A stretch of DNA of 63,696 nucleotides, filler included, from Globobulimina sp. (taxonomy: Eukaryota): assembly GCA_003354225.1 (NCBI GenBank). It is 41 parts of 41 records of this genome, joined end to end, with 100 filler letters (N's around TTAATTAATTAA, not from the genome) between each part and the next. Parts side by side here need not be neighbours in the genome. Positions count along the whole stretch, not along the records: positions 17,130 to 18,585 come from PIVH01016371.1; 40 more parts are not named here. One strand, written 5' to 3'. Both the position numbers and the translations under genes were made by a program. The first letter of the stretch is position 1. Each line of letters starts with the position of its first letter. Positions 1 through 63,696 of this stretch are shown here, piece after piece. The notes under the pieces are model-generated. The model did not search any database and had not been told where the DNA came from. It saw only the letters and a list, made by a program, of their open reading frames with translations.

Positions 1-226
1 GGGGGGTTGACCAAAAAAGGACTTTGAGCCAAGGACATGAGTTAGGGAGGCAAGGTGGGAGAAAAAATGGTTCTCAAACTCAAAGGGAGAGAATGATCAG
101 TAAGTGAAGACTAGCAATATTTCCATTTAACGTTTAATTTCCAATCAAATGCATGAAAAAAAAAAGATGACATATAAATTAAGAAAAAAAGTTCCATTAA
201 ATAACGAACACAAAACTTACATATTA

Positions 227-1235
227 CTAAAACACGACAAACACCAAAATCAATAAAACAACAATGAACAAGATTATAATGCAACATGTTGTCTTTCTTG
301 CATTGGTCTGATTTTTTTTTGCTTTGACTAAATTTGTTTTTCCTTTTTGCACATAATTCAGTGTTTGATCCACATTATTTTCAATATGATCTAAGTGTTC
401 TTGTTGGTCATCAATTAAAACAGCTAATTGTCCCCATAATTCATGTAACTCTCGAACACCTTTTTCAATATTTAATATTCCTTCATGTCGTTTTTCAATA
501 TCAACCCCACGGTCGATCATTGCATCCGGAATCATCAATGCCTGCTGCATAAAAGCTGTCGGATCATTCGACTCTACAATTTCTTCAATTTGCTCGTCGG
601 TAATGTCTTGATTTACTAATCTGGCTTGGCGGGCTATCTTTGTTCGTAATGACATCTTAAAAGAATCTGACGCTGAATTAAATGCTTGAAGAGCTTTCTG
701 TGTATTTTCATAAATTCTTTCAAAGTATAATTATAACAAATTGTATACAGCAAACTTGAAATCGTAGCGTCGATGTATTCAATTTGTTTACTCGCCATTG
801 AGCGAGTGTAGAATGTGGATGTTCTTTCTCATATTCATCATTTTTCTGTTTGTATATTTTCATTTTATTGCTGACTGCTTTGGCATAAGTCATTGTTGAT
901 GTTATTAAGGCGTCTAACTTGGACATAATATCCTTATGCTGAGTTTGTGTGGTTTCTGATTTTGCTCTTTTTTCCAGTTTCATGGTAGTTTTTGTATTAG
1001 AAATGATATTATTAATTAAAGCACTTAATTCGTCGAATTCTTGTTGAGTCTGTGTATCGTATTTCATTTGTATATACCACAAAGAAAAGATACAAAATGC
1101 TCGGAATTACCAACAAAATTTGTAAATGTATACCTGATCAAGAAATAACTCCTCAGCATCTGGTTCTCCCTCATTTTCATAAATTTCAATGATAATATCT
1201 TCATCTGGATCTCTAATTTTATCTAATAAATCCAT
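227..1235 (-). CDS. Syntaxin (Qa-SNARE, plasma-membrane type), 3 exons
   Basis: SNARE motif (IEKRHEGILNIEKGVRELHELW...QQEHLDHIENNV) followed by a C-terminal TM. GT-AG introns at 1050-1133 and 698-755 join MDLLDK.., the Habc region and the SNARE ORF in frame. Confidence 0.92.
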
Positions 1236-1314
1236 ACTGATTCTCAGAGTAGTGAAATGTTGAAATGTTTAAAAAACAAACCTCACTAAAATCATTATCA
1301 TTTTTGTCATCATC

Positions 1315-1458
1315 ATGGCGTCTGTTTGTGACAAAGAACATTACTTGGAACATCAGTTGTTTCTATGCCTTCATTGCGGAGCTGGAGGTATGCTTTGATT
1401 ATATATCAAAATTCAACAAATAATCATATGCACGATTTAACACTAAACAGCATTTGCA
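1315..1458 (+). CDS. 5' fragment of a Cys/His-rich protein, possibly UBR-box-like zinc finger
   Basis: ATG at 1315 gives MASVCDKEHYLEHQLFLCLHCGAG, then a GTATG donor and an AACAG acceptor near the contig end. Confidence 0.35.
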
Positions 1459-1558
1459 NNNNNNNNNNNNNNNNNNNNNNNNNNNNNNNNNNNNNNNNNN
1501 NNTTAATTAATTAANNNNNNNNNNNNNNNNNNNNNNNNNNNNNNNNNNNNNNNNNNNN
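1459..1558. other. Artificial contig linker (N44-TTAATTAATTAA-N44); first of 40 such linkers, spaced ~1555-1558 bp apart
   Basis: Identical 100-bp spacer with stops in all six frames recurs throughout; intervening contigs decrease from 1458 to 1455 bp. Confidence 0.99.
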
Positions 1559-1614
1559 CAAAACCATTGAGTAGTCACTGGAAATAATATTTTTCTGCCA
1601 CTGTGCTGTGAGTA

Positions 1615-2804
1615 ATGGCGTCGGAGAGAGATGATTCAAATGACTTACTATGTTATATTTGCCTTGAAATTTGTAGCAATCCATTAAAAAATTCAATTGG
1701 AAACACATATTGTTACGACTGCATTGTCCCGAGTTATGCGACTCGAATTGAGACATTACTCCAAGAAAAAGACAATGACGATTATAATAAAGATATGCTT
1801 GATCAAAAGACTATTTGTGTATTACCGCAAAATTCATTATTATTGGTCCCTGATTTTGAAAAATTAATAAAAATATATGAACATCGAAACAATACAAAAA
1901 TGAACCAAAAAGATAAATATTGGATGTAGCGGCTATGGAAAATTTGATAAAAACAATTTAGGTAAGAAACACGCCCAATATGTGTTGTTCTAACATGTAC
2001 AAATTGTGAATGGACACATAAGTGACATAACTCACATAAGTGACATACACAAGTTTCATTTATATAAATATAACGGAAATACCATCCCTTTAATATAAAT
2101 GAAACAATTGTTGGAGCAAAAGTGTTACACATTAATTCAGAACCGATTGTTGATGAAATATGGAAATTATTTGATTTGAAAAATAGATTTGATGCAGTGA
2201 TTGCGCGCAGTGTTAACGAATGGAATCAATCCTATGGTAAATATGAACCATTTAAATGGATAACACCGCAGTTTAAGATACCACCAACAAAAATGAATAA
2301 AACTACGGCCAATGACATAATGAATACGTATGAAATCGATCAATTATTTGCCGATTCTTTACATAATGAGTTACAAATCGATCAATTCGTTGCTGACATT
2401 GTCGCAGTTCTGATAAAATATGATGTGACTCAGAAGAATATGAATAGAGATCAAATGATGAATGATATAAAGGATAAAATGATGAATGTTATATTATGCA
2501 AACAAGAGGAAATCCGAAAGAATATTATCGATGATGGTGATCCAGAAAAGAAATATTCTGATTATAAAACAATGGATGCAAATATGGTTATAATTGATAA
2601 GCAACATCAAATTTTATGGTTCGCCAAATGTTTGAGTTTATAAAGAAAGGAGAAACATTTTCGCTTTGTTTTGAAGAGAGGAAATGTGGATCAATGCCTA
2701 TGGCAAAAAATACGTTAATACGTTTTCTTGAATATGGTGGTTTCAATAATCCCATTTCGAAACAAAAAGCAATATATAAAGGAATGGCAAATAAACTAAA
2801 ATAA
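1615..2804 (+). pseudogene. RING-finger-containing gene broken into several ORFs (pseudogene or error-prone contig)
   Basis: CYICLEICSNPLKNSIGNTYCYDCI is RING-like with H replaced by N. Consecutive same-strand ORFs are separated by stops or frameshifts without clear introns. Confidence 0.4.
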
Positions 2805-3116
2805 GAAATATTAAAAATATCAGCAAAGCTTCAAAAAATCCAGAACAAAAAGAAAGAGACAACACAGATTTGGATGACACAGATTATTTATGGTTAAAAG
2901 TAAAGTTAGATTTGGATTATAATCAAGAATTAAATAAATTTGATACAAAACTGGATTTAAAAAAAGAAATAAAAACACAATTACTAAAACATTTGAATTT
3001 AGCTGCTAACCTTCAANNNNNNNNNNNNNNNNNNNNNNNNNNNNNNNNNNNNNNNNNNNNTTAATTAATTAANNNNNNNNNNNNNNNNNNNNNNNNNNNN
3101 NNNNNNNNNNNNNNNN

Positions 3117-4418
3117 CATCCCAAAGGCTTATCCGACACTGAATTGATCGACAGCATACTCAGCGTATTCCTGATGGCAAAACAATTAATAGCACACGTC
3201 GAAATATCCAGCATTGAGCAAGGCATTCAAGGCAAGGTTGCCACGCTATTCGTGACCAACAAACTGAACAATGAGGCAGCCGCTGCGCAGCAGGAAGACA
3301 ACAACATTCGTCTCTGCGTGACTGGCAATGATGCGGTGGGCAAATCCACTCTAATCGGGGTGCTAACTCGTGGCAAGTTAGACGACGGCCACGGCAGTGC
3401 CCGGATGAATGTCTTTCGTCACCGGCACGAAATATTTGATGGCCGGACCTCCAGTATCAGTCATCATATATTAGGCTTTGATAAGAATGGCATTATTACA
3501 AACTACAAAGCTTTCCATGTGTCGCATTATAAGGAAATTGTCAAATCTTCCACCAAACTGATCACTTTTGTGGACCATCCCGGACATGAACGCTATTTCA
3601 AAACCAGTGTATTCGGATTGACGTCGCATAAGCCGCACTATGTGCTGTTGACGGTGAGCTTGGATGAATTCCACAAGAATAAGAATGTAAATACAAACTC
3701 CAACGCAGACAAGGAATGGACGCGAATGTTGTCATTGAATTTGGACGGTTTGCTGGATGGCAACACTGACGATTCTGACTCGGATTCGCAGAGTTTGAGC
3801 ATGCAAATGAAGCTCGGCTGTAATAAGGATGTGTTGCCGCAGAAATCCAATGACCCCTCGTCGGATTATCATAAATATCTAACTTTGTGCGAGAGCATCA
3901 ATGTGCCGCTGTTTATAGTGATCACGAAATCTGATATTGACTGTGATTTTGGGTATAAACTATTGCCCAAAATGCTGGACAAAATATCTGCAGTAACCAG
4001 TCACCAATCGCATACTAAACTAAAAATGCAGCTAATTGAGACGGCGTCGGAAGCGCAACGGGCGGCGCGCGCATTGGGCTCATCGGTGATATCTTACATT
4101 CCCGTCATTGTGTCTTCGTGCGTCAATGGCGAGGGACTGCGTATCTTGAAAACGTTTTTGTTCTCACTTCCGTCCAATTGCAGGGATAGCGACACAGAGA
4201 AGAAACGCAACGGCGAGGTTGAATTTGGCATTGATGATATTTATTCGGTGCATAATGTAGGCATTGTCACCTCCGTTTTTATTTTTTAGCATATTTACTG
4301 ATTCCAATTCATTGATCCAGGCATTGTGCGTTGTGGAAGTATCCATGTCGCGGATCAGTTATGTATAGGACCTGATAAATGCGGCGAGTTTAAAGACGTC
4401 ACAGTTGCTTCGATAAAG
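3117..4418 (+). CDS. GTPBP2: GTPBP1/GTPBP2-family translational GTPase (partial)
   Basis: G1 GNDAVGKSTLIGVLTRGKLDDGHG, FRHRHEIFDGRTSSIS, G3 DHPGHERYFKT, G4 TKSD. Domain II continues after a short intron (IVRCGSIHVADQLCIGPDKCGEF). Confidence 0.9.
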
Positions 4419-4674
4419 TTATTTATACCAATAATTAATATTTAATTATTTTTATTTTTAATATCTGTATATAAATGTTGTGTATATATCGTCAAAACAA
4501 AAAACAGAGACATGAGATCATGTCAACCTTAACTTCACAAAATCTGCTGTTAATAAAAGTGATTGAAATTGTTTNNNNNNNNNNNNNNNNNNNNNNNNNN
4601 NNNNNNNNNNNNNNNNNNTTAATTAATTAANNNNNNNNNNNNNNNNNNNNNNNNNNNNNNNNNNNNNNNNNNNN

Positions 4675-6110
4675 CAAGCTCAGGACAGAACATTAGTCAA
4701 ACATGTCGTCCGCACGACATTCCTCCCCCTATGAAATAAGTGGAAGAACGCAATGTAGAACGCAGGTTTGGCTAATGTCAAGACAATACAGATGCAATTT
4801 ACCAAATAACAAGAATTTAATATATAGAAGGAAAAGAAATTACAATAATCACTAATGGTTACAGTTTATGCATGATATTATAAAAATAGCAGTTGCGAAA
4901 GATTGTTTTATTGCTTAAATTCGAAAAGTGAAATTTTAGATTTGGAAAGTTAAATATTACAGTTTATACAATAATGCTCCTTGTCTTTTTAGATATCCAA
5001 TGATAACAAAAGATGAAAGTATCCATACTGCCGTGTCTACCATATTCCTCCTCCCGTAAAGAAAGTAACATTTCCTGAAATGAATCAAGTACATACATGA
5101 CACTAAAGAAAAAGAATAAACTCACTCTGAAAAGAAAACACAAATTGATAATAACTTAAAGAACTATTATATACTCTACTAGGGGAAATGTAATGTGAGG
5201 GTAATACCAGTGGGGAATAATAAGATATGGAAAATGTATTGATGATATGTTACTATTGTTGTATTGTGATGTTCAAGTTATACAAAATTAAGAAAAAGAA
5301 GACATTACCGAAAATGCCGAAAATTGACTACAAAAACAGCAACCAAATCAAAATCCACTTGAATATCAATTACCATCCAACATACAATAGGAAACAAGTG
5401 ACTGTAGGTAGCGACTGGATTTCGTCGTTGATACCATTTGTACACATTACAATAGGGCTTCTTATCATAATGTATCTAAGGATTCGAATACTGACTAATT
5501 GCAACACCACATGTAGCCATCGGTAAACAAAACATCTTGCAATGATAAAGAAACAACATTGACTTTGTAAATAAAGTAATTTAGTGATTTTAACGCCAAA
5601 TTTTAGTGAATAGGGTCCAATACCCAAAAAAGAAAATAACGCGAAAACAAAAAGAAATTTAGATCCATTAAGCAGACAAGAGAAAACTAAAAGAGAAACA
5701 AAATATAATGACAAATGGGATACGTACACTGATACTAAACAAACTATAGGTTCCAGCCACAAAACTCAAACCATTTCCAAGTTATTCTCGCTACGATTGC
5801 ATGGAGTCCATAATCAACTTCATCCAACCAACCACTTGCGCTAATCAGAGGAAAACCATTAGACAGGATCACCAACCTGGATTTACAGTACCACCAAGTT
5901 CCAAAACTGCCTAAACATCCGCTAAACAAGGAAAATGTGTAAAAGTGTGGGGTCCACCTGTAAGATAATTAGCCTTCAAGTATGCACAAAACTATATAAT
6001 GGCCCTAAGTAAAGTATAGAAGGCTAACTTCTTAGCAAACTAAATGTACGAAAGTGGCCATATTATTATGCCTTTGTCTCTTAACCTTTAACTCATAAAG
6101 TACTAAACAG
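4675..6110 (-). mobile_element. Decayed LTR retrotransposon 3' end (Ty3/gypsy-like integrase GPY/F remnant, PPT, start of 3' LTR)
   Basis: Minus strand, with frameshifts and stops: RDKGIIIWP..AKKLA..YLGP/YIV..NYL..HIFLV*RM at ~5915-6085. PPT AGGGGGAGGAA (4730-4720) is directly followed by TGT. Confidence 0.5.
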
Positions 6111-6232
6111 TTTTTACTATAAATAGGTACAANNNNNNNNNNNNNNNNNNNNNNNNNNNNNNNNNNNNNNNNNNNNTTAATTAATTAANNNNNNNNNNNN
6201 NNNNNNNNNNNNNNNNNNNNNNNNNNNNNNNN

Positions 6233-7479
6233 GGACCCTCAAGTCGGCAAAACAACCTTTTTAACCAAACATTTGAATGGTTCATTTAATGCATCCTATA
6301 ATGCAACAATCGGTGCATCCACATTCCATCTCCAATTTAATACAAAGTTACATACAAATATATATTATATATTATATATCTATACACATCAAACCTACAT
6401 AAATAATATAATCCAGTTTATCCTGTCATAATTACGAAGTGTTTGATGTAGCGGGCCAGAATTTATTCGCAGGCAAACGAGACAAATATTATAAAGACAT
6501 AGACGGAGCCCTCATTATGTACGACGTGATGAACTGGAGCAGCTATGACAATGTTTGCGATGTTTGGTTAAAAGAATTGGTGCATCACAAGAAAGGACCC
6601 AATGTGATCCCAATCTGTATCGTTGGCAATAAAATGGAGAATCGGGATATCCGTAAAGTGTCCGTCGAAGTGGTCGCGGAAGCCATATCGCAAAAATTTG
6701 AACCGCGCGGTGTTGGATATTGTGAGATTTCGGTGAAAACCAATCAAAATTTAGCTGAACCTTTCTTATTTTTGACGAAAAGGATATTAAATATTAATGA
6801 CAGCAAAGCATTATATTTTGTGAGTAAAATCTCTGAAACTTATTTAATTGAATCTATGTTGGAACAAAAAAAAAACAAAGACGAACAAGATAAAAAAAGT
6901 AGCGCCGTGGCGGTGGATTCCACACCAAAGAATTTAGAAAATTTATTTTTGAACACCGACGCCGATATAAATATCAATATAAATGATGCCAATGATGCGG
7001 CGAAGGGTGGTGACTATTTGGATGATTTTATATTTTCACTCGAGACGAATAAAAAAGTAAATGAACAGAAAGCGACTGAGCCGTCCATTAATTCGCTATC
7101 TATTGGCGATGACGATACTTTTTTAGCGGATATGATGGGGAATCAACCAATAAAAAAACCAAAAGTTCTAAAAACAAAATCGGTTTCGGCGACAAAAACG
7201 TTGCCGCAAAATAATGTGAATGCGACACAAAAACAAGCAGCTCGGGACCGAGCAAGCAGTGTTGGTAAAAAAAGTGCGATTGCTGCAAAACCAGCTAAGA
7301 GTAAAGTACATGCACAACAGTCGAGGGCAAAAAATAAAGCTATTCCACAGAAACCACAGCAAGACAATGGTGTTATGATTGAAATATTGTTGGGGATTCA
7401 AGAGACTCTCAATAATTTACAATTGGATGTTCGTAAATTGCAAAATGATGTTTCTTACTTAAAATCACAACGAAAATGA
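6233..7479 (+). CDS. Divergent Ran-like small GTPase with long C-terminal extension (5' truncated)
   Basis: Exon 1 DPQVGKTTFLTKHLNGSF..YNATIG; intron 6347-6416; DVAGQNLFAGKRDKYY, GNKME, EISVK, and EPFLFL, which matches the Ran EKPFLWL segment. Confidence 0.8.
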
Positions 7480-7790
7480 TACAAATAATTCACAATACGT
7501 AATGCAAAACATTTAATAATTTGTTTGGAACGTTTTGTGTTGTAAATTTATTATTTTTTTTCTCTTCATAATCTTATTATAGATATTTACAAAATAACTG
7601 AACGATATATTGCCCCCTGTATACCGAATATTTCTCTTACGTTTCCAACAAACTTCAAAACACTAAGGATTAAAGCCTCCACAATAAATANNNNNNNNNN
7701 NNNNNNNNNNNNNNNNNNNNNNNNNNNNNNNNNNTTAATTAATTAANNNNNNNNNNNNNNNNNNNNNNNNNNNNNNNNNNNNNNNNNNNN

Positions 7791-7969
7791 GCCGCGTAAT
7801 AAGATAGAAAATCTGGTAATAGGGCAATCAATTCATCGACCAGTTTTTTGCAGGATTCGTATGAATTTTGTCCTCGCATACTTTGGAAAATAGAGTTAAT
7901 TAACGCGATTCGTTGCATTACCTTCCGATTCTGTGACTGTGTGGGTGTCTTGGTATTTAAAGTACTCAT
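7791..7969 (-). CDS. Hypothetical protein, N-terminal fragment
   Basis: ATG-initiated ORF running off the contig edge; no motif recognised. Confidence 0.3.
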
Positions 7970-8378
7970 TATTTGCAGCTTTGTAATAATGTTTTCAATG
8001 GTTTTGTTGTGTCAAGATATCTTGGTTGTGTGTTGGTGTTTTTCTTATTATAAACCGGCACAAAAACGTGTGAACAACGCTGAAAGTACAGCTCTTTTGG
8101 TTCAGTTAATGGACAAAAAATATACTTCATTTAAATTAAAAGAAAATTAAGCAAAATTAGCAACAGTTTATCAACAAAGAAAATTTTAGACGTTATTAAA
8201 ACTTTCCATTTTTCTTGTTATACTGCCACTGTCATTCACACAAAAAAAATTTAAAAAAACAGATAATTGAGTCTATTGAGATAAAAATATATAAAATCAG
8301 AATTAATAATTGAGAACGAAAATTGATTGAAATTGAAACAATAAACCACTTTACAATGATGTCAAAATATCAAATAAG

Positions 8379-9013
8379 TTATACGGCCGTCGGATGTTCG
8401 GCAATCACATTGACAGCATCGCCGATAGTAACAATTTGCTCAGCCTCTTCGTCGGGAATTTCAACGTCAAATTCATGTTCTAATGCTAAGCCAAATTCCA
8501 CCACATCTAAACTATCTAAACCCAAATCATTATACAAATGCGTATGATGTCCTATTGTTTTATGCTCGGTTTGGGCCCTCTCCATTGCCAACAGCACCGT
8601 CCTTATCCTTTTCAATACGTCCGCTTTCTCCAAATTCTGCATTCGGTCATTTGCAGCTATGGCCCATCTGTCTTTCTCTTCTTTTTCCAACATATAATGA
8701 TGTCTCTCGTAATCAGACTCTTCCTGCGGTGCATAATGCGGGTCCCATAAATACGGATTATCGTCCAAATTAGCACTGGGGTCCTCTCCCGGTGATGGAC
8801 CACCTAAATGGGGATGGTGGATATCTGCCGCTGAACCATGGCCGCCTGAAAACCTATATCGATTGAGGCTGTATTTATATTTTTATGTTTAATATATTAT
8901 ATATGCGATTTTGCGGCAGATAGAATTGAGCCAACATACCTAATGAGCGAGGTGGTTGATTTTGAAAGTAATGGCTTGTGTAATAATGAGATTGACCGAG
9001 TTAATCGAAACAT
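8379..9013 (-). CDS. ACP: Mitochondrial acyl carrier protein (NDUFAB1-like), 2 exons
   Basis: [11 protein letters not shown] phosphopantetheine site and [16 protein letters not shown]-rich presequence [18 protein letters not shown]. Intron 8869-8939. Confidence 0.93.
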
Positions 9014-9176
9014 GATTTTTTTTTCTGTGATAAAAAGGCTGAGCGAGTGGTTTATTGTCTGGAGGATGATGGCTAGTCACTAAAAGAAAGTTTTGTGTTT
9101 AATAGATTAAAAATAGATTTGTGTACAGCAACTGAAGGAGTAAATTCTGTTTTTAATCTATTATTTCAGCTAATTT

Positions 9177-9230
9177 TACCGATAATTAAATCATAATTGT
9201 ACAATAATACCGATAATTAAATCATAATTG
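9177..9230. repeat. 23-bp direct repeat x2 upstream of ACP
   Basis: TACCGATAATTAAATCATAATTG at 9177-9199 and 9208-9230. Confidence 0.85.
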
Positions 9231-10904
9231 ATATTTTTTTTATATCTNNNNNNNNNNNNNNNNNNNNNNNNNNNNNNNNNNNNNNNNNNNNTTAATTAAT
9301 TAANNNNNNNNNNNNNNNNNNNNNNNNNNNNNNNNNNNNNNNNNNNNCAGCAACAGAAATTAAAAAGATGTTATCCGGACTCAAGACTGCAAAAAATATG
9401 TTATAAAATTGGTTGAAAGTCGTGTCACCAGCAACATGACACTCCACAATCGAACAATATACTCACATAAGACTCAATTAATCACATCAATCATGCTCAA
9501 CATCAATGAATTACATTCAAACACGGACATTAATATAACAATTACGCATTTTAAACAACGCCGCATTGATATGAAAATATATCAATTTTTGTATGTAAGA
9601 ATGGATTTAAACAAACAAAAAAGTTCAAATTATATCACATATGGTAGTTTTTAACAAATTGTAAGCATTACACATTACATTTATTATCAATTCTAAGCCA
9701 TTATTTGTACAATAAAAGTTATATAAAACACATTAAAAAAAAACAGATTGCAAATTTTAAATAAAAGAAAACGCATCGATTAAAACACCACCAACTGCTT
9801 CAAATATAAATAATTTATTAGAATATGGTGAATTATATCAAGAATGCTACAAAAATTACTATTTTATGTCAAATATTGCTTAAACACGGCGTCAAACGAC
9901 GCCTTCATTATTACCATCAAAAACGTTATATTTTGAAAATATTTTTGTTATTTTATGGAAAACGCAAAATAATTGCCTTTCCATTGGATTTTATCACAAA
10001 AAAGAAGACATATTCGGCAACAACAACTATTTTTGCTGCTAAATAAGTTAATTAATTTATTTTTGTTTCATGTTTGTTGATAGAATTTTACATATTAAAA
10101 AAAGGTTTATTTGGTGCTATGGAAAACATATTATTTTAAAGGCGACGCTGCACAGAATTTTCCAAAGACACTCGGTCGGATATTTTGGAGGATTTTGATA
10201 CGTTTTATGATGACAAACACATTTTATTCATGTTCAAAAATTGGCTAAAGTAGGGATTTGGAATTAAATGGCCCAACATATTAAGGAATTATATTTAATT
10301 AATTTTGGCAATGTAAGAAAAAAATAGAAATATCAAAACAAAAAACCAGTACCAATCGCAAAAAAACACAAGTTTCAACACTGAATATGTAACAATATAT
10401 ATGTTTATTTAATGTGATGTATTTATTTCAATAATTTATTTTGTGTTGTTCCATTTTTTCTTTTTTTCCAAAAGTTTTTTCAAAAATGTTCGTTCAAACT
10501 CCAGATATTTAGCTCCTAAAACATGGTGTCTTTACAATGGGATCCTGACCACGGATTTGTCCAATATTCATGTGAGACCTTCATAATGGTCCAATAAGTA
10601 TGTGTGTAAAGTTTGAAATAGATTCACCGAAACCTCCATGTTTTAGTCAATATATAGATGAATAAAATCCGTCAAATCGACACGTTTGTATAAACCCGAA
10701 ACTCGGTTCGGGTGAAAGCGTGAAGAGTTTATATTTAGCATATATTATATTGGTCATAGACGGGATGATGAGATTGCTATTATTCGGGTGTGTTCTGCCT
10801 ATATNNNNNNNNNNNNNNNNNNNNNNNNNNNNNNNNNNNNNNNNNNNNTTAATTAATTAANNNNNNNNNNNNNNNNNNNNNNNNNNNNNNNNNNNNNNNN
10901 NNNN

Positions 10905-11192
10905 TTCTTTTCCTTTTTCTTGGCTCATAAATACATTTATTAATCGCTCGTAATCTTGTTGTTGTAATGAATTATTTGCAGTTCCTAAATCTCTTTGTTT
11001 CAGTTCAGACTCTGCCACTTTCATAAAACGAATGTTTTCAGCATTCAAATATTTGTCTACTAATTCCGTGGATGTTAGCCATTTATAGATGTGACTTAAT
11101 ACATCATCTGAACCAATTACTCGGCTCTTCTTACTGCAGGAACTCATTGATAGAATGTTTAAGATCATTATAATAATACATTTGGTTGACAT
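10905..11192 (-). CDS. Hypothetical protein fragment
   Basis: ORF running off the contig; divergent from the 11451 gene. Confidence 0.35.
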
Positions 11193-11450
11193 TGAATTGA
11201 ATGATTAATTGTGGGTAAATAAAATGCGGTGAATGATAGTGCGAATTTGCATTGTAAAATAATTTAATGTGTGACAGCTGCATATTGAAAATACATACAT
11301 CAATATGTTATTATCTACACTTTTCCTGCTCTGACGATCACTGAGACCATTAATTAAAAGTATCCATTTCACTGAGACCAATAAACCTTTTTGATAATCT
11401 TCAACGATCACTGAACCAGTGAACCTTAGTAAAAAACTTGTCAGTCCGCC

Positions 11451-12361
11451 ATGCATCAACGCATTTTACGTTCTGCGATGTGTTCCAATTCATCAAAGTT
11501 TATTGCTGGAGGATTTACTGTCGGAATACCATTATATTTATATCATTTATACACGACAAGAATAACACAATCTAATCAAACAAATGTATCAATTGATAAC
11601 AACGATGTTCTTGAAACATCATTTAAAACAAGATTTTTATACAAATTGTATCATTTGGACTTTAGCGAGATACGAAGAACTGAAGTATTAATTGAATTGA
11701 TTTTATTATCAACTCCAGCAATATTCGCTGGAATTGTATCATACAAAACATATTTTACTCAGTCGATGAAATGGAAAAGAAAGCATTTCTACAATTCTGT
11801 CAATGTATCGTTAAACACAATAATTCCAAATAAATCACGCTTTAATATGAGAGTGCGTACTATTTTAGAAACAAACATTAATAATATCGTTCCAAACGAT
11901 AAAGGTTTCCGTAACTTGAAATCAAATTATATTCAATCTTCAAATAACATTGAAAACTCAAAGTGTTTTTGAAATAATTTGATTTCAATTAAAATCATGT
12001 CAAATCTCAAAGCGATTAAAATCATTACTAACGCTGCAAAACGAACAAAAGTTTCACAGCAATTTATTATTATCGATGACGATGAAACAAGGAAATCAAT
12101 ACGTAATTTATTCAAAGATCATATCATTCAATTATCAAATCAAACATTTATAGCTCAGGATTTATTGAATAATATGGAATACGGAATAATACAAAAATAT
12201 ATTATGTTTATGACTTTATGGCCACAGACAAGTATCGGACCATACCAATTTAATCAGAAAATTCGGATCCAATTAATTAAGAAAGAATCCATCAGACACT
12301 TAATAAAAGAAATAGGAACAACAGATCAAGCTGTTTGGAACAAACGTTTTGACGGATTTTT
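11451..12361 (+). CDS. Hypothetical membrane protein with mitochondrial-type presequence (3' truncated)
   Basis: MHQRILRSAM.. N-terminus and two hydrophobic segments. Phase-1 GT-AG intron 11905-12012 joins the two ORFs. Confidence 0.65.
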
Positions 12362-12461
12362 NNNNNNNNNNNNNNNNNNNNNNNNNNNNNNNNNNNNNNN
12401 NNNNNTTAATTAATTAANNNNNNNNNNNNNNNNNNNNNNNNNNNNNNNNNNNNNNNNNNNN

Positions 12462-13878
12462 CCATAGCAGTGGATGACGATTCAACAGTGGGCCATATGA
12501 TGCATAGCACAGATAAAAAAGCAGTCAATTATAAGCTTATTTTGTTAGTGTATATATCTAGAATTATTCCAATTGGAGCAGCTCTTTGCGCCGTTGCGTA
12601 CATTATATATTTGTTAGCAAATGCAGAGAATTGGAGCACTGACCCGAACACGGAGGGTGCTGAAATATTGAGACGTGAGGCCAGCCGCGGATTGTTTGTT
12701 TCTGTGATGATTGCAATTTTGATGAATGCTGTTGGCGCTTTCATGTTTTACATACACGTCCGAGAGTCACTGGTGGTGGTGAATTATGGTTTTATTTTAG
12801 GCCCAGTCATTGGCTTTATGTTGGATCAGGCCATTGGGACAGACAGCGGCTTTCGAGATTTTATGACAGCGGCGGGGTTTTCCTATACTTTCTCCAGTTT
12901 AATCGGTGGCAATTTTATGAGGTACATTGTGACTGTGTTTCTTGATTTGTTTATATCCAATCCACTGCAGGATATTCTCAAAACGCAAGTTGCCAAAATT
13001 GGGGTTATTGCTGTTTTAAAAGATACTAAGGTTACAAAATAAATATATAGTCCATTCTACAAACTGTACACTATGAAAATAACAAACAAGAAAATATTCT
13101 AAAAACGTTTCTTGCGATTTTTACCATTAATTCAATTTAGAATATATGTTTACACATTGCGTAGCTGTTTATTTTTTTCATAGTAGTACTCTGAAATATT
13201 GTTTTCAAGGATATGGTCGGAGTGGAAAAGAAAGACATTGTGGGAAGATATGATTCATTCGTTGCTATGAATTATCCCTCAATTTTGCAATCGATAGTTG
13301 CTTTTGTGACATTCAATGCATATACAAACCAGACGAGGTTTGCGTGGGCTTATCCGAATTTAGATTTGCCGCGGGAATTGAGAATACCACCAGGCACTGT
13401 AATGCTTGGTACTGCCATCGCGGGGGTGTTGTACCTAAATTTCTATACAATAATGGATCATCTATCAGAAAGACAGTATTTTGATGTAAATACAAAGTTA
13501 GGATATGTACTGGCAATATTGGCATTATTGTACGGATTGAATCTAACCGAAAGCATTGAAGCACCGGTTCAGGGTGAAATTGACAAGGAATATACAAAGA
13601 GCATATCGAGTGCGAAACCCTATTTAGGAATGTTAATGTTTTCATGTTTTGTTCTTTATGGATTTGTGTATCCAATATGGACCAGATGTGGCTGTTGTGG
13701 TCATTGCAAACCAAAGGAATCAGAGTTTGAAAAAACAGACCATTTGGCGGAGGTTGATGAAACTAGGCAAATATTGACAGCAGAAATGTTGGAGGAAATT
13801 CAGATGCAAATTAGGAGTCAAATGGAAGCTATGCAAAAGAAGAAGAAAAAAAAGAAAAAGAGAAAAAGTGCTCAATAA
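12462..13878 (+). CDS. Uncharacterised multi-pass membrane protein
   Basis: Several TM segments. Phase-0 intron 13031-13209 joins the two ORFs. Cys cluster and poly-Lys C-terminus. Confidence 0.75.
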
Positions 13879-14017
13879 TAATGTTTATTTTAAATTTGGA
13901 AAGCATAATATATACAANNNNNNNNNNNNNNNNNNNNNNNNNNNNNNNNNNNNNNNNNNNNTTAATTAATTAANNNNNNNNNNNNNNNNNNNNNNNNNNN
14001 NNNNNNNNNNNNNNNNN

Positions 14018-14725
14018 CAATTTTTCATCTTTATGTTTTCCCTGCGACTCTGTAACATGTTTAGTAATCTCACGAAGATAAACGTTTTTATCAATTGAGC
14101 AGAATGCAATAATATGTTTCTTGTCCAAATAGATATGATCCACACTCATAATGTCACCAGTCGCAGTATCATCGCATATTAATAACTTAGTCGCAGTGGC
14201 AATGTCCCATAATATTACAGACGCATCGCCGGAACAGCTCAGTACTAAGTCCTCCGCATCATAGCCATGTTCAATAAATTTAATATTTGCTATGTAGCCG
14301 TCATGCTTTTGTAATTGCCGCACTTGCTCATATTTATAGCGATTGTTTTTCATATATACTGTTACAGTGTTGTCCAATCCACCCGATGCGATATATTTGC
14401 ATAATGGAGATATTGCGACTGCCATAACCCAGGCATTGTTTAATTGAATAGTATCCAATGTGGAGTACTGAGTGCGTTTTTTGCCTTTTTTATTTTCTGA
14501 TATTATCATTTTGGTTACGGTTATATGTCCACTTTGATCTGCAGCGGCAAACATTATTGCATCATTTTTTTCATCGTCAGCGATTCGCCGAGAACCGCAG
14601 GCCCTGATTTTAGATTGTGTTTTGTGCACTGTTTCTAATTTTGTGTTTGATGTGCTCCATTTGAATTGGTTCTCGATGTTAATATCAAGACCAGTCTTTT
14701 TGGCCTTTTGAGCTTTGTTTCCCAT
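14018..14725 (-). CDS. G-protein beta-subunit-like WD40 protein (3' truncated)
   Basis: WVMAVAISP..IASGGLDN, HDGYIANIKF, SCSGDASVILWDI and TGDIMSV match the Gbeta WD2-WD4 signatures. Confidence 0.85.
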
Positions 14726-14851
14726 AATTGATGACTAAAAGTTGAACTGTACTAAAAAACTGTAAAATCGTTCTAACCAGTAACCACCAACCATTTCACA
14801 GAAAGCAAAAGTCAAAAGGGATAATAAAATCCTCTAAATCACACATTCAAA

Positions 14852-15473
14852 ATGCCTTCGACTCTAAAAGTAGCATTCTTCGATTTTTTCATAATGTATC
14901 TTTATTTTCGAAATGTATCCTCTACATTAATTAAATCAGTTACATTAACTCCGCAAAACCCCTCTCAAGAAGGCTCATCAATGACAGTGTTGAAAAGCAC
15001 AACAACCACAGCAGATTCATGGAATATGTTCGCTACCGATGAAATTGGCTTTTTCTTATTATTATCATTGGATAATACCTGGGGATTTGATACTGATTCT
15101 ATTTCAACCATTAATATTACAATAGATAGTGATACCGATTTAAGTGTTGGTGATAAGGATTTATTGACATCATTCAGTATATCTGACAATGAATACATTA
15201 CAAGTTGGTTGAATTTAAAAAATGATTATCCAAATTTTTTTTATCCAGATTGTGATACATCAAAAAATCCCACAGAACAATTTGTAACAGGTGATGTTAA
15301 CACATTGGTTAGCACTGATTCTGGTAATGCAGCATTAGAGAGTGATCGGTCGAGAAAAGCTATGGGGAAACATGAAGGACGTTATTACACCACATTACCT
15401 GCTCCGGGACCAGGCACATCAGGCACAACAGCACAAAATCATTTTCCTGTAATATTTACTTTAGAAAATTATC
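14852..15473 (+). CDS. Secreted or surface Ser/Thr/Asp-rich protein (3' truncated)
   Basis: Hydrophobic N-terminus; ORF open to the contig end. Confidence 0.55.
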
Positions 15474-15592
15474 NNNNNNNNNNNNNNNNNNNNNNNNNNN
15501 NNNNNNNNNNNNNNNNNTTAATTAATTAANNNNNNNNNNNNNNNNNNNNNNNNNNNNNNNNNNNNNNNNNNNNTATATATTTCATTTTTAAT

Positions 15593-16822
15593 TCACATAC
15601 TACCTACCTTAAGTTGCTCAAATCCAGATTTCAATAAAGCCACTTCACCGTCATACTGCTCCTTCATATCATTCATCTTCTCCATCAAAACTAATTTACC
15701 ATTCGTTAAACTCGCAATCTTTTCATTCAATCTGCTTTCCTGCTTCGTAGCTTCCAACTGAATCCTCTGAATCTCCGTCTTTTGTTCCTCCGCTAAATAT
15801 CTCATTTCAGAGTCAATATGAACGTTATGCATGGTACTAAAATCCAACTGCAACCCACCACGCTGCCCTTTCAGTTGTTTCTTTTTCCATTCTGCAGCAT
15901 ACATATCCCTCAACGCAATCTTCCTTAAATTTTCCAACCGTCGTTGAAAATTGTTCAAATGGATGCCTTTCACCGACAAATTGTTCATTAACATGTTTGA
16001 GTCCACGTCAAATAACAGCATACCACCACCAATCTTCTCATCAAAGAAACGTTTCATACAATAGCTGAAACCTAATATATTCCCCACCCAATATGCCACC
16101 TCATATTTATCCCAATGTTCTGCGTTGACTTCGTCACAAAATTTGTGCCCGTTGCTGTTGCAGGTTTTTCTTTTGAGCAATTCTTCTTGAAACAATGCAT
16201 CCGATTCAATCTGTTGCAATTCGTTCTGTACCATCAGCCCCAATTGTCGTTTCATCGCTGCTTCTTCAGATTCGGTGAATGATATTGCTTCCAATCTAGC
16301 ATTTGGGTGGATATTGGTGCTAAATTTAGGTGAGATAATGCGTAGTAATTCTTCCTGATATGATTGTAATGTGGGTTGGTTGTAATATTTTTGTAATAAA
16401 AAATCGCCGAAGTTTACTTTATCGATGTATTGATCAGAGGAGGTGCCATCAGTGGAGTTGATTAATTTAAATAGTTTCTGTATTCGAGTTTTGCTCATAT
16501 TTAGTCCTAAATTCTTCAGTGCGTTTGTAAATTCTTGTATATCTATATCACCGTTATCGTCTTTGTCGAAATGTTCTGAGAATACGGTCTCAACCAATTC
16601 TTTGAGTTGTGTTGGGGTGTATTTACTGAAACAATATGCAGTTATTTGTCGATCTAATGCAGGAGGTGCCGGTGCGGTGAGATTCTCATTTGATGATGAT
16701 TTCTTATCATCATCTTGCTCGTTAACCTCGTTTGAGCCAAAATCGTCAGGACCACCTGGTGTTACATATTTTGATGCCATATGTGATACGTTACGAACAT
16801 GTTCAACATTTTGATTCTGCAT
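15593..16822 (-). CDS. EF-hand + SAM domain + coiled-coil protein (probably continues past an intron)
   Basis: EF loop DKDDNGDIDIQEF plus a degenerate second EF; SAM WDKYEVAYWV..FFDEKIGGGMLL..GIHL; heptad-rich tail; GTAGGT donor near 15608. Confidence 0.8.
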   Translation of the reverse strand: MQNQNVEHVRNVSHMASKYVTPGGPDDFGSNEVNEQDDDKKSSSNENLTAPAPPALDRQITAYCFSKYTPTQLKELVETVFSEHFDKDDNGDIDIQEFTNALKNLGLNMSKTRIQKLFKLINSTDGTSSDQYIDKVNFGDFLLQKYYNQPTLQSYQEELLRIISPKFSTNIHPNARLEAISFTESEEAAMKRQLGLMVQNELQQIESDALFQEELLKRKTCNSNGHKFCDEVNAEHWDKYEVAYWVGNILGFSYCMKRFFDEKIGGGMLLFDVDSNMLMNNLSVKGIHLNNFQRRLENLRKIALRDMYAAEWKKKQLKGQRGGLQLDFSTMHNVHIDSEMRYLAEEQKTEIQRIQLEATKQESRLNEKIASLTNGKLVLMEKMNDMKEQYDGEVALLKSGFEQLKVGSM

Positions 16823-17129
16823 TTTAACTTTGGCGTTTTGGAAAAAAAGTATGCAATCCAAAGCCAAGATAACTTTAATATATCGTGTCAAAGCTGATTA
16901 GAAAAACGTAGTAAGTAGATATTAAATGCTCTAAACAAAAAAAAAATATAAGAAGTGACAAGAACCAATTAATGCAATAAGAATAAATGAAAGAACAAAA
17001 AAAATGATAAAATAAATCATATAAATATANNNNNNNNNNNNNNNNNNNNNNNNNNNNNNNNNNNNNNNNNNNNTTAATTAATTAANNNNNNNNNNNNNNN
17101 NNNNNNNNNNNNNNNNNNNNNNNNNNNNN

Positions 17130-18584
17130 TATATTTGTTAATATAATTAAGCAGCAATACACGCGCAGTGTATAAAAACATTCACTTTCATCATTTTCTA
17201 TATTGATAAACTTGTCATATTTTTCACCATCATTTCCATATAAAAATCGATCACATTCATCATAATACGATATATTTACTGATAGTATTCCATCATCAAT
17301 CCTTTTATAATTATTTGCCACACTCAATTCTTTTATAAATAAAATACGTCCTTTCTCCTCTCCATCACTGTCAAATGATAATTTTAACAAACTTAAACAA
17401 CATAAAATTTCATTAATACTCGATGTTGCAAACAATATCCATTTTGATAAAAATTCCAACCCGCTGTTACAGGTACTTTTTCCCTCATTTTTCAATAAAT
17501 ATTCAGCAAAATCACACCAGAAAAGGTTAACTTTGATGAAATTCTTTCTTTTCTCATCATATTTTATACCAAACCAATATGTTTCTTGATATTCTTTGGT
17601 TGCATCCAATTCTTGATACAATTGCATCAATTGACTATTTTTCCCATTTATATTTTTATCATTTACCTGTATTATTCGTGCCGATGAACGTGCGCCTAAA
17701 ACGCCTCTATGATAAGAACTTGTAATGGTTCTAAACCTTTCCTGTCCCGCGGTGTCCCATAACTGTAACTTAACTTTTTTATTATTCACACTGTTGGTTT
17801 TTATTCGAAAATCGACACCGATGGTTGATATAAAACTTGTTGTAAATGAATCGTCAGAATATCTTAATAAAATACATGATTTCCCAACACCTGAACTTCC
17901 AAACATTAATACCTTAAATAAATGATCATAACTTTTATTTCTTTGATTTTTATTTTGCTGCTGCTTATACTCAGTTTGTGGTGGATGTGTTAATAAAATA
18001 TTTCTTTGTATATCGTCAAATACATTATTTACATTTGTGCCAACTTTTGCTGATGTTTCATAAAATATCCTCAAACCATATTTATTTGCCATGACACGAC
18101 CTTGTTTTGCACTCACTTTACGTTGATTTTGCAAATCACATTTATTTCCAACTAAAGCTGCTTCTGTCGAATCATGCAAAATGCGGCTCAAGTCATCTTC
18201 TAAATATTCAAGTGACTGTAAATCGGTAATATCATAAATAAAAACTGCACCAAATCGTTTGGATGGCTTAGATGGATCGTAATAAAGTGGTGGAAGCACC
18301 GCAGCTGACTCAAACATGGCATCATCTGCCTCATCATCAGAGGCACAAATTTTTTCCTCCTCTTCATCGATATCTTCATTTAATTGTTTCTCTGTTAATG
18401 CAGTACGGAATAATTTATCCAATTTCTGTGGGTTTATTTTTGTTTTTTGTTGGTGTTTTTGAAAATATTTCAGTGCCCTGGCTCGTAAATTAATATTTTG
18501 TTTTAACGCCCATAAAATACAAATATCATAACCATTTGGATGTTGATCATGGTCACAATGAAATACTTTATCGTTTCTTGTTAT
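17130..18584 (-). CDS. Multidomain protein containing a circularly permuted Rab-like GTPase domain (open at both contig ends)
   Basis: One frame is open across the whole contig. Motif order is NKCD (G4), ETSAK (G5), GSSGVGKS (G1), T-IGVDF (G2/RabF1), [19 protein letters not shown] (G3/RabF3-F4). Confidence 0.85.
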
Positions 18585-18762
18585 TNNNNNNNNNNNNNNN
18601 NNNNNNNNNNNNNNNNNNNNNNNNNNNNNTTAATTAATTAANNNNNNNNNNNNNNNNNNNNNNNNNNNNNNNNNNNNNNNNNNNNTTCGAAAAATATTTC
18701 ACTTTGGGATTTTTATCAATACGCTTCCGGATTTCAAGACTGTTTAAACCTCACAGAACAAA

Positions 18763-20141
18763 TCACCATTGTTTACTGTTCCAATCACCAAGAAATATGT
18801 CATTGTTCTCGTTAAATCTAGCAAGTAATTGATTAATTTGAAGAGTAACAGGTTCATAATATTGTGTCAATTTCTCTTTGATATCTTGTGGTATTGGCAA
18901 TGTTTCATGTTTCTGATGTGGTAAATTAATATTTTCCCAAATATCCATATGTCTATTTTTAAATTTCTCAATATCGCAAATCTTCCCCTCACTCCAACAA
19001 GTCATTAAATACAACGCTTCTTTTGGTTGATTTATAACATAATTAAACGCCATAAATCTAAACTTTAGACCCAACAAATTTGTCTGTTTAAACACAATAA
19101 GTGGTAATAATAAATGTGGATAACTCAGACCAACAAATAGCATATGAATTGGATGTCGAACATGAATTATATGCTTATATTTTATTTCTTGGTAACTCCA
19201 GTTTTCATCATATAATCCAATATCAATATCTTTGCAGTCCATATCATTATCATTCCAGTGCAACTTATACGCGTTGCACTTTTTAAATAACCTCGAAAAT
19301 CCATAGAAAAATTTAAAGTATTCATTCAAAATAACAATATCATCATATTCCACACTTCTGTTTATAACCATATTTCTAAACTGCTCCAAAGGTTTATAAC
19401 GCAGCGATACATTCAATTGATACCGAATTAAATCAAAAACTGCATTTTGATCCGTACCGAATGCATTGACAAACTTTTTAATATAAAATAAGGAGTACCA
19501 TGAAATTGTTCGTTTGACGGAACTCCGAAGTAATATTAATACGTTTGTCCCATATTGGTTTAGCTTATAATTTATAGGCGATATATAATAGGCAAATATT
19601 ATAGGAATATAAGGTGAATAATAATGAGCCGGCGTTTTGACGATAACTAACATATTATTCTTATATTTGGAGGCATTGATTATGTCCGAAAATACAGAAT
19701 TTTGTTTATTTACTTGTTTTTCAATGATATATGGTTGTAATAATAATAAAATCTCATAAAATGGATATTGTTCAAGCGTTTGAATGGATTTATTTTCACT
19801 TATATTATAATGTAAATAATTAACTAATTTTTGGAAATAATAGTCTTTCTTTGAGGAACCAAAATAATTTTCAGTTAAAAAAGTAGTCCAAATTTGTGGA
19901 TACTCACGGAATGGTTTATGTGTTTCTGGCTGGTACCAATTTGGAAAACTCTCCGCTAATCCGGTGTAAATAGAGGTTGTGGATGTTTTTGCTGGACCAA
20001 AAATCCATAATGCTGGGATTGTGTACGATACATTTCGTGGTTTGGTGTGTATTGATAGGTTTGGCTGCTGCCGAATAATTGGGATTAGAGTTTTGGATAA
20101 TGTCGACTCTGCAGAGTTGAACACAACCAACAGTAGGCCAT
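18763..20141 (-). CDS. P-loop sulfotransferase (heparan-sulfate ST-like fold; 5' truncated)
   Basis: 5'-PSB-like IFGPAKTSTTSIY, 3'-PB-like LLRSSVKRTISWY, and C-terminal LTQYYEP..QINQLL. Confidence 0.8.
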
Positions 20142-20788
20142 NNNNNNNNNNNNNNNNNNNNNNNNNNNNNNNNNNNNNNNNNNNNTTAATTAATTAANNN
20201 NNNNNNNNNNNNNNNNNNNNNNNNNNNNNNNNNNNNNNNNNAGCATCTTCGTGCAACAGTTTATTATATTGCAAAAAGTTTAAACACAGAAAACTTTAGT
20301 TAAAACATCCAACAATTATTAATTGAAATGTTGAGCAGATGATTATGGTCTTACTTGCGGTGATTGGTTTGTTGGAAAAAATTGCAGATTTTTGTTTTTA
20401 AGCCTCCGGTGATGGATCTTTAGTTCGTATGAAATAATGTGGACTGCACTGAGGACGGAACTATATCAGCGGGTGATTGTAGTTATGGTTATGTTGATAG
20501 ACGGTCAAATGACGGGGAGTATCATCACTGATCATTGTTTTAATGGAGCAGAGTTTGTCATTATTTCTATGAATTATATGAGATTTATTCGAATTAGTTT
20601 GTACAATGGTTCATCTGAAATTCAGTGAATCTCTCAATTTGTAAAAATTGTACATTTGCTTTATACAAAACTAAATTACATTTGCTTTAAATATGGATAG
20701 AATATGTGTAGATTTTGTCAATTATCTGGAATCTATAATAATAATATTTACATTCACACAATGAAAGCAAAACAAACCACAAAAACAA

Positions 20789-21697
20789 TCACACACAGTC
20801 AAAAATTAATAAATCTTGCCTATCACCTAATAAATCATTTGTTTGTTGAATTGATATTTTTATTTTTGGATATTTAATATTTAATGATGATGAGATTGAT
20901 GAATATAAATAATATAACCAACTTCGTCTATTTCCACGTTTTCTATCCTTCCATACGCCATATAATGAACATTTTATTTTATTTCTTTTTCTTGTTTCAC
21001 TTAAAATATCCAATAATCCACATAATGAAAATTGATATGAAGATAATCCCCCAACATCTGTACATTGAATAACAATATGATCCAAATTTGGAAATAAATT
21101 TATCAAACTACTCTTCAATAAATTCCTGCCGCCAATAATCTCTTTATATGACATATTATATCTATCCCACACAGAATCTGATGACTCCACAATCAAATCT
21201 TGTAAAACTGAGGGATAATCTTTAAGTGAACGCAAATTGATATTTAATGTTTTTTTACTATATCTGAACATATTAAATGTATCCTCAATATATAATGGGA
21301 TTGATTTATCAGATTCAAATAATAAACGCATTATCTCTGCAGCTTTTATACTAAATCCGCGGACTGCTTTTTCTTTACATCCATTGATAGCCGCATCAAA
21401 TTGAGATAAAACAGCAAAGAATTTGCCAAAATTCGTCCATGTTTCTGTTAATCGAATGGATGTGATACCCATTGGATATTGGCCGTGAATAAATAATCTC
21501 TCATTCTCTTCCTTAAATTTTGATATCCACGAAACATTAAACATTTTCAAATATTTTGTAAATGCATCTTTTTGATTGTCCATTTGTAAAATAATGCCAT
21601 TCTGTTTAGCAAAATTCTGTGCGATGAGAATCTGCTTTGTTGTGGAGGTTGGTCCACATAAACGAATCCTAAACGACTCCACATTGATAACCACACC
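20789..21697 (-). CDS. ADP-ribosyltransferase-like domain protein (5' truncated)
   Basis: GPTSTT..IAQNFA..GIILQ..SWISKFKEENERLF; same motif set as the gene at 43582-45036. Confidence 0.6.
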   Translation of the reverse strand, partial: GVVINVESFRIRLCGPTSTTKQILIAQNFAKQNGIILQMDNQKDAFTKYLKMFNVSWISKFKEENERLFIHGQYPMGITSIRLTETWTNFGKFFAVLSQFDAAINGCKEKAVRGFSIKAAEIMRLLFESDKSIPLYIEDTFNMFRYSKKTLNINLRSLKDYPSVLQDLIVESSDSVWDRYNMSYKEIIGGRNLLKSSLINLFPNLDHIVIQCTDVGGLSSYQFSLCGLLDILSETRKRNKIKCSLYGVWKDRKRGNRRSWLYYLYSSISSSLNIKYPKIKISIQQTNDLLGDRQDLLIFDCV

Positions 21698-21797
21698 NNN
21701 NNNNNNNNNNNNNNNNNNNNNNNNNNNNNNNNNNNNNNNNNTTAATTAATTAANNNNNNNNNNNNNNNNNNNNNNNNNNNNNNNNNNNNNNNNNNNN

Positions 21798-23253
21798 TTT
21801 ATTACACATTGATCAAAAATTATTAAATGAGTTGAAAATACCAATAACTTTACAAAATCAGGTCAATGAATATGTAAAAATATGGAGAAAATATGCGTTA
21901 TTTACGCATTTTGAAGAAGCAGTGCCAAAATCAAATAACATCACACATCTTTTAAATGATTTAAAAGCAGCAAATGAGTCACAATCTGCTGCGGGCCATA
22001 TACAAATATTACAGCAAACATTTGAGGAATTGTGGCTGTTGAATATTAATAAGATTAAATTGTATTTTTCCAAGACTAAGTGGGATAATCTTAATATTCC
22101 AAGCTATCTTAAACTTATTTTATTGAAGAAAATACATCATAGTTTTGAAGAGAATGAAAATAAACAAAATGCTATGTCCAATGATGAAAAAGAAGGCGAA
22201 GCGTTGTATCCAGATCTCGATGAATTAAAACGCGATTTGCAAAATATAACAGCTGGCAATGATGAGGTAAAAATTAACGTTAATGCGCAGTTATGCGATT
22301 CATACGATATTGAACCGACTTATACGTTGCAGAAAGTGGCCAATTTGTTATCGCATTCACTGTTCGTTCCAGAAAAGCAGATAAAGAAATATTTGCAAGC
22401 ATTTATCGAGTATAAATATAATCGAATGTATTCTCTCTCGTTTATTTCTCACGAATTATACCACGAATTGATGTCTGTGGCTCCAAACTGTTTGAAATTG
22501 GAGCTGTTTAACATTATGGCACACTGCAAAAAGAAAATGAGTGGAAATGCATTGCCATTTTATGAATATAGAAAGATATCGAATGCAAATTATGTGAATT
22601 TTAAAGAAATTGAAATTGATTGGACAATGAGCACTGTTCAAGTGTTTAAGTTATTAGAATGCGATTTAAATTTAAAGAAAGATGCATTATTATCGGACTG
22701 CAACACATTAATGAATAATTTTTATAGTAATTTATGGGATTGGTTTTTTATACCAGTGTCAATGTGGAAAACATTGAAACATTATAACAAATATCAAAGT
22801 GTACGGATAAGAATTCATGATTTAATGAGTGAGTGTGGCAAGAAATATAATGTAAAAAAACAAATGCCGGCAGTGCCTTCTTTGTGGCTCGACAAATACA
22901 ATAAAGATTTGCCAATTGAACAGTTATTATTTGGTGGAGATAATAATCAATTCAGTTTCGATGGATTACGATGCAATGACGAGATTAGCGAGAAAGTACA
23001 ATTAATAAACAAGTATCTGCTCGAAAACTATGTGGCAAAGTTAGAGTTTGTGCCCAATCAACACGCACAAAACAACGAAGTATGGACAAAATATATGAAT
23101 CAACATAACATTCCGCCACATATTCGATTTAAAATTAATTTTTATGCCATTAAAGGAAACATACAAACAGACGATGATTGGCTGAATAATTACATTCAAA
23201 ACAGCAATTATCCAATGTTTGCGCCACAATTTAAGCAATCTATATTGTTACCG
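21798..23253 (+). CDS. Hypothetical protein (internal fragment)
   Basis: Uninterrupted ORF of more than 470 aa in AT-rich DNA; no motif recognised. Confidence 0.7.
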
Positions 23254-23353
23254 NNNNNNNNNNNNNNNNNNNNNNNNNNNNNNNNNNNNNNNNNNNNTTA
23301 ATTAATTAANNNNNNNNNNNNNNNNNNNNNNNNNNNNNNNNNNNNNNNNNNNN

Positions 23354-24809
23354 AATCATCAAAACAACGGCAACCACAACAACAGTGTTGACAACTATGA
23401 TAATAAAGGATACCAATGTTTTGCCAATACCAGACACAGAATCTGTAAATAGAAACTGTCCAAAAAAGAATGTACAAAATGAACCAAACAAGGATAATAA
23501 TTCTAATCCGTCCATGGCTTCAGTAGTATAAGGACATGCTAACGAATGTATGCATAATGCCACAACCACCAACAACGTAGCTAACAATGCTTGTATTTGT
23601 ATGTCATAGCTGAAGAAAACTGCGATAGAAACCATTAATATTTTCCTAATCATAATAATAATTTCCCAGTAATAAAATCGTGGCTCGTAACCTTTAAATA
23701 AAAAATGATACCGATTCACAATATTTTTATTAACGTCTTCAAAATCTTTGGTCAATTCGTCCCGGTTTAGATATAAGCGGTATAACACAAACAATGGCAG
23801 CCCAAACACATAGAATATCAGCATTGGCATAGCCACACATACAACAAATAGTAAATGGACGGTATTATTCAAGCACTTAATTTGCATATCTTGAATTAAA
23901 TAATAGTCATCGTCATAAGCACCAAGTTTCTTGCAATTCAGTAAAGCAAATGTCATTTCTACCAATTGCGGATGTATCATAAATATGGTTATTATCACTG
24001 CTGTGATATAATGATTCCATGCATTGACATAAGCCGCACATTTGCTGTCGACTGGAAGTTCCATTCTTGATAATGATGATAACGAACTTCTACGAAGTCT
24101 GATATTTGTATCAATATTGTGCTGACTGGTGCCGGTTCGCAGATATTTACAAAACACCATACGACAAACAAAACATATAAAAACGGGTAATAGTAAGTAA
24201 GCGATAGCTTTTACATATAACGACGGTATTTTGCCGATGAAATTATTTGAATGTTTTACAAAACAATCGACAGAAAGTACGCCATTTGCAATAGTTGCTG
24301 GTTGTTGTTGTACTTTTAAAAATCCTCTAACAATCGGCGGAAATTCATAATCAAACAATAATGCCAAACTGTTGAATTGTAAAAAAGAAAAACCTATTTT
24401 GTGTAGACTCAATGTTACATTTACTGCCAACAAAAAACATATACGTTAATACGTACCTATTTTCCCAATGGTGGATAAATCAGATTTTGCTTTCTGTGCG
24501 GTTCTAATTGTGGTTCGAATAAAGAATATCATAATAAATGTCACGCATACAAATACTACGAGTAACCTAAGTGCGTTGATTGCCGGCGGCAAACATGTCT
24601 CGCAGCCATGACCTGAGGTTTTACCTAAACCAGCTTCACAATCTGTACATAAAACGCCAGTAAAGCCTTCAGCACATCTTTGTGCACCACCAACACAAGC
24701 AGTGTTTATACACTTTATCATTTTTAAAGTTTGCGGTGAAGTGTGTATCATTGGCATATAATGTGCTTCAGGTTGAATATTGGAATAATTCAAGCCAGTT
24801 TGGGTACAA
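23354..24809 (-). CDS. Cys-rich ectodomain + multi-pass TM protein (protist receptor-like family)
   Basis: C..ACVGG..CAEGFTGVLCTDC..GCETC, intron 24394-24456, SFLQ, FLFKGYEPRFYYWEIIIMIRK and many TM segments. Confidence 0.8.
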
Positions 24810-25250
24810 NNNNNNNNNNNNNNNNNNNNNNNNNNNNNNNNNNNNNNNNNNNNTTAATTAATTAANNNNNNNNNNNNNNNNNNNNNNNNNNNNNNNNNNN
24901 NNNNNNNNNTGTGTTTCTGTGTTTTTGTCCAATTTTGTTTTGTTTTTGTCGATTCTATATGTTGTTAAAACTGTTTTTTTTCCCTTCCATACCTATCGGA
25001 ATATCACACTATGGTAAACAATTAAGAATTTGATTTGATCCATGCTAAATGATGCCTAGATCAGTTTATTGATATCGATCGGTGTGTATAAAGGTAATCT
25101 GAATTTATATAAATTAACACACGTTTTAATTTTAAAACACTACGAAATTATACACAACACACGAAAGGAAAAAAATACAAACGACATATAACAATTGCAA
25201 TATGTATGTACGTACTAAAAATATACATCATTATTTATGGTAAAAATACG

Positions 25251-26150
25251 TCATTTAACAACATGAATATGGAATACTTGAAAATTAACAACTTTAAAAT
25301 GCGGAGCATGCATAACACCTAAAATGCTTCCTCTGTATGGTATATTATAATTACTTTTCTCTCCCCCACAACTATAACTTTTATCATTCACATTGCACTT
25401 TTCTGATAAAAGCAGCGATACTGGCTGGCCAAAATAAAAAATTGCATCTACCTCTTCATCCTCCCCATCCTCTCCATCCTCATCGGTTTGTTCTGTTTGT
25501 AATGGTGGAGGTGGTTGAAACAATGCAAATTGCGCATGATGCTCAAGTCTAAATATAGTCGGACCGTATTTGTGCGCACTTAATCGAAATAAAAACGCAC
25601 GTTTATCCTCAATATGTCCACTATTTATAACCCATGCTTTTGTAGTAAATGCGCCAAATAAAATTCTATTTGGCTCCGAGCAAACATTTGCATTACAATC
25701 GCTGTCTGATGACACATAGTCATTTTCTGAATTGCCAACCTCTGCGTTTGCATCGCTTTCAATTATTACCAACGTATTTTCATAATTTGCGCATTTTTCA
25801 TAAAATGCTTTATGCGTAAAACCATCTCTTTTTGCATCAAAAATTAAGTTTGTTGATCTAAATGCAATATTTCTATTATATAATGCAGATGATATTAATT
25901 TTTGTAATTTTAATTTATCGCAAAAAGATAACATATTCGATTCATTAAACATATGTAAATCGCCATACATATTGCACATTATACAAAATATTTTAGTGTG
26001 CGCTATTTCTTTTTCTCCACCAACAGCAACATCAGTCTGATTATGTAGAAATCCACTTATTAATAATTCTGTTTGTTGACGAAATTTTGCATTGTTCGCT
26101 GTCAAGCATTGATTATATCGCTTGATGTAGGATCTGGTATACATGTTCAC
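25251..26150 (-). CDS. TLDc domain protein
   Basis: LIFDAKRDGF..AFYEKC...TLVIIES..LFGAFT..W...D.RAFLFRL..FG..L..FKVVNFQVF. Confidence 0.85.
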   Translation of the reverse strand: MNMYTRSYIKRYNQCLTANNAKFRQQTELLISGFLHNQTDVAVGGEKEIAHTKIFCIMCNMYGDLHMFNESNMLSFCDKLKLQKLISSALYNRNIAFRSTNLIFDAKRDGFTHKAFYEKCANYENTLVIIESDANAEVGNSENDYVSSDSDCNANVCSEPNRILFGAFTTKAWVINSGHIEDKRAFLFRLSAHKYGPTIFRLEHHAQFALFQPPPPLQTEQTDEDGEDGEDEEVDAIFYFGQPVSLLLSEKCNVNDKSYSCGGEKSNYNIPYRGSILGVMHAPHFKVVNFQVFHIHVVK

Positions 26151-26636
26151 CGAGACAATATTTTACACAATGATTGGGATAATTACAAAGGGTGGCATGT
26201 AACACATGATTTCAAACTGAGGGTTCGAAAAGTTTTTTTTTTTTGGTCAATATCTTTTTTATCACTTATTTAACTCAACTCAAAAAAACCATTACAAGAT
26301 CATGCATCTTCAAAAAATAGAATTACCTAAACGGCGAACATGGGACAAAGAAAAATTCGCTAAACNNNNNNNNNNNNNNNNNNNNNNNNNNNNNNNNNNN
26401 NNNNNNNNNTTAATTAATTAANNNNNNNNNNNNNNNNNNNNNNNNNNNNNNNNNNNNNNNNNNNNAAAGCGTTGATAACTTTTGTGTTTGGTTTGCAAAT
26501 CCAGAACAAATTTATAATTGAATGGAATTATGCAAAAGGGTTAAAACGTTAAGTTACGTACTTCAAACATAAAAAAACATGAACGTGGTTGAAGAAATCC
26601 GGAAATTAGTGTAGTTTTTTGTTTATAATTCAAATA

Positions 26637-27446
26637 CTAATCCTTTATGACAGCAGTGTCATTATTTTGTGTGCTCCAAAATGTATAATTGTCTTTCATT
26701 AGTTGTAAAGTATCAGCAAGCGATTTATTAACATCAAGTCCTGAATCAACACTATCCTTTGCTGCATCAAATGCATTTTTACAAATGTTGATTGCTTTAT
26801 TATTCTCTTTGAATGTCTTCTGTAGAAATACAGAATAATTATTGACACATTTAAGATAAACTATATCTGTCTCATAATTTGCAAAATGTTCCTTTGCAAT
26901 GGCAATGGATTCAACATATACTGTCTTTGCAAAATCTTTATAATCGCAATCAACATTATTATTATTATTATTACAATGGTTGTAATCTTCCAATAAATAT
27001 CGATAACAGTCACCACATAATCTATAATATATACATTCATGTCGATAACTGTTATTTTTATGAGCGGTTGGAATTAATTTATCAATCAACATAGCAATAA
27101 TTATATTTGATTCTTGATGTAATTCTTTGATAAGTTTGGTTTTGAATGAATTCTTATAATAATTCTGTTTTTCATCATTGTTAATACATTTATAAAATTC
27201 GTCAATTGACACTTGGTTATCTGGACAACATGATATAGAATCTCTAATTGAACGAATATATTCTTTGATATTTACAGCAAATATATTCAATTCATTTTCC
27301 GTTAAACATAGGGATTGCTCATATCGCCTATTTGCTAATTCAAGCAATAATATCCATGAATCCTTTTGTCTTTCTGTATTGATTGATAATTCAATTAAAT
27401 AATTCAAACAAGTAATATCCAAATTTTTATACAAGCTATGATTCAT
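26637..27446 (-). CDS. Divergent 14-3-3 family protein
   Basis: ELA.RRYEQ, LTENELNIFAV, YYRLCGDCYRYL, NNYSVF, AINICKNAFDAA, LQLMKDNYTFW. Confidence 0.88.
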   Translation of the reverse strand: MNHSLYKNLDITCLNYLIELSINTERQKDSWILLLELANRRYEQSLCLTENELNIFAVNIKEYIRSIRDSISCCPDNQVSIDEFYKCINNDEKQNYYKNSFKTKLIKELHQESNIIIAMLIDKLIPTAHKNNSYRHECIYYRLCGDCYRYLLEDYNHCNNNNNNVDCDYKDFAKTVYVESIAIAKEHFANYETDIVYLKCVNNYSVFLQKTFKENNKAINICKNAFDAAKDSVDSGLDVNKSLADTLQLMKDNYTFWSTQNNDTAVIKD

Positions 27447-28021
27447 TACAATTATTACACTGCACTAAAAAAAAACTTTTAAGTAATATTGAACAATTAT
27501 CATCAAAATCAAACGTTCCTCTTTGATGTACATTCTTTCCCAAAGCTCAATCGAAAGTATTGAACTAAAATTAAACCTAATCGAAAAACAAAGATCGAAA
27601 AAAAGACACACGACAACATTTCAATTTGTTTTATATATTTTAATGTCCGGTTTATAATTAGTTACAATGTAAATTTTGTAAATAAAATAATAGAGTTCTC
27701 CAACAATACATGCATATCAGAAACAAACTGGCTCCACAAATCATTGCAAAATTCCTTTTGCACCAGGACTTGAATGACTTTTTATGCCTATTTCTGTACA
27801 ATCCGCCGTAAATTATCCAACCAATGACAAACAAGGCAAATAATGTAGTGATTGGCTGACACGCTAGAAAAAAATTAATAAACCGAGACCAATTATTATG
27901 CCACGAGTTGCCTTCGACATGNNNNNNNNNNNNNNNNNNNNNNNNNNNNNNNNNNNNNNNNNNNNTTAATTAATTAANNNNNNNNNNNNNNNNNNNNNNN
28001 NNNNNNNNNNNNNNNNNNNNN

Positions 28022-29477
28022 GGCTATACTTTGTATCGACAGAACGTGTTTGAGCAATTCAAGGAAACTGCGCGTGGAGCCGTGTTAAATTGCATTCAGC
28101 GCGAACGTGACGGCGAGGAGCAAGACCGCGACTTGTTGCGTGATTCCATCTTAGTTTACGTCGAATTGGGCAACAAATTAAAGAAAGTCGAGTTGCAAAT
28201 CTACAAAGAGGACTTCCATAAGGCGCTCGTGGCGGAAACCAAGCAATATTATAAGCAAAAGTCGCGTTTCTGGTTAGATCAGCAATCGTGCCCAGAATAT
28301 TTAATCCAGGCTGAGAAATGCGTGCAGGACGAAGAGGGCCGCTTGGCGTCGTATATTGATAAGTATTCCAATGACGGCTTGATGACTGCGACCAGGGACG
28401 AATTGTTGAAGCATCATCAGGACGAATTATTGGGCAAATCGACTGGCATTAATTCAATGTTGGAACGGACGGTGGGCGCCGATGCGGATGCGGCCAGGGA
28501 AGGTATGTTCGGTTTTTTTGGTGCGGAATTGCGCGCAAAATCGCATGTTGAAATGAACAGATTTGGCGAGATTGTATCGGTTATATTCGTGTGTGCCTGG
28601 CGGGAATAGCAAGATTGCGGAGTCTGTCAAGATTCATATCTGTTCGTTGGGGAATAATTTTATTCAGAAATCCAAGGAGGCCAAAGGTACCTAATTCTAA
28701 TTTATTGTGTGTTTCTAATACATAATAATTAATGATTACAGGTGGGGACAAATCGGACCATGAATTGATTCGTAGTTTGATTGATTTGCATGATAGATTT
28801 CTGAAGATTGTTAAGCATCAATTCCAATCCGAACAAGTGTTCCATAAGGCGCTGAAAGAGGCGTTTGAAGAGTTTATAAATAAGGAATATTATACGAGCG
28901 CATTGTTGGCGCGCTTCGCCAATGATATCTTGAAGAAAGGCACCAAAATCGCCATCTCGGACTTGGAGAACACAATGGATCACGTTGTCATGTTGTACGG
29001 CTATATCCGCGATAAGGACATATTTGAGCGCGATTACCAGCAATATTTGGCCAGCCGCTTGTTGCAGGATTTGAGCGAGAGCGAGCAATCGGAGCGGTCC
29101 ATGATCGGTAAGTTGAAGACGGAGAGCGGCTATCATTGGACGAGCAAATTGGAGGATATGTTCAAAGACATCCAGCGGTCCAAGGAGTTGATGGTGGATT
29201 TCCGGAAGAAGGGCTTCAGTGAGTCGTATTCGTGCGAGTTGAATGTGTCTGTTTGCACCACCGGGGCCTGGCCCACCTCCTCCATCCAGCCCGTCAAGAA
29301 GCCGCCAGACATCGTGCGCGTATCGGAGCGCTTCACGCAATTTTACTTGAACAGGTTCAGTGGCCGCCGCTTGAATTTCCAAATGGACAAAGGCAAAGCC
29401 GACGTGTCTGTGCAGTTCAATGCGCGGTGCAAGAAGATATTGGTCGTGTCCACCTATCAGATGTTGGTATTGTTGCT
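28022..29477 (+). CDS. CUL1: Cullin (CUL1-like), internal fragment, 3 exons
   Basis: IQRERDGE, FHKALKEAFEEFIN, YIRDKDIFERDYQQYLASRLL, TSKLEDMFKDI, VCTTGAWP. Introns 28503-28560 and 28687-28741. Confidence 0.95.
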
Positions 29478-29667
29478 NNNNNNNNNNNNNNNNNNNNNNN
29501 NNNNNNNNNNNNNNNNNNNNNTTAATTAATTAANNNNNNNNNNNNNNNNNNNNNNNNNNNNNNNNNNNNNNNNNNNNACTTTTAATTAAGTTTAAAAGAA
29601 AATAATAGTGTAAAATATATAAAATAAATGTGTAAAATATATTGTAAATAATAAAAATTGAACTAAT

Positions 29668-30993
29668 TCATCGGCCGTGACCATAAACATTGCCACTGCC
29701 TCGACTATCACATTTATTTGAAATATGTCTATCGACAATAAAACAAAATCTGCACATATGATGCCAGTCACATCGTTCATGACATCCACTGTAATAACAA
29801 CGTCCTTTCTCATGATAATTGCAAATATATTGTGTTAATTCAGGGCCGCCATACAAAACACCATTCTTTACATGATAACAGTTCATCTTTTGAGTATTAA
29901 CTTCTTTCTTCATGGCCTGTCCATAGTTGTTTTGTTGATTATTTTGATAATCTTCATTCGTTCTTTGTCTTTTAAATGGCCGTTGATAGCCATTGGTATC
30001 TTGTTGTTGTTGCTGTTGATTTGCAGGTTGATACATGTGATTATATTGAGATGGATTATAATCACCTTGACCTTGATCGTTGTTGTTGTTATTTTGATTT
30101 TGTGGATGTTTCTTGAAATTTCCACGGCCAAATCGTTTCTGATTTCCTCTCGAATTTCCTCGATAATTATTATTATGATAGCCGCCACGATAATTTTCTT
30201 GATAATTGTTGCCTTGATAGCCACCGCGATGACCACCATTGTAGCCACCATTGTAACCACCTCTTTGGCCACCATTTCGATAACGATAGCGACCACGGCC
30301 TCGACCACGACCTCCACCTCTTCTGTAATGGCGTCGTGGTATATACGTTGATGTGTTTTGTTGCGGAGTTTGGAGTGGTTGCGTTTCTGTGTTTGACTGC
30401 GAAATTTTTATACTCGCATTATATGAACGAGTCTCAATGCTGTTTTTGTGTTCATTTGAAATAATACTTAATTTCCATTCGTTTAATGTATTGCGGTCAC
30501 TTAAATTCGTGCCAGCAATCAATCCGCGCTCCAAAACCGCCTTTCTTCTCTTTAAAAGAAAATGATTGAATGCCTTCAAACCTTCGTTGCCAATTAAATT
30601 CGAACTCAATTCATTTTGAACAAATTTTGCGAGTTTCATCCACTGCAAACCCGCCGCTGTTAAATATGCGCTTTGTATTAATGTCTCTAATTTAACTCCT
30701 TTGTTACGATGAATGTCTGCTAATTCTGTGATTGTTGTTGATATCATCATAATTACTTTATACGTCGCGTTGTGATCTTGTTTGAATGTCTTAATCGCTG
30801 CATCAATATTGGTATGATTTTGCGACCAATTTATGTCTCCCGTTAATGCAAAATAACGCAAAATATCATTCAACGGAGCACCTCCAGATGTACATAAGCG
30901 ATAATATCCAATTTGAGCTGAAGTTCTTTTCTTTTTTGATATGTTACCGTTAATTTCATTGTTTAGTTCACTTTGATCTTTCTGAAATTCCAT
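29668..30993 (-). CDS. RGG/QN-rich protein with terminal CCCH + CCHC-type zinc fingers (RNA-binding or DIRS/Ngaro gag-like)
   Basis: RGGGRGRGRG and GGYNGG repeats, Q/N tracts, C-terminal CNYHEKGRCYYSGCHERCDWHHMCRFCFIVDRHISNKC. Confidence 0.65.
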   Translation of the reverse strand: MEFQKDQSELNNEINGNISKKKRTSAQIGYYRLCTSGGAPLNDILRYFALTGDINWSQNHTNIDAAIKTFKQDHNATYKVIMMISTTITELADIHRNKGVKLETLIQSAYLTAAGLQWMKLAKFVQNELSSNLIGNEGLKAFNHFLLKRRKAVLERGLIAGTNLSDRNTLNEWKLSIISNEHKNSIETRSYNASIKISQSNTETQPLQTPQQNTSTYIPRRHYRRGGGRGRGRGRYRYRNGGQRGGYNGGYNGGHRGGYQGNNYQENYRGGYHNNNYRGNSRGNQKRFGRGNFKKHPQNQNNNNNDQGQGDYNPSQYNHMYQPANQQQQQQDTNGYQRPFKRQRTNEDYQNNQQNNYGQAMKKEVNTQKMNCYHVKNGVLYGGPELTQYICNYHEKGRCYYSGCHERCDWHHMCRFCFIVDRHISNKCDSRGSGNVYGHGR

Positions 30994-31133
30994 AAATTGA
31001 TAATAATCTAAAATAGGGGAATTTATTCAGGGANNNNNNNNNNNNNNNNNNNNNNNNNNNNNNNNNNNNNNNNNNNNTTAATTAATTAANNNNNNNNNNN
31101 NNNNNNNNNNNNNNNNNNNNNNNNNNNNNNNNN

Positions 31134-32589
31134 GTGCGTAAACTGAAACCCGTCCCACAAATGTTCATCTCAGACGCCCCATACTATTTGGACAAAAACC
31201 TCGTGATTATTGGCCAAGTCTGTGATGCCGAGAAGCGCATTGATATGATTCTATATCAATTAGAGTCCATTTCTTGTCTCTTCAACAGCACTTCATTCAT
31301 ATTATTTGAGTCCAACTCTGAGGATAAGACCTTATTACATTTACAACGGTGGTCGCTCCGCAAGCCATTGGATTGCAGCAACCTCGCATTCAAACCAGAG
31401 CTGAAAAAGAAATACCACGAAATCAGAACGTTGCGGCAACTAATTTCAGTGTACAAACCGGATAAATACGAAAGAGATTATATCTATGACTACGACCACG
31501 TGGATGAGATAATTGCGCAATATTTGGAGCTGAATTATGCGCAAATCCGTGACATAAATGTGTACAAAATCAGCGAGTATCTCAGCGAGAAGTTGTTGGA
31601 AGACGCACTGTCACAGATCGAGATTGAAGAGATATTGTACGAGAAGTTGCAGGCTATAAAATACGCGAAATACCATACACAGATCGAGCAGCATCAAAAT
31701 AATATGTACAAACATGTGCTATCCGGCGACGAGTTGGTGATGGATAAGCTGTTGATTGAGGAGGAAATATTGCGGCAGTTGCGAGTCTATGGCAGTTTGA
31801 ATGAGTTACATAACGGCTACAATGTCATGGACGTACAGCCAGCTCTGAGCGCAGAAGACGATGATTACAGTGATGAGATACTAAGTGACTCAAACGGAGA
31901 GATCTCGGCTATTTTCATGGACGGCAGGTTGGATATCAATGAGTTGGACATGGAATATAACTTTATATCCGGTGTTCGCAGAGAAGAATTGAAACGACAT
32001 TCACACAGCGACTTTGTGGAGGAATTCGGGACCATTCATGACGAAATTGAGGGTTTGATACAATACGACGAGGCCATTATACATGAAAAGTTACGAGAAC
32101 GCAAACGCAAATATGAGGAGCGGCGACGGCGCGAACGGGCCAAGCGCGAGGAAGAGATTTTGAAATCGCAGAACTTGATCGATGCCATCAGCCCGAAAAT
32201 AGACATTGGCGCAGAAACAGAGGAAAAGGTCGATGTCGATGGGAAAGAAGAAAGTGTCGAGGAGCAGAAAGAAGCAGTGGCAGAGGCACAGAATATTAAG
32301 TTTCGAGATAAGTTGTTTCGAATTGAACGGTTTGTGATTTATAGAAACATGCTGTTACAGAAAACGCGCGAACTGAGCGCTGAGATGAATATTTTGTTCG
32401 ACTATGTCATGATTATTGATATGGACATTTACAGCATCGATGTGAGGACGTTTATGAATGAGTTGTATTTCATGCCTTTGCCGGTGAATGGTCTGTGCAT
32501 TGATGGTCTGGATTGGATGGGCTATACACGGGACACCTTTGCGACTGTCAAGGTTGATGGGAATTGGCTGCATTACGGACATGACGCGT
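31134..32589 (+). CDS. GT-A fold glycosyltransferase (CAP59/GT69-like) with a large insertion
   Basis: NLVIIG, FILFESNSEDKT, RIERFVIYRN, FDYVMIIDMD (DxD), YTRDTFA. Confidence 0.7.
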
Positions 32590-32718
32590 NNNNNNNNNNN
32601 NNNNNNNNNNNNNNNNNNNNNNNNNNNNNNNNNTTAATTAATTAANNNNNNNNNNNNNNNNNNNNNNNNNNNNNNNNNNNNNNNNNNNNATACATAAAAT
32701 GAAAGATAATAATGTCCC

Positions 32719-32916
32719 AACTTTTATGCGATCAAAAAAAATAATTAAAAATTCATAATTAATGCTAAATGAGCTAATCGAATATGCAAATTTCGATTTT
32801 TCGAATAATTGTCGACTGACATTGAAACCTACTGAATCGATAGCTTATAAAGTTACGAACTTTATGCGAGCAAAATAAAAATTTAAAAATTCATAATTGA
32901 TGCTAATTATGCTAAT
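32719..32916. repeat. Imperfect ~60-bp direct repeat x2
   Basis: AACTT(T)TATGCGA..AAAATTCATAATT.ATGCTAA...GCTAAT at ~32719-32778 and ~32858-32916. Confidence 0.75.
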
Positions 32917-33000
32917 ATTGTTTAAAACTTTGTTGCTCCATGATAATTTATATTATGATTTTCTTGATGGCTAAAGCAACGGTAAAACAAGGTTTTTATT

Positions 33001-33038
33001 ACAACGTTTCGGCTGACATACAGCAGCCTTCGTCAGGT
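33001..33038 (-). ncRNA. Minimal type I hammerhead ribozyme
   Basis: CUGACGA-A-[GGCUG CUGUAUGU CAGCC]-GAAAC-GUU on the element's sense strand. Confidence 0.8.
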
Positions 33039-33159
33039 CTAAAACAAATAGCAATATTTAGAATCATAATAACAATAAATGTAACATTAAAAAGGGACAG
33101 AAAATACTACATAAAGGTAAGAGGAAATGGCATAAAATAACAAGGGCGATACATAATAA

Positions 33160-34143
33160 TCATATCACAACTGATCGACAGGCACTATGCGAGGGGTTAA
33201 CCGTTCGGTTCATCGTTTTCTGGGTCGTCGCTATTAGTAAATGTTCTTTTGTCAACAGATAATTAGGATTGTTATCTCGCTGAATAATGGACAGTCCGTT
33301 CCAATCAATAGAATGACCGCCTTCTCTTGAGTATAAGTGGCCAGCCAATGCTGATTTATCAATTTCGCGGTTATTTACTGCCCTCTGGTGTTCTTTTATT
33401 CTAGTTGAAAGCCATCTTTCTGTTTTTCCAATATATGTAGCTTTGCAGTCATTACAGGGAATACTGTAAACCACATTCTTTTGATCTAATTTTCCATATA
33501 CTGGGCTGTTTTTTGAAAGCAATTGTCCAAGAGTGGTATGTTTGCGGAAAAATACTTTCACATTAAAGTTGCGCAACAATCCAGCTAACTTGTTTGAAAG
33601 GGGTCCAACAAATGGAAGGGTTATCATAGGTTTTTGATGGTCATCAGGCGGCTGTTTGGCTCTAATCGGGTCCAATCGTTTCTCAATAAAATCTTTTGGA
33701 TATCCACATTCAATAAAACACTTTTGTAAAAATTGCTTCTCTACAATCAGTGATGCATAGTCTGAACAAATCTGATGACCTCGTCGAGCCAGACAATCAA
33801 TAATTCCAGATTTATGGACCATTGGTTGAGCAGATTGAAAGTGTAAAATTCGGTTGCTGTTTGTTGGTTTTCTGTATACTTCAAATTGTAGGGTATTTTC
33901 TTTGTGTGTAATTTTGCAATCCAGAAAGGGCAATTGACCATTAACTTCAAATTCAGATGTGAGTTTAATACGTTTCATGATGTCTGCATTGTTCATTTCT
34001 TCAAGGAAATGTTCAAGATCTTCATGTGTGTTTGCTATTACAATAATGTCATCTACATAACGTCGATATGTTGTTATCAGCTGTTTCGTTTCATTTAGGC
34101 ATTTCATTTCTAGATATTCCATAAAGATATTAGCCAATAAAGG
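33160..34143 (-). CDS. Penelope-like reverse transcriptase + GIY-YIG endonuclease (5' truncated)
   Basis: PLLANIFM, YRRYVDDI, LPFLD, VYRKPT; NVVYSIPCNDC..YIGKT.R.L..RIKEH..SALAGH. Confidence 0.95.
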   Translation of the reverse strand, partial: PLLANIFMEYLEMKCLNETKQLITTYRRYVDDIIVIANTHEDLEHFLEEMNNADIMKRIKLTSEFEVNGQLPFLDCKITHKENTLQFEVYRKPTNSNRILHFQSAQPMVHKSGIIDCLARRGHQICSDYASLIVEKQFLQKCFIECGYPKDFIEKRLDPIRAKQPPDDHQKPMITLPFVGPLSNKLAGLLRNFNVKVFFRKHTTLGQLLSKNSPVYGKLDQKNVVYSIPCNDCKATYIGKTERWLSTRIKEHQRAVNNREIDKSALAGHLYSREGGHSIDWNGLSIIQRDNNPNYLLTKEHLLIATTQKTMNRTVNPSHSACRSVVI

Positions 34144-34384
34144 TGNNNNNNNNNNNNNNNNNNNNNNNNNNNNNNNNNNNNNNNNNNNNTTAATTAATTA
34201 ANNNNNNNNNNNNNNNNNNNNNNNNNNNNNNNNNNNNNNNNNNNNAAAATTTCCAAGTGGAAGTGATGCAGTTACGATGCAGCTGCACAATAAATGAATA
34301 ATCAACAGTTTAATATCCCGATTAATCGCAACTTTAATCATTTAATTTAATATCCGACACAAATAAACAACTAAAACAAGCGGA

Positions 34385-35372
34385 ATGTCTCGGTTCCTGA
34401 AAATTGCAAAACTGACTAATAAACAGTATGGATATACAAACAAAGTGTATGTTAATCCCAAAGAATTAGAAGCTTTGGGGGTTGTTGACAATGACATTGT
34501 TGTAATCAATGATAAAATTTGTTACCAAATTACGATTGATTCATCGTTACCCATTGGATGTATTGGAACAAATGGATTGGTTTGGAATGCATTGAATTTA
34601 CAAAAAGGATCAATAATTGGGACTGCAGTATCTGTTGCAAATTGGAAATCATCCATCAATCAAACAATAGCGAATATCATTGGAACATTAAAAATGAATT
34701 TAAAAACCTACTCGAAGCCAAATAAAATAACATTGGATCGAAAAGATATTACCACTCATATTATTCAATTATTTCAAAATCAAATGTTTTCACCAAAACA
34801 GGAATTTATATTCAAATATAAATATTGGTGGTTCAAAATTGACATATTAGAGATGTCACGCTTTCGTAACAAAAAAGAAATTAAAAATAATGATGACAAC
34901 ATTGATAATAACTTACCGCCTTCATATGAAACAATCGAAGGCCAAATCAATGACGAAAATGTGAGTACAAACAAAAATTTATTAAAATTTGGATCAATTG
35001 AGATTGATGAAACTTCGTTGGATATCATATTGGATCAGACTTCAAGTATGAAATGGAAAAATTACGATAATGCACCAACATGGAATGATGATATTTATGA
35101 TATTGATGTTACGATGGATGATATGAAAAGTAATGATGATCGAACTGAAATAAAGACCGCAAGATTTACAGTGAATGGCAAAGCGCAAAAATATATATTA
35201 TGTTAAGTATTTATTTTAATTTATTTATCATCATATCAAAAATGAACATAATTATATAGTGCCATATGACGATGCAGTCAAAGTTTTAAAAGAAATTGGA
35301 TATGTCAAACAGCAGAATTCGGGCGAAATTGTGTTGACAAAAGCATGGTTTTATCAAGCAAGAAAAAAGTGA
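34385..35372 (+). CDS. NSF/Cdc48 N-domain-like protein lacking an AAA ATPase
   Basis: LKIAKL....YTNKVYVNP resembles the NSF N-terminus; IIQLFQNQMFSPKQ resembles the CDC48_2 subdomain. Intron 35202-35259 leads to a stop at 35372. Confidence 0.6.
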
Positions 35373-35482
35373 CCACCAATTCACCATCTTCTGTGTGAGG
35401 ATAATTCAAAAGTACCTTGATAATTTATAATGTTTTGTCAAAAAAAAAAAACTTAGTTAAACTCTAGTGCAGCATCGTCAAT

Positions 35483-35701
35483 ATGTTCGTTTTGCTTACA
35501 GTAGCCATTACATTGTGTGTAATTGTAAAAAGCAAAGATTTGACATATCCCGCTATACAAATTCCGACCATTAGCATATCATCGTATGTATCAGCAATTG
35601 ATTCAAATGATACAGATAGTCAATCCCATATCGCATCATTATTTGATGACGCATTCCGCCAATTTGGAGTGGCTCGAATCGTTGACCATAAAATTAATGC
35701 G
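35483..35701 (+). CDS. 2OG-Fe(II) oxygenase (DIOX_N) with signal peptide, 5' fragment
   Basis: Hydrophobic leader then IPTISIS..FDDAFRQFGVARIVDHKI, matching IPxIDxs..AxxxxGFFxixnHGI. Confidence 0.6.
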
Positions 35702-35801
35702 NNNNNNNNNNNNNNNNNNNNNNNNNNNNNNNNNNNNNNNNNNNNTTAATTAATTAANNNNNNNNNNNNNNNNNNNNNNNNNNNNNNNNNNNNNNNNNNN
35801 N

Positions 35802-36826
35802 AATATTTTTTCTTTTTTACAGACTTCATTAAAAATCAGCAAATTATTCTCTTCAAGAAACGAAAATAATTCCTCTTTTTTGACCTTTGTTTCTTTATTT
35901 AACTGATTGATGGCATCTAACTGTTCCTGCGTGGTTGTACCGCGTTGTTTGGTCGATATGGCTTTGAGTGCTTGTGCAGGTTTTGACATATTCTGAAGTC
36001 TTTTATGGATATAAATATAGACTATATCCATTTGATACAAATTGTTTTGTTCAATATCTCTATTTGATATAAATTGTTTTTGCTTTTTCTTACTAATTCC
36101 CTCAATGTCTCTTTCTAAATCATTAATTTTTGTCACTTTGGTTTGACATATTCGATATTCTTCAGCTAAATTATTATAATTTGTATTTTTTCGCTGCATA
36201 TCGTTTCCATGCAACTTATTTAAATCAGATATGTGATTTTCTAACTCATCAAACTTCGCTTCACATAATGTAACATTTTCTTTATACACTCGTTGAATTC
36301 CCATTTTTTCAGATTGTAAATCAGCATTCAAACCATTGAGTTCCTGTATTGTCTCACGAAGTTTCTGCAAATCAGCATTGAAATTATTTCGTACAATATT
36401 CTCAACATTGCCATTAATACAATCTGCATATTGCACATAAACCAACATCCCAATTAATGCAGGTAAACATATCCATGATAATATTAAAAACACTGTCATA
36501 CATTTCTTCTCATCTTTTTGTTGTGAGCTTGTCTTTTTTTGTTGCGCTAACTGTGATTTGTATGTTTCTAAATTATTTTCATAGTCTCTTACTAAATGTT
36601 TTAATCTTTCGTTTTGTTGTTGTAATTTATGATTATTAAGTTCTGCTTCTTCTACAATTTTAGATATTTGTTCTTCATTTTGTGTCCATACTTGTTTTAT
36701 GCGAATCCAAGATGAACTTGATTGTTGTTGTTCAACACATGTATTTAGTGCATCATCCGTTTGCGTATCGTTGCTATTACTCTCGATCCCATCATTTTCA
36801 TTTTGCATTTGCTTTGTGTTAGACAT
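35802..36826 (-). CDS. Single-TM coiled-coil protein (3' truncated)
   Basis: Heptad-rich regions flank one TM (VFLILSWICLPALIGMLVYV). Confidence 0.65.
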
Positions 36827-36896
36827 CAGAGGATGTCCAACTAAGTATTTTGAAAAACTGTTGCTTCGCTCTTCGCTTCTTTCTTTCTTCCTTTAC

Positions 36897-37257
36897 ATGT
36901 GGCACTGTCCATAAATTTAGAATTTTAGAATTTTAGAATTTTAGAATTTTTAGATTTAGAATTTTTAGAATTTTTGTTGTATACCGAGTATGAAGAAGGA
37001 GCTGCAAAATATGGATTCCTACTAGAAGCAATCGACATACTTGCAAACAATGTTATTTATACATATTATTCTGACATCATCATACAATCGAACATGTATA
37101 AATACTGCTTCTTTATATCATTGCTAAACTTATGGGGTATAATATTTCCATATCTCGTTCAATCATGGACCAACTTACTGAAACTTAGTGGAAATGAAAA
37201 ATGGTGCCTAACATCTAGTTACCGCTTCCACATTGCGATCAACCTATGCAAAGTTTA
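36897..37257. repeat. Dispersed repeat copy 1, with internal (TTAGAATT)n microsatellite
   Basis: 37009-37136 aligns with 54521-54648; other blocks match in inverted orientation. Confidence 0.85.
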
Positions 37258-37357
37258 NNNNNNNNNNNNNNNNNNNNNNNNNNNNNNNNNNNNNNNNNNN
37301 NTTAATTAATTAANNNNNNNNNNNNNNNNNNNNNNNNNNNNNNNNNNNNNNNNNNNN

Positions 37358-38208
37358 TTAAGTGCAGGGTTGTATTTTAAAGACTGCAATGTCAACAATG
37401 TTATCGTTTTAGAAGCTCGTCCTCGTGTTGGCGGCAGAGTGTGTACTGAGAAAATTAAATTAGATGATGGAACTGAAACAGAGATGCCGCCTTGCTCGAC
37501 TTTTCTTGACCGAGCAGGAGCAAGCATGAGTCGAGCATCTGCAGTTACTGAAACGAATATAGAAACGGGCGGTGCCTATGTTGGAAATACACAAAATAGA
37601 TTATTGCGCTTATGCAATCGCTTTGGAATCAAAACCTATCACATAAATATGAGAGGTAAATCCATATTGGAATATAATTCACGATTGTCTTGCTATGAGG
37701 GAACAATCGCTACCAATGTGGGTATATCGACATTACTGGATTTAAATCATGTTATCCATGAAACGGATAAATTGGCCAAGAATATTAATACAATCAATAT
37801 ACAGTCATCAAACATAAGTAAACATGCATTGAATAAATATGATAATATGACCGTTGAAGAATGGTTACAATCAATTTGCACAAATACGGAAGCTATTGAA
37901 CAATATAAAGGTGCGATCCGTGCCGTTGTTTATGCGCAGCCATCGCAAATATCATTATTATTCTGGTTAAATTATGTGAAAAACGCAAATGGTTCAACAA
38001 TGCATTTGGTAGAGACGAAGAATGGTGCTCAGGACAGCAAAATCATTGGAGGAGCACAAAGTGTCTGCGAGGCAATGCAGAAAGAAATTGGTTTTGAGAA
38101 AGTAAAATTAAAACATTGTGTAAAGTTAATTGAGCAAAATGAAGAGTATATCACTGTACATTGCACCAATTCATTCTCATTTAAATCGAAATATTTGTTA
38201 TGTTCAAT
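37358..38208 (+). CDS. Flavin-containing amine oxidase (MAO-like), truncated, with a 25-aa insertion
   Basis: VIVLEARPRVGGRVCT, ETGGAYVG.TQNRLLRL, YDNMTVEEW, SLLFWLNYV, GAQDSKIIGG. Confidence 0.9.
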
Positions 38209-38914
38209 CAGATACGAGTTCAACAATTTGAAGGATCGCTTGGAAGTGCTCTTCGCGCCAGCACCGAAGCGTTTGAAGAGGAACAGTAGCGGTCCTGAAC
38301 CCCCTTCTGTGCCAGAGCTCATTGTGGATACTACTGGTGGCATCGCTGGCCCAGACCCCTCCAAGGATGCTCACGACACCATCATGGACGATGCCTCGAC
38401 TGCAGGAGATACCTTCGAAGATTCCCAAAGTGGTTGGTAGAAACATAAATCAGGGTCGGCGGCATGATAGAAGATGTACCAGAACTGCAACTCTTGCAAA
38501 CTAGACATGGCACTAGATCGAAGGTCGCTGATCACATTGAGAAAACATACATATGCACATCAACCAGTGAACAGCAGGTCACATCAACCACTGCAACCAG
38601 AGCCAGACAACATAAATCAAGCTTATATAAAAGGCCACACAATGTTGATTTGTATGTGGGCATATGTATTGATTTTTTAGCCAGACCGGAGCTGTTGTTC
38701 ATTTTTAACATACTAGCAGAATACCTGTGGAATTGAATACTGAGGGCGCCATAGGCCTGTCTCGTACCTGTTTGCTTTTAAACCCTGATAGTAAAACTAA
38801 AACCTGTACTAACNNNNNNNNNNNNNNNNNNNNNNNNNNNNNNNNNNNNNNNNNNNNTTAATTAATTAANNNNNNNNNNNNNNNNNNNNNNNNNNNNNNN
38901 NNNNNNNNNNNNNA

Positions 38915-40153
38915 TCACATCAGCGATGAAGCACGACGTTTATTCTGCAACACAAAAGATGCAGATTTTCTTCTTTTCAGTGATTTCGTACTTTTATTAA
39001 ATGTTACAGAACTTTTGTTTTTCCGTTTTTTACTTTGTTTATATATTTTTTCTTTGACTTTATTGAAATCAGAAGGTAATACTTGTGACCATGAATGCAA
39101 TGGAGGCTGAGTTACAAACGGAATTATACCTTTTGTAACACATTCAGATTGCTTTAATGGTTCTTGTCGAGCTTCCTTCCGTTTTTTCAATGCTTCCAGT
39201 TCAGGAAAGTCAATTAGCTCCATCTCATCCGCTGTTATGTATATATTATTTTTATTTCTTATATTAATTTTTGTGTATGTTTCATTAAATTTGTATAGTT
39301 TTGTACATTGTGCATACACAGCATCTTTCATCCCATATCTTAATATATTAGTTAATATTTGTGATGAGACGCATTTTATTTCTTCATTTTGTGACTGTAG
39401 AAATAGAAATGGATACAATATGGACAATATGTTATTTGCTGCAACTGTTTTTGCACAAATACTATTCATACACATTGTAGATATTAATTGCAATAATTTC
39501 ATAATATTTGATTTTGTTTCGTGTGTGTGTGGTATTGGTAATTTACATAAATAGTCAACAATTATTTCAAAACCGTTGTTTTGGATAAACGTTTCACTAA
39601 TTTTCAGATTTAATTTGCAAATTGAACTTATTAAATTAATGCAGTATGTAATCGATATAATGCCAGCTTTATAAGTTGGGGTTGGAGATGGTTTATAATT
39701 TGACATATATTGCAAGCACATTTCCAATCCATTACTTTCAAACATTTGCGTCGATGTATGTTCAGAATGAAAGACACAATTATGACAAATGTTAAGCGCA
39801 AGCTCAATCATGTTGTTATTTTGGTTATTGTTTGCTTCTACAAATGTAATCAGATAATGTATGCCGTGATGTAATCGGAATATTAAACATGATCTTTTAT
39901 CATTATCTGTGAAATAGCTTAATATTCTAATGACGATTAATCCATTTTCGTTTCCATTTTCATTTGAAATGGTGTTTTTTTTAAATTTATTGTCTTGAAT
40001 ATTTAATAAATCAACAATAGCGCCAACTAAACCAGTTTGTAATATACAGTCTTCATATTTTTTGTTTATTTTCGCAATTGATTCAATACATAATAATACA
40101 CTTCGTAGTCCATAATACGATGTTGAGAGTGTTATATATTCCAAGAAAATCAT
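38915..40153 (-). CDS. Armadillo-repeat-like protein (extends upstream)
   Basis: Repeated ARM-like xxGx..l.. helices (QTGLVGAIVDLL, HHGIHYLI, SNGLEMCL, NNGFEIIV); basic tail. Confidence 0.65.
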   Translation of the reverse strand: MIFLEYITLSTSYYGLRSVLLCIESIAKINKKYEDCILQTGLVGAIVDLLNIQDNKFKKNTISNENGNENGLIVIRILSYFTDNDKRSCLIFRLHHGIHYLITFVEANNNQNNNMIELALNICHNCVFHSEHTSTQMFESNGLEMCLQYMSNYKPSPTPTYKAGIISITYCINLISSICKLNLKISETFIQNNGFEIIVDYLCKLPIPHTHETKSNIMKLLQLISTMCMNSICAKTVAANNILSILYPFLFLQSQNEEIKCVSSQILTNILRYGMKDAVYAQCTKLYKFNETYTKINIRNKNNIYITADEMELIDFPELEALKKRKEARQEPLKQSECVTKGIIPFVTQPPLHSWSQVLPSDFNKVKEKIYKQSKKRKNKSSVTFNKSTKSLKRRKSASFVLQNKRRASSLM

Positions 40154-40469
40154 TAATATTTCATCGACAGATATTGTTGGTTGTGATCCGTGAAGAGCTG
40201 CATTAAAATTAACAACAAGTTAATATTAATAATATTTTATGGAAAAATAGTGCATTCTACATACATCCATTGGATATAAAAGATATGGTTGAATTACAAA
40301 CATTGATGACTGATTCATCTGATCCTTGTCTCAATTTTTCAAATACATTGTTGCTTTCGAGATGTTTTGNNNNNNNNNNNNNNNNNNNNNNNNNNNNNNN
40401 NNNNNNNNNNNNNTTAATTAATTAANNNNNNNNNNNNNNNNNNNNNNNNNNNNNNNNNNNNNNNNNNNN

Positions 40470-41692
40470 GTCAAAACATCATCAGACATATTATTGATAT
40501 GCTCCTCTGAGTCCATAGACGACGCAGACAACGACACATCAATTTTATTTGGCGATGAACTGGTGGTCGTAATGGGATCCATATCATTTGTATTCACATT
40601 CAACAGCCACGAATATATCCGTCTATTCACCGAAACTTCGCGAAACAGCATAACCGGCAACAATCCATGAACTAATAACAATATTTGCCTCGGCTCCAAC
40701 TTGCCTAACAATACCTCATTGAGCTGGAAGTGCGCATTTAATAAATCTAAAATGTTTCTTTTTGCTAAGATATTGTCAGAGTCTCTCAACACACATAGCC
40801 AGGCCTCAATGCATAATGTTTCATTGCTTTTGCACAGCTCCAGACATTCCTGTCGCAGTGCCTTGTCTTTGAATAATAAGTTGAGATAATGTGTGGCGGA
40901 AATGCGAACCTGACGGTGTATGAAAACGGAATTGTTGTTTATGGAAAGTAGTCTTTGCAAACACATACATGCGAACAGCAACAAATTGTCCTCATAATGG
41001 CGCTAAAAAAGAAGGGCAAACCCGTGTTTTGTGCGAGTTGATGCAGTAATTGCACTGCCTGGAAATATAACGGAGTGTGTTGTTCCTCGATGCATGGCAA
41101 CAAGGAAGTAATTATGCCGTCCAATGCCACTCTGCAGGGCTCGCCCAGTGAGATGACATATTCTTTCAATAACTTTAATAAAATGGGCCTGACTCTGGTG
41201 GAGGCGAAGGAGGCCAAAGGCAATAAGCCGCATAGCCAAAGGCCTAAGTCTGCGATCAAATTTTGGCGAGACAGGTTTTGGAATACAGCTTGATACACTT
41301 CGATGGCTTTTAAGTGAACGCCGGCGGGGCGTCCAGGGGTCAAACACATTGCCAACACTTTGCAGACCTGCACTGTATGCGGCAATACCCGATGTCTGTA
41401 GGCATCCATGGATGGCGAGGACTGGACAGCTTCGTTGAATTCGTCGTGAATGTGTTTGAATTTCATGAATACTCTGTGCAATTTACTTAGGTTTTGAATT
41501 AAATCCGCCCATTCGCGAGTTTTTTGAAAGCCATCGAGTGCTGCTTTCAACTCGGATCGGTATTGTTTATGAGTTAAATGCTTGCTCTGTTTGTGTGAGG
41601 GTGGTGTTTAAAATTTTGAATTAAGTTGGGAATAATGTAAAAGGGTTCTGAACTTTAGAGTGTATCGTGGGGATGGTGGCATCCGAAGACAT
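40470..41692 (-). CDS. DOP1: Dopey/DOP1 family protein, N-terminal part
   Basis: EWADLI..L, LAMCLTPGRPAGVHLKAIEVY, LAKRNILDLL, REVSVNRRIYSWLL. Introns 41587-41653 and 40910-40968. Confidence 0.92.
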
Positions 41693-42064
41693 GCTTTCGA
41701 GACTTTGAGTTGAAAAGATTTTAGGAAGAATGTAACATGACCCCGCCAACGATCCTGTCGATCTGTTTTCTGCAAATGACATAAGCACTTTCGTATCGAA
41801 TTCCTTTGATGAGCCAACATAAGAAGCACACAAATCAATAATATCTTCTGTCAAAGTAATAACTCTCTCCTCAACAGATAAGTCTCAGCATGTACATAAA
41901 CAACATACTTTTGATTTACGGAACCNNNNNNNNNNNNNNNNNNNNNNNNNNNNNNNNNNNNNNNNNNNNTTAATTAATTAANNNNNNNNNNNNNNNNNNN
42001 NNNNNNNNNNNNNNNNNNNNNNNNNCGAAAAATACTTAGTTTGACATAGTCAATTATAGCTCTG

Positions 42065-43393
42065 ATGCTCGTCAGTAAACATAGGTTATTTCCAATTCAT
42101 TATCAATTGCGAGGTTATCATGTTCTTAGTCGATTTTGTTTTTGTTCCCAACGGCAAAGTATACGCGGTCCAAATCCATCAGCTCCGTCAGGTTCGAGAT
42201 CATCACAATTGACATTAGAATTATATATGAAATCAGCAGCATCGCGAAAATCAACAGAATCTGTTTCATTTTCAAGTAAATGCAATTTATTTTTGCGATC
42301 ATTATATAAATGTTATTATTCGTCATCGATACAATTTCGATTATTTTATGGCTCCTTATTATCATTGCTGATATTCGGAGATTATTTGGATCGCAAATAT
42401 GTGGAATGTCGGGACCCAAATGGAATATATTCATTTTTGTCTGAATCGCCGGAAGAGTCAATAATGGACGAATGCCGCACCGGCGATATCATGGTATTTC
42501 AACGGCCGATTTTGTCCTTTAACCCGGCAAATATTATCCGGACATCACTGCGGCAGTTCGCATGCAAAGGGCCCTACGATCACTGCGCTATGCTCGTTCA
42601 TAACAGCCACGAAATCGACCAAAACTATGCCAACAAACTCAGGATTACACCCTTTGACGAACGCATATTAACGGCCCGCGAATCTGCCATATTTGTGAGA
42701 CAAATTCACAAATCAAACAAGAAAATCATTACAGCGAAAAATAAGAAATTTAGTGATTGGATTGATTGCAAAGTCAACGGTTTTGATGACCAACATCATA
42801 ATAAAAGTAACATTGATGAAATCGAGTCGCTTTTTGCTAATATTAATATTTCTTCAAAGAGGGATTCCATATTATCCATACTAACGACCTTATGTTTCAA
42901 TGGCGACAACACAGTAAAAATACGGTCATCGATAAGAGATTTAACCCGCAAAATCCGTCAAAATGAATATGAGATTACAACTCAACTGAAAGGGACAAAT
43001 AACAGAAAGAATATGAATAATATCAACATTCAATTAAATAATATTCAAACTAAAAGACATGGAAGAATCCGGAATACGGATCAATTAATAAAAGAAACAG
43101 CGAGGGAATTATCGCGGAGAGAGACTTTGTCTCTGTCGCAATTATCGAAGGAGAAGGAAAAGGAGAATGGAAAAGGCGCCAAACGCAAATCGTCGTCGTC
43201 GTCGTTTATGCGCATATTTTCTACAAAGAAAGAGCGCGAACACAAAGAGTCTGAGAACAAAGCGGAAGAATGGCGGAGTGTGCACGAGATTGTGATTTCC
43301 GACCTGTTGTATATGAAAGTTGTTTTGTTTGTTGTTTTGTTTGTTGTTTTGTTTGTTGTTTTGTTTGTTATTTTGTTTGTTATTTTATTTTAA
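42065..43393 (+). CDS. Mitochondrial-type presequence + TM + permuted NlpC/P60 (YiiX-like) region; 3' end uncertain
   Basis: R/S-rich leader, then TGDIMVFQR...YDHCAMLV. Confidence 0.55.
   Translation: MLVSKHRLFPIHYQLRGYHVLSRFCFCSQRQSIRGPNPSAPSGSRSSQLTLELYMKSAASRKSTESVSFSSKCNLFLRSLYKCYYSSSIQFRLFYGSLLSLLIFGDYLDRKYVECRDPNGIYSFLSESPEESIMDECRTGDIMVFQRPILSFNPANIIRTSLRQFACKGPYDHCAMLVHNSHEIDQNYANKLRITPFDERILTARESAIFVRQIHKSNKKIITAKNKKFSDWIDCKVNGFDDQHHNKSNIDEIESLFANINISSKRDSILSILTTLCFNGDNTVKIRSSIRDLTRKIRQNEYEITTQLKGTNNRKNMNNINIQLNNIQTKRHGRIRNTDQLIKETARELSRRETLSLSQLSKEKEKENGKGAKRKSSSSSFMRIFSTKKEREHKESENKAEEWRSVHEIVISDLLYMKVVLFVVLFVVLFVVLFVILFVILF
43319..43390. repeat. 12-bp tandem repeat (GTTGTTTTGTTT)n, probably intronic
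   Basis: About 6 units starting at a GT after AAA; produces a spurious VVLF repeat in the ORF. Confidence 0.85.
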
Positions 43394-43581
43394 TTATTTA
43401 TTTTATATTTGTTCGTCTTCGATGTGTTGCGGAACAAGTGTATACTTGCTCCGCTATGCAGATCCGCAATAAATGAGCCCANNNNNNNNNNNNNNNNNNN
43501 NNNNNNNNNNNNNNNNNNNNNNNNNTTAATTAATTAANNNNNNNNNNNNNNNNNNNNNNNNNNNNNNNNNNNNNNNNNNNN

Positions 43582-45036
43582 GAATATATTTATAATAAAT
43601 TAGGTGGTATTTGTGATATTAAAACATGTGAAAAGTTCAAAAGAAATTATCGAAATCGGAGTGAATATAAATCTAATCAAATAATTCCAAGTATGGACAC
43701 CGAAGAACTGGTAAATCTACAGATCTCTGATAGAATTCATTGTTTTTATCGTCATTCGTATGATATCGGATACAGAATAACCAGAAAAGAGAGATTTATA
43801 ATAAACAATGTTGAGGAAGAAGGAGATGGAAATGAAGATAATTATTTTGTTAACAAACAAAGAAAAAAATTAAATGATTTGTTGTTGGAAAAGCATGATT
43901 TTTACCGAGAAGCAGGTGGATTAAGACGGATCACAAAATTTAATGAATTACGATTTTATAACAACAATGACGGAGATGGGGATCATAAATATGAAGAAAG
44001 AAAGGAAAACTTTGAAAATATTAACGATAAACTATATAGTTTTGGCTTTGATTACAGATATAAGCGGTGGGAGGACGATATGCGATGGAAAAGTATGTAT
44101 TTCATTGAAAATAAATATCCGTCATTAAAAGAAGAGGTTACAGAAAATAAATGTGCTCCCATTGACATTCTACAATTTAATAATGAATATAGCAAAGCGA
44201 AGCGACATTTTTCTACAAAATATTCCAAAAACATTATGAATAATTTAGGTAAGATCCATTTTTTTTTTAAAATATTTTAAAATGCATTCTTTGTAGATCC
44301 TATACATCGCAGAAGATTTGAACTTGGAAAAATAAGCGTTTCTGTGAATCATTTATTGGTAGTTTTGTTATATTGTAACTATGATCATTTACAATATGAA
44401 TTCAGTAAAACGTATCGGAAAGACTCAGCTGGAGAAGGTTATGAATCTGTGGTCAAACGGCATCAACATTTTTATTGGTTTGGAATGTATTTGAAACAAT
44501 GTGTGCATTGGTTTGGAGCTCGAGTTGAACATAGTAAGGCGAAGAAAGTGTATCATGGCATTAATCAGACAATGTTGTTGCCGTTTGGCCATACAAGGGA
44601 TATATTCGGCCATTATGAATACGCAAGTGTTCGAATAATGTGTCCATTGTCCACAAGTTCATCATTTGAAGTTGCTATTCATTTTGCAGGAAATGGTGGA
44701 ATTATTGTTGAAATTGGCGATTTTGATGTAGGTAAATACCATTTTCATGTAATGACAACAACAAAGCATTTTGCATGTGATTGGCTTTCAGGCTTTGGAA
44801 ATGAAAAAGAATATTTATTTATACAGAATAAGGAAATATTTATGGTCAATAATATCAGCGAAGCTGCATCAGGCACTGAGTATGGATTGATACTGCAGGC
44901 AATAAATATTTTGGAATGTATTGTAATCAAAAATAAACCAACGATCACTGAATTGATGAAGACATTGATACCTAAGATTGTAGAGAATGAATTATCAAAA
45001 ATATTTCCAAATAAATATGCAAAATTTCCGAGTTTA
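43582..45036 (+). CDS. ADP-ribosyltransferase-like domain protein (both ends truncated)
   Basis: Phase-1 intron 44249-44296; VYHG (44548), PLSTS (44644), GGIIVE, WLSGFGNEKEYLF (~44800). Confidence 0.7.
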
Positions 45037-45136
45037 NNNNNNNNNNNNNNNNNNNNNNNNNNNNNNNNNNNNNNNNNNNNTTAATTAATTAANNNNNNNN
45101 NNNNNNNNNNNNNNNNNNNNNNNNNNNNNNNNNNNN

Positions 45137-45443
45137 AAATTCTGTGAACAATTCTCGCGATGTCTCCACCGCCCATGTAAGCCATAACTGTCCTGGCCCA
45201 GAACAGGTCACTGAAATGCAGTGACAGGCCGGTGGCTGCCAGGATTATAAACGTTATAAAAATAAGAAGATGCTGAATAACGATATGAATGGAGTAACGC
45301 GGCAGATCACCCAAAGGATCTGATTTAACATACCTGAATATGTCCCGGGGTATTTCCCCAACGCCTTTTACATATGTAAAATCATCCTCATCCGTTCCGG
45401 CATTACTTGCTGAAACGTCAATACTTTCCGTATATGTTGTCAT
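45137..45443 (-). CDS. Bacterial cytochrome b/b6-type membrane subunit (FdnI-like; 3' truncated)
   Basis: RYSIHIVIQHLLIFITFIILAATGL..ARIVHR; GGAGG RBS upstream; starts 12 nt after the cytochrome c stop. Confidence 0.85.
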
Positions 45444-45455
45444 ACAACCTCCAAA

Positions 45456-46556
45456 TTAATTATCATATTTTCTTCGCCGCGATTCTCCCCGCCAGGTGGT
45501 TCCCCGTCTTACCTGCCATTTGATTCCGTCTTTCTTCCTTCCGTATGTTTCAAGCAGCAAAAGCGATAACAGCCCGAACATAGTACCATATAATACAAAA
45601 TGAAGGACGGAATTAACATAATAAAGGACAGGCTTCTCGCCACGGTCTATCCTAGAATGAACATCAATCTGGATAAACTTTTCATTAACGTTTTCATGGC
45701 ACTGCCGGCAGGTGGTTTCAAGGTTCTCCTTGTTTACCATCGCCTCTTTTTCATCTTTTTTATAAATGTCATGAATGGCCGCCGTTGCATGGCAACTGAC
45801 ACAATCTGCCGTTTTTTCCGAACCCAGTGCAACAGCCTTGCCGTGTATCGATTGTCTGTATGTTTCAACGGATTCGATGCTTTCCTTCGAAACATCGAAT
45901 TTTTTCATCAACTCAATATCTTCGTGACATTTTGAACACAGATGCACAATCTCCTGGGGTGAACGCGACGTTTTTGATCGCAGCCGGTGAGTAATATGTT
46001 TATATGCCTGCGTTACCCCTTTTTTCTGGTGGCAGTTCAGGCAACGCAGAAGTGTTTCTTCAAACGCGATTCTATCTTCTTCAACCCTTTTAAACTGGGG
46101 GTTGAGATGACAATATTTGCAGTCCGGCTTTGCTTTTTGCAACTCCGGCGAATCTTTGGATTTGATCCCGTGCGCGCTTTTTTCATAGACTTCAATAATG
46201 TGTTTATGGGAAAAATTCTCTTCGGAAAAAGGCGGTTTGATATGGCATTCATTGGCGCAATTAACTTCCTCCTTAACGGATTCATGGGGAAGTTTTGTGA
46301 TATTTACATGGCAGTCCCGGCAGGGAACATTTCGATGCGTGGAGTTTGTAAACATAGCTTCATCTACATTGTAGTTGACTCTTCTGCCGTCTTCATCGAT
46401 TCTGCCGATAAATCTGTATTTGTGGCACATCAGGCAGTTTTCCTTGTCTGCTGCTTCAGAATACCCTTCACATAAGACCATGACGCAACATAACGTGCTT
46501 AAAAACAAAACAAATAAAGATGCATGTAACTTCAACGGCTCACCCCTTTTCTTCAT
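45456..46556 (-). CDS. Bacterial membrane-anchored multiheme cytochrome c (~8 hemes)
   Basis: Signal peptide; seven CxxCH motifs (CLMCH, CRDCH, CKYCH, CLNCH, CSKCH, CVSCH, CRQCH) plus CANECH; C-terminal TM; no introns. Confidence 0.93.
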   Translation of the reverse strand: MKKRGEPLKLHASLFVLFLSTLCCVMVLCEGYSEAADKENCLMCHKYRFIGRIDEDGRRVNYNVDEAMFTNSTHRNVPCRDCHVNITKLPHESVKEEVNCANECHIKPPFSEENFSHKHIIEVYEKSAHGIKSKDSPELQKAKPDCKYCHLNPQFKRVEEDRIAFEETLLRCLNCHQKKGVTQAYKHITHRLRSKTSRSPQEIVHLCSKCHEDIELMKKFDVSKESIESVETYRQSIHGKAVALGSEKTADCVSCHATAAIHDIYKKDEKEAMVNKENLETTCRQCHENVNEKFIQIDVHSRIDRGEKPVLYYVNSVLHFVLYGTMFGLLSLLLLETYGRKKDGIKWQVRRGTTWRGESRRRKYDN

Positions 46557-46913
46557 ATTTTCTATCTACATTTGATGGCATTCTATACACANNNNNNNNN
46601 NNNNNNNNNNNNNNNNNNNNNNNNNNNNNNNNNNNTTAATTAATTAANNNNNNNNNNNNNNNNNNNNNNNNNNNNNNNNNNNNNNNNNNNNCTCATTCAC
46701 TGTGCTTTCAACTCGTATTGCTATCAACTTATAATCTCACCGCCTGTCAGTGATGATGTCGTGAATAGAATTTTGATTTACTCAGATAGGTCGTAAGCTG
46801 TTTTCAATCGGACTTATCTGAGTAAAATCGACCTAAACTCCGAACTCATAAATTGAGAATATAATGATAACGGACTCAATATTAAATATACTACACAAGA
46901 CAGTAAAATATCA

Positions 46914-48146
46914 TTATTTTGATTTCTTGATAGATTCGATCTGTGATTCAATTTCGCACATCTTAGATTCTAATGAATGTTTCTTTTTCCTTTGTTCCAA
47001 TGAACGCGGTTTTGTTGGTAATTTAAATAATGCAGTTTCTATTTTTTGTCTTTGTTTTAACAAAAGTGATACTTGCTCATTTTTAGAAATATTTCTGCCA
47101 TTTCCTCCAATATTATTGCTACTTTGTCGACTAAGAAATGGTTTGCCTCGAACTAAACTCTTCATTTGTTTTTCTTGTGACAATGATATCGATGAATTTG
47201 ACTGTTTCCTTCCATAATTTGGCTGTTTACCTCCAATATTATTTGCAGTATTCACTGCTTCCGGTCGTAAAATTGACGAAAACGTTTGTTTTTGCTGCTT
47301 TTCTGCGGGCATTTGTTTTATTGGAATGTCTTTCTTCATTGCATTAAAATGGGTATTATATTCATTTTGTACTTGGTTGTTATTATTATTTTGTAGGTTG
47401 TTTTGCAAATTATTCATAACATTTAAATTTTGCATATTGATTTGCATTTGTACTTGGAACTGTTGTCTGGTTGCTTGCAATTGTTGTTTTTGAGCAAATA
47501 ATTGTTTTTCCAATGTTGTTATTAATCGTTGTGATTGCATTAATTGCATTCGTGTATTCTCCAAATCAGCAAACATTTGCTTTATATCATGATTTAATTG
47601 ACTTATTTCTTCTGTTTGTTTTGCATTATTCTGTCTTAAATTGATTTGCTCAGTTTTTGATTGTTCCAACTCTTTCGTCCTAAATTTTATATTTACAGAT
47701 AATGTATGCATTTCTTGTTTGTATTGCTCTTCTTTGGATAATATGGCATTGTATTCAAGTTTTGTTTCATGGAATTGGGTTTGTAATGACATGTATTGAG
47801 TGGATAATGTGTCGTGTCGATCATTTAATCGCTTTCTTGATATTTCCGATTCATTAAATATTTGTCGCAATTTTTGCTGCGTATTCATATCTTCCTTCAT
47901 TTTGTTGTTTTCTTCTTTTATTTCATTATTATTAATGCATAATTTTTGTAATTCAGCATTTAACAGATTTATTTCATTTTGATTTGATGCATTTTCTTCT
48001 TTTATGTCAGTATTATTACTGCATAGTTTTTGTAATTCAGTATTTAACAAATTTATTTTACTTTGATTTGATGCATTTTCCTGTTTTAATTGTAGATTTT
48101 CTGTAGAAATATTTTCTAATTCAATTTCTTTTTCTGATGCAAATTC
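46914..48146 (-). CDS. Coiled-coil protein with 28-aa internal repeats and an enkurin-like C-terminal hairpin
   Basis: Tandem KEENASNQ.EINLLN.ELQKLC units; C-terminal IETALFKLP..RSLEQRKKKHSLESKM..IESQI. Confidence 0.65.
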   Translation of the reverse strand, partial: EFASEKEIELENISTENLQLKQENASNQSKINLLNTELQKLCSNNTDIKEENASNQNEINLLNAELQKLCINNNEIKEENNKMKEDMNTQQKLRQIFNESEISRKRLNDRHDTLSTQYMSLQTQFHETKLEYNAILSKEEQYKQEMHTLSVNIKFRTKELEQSKTEQINLRQNNAKQTEEISQLNHDIKQMFADLENTRMQLMQSQRLITTLEKQLFAQKQQLQATRQQFQVQMQINMQNLNVMNNLQNNLQNNNNNQVQNEYNTHFNAMKKDIPIKQMPAEKQQKQTFSSILRPEAVNTANNIGGKQPNYGRKQSNSSISLSQEKQMKSLVRGKPFLSRQSSNNIGGNGRNISKNEQVSLLLKQRQKIETALFKLPTKPRSLEQRKKKHSLESKMCEIESQIESIKKSK

Positions 48147-48246
48147 NNNNNNNNNNNNNNNNNNNNNNNNNNNNNNNNNNNNNNNNNNNNTTAATTAATT
48201 AANNNNNNNNNNNNNNNNNNNNNNNNNNNNNNNNNNNNNNNNNNNN

Positions 48247-49701
48247 ATTTAAAAAATATGTTATCTCTGAAATAAATTCAATAAAAAAATCAATTCCTTG
48301 TAATAATAATAATAATCACAATCATAATCATAATCATAATAAATCAGAAATACCAGATTCAGAATATGTTAAATATTGGTTGCGATCCATTGGAATGAAA
48401 CAATATATTTCTAATTATGTCTCGAATGGTTTTGATTGCTTAGATATTATTCGTGAGATGAATGAGAGTGAATTGGATGGTATAAATATTAAACTAAAAG
48501 GCCATATATTTAAGTTATTGAATGAGACATCCAAATTAAAGCGAGATGCTGCTTATTTTGAATCCATTGTAAAAAACACGAAACGGTTTGAAAGCAACAA
48601 TCATTCATTTCGAATGATTGAAGAATTGCAAAAATTGGTTGTTTATGGATTGCAACCGCGATTTGATAAAGTTCCAATGATAACAAATAATAATGTACAT
48701 CGGCGCAGTGTTGGCGCATTCAACTTATTACAAAGAATCAGAGGAAATAACCCATCTTTAAATTATTGGAATATTCAAGGCGACGAAAAATATATCAAAT
48801 CTTTTGATCCAATCATTGATTTTCTTAATTTGAATGGTGAATATAATACAAATCCCTCCATCATGAAGGACAAAAAAAATGGAGGCACCGCAACAGGCAT
48901 CGGGAGAGAGGAGAAAATAGATTGTGATGGCGGTGAGGGACTAGATATAATAAATCAAATAAAATGAGAAAGAAAAAGAATAAAAAATATTTGCAATATA
49001 ATATAGAATTACAATCAGTTGTGATCGAAGAATGTAACTTTAAGAAACATTCGCGAATAAATGCGTTGAATGGACAAAAAGGTTTAAGAGCAAAGCAATC
49101 TATTTCTGGTAATCGATGTATTGGACAATTTTTAGGCTGTGAATATTTAGAGAATGAATATGAGGATATATTTAACGGAACATTTGAAGGCTCTGAACAT
49201 GAAATTTATTGTTTTGCTGAAAAAGTGGAATCTTGGACAGATATTAAAAAGAATAGTAATAATAATGACGATGATAATGGATTGATATTTGATAATGTTA
49301 CACTAAAAAAAAGGAAATTAAATGATGGAACACATGGAATAACAAAAAAGACAGAAAATGATAATAATATAAATAGTAATAATATGGAAAATGATTTGAG
49401 ACATCATATTGATACAATAATAATCGATGGATTAGGTTTAGAGAATAAATGTAAATTGATTTATATGAATGACTGTAGACAATCACCAAAAGAAAATATG
49501 TTACCAACAGAAGAGGATAAATGTTATTGGAATGTAGAGTTTGTGTCTGTTTATGTGAATGGATGGCCGCAAGTATTTGCAATTACACGTAGAGATATTA
49601 AAAAAAATGAGGAATTAGCTGTGTATCATGGTAAAGAATATGGAAAAATCTTAAATGTTAGAAAACGATGGATTGACAACACAAAAATAAGACAGGATAA
49701 A
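48247..49701 (+). CDS. SAM domain + SET domain protein
   Basis: SAM WLRSIGMKQY..NGFD..GH; SET GLRAK..IGQFLG..YMNDCR..NVEF..RDIKKNEEL. Phase-1 intron 48933-49006 fuses the two ORFs. Confidence 0.8.
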
Positions 49702-49854
49702 NNNNNNNNNNNNNNNNNNNNNNNNNNNNNNNNNNNNNNNNNNNNTTAATTAATTAANNNNNNNNNNNNNNNNNNNNNNNNNNNNNNNNNNNNNNNNNNN
49801 NTTTTTGAGTCAACCAATCTGAAAAAAATTATTTTTAGAGTTTAGGTTAGACGA

Positions 49855-49935
49855 CACACACAAAAGCAGACAGAGCCCACCCCACACAAAAGAGCAGACA
49901 GAACACACCCCAGACAAGAGCAGACAGAGCACACT
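49855..49935. repeat. ~27-bp imperfect tandem repeat x3
   Basis: Repeated AAGAGCAGACAGAG/AAC.CACCCC-like units. Confidence 0.7.
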
Positions 49936-49971
49936 TTTATAGGCGTTTTTGGAATAAATATATAACTGTAA

Positions 49972-51256
49972 TTAGATTGTAGTATATAAGTTATTACAAA
50001 ATGTTGCTCGAGCTGGCCCAGCCGATTTGGAATTAATTCCTTTGACTTGACTCAAAGCACTTTGCCAATATGAATTAAATTGCTGTACAAAATTGAATTG
50101 CTCATTATAATCATTCCCAATATTCCCTAACAACATGCTATACGCTGCAACAAATGACATATTTGCTCGCGTATCCGTGCCGTATTCATAATTTACTTCA
50201 TCCAATGCTGCTTTACATTGTTGTGCTCGACTTATTTTTCCTTTCATTCCCAATGTATATTTGAAATCTGTCTCCCAACCTCTTGCAAATTCAATTTGAA
50301 CTCTTGTTGTTTGTGCAACGTCCACCGTCGACGGACAATTTACAGTCAACGCCATGTCCACTCCATCAAAATAATACGTATTCTCTTTATTGAAATCATC
50401 AAAATACAATAAATTATAACTCACCACATTCCCATTACAGGTTACACTTTTTGGTGATAACACATTATATATTCGCACCGAATAACGGCGATTTCTATTA
50501 AATCCATCATAATCACCTTTCGATACAATGTTTGCTGTGAGCTGATACGACGACGAATCATACGTATAATCAAAATGAGTTTGAACAAATGTATCCATTG
50601 CATCCACACTATTATTCAAATAGTTATATGTTATCCCATCGTCCTCATAAAGCCACGTCGAGCCTGCTCCAGAATCAGTTGCTGCAAACACATCGAACCG
50701 CAAACTGTCATAATAAACATCATTCGCGACGCCTAACACTCGTCTTCCATCCAACGGATACAATGGCACAATGGAACCCGTTTTAATATAAATTGGTATC
50801 TCAGAAAGACTAAAAGAGCGTGCTATCGATTTGCTGGATTGTTTTGCTATTACATTCCCAGAATGTCGTTCATAATATTCCTCCGTGGCCGGCAACCATA
50901 TACTTTGCGTGGTGACATTATACAAATCGCCAGCATGAGCTATGGGAGACACAATCATGGCATCGCCAAACATGTATTGCTGTTTAATCACAGCATTATT
51001 GCTTGGATACGCATTTGGATCCGCAGCGAAGTCAATATACATCGACCTAACTAACTGTATTCCCGTCGTATAGGTCGTATACGATGCATTATAAATATAC
51101 GGCAACAACTCCGCTCTTTCCCGCATGGCTTGTCTTTCGATATCAAAATATTGATATGGATGCGTCCAAATATCCGGCAAAGCGCAACCAGCAGACTTCA
51201 ACGCGCAGCCTCCAGTGCCTTGTCCTTTGTCATGGATCCTGAATATCGGCGAGTAT
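49972..51256 (-). CDS. GH31 alpha-glycosidase, C-terminal part
   Basis: YSPIFRIH, RAELLPYIY, RSMY, QYMFGDAMIVSPI, WLP, IPIYIKTGSIVP, LYEDDG. Confidence 0.9.
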
Positions 51257-51640
51257 NNNNNNNNNNNNNNNNNNNNNNNNNNNNNNNNNNNNNNNNNNNN
51301 TTAATTAATTAANNNNNNNNNNNNNNNNNNNNNNNNNNNNNNNNNNNNNNNNNNNNCTGTCGGAAATATGTGAGTAATACAAAGAAAAATGACTTTTTTG
51401 TTTTTGATTTTTCGTAACATTGTGGTTGTGATCAATTTTGAATGTCAAATGAGACAAAAAATAGGATTTCTCTGACCTTTTCTTGTCTGTTAATTTTTTA
51501 AAGGGAAACGGGTACAAGTCGCACAGAGAAACACTTGGCACGTCAAAATATCCTATGACCAACCATATGACCAACCATACAAAGGACATGAAACTGAACA
51601 ATATTAAAACTAAAAAGTGAGCTAGTCCTCAGTCCTCAGC

Positions 51641-52811
51641 ATGACACAGCGCCAAAAAGGAAACGCAAATTCATTATACGTCCATTCAGCCAACTTTATG
51701 CAACGTATCCAAGATGAACTTTCTTTATATTTTGAGATTATCTCATTTGTTGACAATTTGCGAGACGGCGAATTGGATGAAATGATAATTGATTATAATA
51801 ATTTTATGTTCCGTTTTGGTGATAAAGAGAAACCTGAGAATATTGCCAATTCCATAAAATTGATGTGGAGAATACATTTATTGCATCCTGTCGTTTATCT
51901 ACAAGACTGTCTCAAACATTTCCATCATATTATCGATCCTCAACATCATATATTTAATTTTAAAGCGCACACTCGAACTCATTCCATGCCCATCACATTG
52001 GCCCACCACAATAATGACAATGACAATGATAATCGCACCAAATTCACAGATCTTAATTTGAAACAATCGCTATTGAATCAAATATGTTTTATGCGAAATA
52101 TAGTAAATGATATCGGCTTTTATAAAAACGAAAAGAACATTAAACAGACAATAGGCGAATATATTGAGTTTCTGACATTAATTCGCAACACGACGCAAAC
52201 CATGATACCTTCTGTTGCCATCGATGTGGTGTGGCACACTCATATGCTGTATCCCATTATCTATTGTACAGAATCACACATTTTAGCCAACACATTGGTG
52301 GATCATAACGATTTCGTCAAAGATGAATCTCCAGAGAAATATTTCAGAGATTGGCTAAATACCAAAAAAGAATGGAATCAAACATTTGGACATCAAAAAG
52401 CGGCCCAAATATATGTAGCAGGCAGAGATTATGAAGAAAATGAAAGCAACACAGCCATAAATAACCAAAACAAAACCTCACAATTGCAATTCATGACACT
52501 TTTGTTGCTGTCGATATCATGTGTTGTTATATACAGTTTTTTGAATTCATTCGAGTATGATACTCATCGCAGACGTTTGGCCGCTGTGGAGAGTGGCGGC
52601 GCCATTGCTATTATAATGGGTATGTTAGTTGTTATAATTTCAATTTGTATTTTGATAAAAGTTAAAGTTTATGACCAAATGTGCCAAATCGAAGGATGTT
52701 TGGTGGTGTTGGACGGCTATCAAATATATTATCGTTCATCCAAATCATTCCCCGATGGCTTGAGATGGCAGACTGACGATAAAAATTCGCAAGGCACTGT
52801 CAATGAATCAG
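51641..52811 (+). CDS. GRDP/DUF1399-like protein with two TM segments (3' truncated)
   Basis: Duplicated motif LMWRIHLLHPVVY / PSVAIDVVWHTHMLYPIIY..DHND. Confidence 0.75.
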
Positions 52812-52957
52812 NNNNNNNNNNNNNNNNNNNNNNNNNNNNNNNNNNNNNNNNNNNNTTAATTAATTAANNNNNNNNNNNNNNNNNNNNNNNNNNNNNNNNN
52901 NNNNNNNNNNNTGCAAAGCATGCAAGTGATAATAATAGAAATAATATATTATTTGAG

Positions 52958-53641
52958 ATGGACAGACTCACATTGAATGTCCAAATATATATTGACACTC
53001 AAGCAAATACGGGAAAATTAGTACATTCGATACTAACATTTTATTGTAAATATAATTCACACTCGCAATTGGAACATGGTCCTCGCAATTTTTTACATTT
53101 ATTGGCTCAAATACGACATAATAATGAGACATATGACAGTGATGAAAAGCTGCGACAATTATTATTGTGCTTCTTTACAATTGAAACAATTCCGTCACCC
53201 GGTTTGTTTTTATTCGAGTCACTTGCAACAAAGTTATGTGATACCACAATAAATCAAATTCAACGCATATTTGAACAACTCATCATTCCATATAAATTAT
53301 TCCAAGATATACATACTTACGTTTATATAATACAAGAATTTGCGATGATGATTGATTGGTTGATAGTACATCATCGTCGTGACGCAGCGAGTGCATTATT
53401 TGAGCACATTTATCCATATATTTATCCAAAGTACTTTACAATGAAGCAATTGAAATTTGAATTTTATGATGATGCCTTTGCTCCGACCAAGCCGTGGATA
53501 CAATATGTGATTCGTGTAATTGATAGACAGAAACATCTATGTCATAATTATAAGCAAATTAAGAAAAACATGGCACAGTTTAAAGACCTAGTCATTGCCA
53601 TAAATCACTACGTGACATTTATAAAATTTAAATTTGTATAA
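52958..53641 (+). CDS. Hypothetical protein
   Basis: 227-aa ORF; no motif recognised. Confidence 0.5.
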   Translation: MDRLTLNVQIYIDTQANTGKLVHSILTFYCKYNSHSQLEHGPRNFLHLLAQIRHNNETYDSDEKLRQLLLCFFTIETIPSPGLFLFESLATKLCDTTINQIQRIFEQLIIPYKLFQDIHTYVYIIQEFAMMIDWLIVHHRRDAASALFEHIYPYIYPKYFTMKQLKFEFYDDAFAPTKPWIQYVIRVIDRQKHLCHNYKQIKKNMAQFKDLVIAINHYVTFIKFKFV

Positions 53642-53999
53642 ATTAATATTATCTATCTGTAATTATGCATAATTATCCAAACGTTTCTAAAAATTGATTT
53701 CTTAAGTTTTTTGTTGAAGAACAATTGTCAAAATATAGCAGTCACTTCTAATCACCATGTTGCCGATTCTTTTCGCACCATTCTTGTTGCCACTTGGAAT
53801 ATGGTACTTGGTCACAATTGAACCTTCACTGTTGTACATCCTTTATGTCGTTATCAATGTTATAATTGATTCAGTATGTATTATAATATAATTTTTTGTT
53901 CAATTGATACATGATACACAATCGTAAAGAATTATTTTTTATTTATAGATATTTGTAAATTATGTCGTTCATCACCAAGGTCGAGCAGAATTACCAACT

Positions 54000-54366
54000 A
54001 TGAGATCAGAAACGAAGTATGATGATATTTATAAAAAACGATGGAGAATAAACACATGGAAGTACGAAAAATCATTTTATGTATTATTTACATTATATTC
54101 CTTTATTAGTGGTGTCATATCATTTGCATTAATTTGTGTTTACACAATTAATTTCTGTATGGAATTAACATTGCAATTAGTCGATCATCATTTTGATCAT
54201 AGTGACGAAATAAATAGAACATCATTTTGGTTATGGATTACATGTTTATTTACAGTGTGGATTTATCAGTTATATCAATCAGATAACTGGTTTTTTGTTG
54301 CTGTTAAGGAATATGGAGCACATCCACTCACATGGTTTATCAAAATATTTTGTTTTGTTTTGAGTC
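54000..54366 (+). CDS. Hypothetical membrane protein fragment
   Basis: Hydrophobic segments; runs off the contig. Confidence 0.4.
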
Positions 54367-54466
54367 NNNNNNNNNNNNNNNNNNNNNNNNNNNNNNNNNN
54401 NNNNNNNNNNTTAATTAATTAANNNNNNNNNNNNNNNNNNNNNNNNNNNNNNNNNNNNNNNNNNNN

Positions 54467-54763
54467 ACTCGGTATACAACAAAAAATCACGATTGGTGTA
54501 TTTGGTTTATGGACGTTGCCATATGGATCTCTACTTGAAGTAAACAGCATACTTGCAAACAATGTTATTTATACATATTATTATGACATTATCATCCAAT
54601 CGAAGATATGTAAATACTGCTTCTTTATATCATTTATAAACTTATGGGTTTTTCTTTAGAAGCCTAGATGTTATGCATCATTTTCCTTTTCCACTAAGTT
54701 TCAGTAAGCTGGTCCATGAGAACATCAACATATGCAAAGTTTTAATATGGAAATTATATCCCA
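54467..54763. repeat. Dispersed repeat copy 2 (rearranged relative to copy 1)
   Basis: Blocks shared with 36897-37257 and 60757-60784. Confidence 0.85.
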
Positions 54764-55093
54764 AGGTAGTTTGATCTAATTAAAGAAGATTTGGGTCAAA
54801 TCCCAACATCACATTTTATTATTATTAACATGGGTTCTTAAATTTATGGGTTTCTTGATGATGTTTAGTATTCAGTCGGAATTCGGAAAGTAGTCATCGA
54901 ATATAGGAACTGTGAAAACGCCTTGTGAATAGAGCGAAAATAAATAAATCATTTAATTAATTGCAAATTGTTATCGATTAACAAGAAATGTAAATAGAGG
55001 GTGTCAATAATATAAAGGGTATAAAAATAACTGCAGTTATTAAAATTAAATTACATGTTTTCCTGAAATATGATATGATATGAAATTACCAGT

Positions 55094-55921
<828 letters not shown>

Positions 55922-56021
55922 NNNNNNNNNNNNNNNNNNNNNNNNNNNNNNNNNNNNNNNNNNNNTTAATTAATTAANNNNNNNNNNNNNNNNNNNNNNN
56001 NNNNNNNNNNNNNNNNNNNNN

Positions 56022-57476
56022 TAAATACCCATCATCATGGAGTGAATTTTCCCCTTTATTTGCATATTTTTGCAATACATTTGGTTTATCTTTTATTACT
56101 CCGATATACGGATGAAAACTATATGTGGGACGTTCATATTTTATCAATTTCATTTTCCAAACAAATATATCTCCCGATTTGAACACATCACGCCCATAAA
56201 CAGTGTTAAGTCCACCAGTTGTACCACTTACAAATCTCTTGCTTGTTATTAAAACATGTTTTGCATAATTTGTGTCCCAAACATCCGCATGGACAAACAT
56301 CACATTGCATAAATCATTTTGAACTATTTTCATTAAACGTTCTATACATTTTGTTATATATACTGTTTGTGATGGAGTGACAGAGAGCATTTTGGATAAA
56401 ACATCCCTTTTAATGCTATCATTCACAAATATAATATCTCTGCCATTATCAATTATTTTTACAGGTTCAATTTCCATATCTTTCTCATCATCATTACAAT
56501 ACCAACGATATTTAGTATTTGGATTGAATGACAAACATTGTTTAATTGCATCCAATTCTTCATTTAAACTGTATACCGCCGCCCTTTTCTGCTCTAATTC
56601 TTTTTGTAATGCATTTAATTCATCATTCATTTTTGTATTTGCATTTTGTGTTTGTTTTAATTCATTTTCGATGGTTTGTTTTGAATGTTGCAATAAAACA
56701 ATTTGTTGTTTATACTCTTTAACATCTCCATCCTCTTCGTATTGAATTACCTTTTCTTCATTAACAATCATGCCAATATTTTGAATTTGTTTCAATAATC
56801 TTTCATGAGCTTTTCTATTGATATCGAAATCTATATTTATGACACAATCATTATTTGCATTGATTGTATTTTGCAGTGATTCTGTAAATTGCTGCAATTT
56901 ATTTTGCGTATAATCAAATCTCTCAGTTATTGTTTGTCCGAATCTCATTATTTCTTTCTTCCGTTTCTGTCTTTCTTCATTTGTTGATAATTTAATTATT
57001 TTCTGACATTTTGCAAATTCATTCGATAAGCATTGCCTTTCAGTTTGTAAACAATTTAATGACTTTGAGACTGACTCATTTTCTTTCTCTTCACTTTCTT
57101 GTTTCATATTCTTCAATGATTTCAGTAATATTTCTTGCTTAATTTGCAATGCATTACGAATATCATTGAATAATTTATTAATTTTGCTCTCAGTCTGTTC
57201 AATTTGTGTTAATGTCTCATTTTCAATCCGTACAACACTTTGTGGATATTTTGTGTTTAATGAATCAATGTCAATCTCCATTTTATCCAATATTTTTATA
57301 TTTTCCTTAATATCTTCCATCACTTTGTGCTCCTCTTCAGAAACAATAACATAATTTAATGCAGGCATTTGTTGCATAGCGATAATAATTTTCGATATAA
57401 ATTGCGGAAATTTAGTGAAAAATTCAGGATCAGCTGTAAATTGTGCACATTGTGTTGATTGTAATGATAATGCATC
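56022..57476 (-). CDS. Coiled-coil + SPRY/B30.2-like protein fragment
   Basis: TRIM-like coiled coil; SGDIFVWKMKL..YIGVI. Confidence 0.6.
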
Positions 57477-57576
57477 NNNNNNNNNNNNNNNNNNNNNNNN
57501 NNNNNNNNNNNNNNNNNNNNTTAATTAATTAANNNNNNNNNNNNNNNNNNNNNNNNNNNNNNNNNNNNNNNNNNNN

Positions 57577-58484
57577 TATTCAGCGAACAATCATCAGACG
57601 AATTGACGAAATTCCATATTTCAGTATTAACTGTTTTGATGTTATTGCCTTTGTCATTTTATTATGTGGTATTTACCATAATTTTAATTTCATGGGTTAA
57701 CATTGCACATTCTTTTTCGAATAAAACGGAGTTAATACATAAGTTTAAAGTAATATTAAAAATAATTAGTTTCTTAATATGTATCATATTTATTTTGAGG
57801 ATTTTTCTATTATTAGTTCCTGTTGATATTATCAGTAAATATATATTGTCGATTGGCGAGATAATATGGTGTCTTTTGATGGCAATTTCATCGATTATAT
57901 TTTTGATTTATGGTTTAAAAGTTTTATGTTTAGTTCGCCATTCAAATAAAAGGGTGGCCAAAACATTTGTAAATCGGGATCGAACTGCATACAGAGAAGG
58001 AAAACATGTCGAATATAAGTTAATGTTAATTGTTGTTGTGTTAACATTATTTTTTGTGATCCAAAGTGGATTAACACTCTATTTTGCATATTTTAATGCA
58101 AAATTAAATATTTATTGGCGATTTGGTGATATATTGACTCATTTAATATGTTTATTGGTGTTATGTATTATTTATAGATCGAATATATCGCGTCTTAGTC
58201 AATATGGTGTAGCACAGTCACAATCAGGAGGCTTAGGAGCTACCGATTCATTGAAAGTGAGTCCATCCATCAATACAACATTGAAAGCAACATCGCATCA
58301 TAAAATAACACGTACAGACACTGAGTCACAACAAATGCCTCTCAGCATGGAAAAAGTGCAGTCATTGAGTCTAAACACCGATACTGAATTTGATACCATT
58401 TCACCACAACAAATGCAGCAAAATCATCCATCAACGGTAGAAATGCAGAGAGTACATAGTGATGAAGAACACACTGTTATTTAA
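57577..58484 (+). CDS. Multi-TM (GPCR/TOM1-like) protein, 5' truncated
   Basis: Five or more TM helices followed by an S/T-rich cytoplasmic tail. Confidence 0.65.
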
Positions 58485-58680
58485 TTATAAATAATTATTT
58501 TTTTTCTTTTTGTAGTGTCAATTCATAAATATTTGTTTGCTTTAACAAAAAATAATTAATAGAGTATAGTTAGATTTTCGAATGTTGACAAGGCATCGTG
58601 TTCTGAAGTTTATTTATCGACACTGCCTGGAATTCTTGTTTAATTACGCAGTTTTTGAGTGAAATATCTTTATCCGAAAA

Positions 58681-59031
58681 ATGAACAATGCTGTCAGGAA
58701 AAGACGATCACAATTATTAGTAAGTGGATACGTTAGAAAATATAGCTCTCAATACATCCATACAGATATTATTAGTATCATTCACGTGATTCACGCATTC
58801 CATTATTATTTTATATTGCTGCTATATTCTATCGGTAACAACGATGAGGGACAACAAGGAAATGGAAGAAATGAAGATCTTAATAAAATCACAAAAATAA
58901 AAACATTTGAAAAAGAAATAAAAAATATTGTTACTTGTGGTGATGATTGGGATGGTGTAGCAGCATATATTTTATTTGATGATGAAACCTATGAATGTTG
59001 TGGTTTTAATAAAGAGGGTGTATTAGGTGTT
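58681..59031 (+). CDS. RCC1-repeat protein, 5' fragment
   Basis: YSIGNNDEGQQGNG and CCGFNKEGVLG. Confidence 0.75.
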
Positions 59032-59160
59032 NNNNNNNNNNNNNNNNNNNNNNNNNNNNNNNNNNNNNNNNNNNNTTAATTAATTAANNNNNNNNNNNNN
59101 NNNNNNNNNNNNNNNNNNNNNNNNNNNNNNNGCGCGGATGTTATTGTGTAAAAAAAAAAG

Positions 59161-60061
59161 GTATAAGCTTGGGATGGTGGAAATATACACATAATGTGCA
59201 CCATGTACGTACCAATGACGGTGCGTGGGACCCAGACATCCAACATATGCCAGTCATTGCCATCTCAAAACAGTATTTATCGGACATTTATTCGTATTTC
59301 CATCGACGGAAATTGCCGCCGACTGATGCTGTCTCGTGGGCTGTGAGCAAAATCGCCATTAAATATCAACATTATCATTGGTTTTTTACCTTGATGTGTT
59401 CGCGTATATTTTTATATATTTCCTCGTTTATCTTTGTATTTATGCAGCAGCCAAACAATCAAAATGGAACCAAGAGTAAGAGCAAATTATTTATTTTCTT
59501 AGAACAAATCACGTTGATTGGCTATCACGTGTGGACCATTGGGATATTTTATGTGTGTACTAAGCATCCGATTTTATATTATTTCATCGCCTATGTCACC
59601 GCGGGGATTTTGCATGTTCAAATTATTTTAAATCATTTCCCGTGCCCTATTTTTTACGACATAGCGGATGACAATTTTATAGTGCATCAATTAAAATCGT
59701 CGATGGCGATCAAATCCAACGTATTTACACATTGGTTCTTTGGTGGTTTACAGTTTCAAGTTTAGTCGAGGTCGCCATGCATTTTTTGAGTGTGGCTTTA
59801 CTTAAAAAAACGTTTTTGAGTTGGTGTCATTTTGAATTTTGCATTTTTACACAGGTGGAACATCATTTATTTCCTATGATGCCGCGGCATAATTTAAGGA
59901 AGGTGAAACCGTATATTTTGGAGTTATGTAAGAAATATGATTTGCCGTATTTAGAGAATTCATTCTGGGGCGCGATATTTGATATATCTAAAATTTTAAA
60001 AGATGTGGCCAAACATGCGGATAAATTAAATAGTATCAACTTTACAATGCATGTAAATTAA
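59161..60061 (+). CDS. Front-end (delta5/6/8) fatty acid or sphingolipid desaturase, C-terminal part
   Basis: WWKYTHNVHH, DPDI, GGLQFQ|VEHHLFP joined by intron 59760-59854. Confidence 0.93.
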
Positions 60062-60884
60062 TTTATGTGTCATTTATTAAATGAGATTAAAAAATTTAAT
60101 GAAATGATATTTTTTTTTTTTTGTTTTGTGTTTCCATTTCATATTCGCTTGTTTCATTGCAATTCTTTCAAATAAATTAATCTAAATTGAGTTTCTATGT
60201 TTATGATATGATCTGTTTTTTTTTTCCTTGTTAATAATTATTTCAACGCACTCATTTTCTGTATAGTGTATTTTTTAAAAGGTGGGTTTTATGCATCTAT
60301 TTTTTCAGTTGCATCTATTTTCAATTTCCATTTTTTTTTTCTTGAGACTGTGCAGTCGACCAATAATAGAAAAATTTAACACTCGTTATATCCCATGGCC
60401 ATAACTGTAACTAAATTCGTATGAAATACAAATATAACCAATTCTGCCTCAATATAAATGTAACTAATTGTAACACGCATGTCTCATTTAACTTTTTTGG
60501 CTTAGTTTCGTTTCGTTTCGTTTCATTTCAACGATTAGAAAAGTTTTTGGATAGCTAGAGTGGTTTTGAACCCAAAAACTTTGCTANNNNNNNNNNNNNN
60601 NNNNNNNNNNNNNNNNNNNNNNNNNNNNNNTTAATTAATTAANNNNNNNNNNNNNNNNNNNNNNNNNNNNNNNNNNNNNNNNNNNNTTACATACAGTGCT
60701 AGGATAAAGTATACAATTTCAAAAGAAAAGTGTTCTAAACACGTCCTATTCTAAAGTACACCAATCGTGATTTTTTATTATATATGGCGTAGACATATAA
60801 GAAACGTAGACATTTAACGTAGACATATAATAAACCAATCGTGATTTTAATAAGAAAATAAAGTGACAGAGTTTTTGGCAGATA

Positions 60885-61886
60885 ATGTCAATAGAGCAAT
60901 GGAAACAGAATTATTATTGGATAATGGTATCAATAGTGCTTTGGAGTTCGATGACTGTCATCGTGTCGATGTTGTTCATTATTGAAATGAAAATATTTTA
61001 CAACAGATTTTATTATAAAATCCACACAGAAATAGAATTATCAAGAATTCAATCAATGAATTCAAAAAGCAATCATCGTGAAAAAGTGTTAAATGAATCT
61101 ACATCAAATCCATCTGTGATGTCCAAACAACGGAGTATCACTGAAGAAGATCGTAAAAAAATTAAAACCAAATTGGTTTACGTTTTTCCAATTCTTTCAT
61201 ATATTTTCTATGCAATATTTGGAGCACTTTCTGTTTTATTCAAGCTCAATCTGCTGATGTTTGAAGGATGCAAATATGGCGAATATATGGGTGTTATCTT
61301 TACAACGGCGCGATTATTTATGTATCTTGTATTCATTTGGAGGCTATACATTGTTTACACAGACTCAATGTTCGAATATAACACCTGTCTAATAATTGCG
61401 ATGGCCATCATTGTTGTTGTATGGGGTTATTTGAATGCCTTCTTCAATGTATTAACAACGAAAAACGATATGTTACTCAGTAACGGTTATACATATTGTA
61501 CCATAATTATGTATTTTCCTATGGTGGTAAGCTCTGTTTTATATGATATGACGACCTGTGGTTTATGTTGTTACTTGTTTATAAGACCATTATTAAAATT
61601 AAATGATATAAACAACAGCAGCGACAATAAAACTATGAAAGATTTGATTGCTAAATACACGATTTTAACATTTATTGCCGTCATATCTACGTTTGTTGCA
61701 TTTATTGCAGTAGGACTTCTAGAATTGGCTGGTTTGATGGCTATTGATTCTGTATTTAATTGTGTCTGTATTTTCCTATTTAACAACAAGTATCTAAAAT
61801 ATTACAAGTGTTTATGCTGTGGCGCTATTTGTGTAGCATCCAAAATGGGTTATTGTTGTCGCAAACGATCAGATGCAAACTTTTAG
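60885..61886 (+). CDS. 7TM receptor-like protein
   Basis: Seven hydrophobic segments, FIWRLY after TM3, Cys-rich tail. Confidence 0.75.
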   Translation: MSIEQWKQNYYWIMVSIVLWSSMTVIVSMLFIIEMKIFYNRFYYKIHTEIELSRIQSMNSKSNHREKVLNESTSNPSVMSKQRSITEEDRKKIKTKLVYVFPILSYIFYAIFGALSVLFKLNLLMFEGCKYGEYMGVIFTTARLFMYLVFIWRLYIVYTDSMFEYNTCLIIAMAIIVVVWGYLNAFFNVLTTKNDMLLSNGYTYCTIIMYFPMVVSSVLYDMTTCGLCCYLFIRPLLKLNDINNSSDNKTMKDLIAKYTILTFIAVISTFVAFIAVGLLELAGLMAIDSVFNCVCIFLFNNKYLKYYKCLCCGAICVASKMGYCCRKRSDANF

Positions 61887-62241
61887 AGTGTTTTTTGTTT
61901 GGTGAATGGTGATGTATTAATTGTTATTGTTTCTGTTTTTTTGTAAACACATGTACAGAGATTTTTGTCTGAATTGCAATCCGATATCTTGGTTTTTTTA
62001 TCCGCATGACGTTTGATTGCGGAATATGGACTGTTGCTGTTGAGTGTTGGCGGTGGTGTATCTTCCATACCATCAGCATTATTATTATTATTTCTCTGTG
62101 GAGATGCGAAGCTATCTGCTAATGCATCTAAATTATCATTGNNNNNNNNNNNNNNNNNNNNNNNNNNNNNNNNNNNNNNNNNNNNTTAATTAATTAANNN
62201 NNNNNNNNNNNNNNNNNNNNNNNNNNNNNNNNNNNNNNNNN

Positions 62242-63695
62242 TTATGTAAAATACCTTTAACGCCAACAATATCACCAGTACTAATGCTTTCGGTCGAGTC
62301 TAAACGTTCTAACCATTCGGCATAATCACCATTCCCAGAGCTGTACTCTACGCCAATTTTCTTATAGCTGGCAATAGCCTCATTTATTTTACCCTGTTCC
62401 GCCAGAAAATACCCATAGTAATTATGTGCCTCCGCGAAATCAGGTTTGATGCGTATCGCTTCTGAAAAATGGTTGCCAGCCCTTTGATACTTTTTCTGTT
62501 TTGCCAGAACATTGGCAAGATGAAAATGTGCTGTTGCAAATTCCGGTCTGATTTGAAGTGCTTTATTATAATGAGCAACAGCCTCATCCAGCCGCCCCTG
62601 GTTATTCAGCCCGTCTCCAAGGCCTAAATGCGCAAAATAGTTGTTGTCAGTTACATCTACAGCATGTTTAAAAAGCATAATCGGGTTTCCCCAGTATTTT
62701 ACCTGCAACCATGACATTGTCATAAGGATTGACAGGAGTATCGCTGAAGTTGTACCAAGGGCTGTTTTTTTGTAACGCCATCTGGACACAAAATCAGGAA
62801 CACCCCAGACAATAATGATAAACAGTCCGATAAGCGGTATGTAGGTATATCTGTCAGCCAGCCCCTGCAATCCTATCTGCACAAGACCTATAACCGGTAA
62901 AAGGGTCACAAGATACCACAGCCATCCAGTAATAAAATAGGGATATGTCGCCCTTACCCTGATTGCCCATATGGATATGCCTGTCAGCAATACTGCGGCT
63001 CCGGCTGTTTGCCATATGGGAATTACTGCAGGGTAGGGATAAAAGGCGGCAAGCGGAATCGGCCAGAGCATTTTTACAATATACTCTGCATATGAAACCA
63101 GAGCATTGGCAATTCTTAAACTCAGTGGAAACAATTCCAATGTTCCTACTGCGCCCGCGCTTTTTTGAGCAAAAACGGTTATGAAGCTAAACACAACAGC
63201 AAGACCCAAAAGGGGAATTTTTTCCCGGATCAAATGGTAAAGTGACGAGACGGGTTGAACAGATTTTGATTCGGTAAAATGTTCGGGAGTTGAACGAAGC
63301 CTTCCTAACGGCCAGAAATCGAGCAGAAGCAGTACAAAGGGCAATGTAACCAGCATGGATTTTGACATAAATCCAAGTATGAAAAACACGAGAACCAGAC
63401 AATATCGACTGAGACAGGGACGCTTGATATAGCCGATGTAACTTGCCATTGTCAGCATCCAGAAAAAAGTACTTAAAACATCCTTACGTTCCGCAATCCA
63501 TACAACCGATTCAACATGTAATGGATGCAGGGCAAACAAGGCGGCGACAAACCCGCTTTGCCACAATTTGTCAGTCATTGTAAAAAACACATAAAACAGC
63601 AGTAATGTATTGAATATATGGATCAGCAGGCTGGTCAGATGATGCTGACCGGAATTCAGCCCGTAAAACTGACAGTCCAGCATGTGCGAAATCAT
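62242..63695 (-). CDS. Bacterial TMTC-like GT-C membrane protein with TPR repeats (chimeric 3' end)
   Basis: HLTSLLIH..N, FALHPLHVESVVWIAERKDVL, ADRYTY, TPRs (GRLDEAVAHYNKALQIRPEFATAH); no introns. Confidence 0.88.
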
Positions 63696-63696
63696 T

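Follow-up and report, generated by a model that had tools for sequence, protein, structure and literature searches.

Open reading frame and the permuted Rab domain

The window, i.e., the whole stretch of 63,696 nucleotides that was analysed, consists of 41 contigs of 1455–1458 bases, strung together artificially by N44-TTAATTAATTAA-N44 linkers. The gene described here therefore runs off its 1456-base contig (17130..18585) at either end; this contig lies between two of these artificial linkers, and adjacent "genes" in the window are not genomic neighbours. The minus strand of this contig carries one frame of 485 codons (17130-18584; protein P0001), open at both ends. No stop codon interrupts it, compared with 19–64 stops in each of the other five frames, and the chance of a stop-free frame of 485 codons at the base composition of the contig is ~1.6e-20.

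The Pfam Ras profile (PF00071) matches P0001 in two stretches (E 5.7e-46), with residues 112-197 corresponding to profile positions 74-161 and residues 224-298 to positions 1-75. Two partial matches in reversed order had been expected by an earlier reading of this DNA (the sequence-only reading), and the reversed profile order gives the motif order G4-G5-G1-G2-G3. The two halves are complementary within two profile positions and sum to one complete domain, in agreement with the same reading. All five G motifs are canonical: GSSGVGKS (residues 229-236), the T in STIGVDF (253-259), DTAGQ (277-281), which retains the catalytic Q, NKCD (147-150) and SAK (178-180). Further motif residues are ETSAK (176-180), YDHLFK (219-224), TIGVDF (254-259), WDTAGQ (276-281), RFRTIT (283-288) and YHRG (291-294). 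The previously listed motifs were all found at their minus-strand places in the one uninterrupted frame, starting at 18254 for the beta4 stretch (residues 111-120), 18146 for NKCD, 18059 for ETSAK, 17900 for GSSGVGKS and 17759 for WDTAGQ, with YHRG ending at 17703.

Along the protein, all on the minus strand, a stretch conserved in the host family (residues 21-68; 18381..18524), recognized by matches to the family proteins P0122 and P0127, lies just upstream of a variable segment. It is followed by residues 69-110 (18255..18380), an acidic linker and then a possible, weakly supported, decayed remnant of a G3/switch II stretch (87-102). The C-terminal half of the Rab, beta4 to alpha5 (residues 111-200; 17985..18254; Pfam Ras 74-161, E 9.8e-19), carries a RabF5-like FIYDIT, the G4 motif NKCD (18135-18146) and the G5 motif ETSAK (18045-18059). 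A Q/N/K-rich linker from alpha5 to the Rab N-terminus (residues 201-218; 17931..17984) contains no cysteine and has a pLDDT <50 in the structural model. The Rab1/Rab8-type N-terminal half, beta1 to alpha2 (residues 219-298; 17691..17930; Pfam Ras 1-75, E 3.3e-27), contains G1 GSSGVGKS (17877-17900), STIGVDF (17808-17825), G3 WDTAGQ (17742-17759), RFRTIT and YHRG (17703-17714). The chain break thus falls in the loop between helix 2 and strand 4, and helix 2 follows G3 within the same half. A short linker (residues 299-320; 17625..17690), whose junction is common to the relative P0148, leads from switch II/alpha2 to the start of the conserved host core (residues 321-485; 17130..17624; P0122, E 3e-43), which is cut by the contig end just where a macroglobulin-like beta-sandwich starts. 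Pfam detected no GTPase match in residues 1-99 and no match whatsoever in residues 299-485. Neither flank contains a P-loop or a G4/G5 motif; the sequence-only reading had likewise found no P-loop upstream and no G4 or G5 downstream.

Given that the 1456-base contig comes from a very fragmented assembly, it could be a chimera, or a view of ordinary tandem Rabs in which a G1-G3 is spliced in upstream and a G4-G5 downstream. The sequence-only reading had named both as outcomes that would refute it, and neither occurred. A 2673-base contig of run X2, which represents a different study with a different organism label, is colinear over all of 17130-18585 with 20 substitutions and 0 indels. The permuted arrangement is thus not an assembly chimera, and the permuted Rab sequence is real DNA. 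In addition, X1 and X3 unitigs tile every junction of the permuted Rab, and a 293-base X6 contig spans G5-linker-G1-G2; the linker from alpha5 to the N-terminus is bridged by contigs of X1 (17720-18025), X3 (17875-18108), X6 (17806-18098) and X2 (the whole stretch). Run X6, which is only guessed to be RNA, had no coverage in 11 of 30 bins, and those gaps carry no weight. The WDTAGQE segment is a high-copy word (X2 depth up to 4683 at 17718-17766, with many loose ends), and one X1 contig has an otherwise unexplained joint skipping 17337-17995 (659 bases, not a multiple of three; ends AA..TA). The shorter side of this joint has 25 letters, 5 of them ambiguous, and we read it as a repeat artefact. 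Both flanks lie in the same frame as the Rab and are homologous to the two sides of the equivalent site in relatives. As to splicing, the transcript-derived P0148 keeps the junction from G3 to the core in frame. Together with the stop-free 485 codons and the flanks free of P-loop and G4/G5, these findings bring an artefact close to refutation, and we give it very little probability.

Among the runs listed as containing the exact gene none was an RNA run, and expression of this copy rests on the transcript of a relative. Compared with X2, the frame as a whole has a pN/pS of 0.24 (10 non-synonymous and 10 synonymous differences; P 0.002), and the Rab part one of 0.17 (2 non-synonymous, 3 synonymous; P 0.06). 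Compared with X6, the Rab part gave 0.15 (3 non-synonymous, 5 synonymous, with 8 of 11 differences counted; P 0.011). All of these values come from small counts. GC3 is uniform at 0.18-0.26 over the Rab and its flanks, except for a value of 0.33 in the 30-codon remnant.

Predicted fold, identity of the halves and origin

The AlphaFold2 model of residues 85-305 (pTM 0.71, mean pLDDT 71.7), for which the underlying alignment had only 21 rows, mostly tandem Rabs, places both halves in one G domain. The pLDDT exceeds 90 in the G4-G5 half, ranges from 84 to 88 in beta1/alpha1 and drops to <50 in the switch regions and the C-terminal helix (model residues 120-131, 165-171 and 198-221), which are of low confidence. 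In the top 50 rows of VIA-align, ranks 1-27 all cover both halves (from model residues ~1-22 to 195-205). The best match is YqeH 3h2y (Z 14.1, 143 residues, rmsd 3.1), and these ranks also include YqeH 3ec1, YjeQ 1u0l and 2yv5, YlqF 1puj (Z 12.2), RbgA 6g0z and 6g15, and ribosome-assembly particle chains. A canonical Rab appears for the first time at rank 28 (Z 10.2) and covers model residues 13-117 only; in Foldseek, Rab1/8/10 superpose on the G1-G3 half only, with an rmsd of 7-9 Å. We infer that both halves fold together into one GTP-binding domain. Pfam, AlphaFold2 and VIA-align agree with the sequence-only reading, which had described a circularly permuted Rab-type domain in a larger protein with its catalytic motifs kept and had named structure prediction as a check.

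By sequence, the G1-G3 half is best matched in the PDB by Rab1A (1.4e-36), to which it is ~75% identical (by eye, from the PDB alignment); the 60 listed matches are all Rab/Ypt/Sec4 entries, which supports for this half the Rab1/Rab8 type proposed earlier. It shares 59 of 76 residues with the first domain of P0241, a tandem Rab from foraminifera. The motifs IGVDF, KLQLW, RFRTIT, YHRG and FIYDIT represent the five RabF motifs. Divergence is much stronger in the G4-G5 half (~50 bits compared with 127 bits for the G1-G3 half, at similar length), which shows no clear subfamily: its best PDB matches are Rab3 (1.6e-12; 51.2 bits) and Rab8A (3.8e-12), with Rap1b at 45.5 bits, and its best local scores are to Rab-13 (173), Rab-8A (147) and RABE1c (144). 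This unequal divergence means that the two halves may have had different histories or may be under unequal constraint. A Rab5-derived G4-G5 half, as in the relative P0035, was rejected, the score of P0035 (108) being lower than all three. Only the short upstream remnant looks Rab5-like. No cysteine occurs in residues 181-236 after alpha5, where the chain continues into G1, and there is no C-terminal prenylation motif.

Head-to-tail Rab repeats are plausible raw material for the permutation. In tandem-Rab proteins (the foraminiferal P0240 and P0241, the rotifer P0002 and others, and Entamoeba EhRabX3, PDB 5c1t), head-to-tail domains align colinearly with the G4-G5-linker-G1-G3 arrangement, although each of their domains is complete and in canonical order. 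Tandem Rabs occur in foraminiferal transcriptomes. An insert cut from a tandem Rab of the P0240/P0241 type was rejected on domain order: the Rab1/8-like unit is the first domain of P0241, so that a mid-gene piece would not yield the arrangement in the window. Most simply, slightly over one unit would have been taken from a head-to-tail Rab repeat, and the redundant end would then have decayed. Residues 87-102 align with the G3/switch II stretch of tandem Rabs and could be such a decayed end. The alignment score was reached by 20 of 5000 shuffles against P0035, which weakly backs the tandem duplication and trimming put forward in the sequence-only reading; against the domain's own second copy it was reached by 2010 of 5000, which does not. 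Among the PDB alignments of the C-terminal half, only Rab5/Ypt51/Rab22 extend back to ~residue 89. The second copy of P0035 yielded no significant decayed remnant, the score being reached by 3959 and 3335 of 5000 shuffles.

The giant host protein and its variable segment

The Rab was earlier thought to be fused to a separate N-terminal module and to a separate, unknown C-terminal domain. Neither partner proved to be separate: residues 21-91 match P0122 108-174 (E 3e-11) and residues 321-485 match the same protein (E 3e-43). P0122 belongs to a family of 2000-2450 aa proteins known mainly from foraminiferal transcriptomes, and 99 relatives of the core were found at E<=1e-3. In tblastn, P0122 108-154 and P0127 1463-1509 fall on 18524-18381; P0127 1463-1509 and 1708-1888 flank the equivalent site, where that protein has ubiquitin at 1536-1607. 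A single giant-protein family thus accounts for both flanks, which are conserved in it, and its variable segment is where the Rab is inserted.

A Pfam scan revealed a foreign domain upstream of the core in 10 of 34 family proteins. The guests at this segment are Rab7, a permuted Rab5, a Rab1-like domain, Snf7, ubiquitin (twice), WW with MLLE, SAM and Pkinase_C, and Synaptobrevin-like matches lie below the cut-off. The permuted Rab5, in P0035, matches Ras profile positions 42-160 and then 1-51 ahead of the same host core, making a complete domain in the order G3-G4-G5-G1-G2; it is Rab5 by sequence (best PDB match Rab5A, 7.5e-43). The Bolivina argentea protein P0148 (117 aa, EukProt) has G1-G2-G3-SSYYRGVLG joined to the host core by a short linker, thus running in frame from G3 into the core. 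It is identical to the window protein in 91 of 121 aligned columns, and the junction SSY(H/Y)RGVLG is common to both.

The host core may be macroglobulin-like, judging by its predicted fold. In the AlphaFold2 model of the relative P0145, a beta-sandwich at residues 130-260 superposes on MG domains, i.e., on Salmonella alpha-2-macroglobulin (A2M) 4u4j with Z 11.5 (116 residues, rmsd 2.4) and on complement C3/C4/C5 with Z 10.5-11, and the top Foldseek matches are C3c and cobra venom factor (E 1e-7). Unrelated sandwiches come within 1 Z of the A2M match (TRAP-beta 10.8, dextranase 10.4), and the Atlas leads from the host family to MG2/A2M families score 0.77-0.81, all <0.9. In contrast to alpha-2-macroglobulin and C3, the thioester motif CxEQ occurs in 0 of 20 host-family proteins, and no A2M/MG2 model was matched in Pfam (scanned members) or NCBIfam (5 members). 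Some bacterial A2Ms also lack the thioester. Pfam gave no match within the conserved core of the scanned proteins, and a PDB sequence search with P0164 gave nothing beyond a chance match (E 0.21). Judged by eye, 18 of the 20 N-termini inspected do not resemble a signal peptide.

We consider it fairly probable that the window holds a fragment of a real gene of a foraminifer-like protist, encoding a giant protein with a macroglobulin-like core, and that the complete permuted Rab domain in the variable segment of this protein acts as a built-in nucleotide switch or a Rab-like docking label of its host. Beta4-alpha5 (G4, G5), the ~18-residue linker and beta1-alpha2 (G1, G2, G3) would make up one G domain. 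The linker would tie the old N- and C-termini together, and the new termini would lie in the exposed alpha2-beta4 loop, adjoining switch II, which only 22 residues would separate from the host core, an almost direct connection. Having no prenylation cysteines, such a domain would not enter the normal membrane/GDI cycle of Rabs. The same host site would independently have received a Rab5 permuted at a different loop.

The variability of the segment, with its many foreign domains, also fits a different account: the segment may capture gene pieces, the Rab halves being inert leftovers, with the frame kept only for translation of the downstream core and the motifs intact because the capture is young. 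The much greater divergence of the G4-G5 half agrees with such decay. However, halves that complement each other almost exactly, next to a second permuted Rab that is also complete at this site, would be a rare outcome for two random fragments. G4 and G5 are perfect in the otherwise diverged half, and the pN/pS of 0.15-0.17 in the Rab part, the retention of the junction and the G1-G3 half in the Bolivina transcript at 75% identity, and the union of the halves in one AlphaFold2 domain speak against decay as well. GC3 equals that of the flanks, so that the insert is not recent. We therefore regard decaying filler as unlikely, although it keeps an appreciable share of the probability.

A variable bait region is characteristic of alpha-2-macroglobulins, and integrated decoys occur in plant NLRs. 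By analogy, the host could be an intracellular guard: a foraminiferal family of giant cytosolic macroglobulin-like proteins whose bait segment consists of integrated copies of trafficking proteins that are targeted by intracellular bacteria. The permuted Rabs would be decoys that arose at least twice at one site, perhaps when Rab messages were copied head to tail (as concatemers or from a circular template), and would display authentic switch surfaces while being unable to enter the normal Rab cycle. The guest list (Rab1/8, Rab5, Rab7, ubiquitin, R-SNARE, ESCRT-III), the likeness of the core sandwich to A2M and complement, and a Rab insert free of prenylation cysteines fit this idea, and many of the matching solved Rab1 structures are, by their entry titles, complexes with bacterial effectors. 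Against it stand the missing CxEQ motif and A2M matches, the unrelated sandwiches of nearly equal Z, the Atlas leads below 0.9 and a host family without any link to infection. We hold a decoy function to be improbable; if true, protists would have an equivalent of the decoys integrated into plant immune receptors. Apart from any such role, the host is a large unstudied foraminiferal family that gathers trafficking domains in one variable segment, and for protein engineering it may offer a ready-made permuted Rab with switch II tied to a neighbouring domain.

Comparison with canonical and permuted GTPases

It was once argued that the structure of the GTPase fold permits the YRG order alone. Circular permutation of this fold has been described for two groups only, the YRG family (YawG/YlqF) and cpRAS (PMC2430557). 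Like canonical Rab1/Rab8, the window domain has the five canonical G motifs and RabF motifs; it differs from them in its swapped halves, its internal site, its strongly diverged C-terminal half, and the absence of an N-terminal methionine and of a CC/CXC prenylation motif.

Membership in one of the described families, in place of a new permutation, would be suggested by the motif order, since G4-G5-G1-G2-G3 is the order of the YRG proteins (YqeH, YjeQ/RsgA, YlqF/RbgA, Nog2-type). These are also the best structural matches of the window model (ranks 1-26, Z 11.2-14.1, 127-155 aligned residues), and in them, too, the domain has G3 and switch II at its C-terminal end, adjoining the domain that follows. 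However, identity in the structural alignments is only 13-24%, the window sequence being Rab, and the YRG models of Pfam stay below their cut-offs in the window protein (MMR_HSR1 PF01926, 19.5 compared with 21.9 bits; RsgA_GTPase PF03193, 18.4 compared with 30). In YRG proteins strand 3 is not connected to helix 2 (PMC2430557), whereas in the window domain helix 2 stays with G3 and the break comes behind it, where YHRG gives way to the linker. YRG proteins are ancient ribosome-assembly factors, whereas the giant protein into which the window domain is inserted is lineage-restricted.

Among Ras-superfamily proteins, circular permutation has otherwise been described only for cpRAS (Elias and Novotny 2008, PMC2430557). 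The cpRAS proteins have the order G3-G4-G5-G1-G2, a break between strands 2 and 3 and a RAS-type TIE G2, and are mostly paired with a VWA domain (PMC2430557). The window domain differs from them, as the sequence-only reading had held, being of Rab1/8 type, with STIGVDF as G2 and the break between helix 2 and strand 4, and Pfam found no VWA domain in the window protein. The relative P0035 has the same order as cpRAS, yet is Rab5 by sequence. The Pelomyxa protein P0318, named "Circularly permutated Ras protein 1", was rejected as a precedent, its Rab1-like domain being in canonical order. VWA proteins similar to P0318 exist, P0318 being the one examined for domain order. Judged by order, motifs and matches rather than by a tree, the window domain is a member of neither cpRAS nor YRG, and we give such membership the least probability of all the explanations considered.

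No earlier account of a circularly permuted Rab was found among the papers listed from the literature outside subscription journals; those listed for permuted GTPases together with Rab all dealt with YRG-type proteins or with tools. Within the literature searched, the window domain would thus be a third, independent permutation of the GTPase fold and the first found in the Rab family, at yet another loop (helix 2/strand 4). Together with P0035, a Rab5 permuted at the cpRAS loop in the same host site, it would form a natural series of break points in one fold, and the pair may show intermediates of duplication and decay. A parallel in architecture is DdiCPRas2, with its permuted domain inside a giant protein that has alpha-2-macroglobulin-like/COG2373 regions and bacterial relatives (PMC2430557). 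The window Rab would resemble this cpRAS protein in sitting within a large host whose domains may be macroglobulin-like, a likeness drawn from the descriptions of the two hosts rather than from a comparison of their homology. After DdiCPRas2 of Dictyostelium, the window Rab and its relative in P0035 would provide a second case in which a macroglobulin-like giant protein houses a permuted small GTPase.

Motif order and DNA support for the permuted Rab

On the minus strand of contig 17130-18585, one frame (P0001) stays open through all of its 485 codons. It has no stops, versus 19-64 in the other five frames, with a chance probability of ~ 1.6e-20 at this composition. The Pfam Ras model matched this frame twice (E 5.7e-46), both on the minus strand: residues 112-197 of P0001 align with positions 74-161 of the profile, and residues 224-298 with its positions 1-75. 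The later part of the profile thus comes first, as the sequence-only reading had claimed, and the motifs it named were all found in place, giving the order G4 (NKCD), G5 (ETSAK), linker, G1 (GSSGVGKS), G2 (STIGVDF) and G3 (WDTAGQ). Its proposal that the two halves make up one full domain also held, the halves being complementary within two profile positions. The Pfam scan detected no GTPase match in residues 1-99 and 299-485.

The G1-G3 half (residues 219-298) is of Rab1/Rab8-type, with Rab1A as the best PDB match (1.4e-36) and Rab/Ypt/Sec4 entries making up the 60 PDB matches listed; 59 of 76 residues are identical to domain 1 of the foraminiferal tandem Rab P0241. The G4-G5 half (residues 111-200) is far more diverged (Rab3, 1.6e-12; Rab8A, 3.8e-12; Rap1b a few bits behind), and its nearest sequences by pairwise scores are Rab-13, Rab-8A and RABE1c. 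No cysteine follows alpha5 of the P0001 Rab, which therefore has no prenylation motif.

The window of 63,696 bases was put together artificially from 41 size-sorted contigs of 1455-1458 bases and is no continuous piece of a genome; 40 identical 100-base linkers (N44-TTAATTAATTAA-N44) that carry six-frame stops join the contigs, and G+C is ~ 30% throughout. Adjacent "genes" are therefore not genomic neighbours, and any feature crossing a linker is spurious. Long open frames also occur on the unrelated flanking contigs, at 15593-16891 (minus strand, 432 aa, with an EF-hand-like DKDDNGDIDIQEF stretch) and 18763-20130 (minus strand, 455 aa). Contig 6233-7690 contains a further divergent small-GTPase fragment at 6243-6792 (plus strand), which tblastn with the Rab7-like P0020, P0035 and P0241 resolved into two pieces, 6243-6347 and 6436-6792, possibly separated by a short intron.

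Among nine public sequencing runs, seven, from three studies, contain the permuted-Rab stretch or part of it, and four were compared in detail. A single 2673-base contig from run X2, which belongs to another study and carries another organism label than the window, spans the junctions and is colinear over 17130-18585 with 20 substitutions and no indels. Every junction is bridged by overlapping unitigs of runs X1 and X3, and a 293-base contig from X6 (guessed to be RNA) crosses G5-linker-G1-G2 with 11 differences. Very high read depth at 17718-17766 corresponds to the WDTAGQE word common to all Rabs. One X1 contig has a joint that skips 659 bases, with 25 letters on its shorter side, probably a repeat artefact. 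Ten of the 20 X2 differences are synonymous in the P0001 frame. Measured against X2, pN/pS was 0.24 over the entire frame (P 0.002); in the Rab part it was 0.17, from 2 non-synonymous and 3 synonymous changes (P 0.06), and in the linker and core together 0.06. Comparison of the Rab part with X6 yielded 0.15, based on 8 of the 11 differences. GC3 is 0.18-0.26 for the Rab and its flanks alike, except for a 30-codon remnant stretch (0.33). Neither an assembly chimera nor a recently acquired foreign insert is likely.

The host family and origin of the insert

P0001 residues 21-91 and 321-485 match residues 108-174 (E 3e-11) and 322-494 (E 3e-43) of P0122, a Nonionella stella relative. The sequence-only reading was largely right about a permuted Rab-type domain inside a larger protein; the protein context, given as an N-terminal module and an unknown C-terminal domain, is corrected here to two conserved parts of one host family. 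With residues 299-485 as query, a full HMMER scan recovered 99 relatives at E<=1e-3, many of them 2000-2450 aa long and matching at about residue 1400-1700. Relatives with a species name come from N. stella and Bolivina argentea (EukProt entries) and, for one protein, from Reticulomyxa filosa, the rest being metagenome proteins. PMC8153729 describes Trinity assemblies made from poly(A) and total RNA of N. stella and B. argentea, and we assume that these EukProt sets derive from that study.

Of 34 host-family proteins scanned with Pfam, 10 have a foreign domain ahead of the core. Guests include a whole Rab7 in P0020 (best PDB match Rab7, 9.6e-55), a permuted Rab5 in P0035, a Rab1-like domain in P0148, Snf7 in P0086, ubiquitin in P0127 and P0133, WW plus MLLE in P0124, SAM in P0126 and Pkinase_C in P0147. 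Synaptobrevin-like matches below the cut-off, in P0126 and in the variable segment of P0122 (residues 214-250, E 0.0012), complete the set. In P0127, flanks homologous to those of P0001 (1463-1509 and 1708-1888) enclose the ubiquitin domain. The P0001 Rab is thus one of several guests of a giant host protein, lodged in its hypervariable segment. P0122 and P0123, both from N. stella, have identical N- and C-terminal thirds and a different mid-core, which would fit alleles, close paralogues or mosaics made in assembly.

AlphaFold2 modelling of the relative P0145 with 57 family sequences (mean pLDDT 84.5) gave a beta-sandwich preceded by a helical part. The best Foldseek matches were cobra venom factor and complement C3c (E 1e-7), and VIA-align of the core gave Salmonella alpha-2-macroglobulin (Z 11.5) and C3/C4/C5 (10.5-11), with other sandwiches within 1 Z. 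Atlas neighbours are hypothetical proteins of Planctomycetota and Verrucomicrobiota (0.95-0.97), with MG2/A2M families at 0.77-0.81. No CxEQ motif was found (0/20 members), and no Pfam or NCBIfam model matched the core. The core fold is, as modelled, macroglobulin-like, and the family is a possible member of that superfamily. Host-family proteins of ~ 2000-2100 aa (P0156, P0161, P0164, P0166 and others) are encoded on long metagenome contigs, the largest of 112,793 bases, with Atlas positions near Verrucomicrobiota and Planctomycetota clusters; P0161 and P0166 begin with signal-peptide-like sequences. Members of the family may occur in both bacteria and foraminifera.

Two B. argentea relatives share the feature in part. 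P0148 (117 aa) runs from G1-G2-G3-SSYYRGVLG through a short linker into the host core, with 91 of 121 aligned columns identical to P0001 and the junction after G3 common to both; as it is missing its upstream part, it bears on the G1-to-core stretch and not on the G5-linker-G1 join. P0035 (520 aa) aligns colinearly with P0001 across 82% of the query, and its residues 36-212 match Ras profile positions 42-160, then 1-51, i.e., G3-G4-G5-G1-G2, the cpRAS order, in a sequence of Rab5 type (Rab5A, 7.5e-43). Two differently permuted Rabs therefore occupy one site of one host family, and P0035 appears to be a second, independent case.

Both inserts look like a stretch slightly over one unit long, taken from a head-to-tail Rab repeat. 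The halves of P0035 overlap at profile positions 42-51, and P0001 has a possible decayed G3/switch II before beta4 that aligns with a tandem-Rab segment. In a post hoc shuffle test, the remnant's score was reached by 20 of 5000 shuffles against P0035 and by 2010 of 5000 against P0001's own second copy; the tandem duplication and trimming proposed earlier thus gains weak support. An origin by duplication and decay, faintly suggested by these sequences, fits a genomic tandem duplication and a captured concatemeric copy alike. Canonical tandem Rabs exist in foraminiferal EukProt proteins of 892-1036 aa: P0240 and P0241 have two such domains and then a long, by eye multi-pass transmembrane-like stretch, and P0302 has a single Rab with such a stretch on either side. 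Membrane-anchored Rab architectures of this kind are unusual.

Predicted fold and comparison with known permuted GTPases

The AlphaFold2 model of P0001 residues 85-305, built from 21 aligned sequences, most of them tandem Rabs with a colinear match, had a pTM of 0.71 and a mean pLDDT of 71.7. Confidence was highest in the G4-G5 half (pLDDT >90), 84-88 across beta1/alpha1, and poor for the linker, switch I and the C-terminal helix. In Foldseek, Rabs superposed on a single half at a time and YqeH over 190-193 columns. In VIA-align, ranks 1-27 of the best 50 rows cover both halves and comprise YqeH (Z 14.1, 13.2), YjeQ, YlqF (12.2) and RbgA, together with chains from pre-60S and mitoribosomal assembly particles, a class of particle known to contain YRG GTPases; the first ordinary Rab, at rank 28 (Z 10.2), covers model residues 13-117 alone. 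Despite its Rab sequence, the domain is thus predicted to have the topology of known G4-G5-G1-G2-G3 GTPases, as a prediction and not proof.

From the motif order, the intact motifs and the predicted single fold, we infer that the permuted Rab may bind GTP. The chain would enter at beta4 and leave after helix 2, tying switch II to the host core via 22 residues, so the nucleotide state could pass to the host. A similar coupling to C-terminal domains has reportedly been argued for YRG proteins. Lacking prenylation, the domain cannot by itself cycle on membranes. Alternatively, it may act as a Rab-like docking label.

No description of a permuted Rab was found in the literature searched; P0001 is the first that we can find there, with P0035 as a sister case at another loop. 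The Pelomyxa schiedti protein P0318 bears the name "circularly permutated Ras protein 1", yet its Rab1-like domain is canonically ordered and lies before a cysteine-rich region. The name seems to be transferred from the non-GTPase part, and such database names therefore do not show permutation. The same search also recovered other proteins of ~ 870-1020 aa with VWA-type Pfam families (PF13519). The relevant passages of a 2026 small-GTPase survey still name cpRAS as the permuted member of the Ras superfamily (PMC13393502). As outlined in the part of PMC2430557 consulted, cpRAS belongs to the RAS family, has the order G3-G4-G5-G1-G2 and a TIE motif, is found with a VWA domain and, in DdiCPRas2, is lodged in a COG2373/macroglobulin-like giant protein with bacterial relatives. 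By these descriptions, that host is alike in kind to P0001's. The same text gives YRG the order G4-G5-G1-G2-G3, with strand 3 unconnected to helix 2. The P0001 Rab shares this motif order, but its chain break lies one element later and its sequence is that of a Rab. We rate it as a third way, beside YRG and cpRAS, in which the small-GTPase fold has been permuted in nature.
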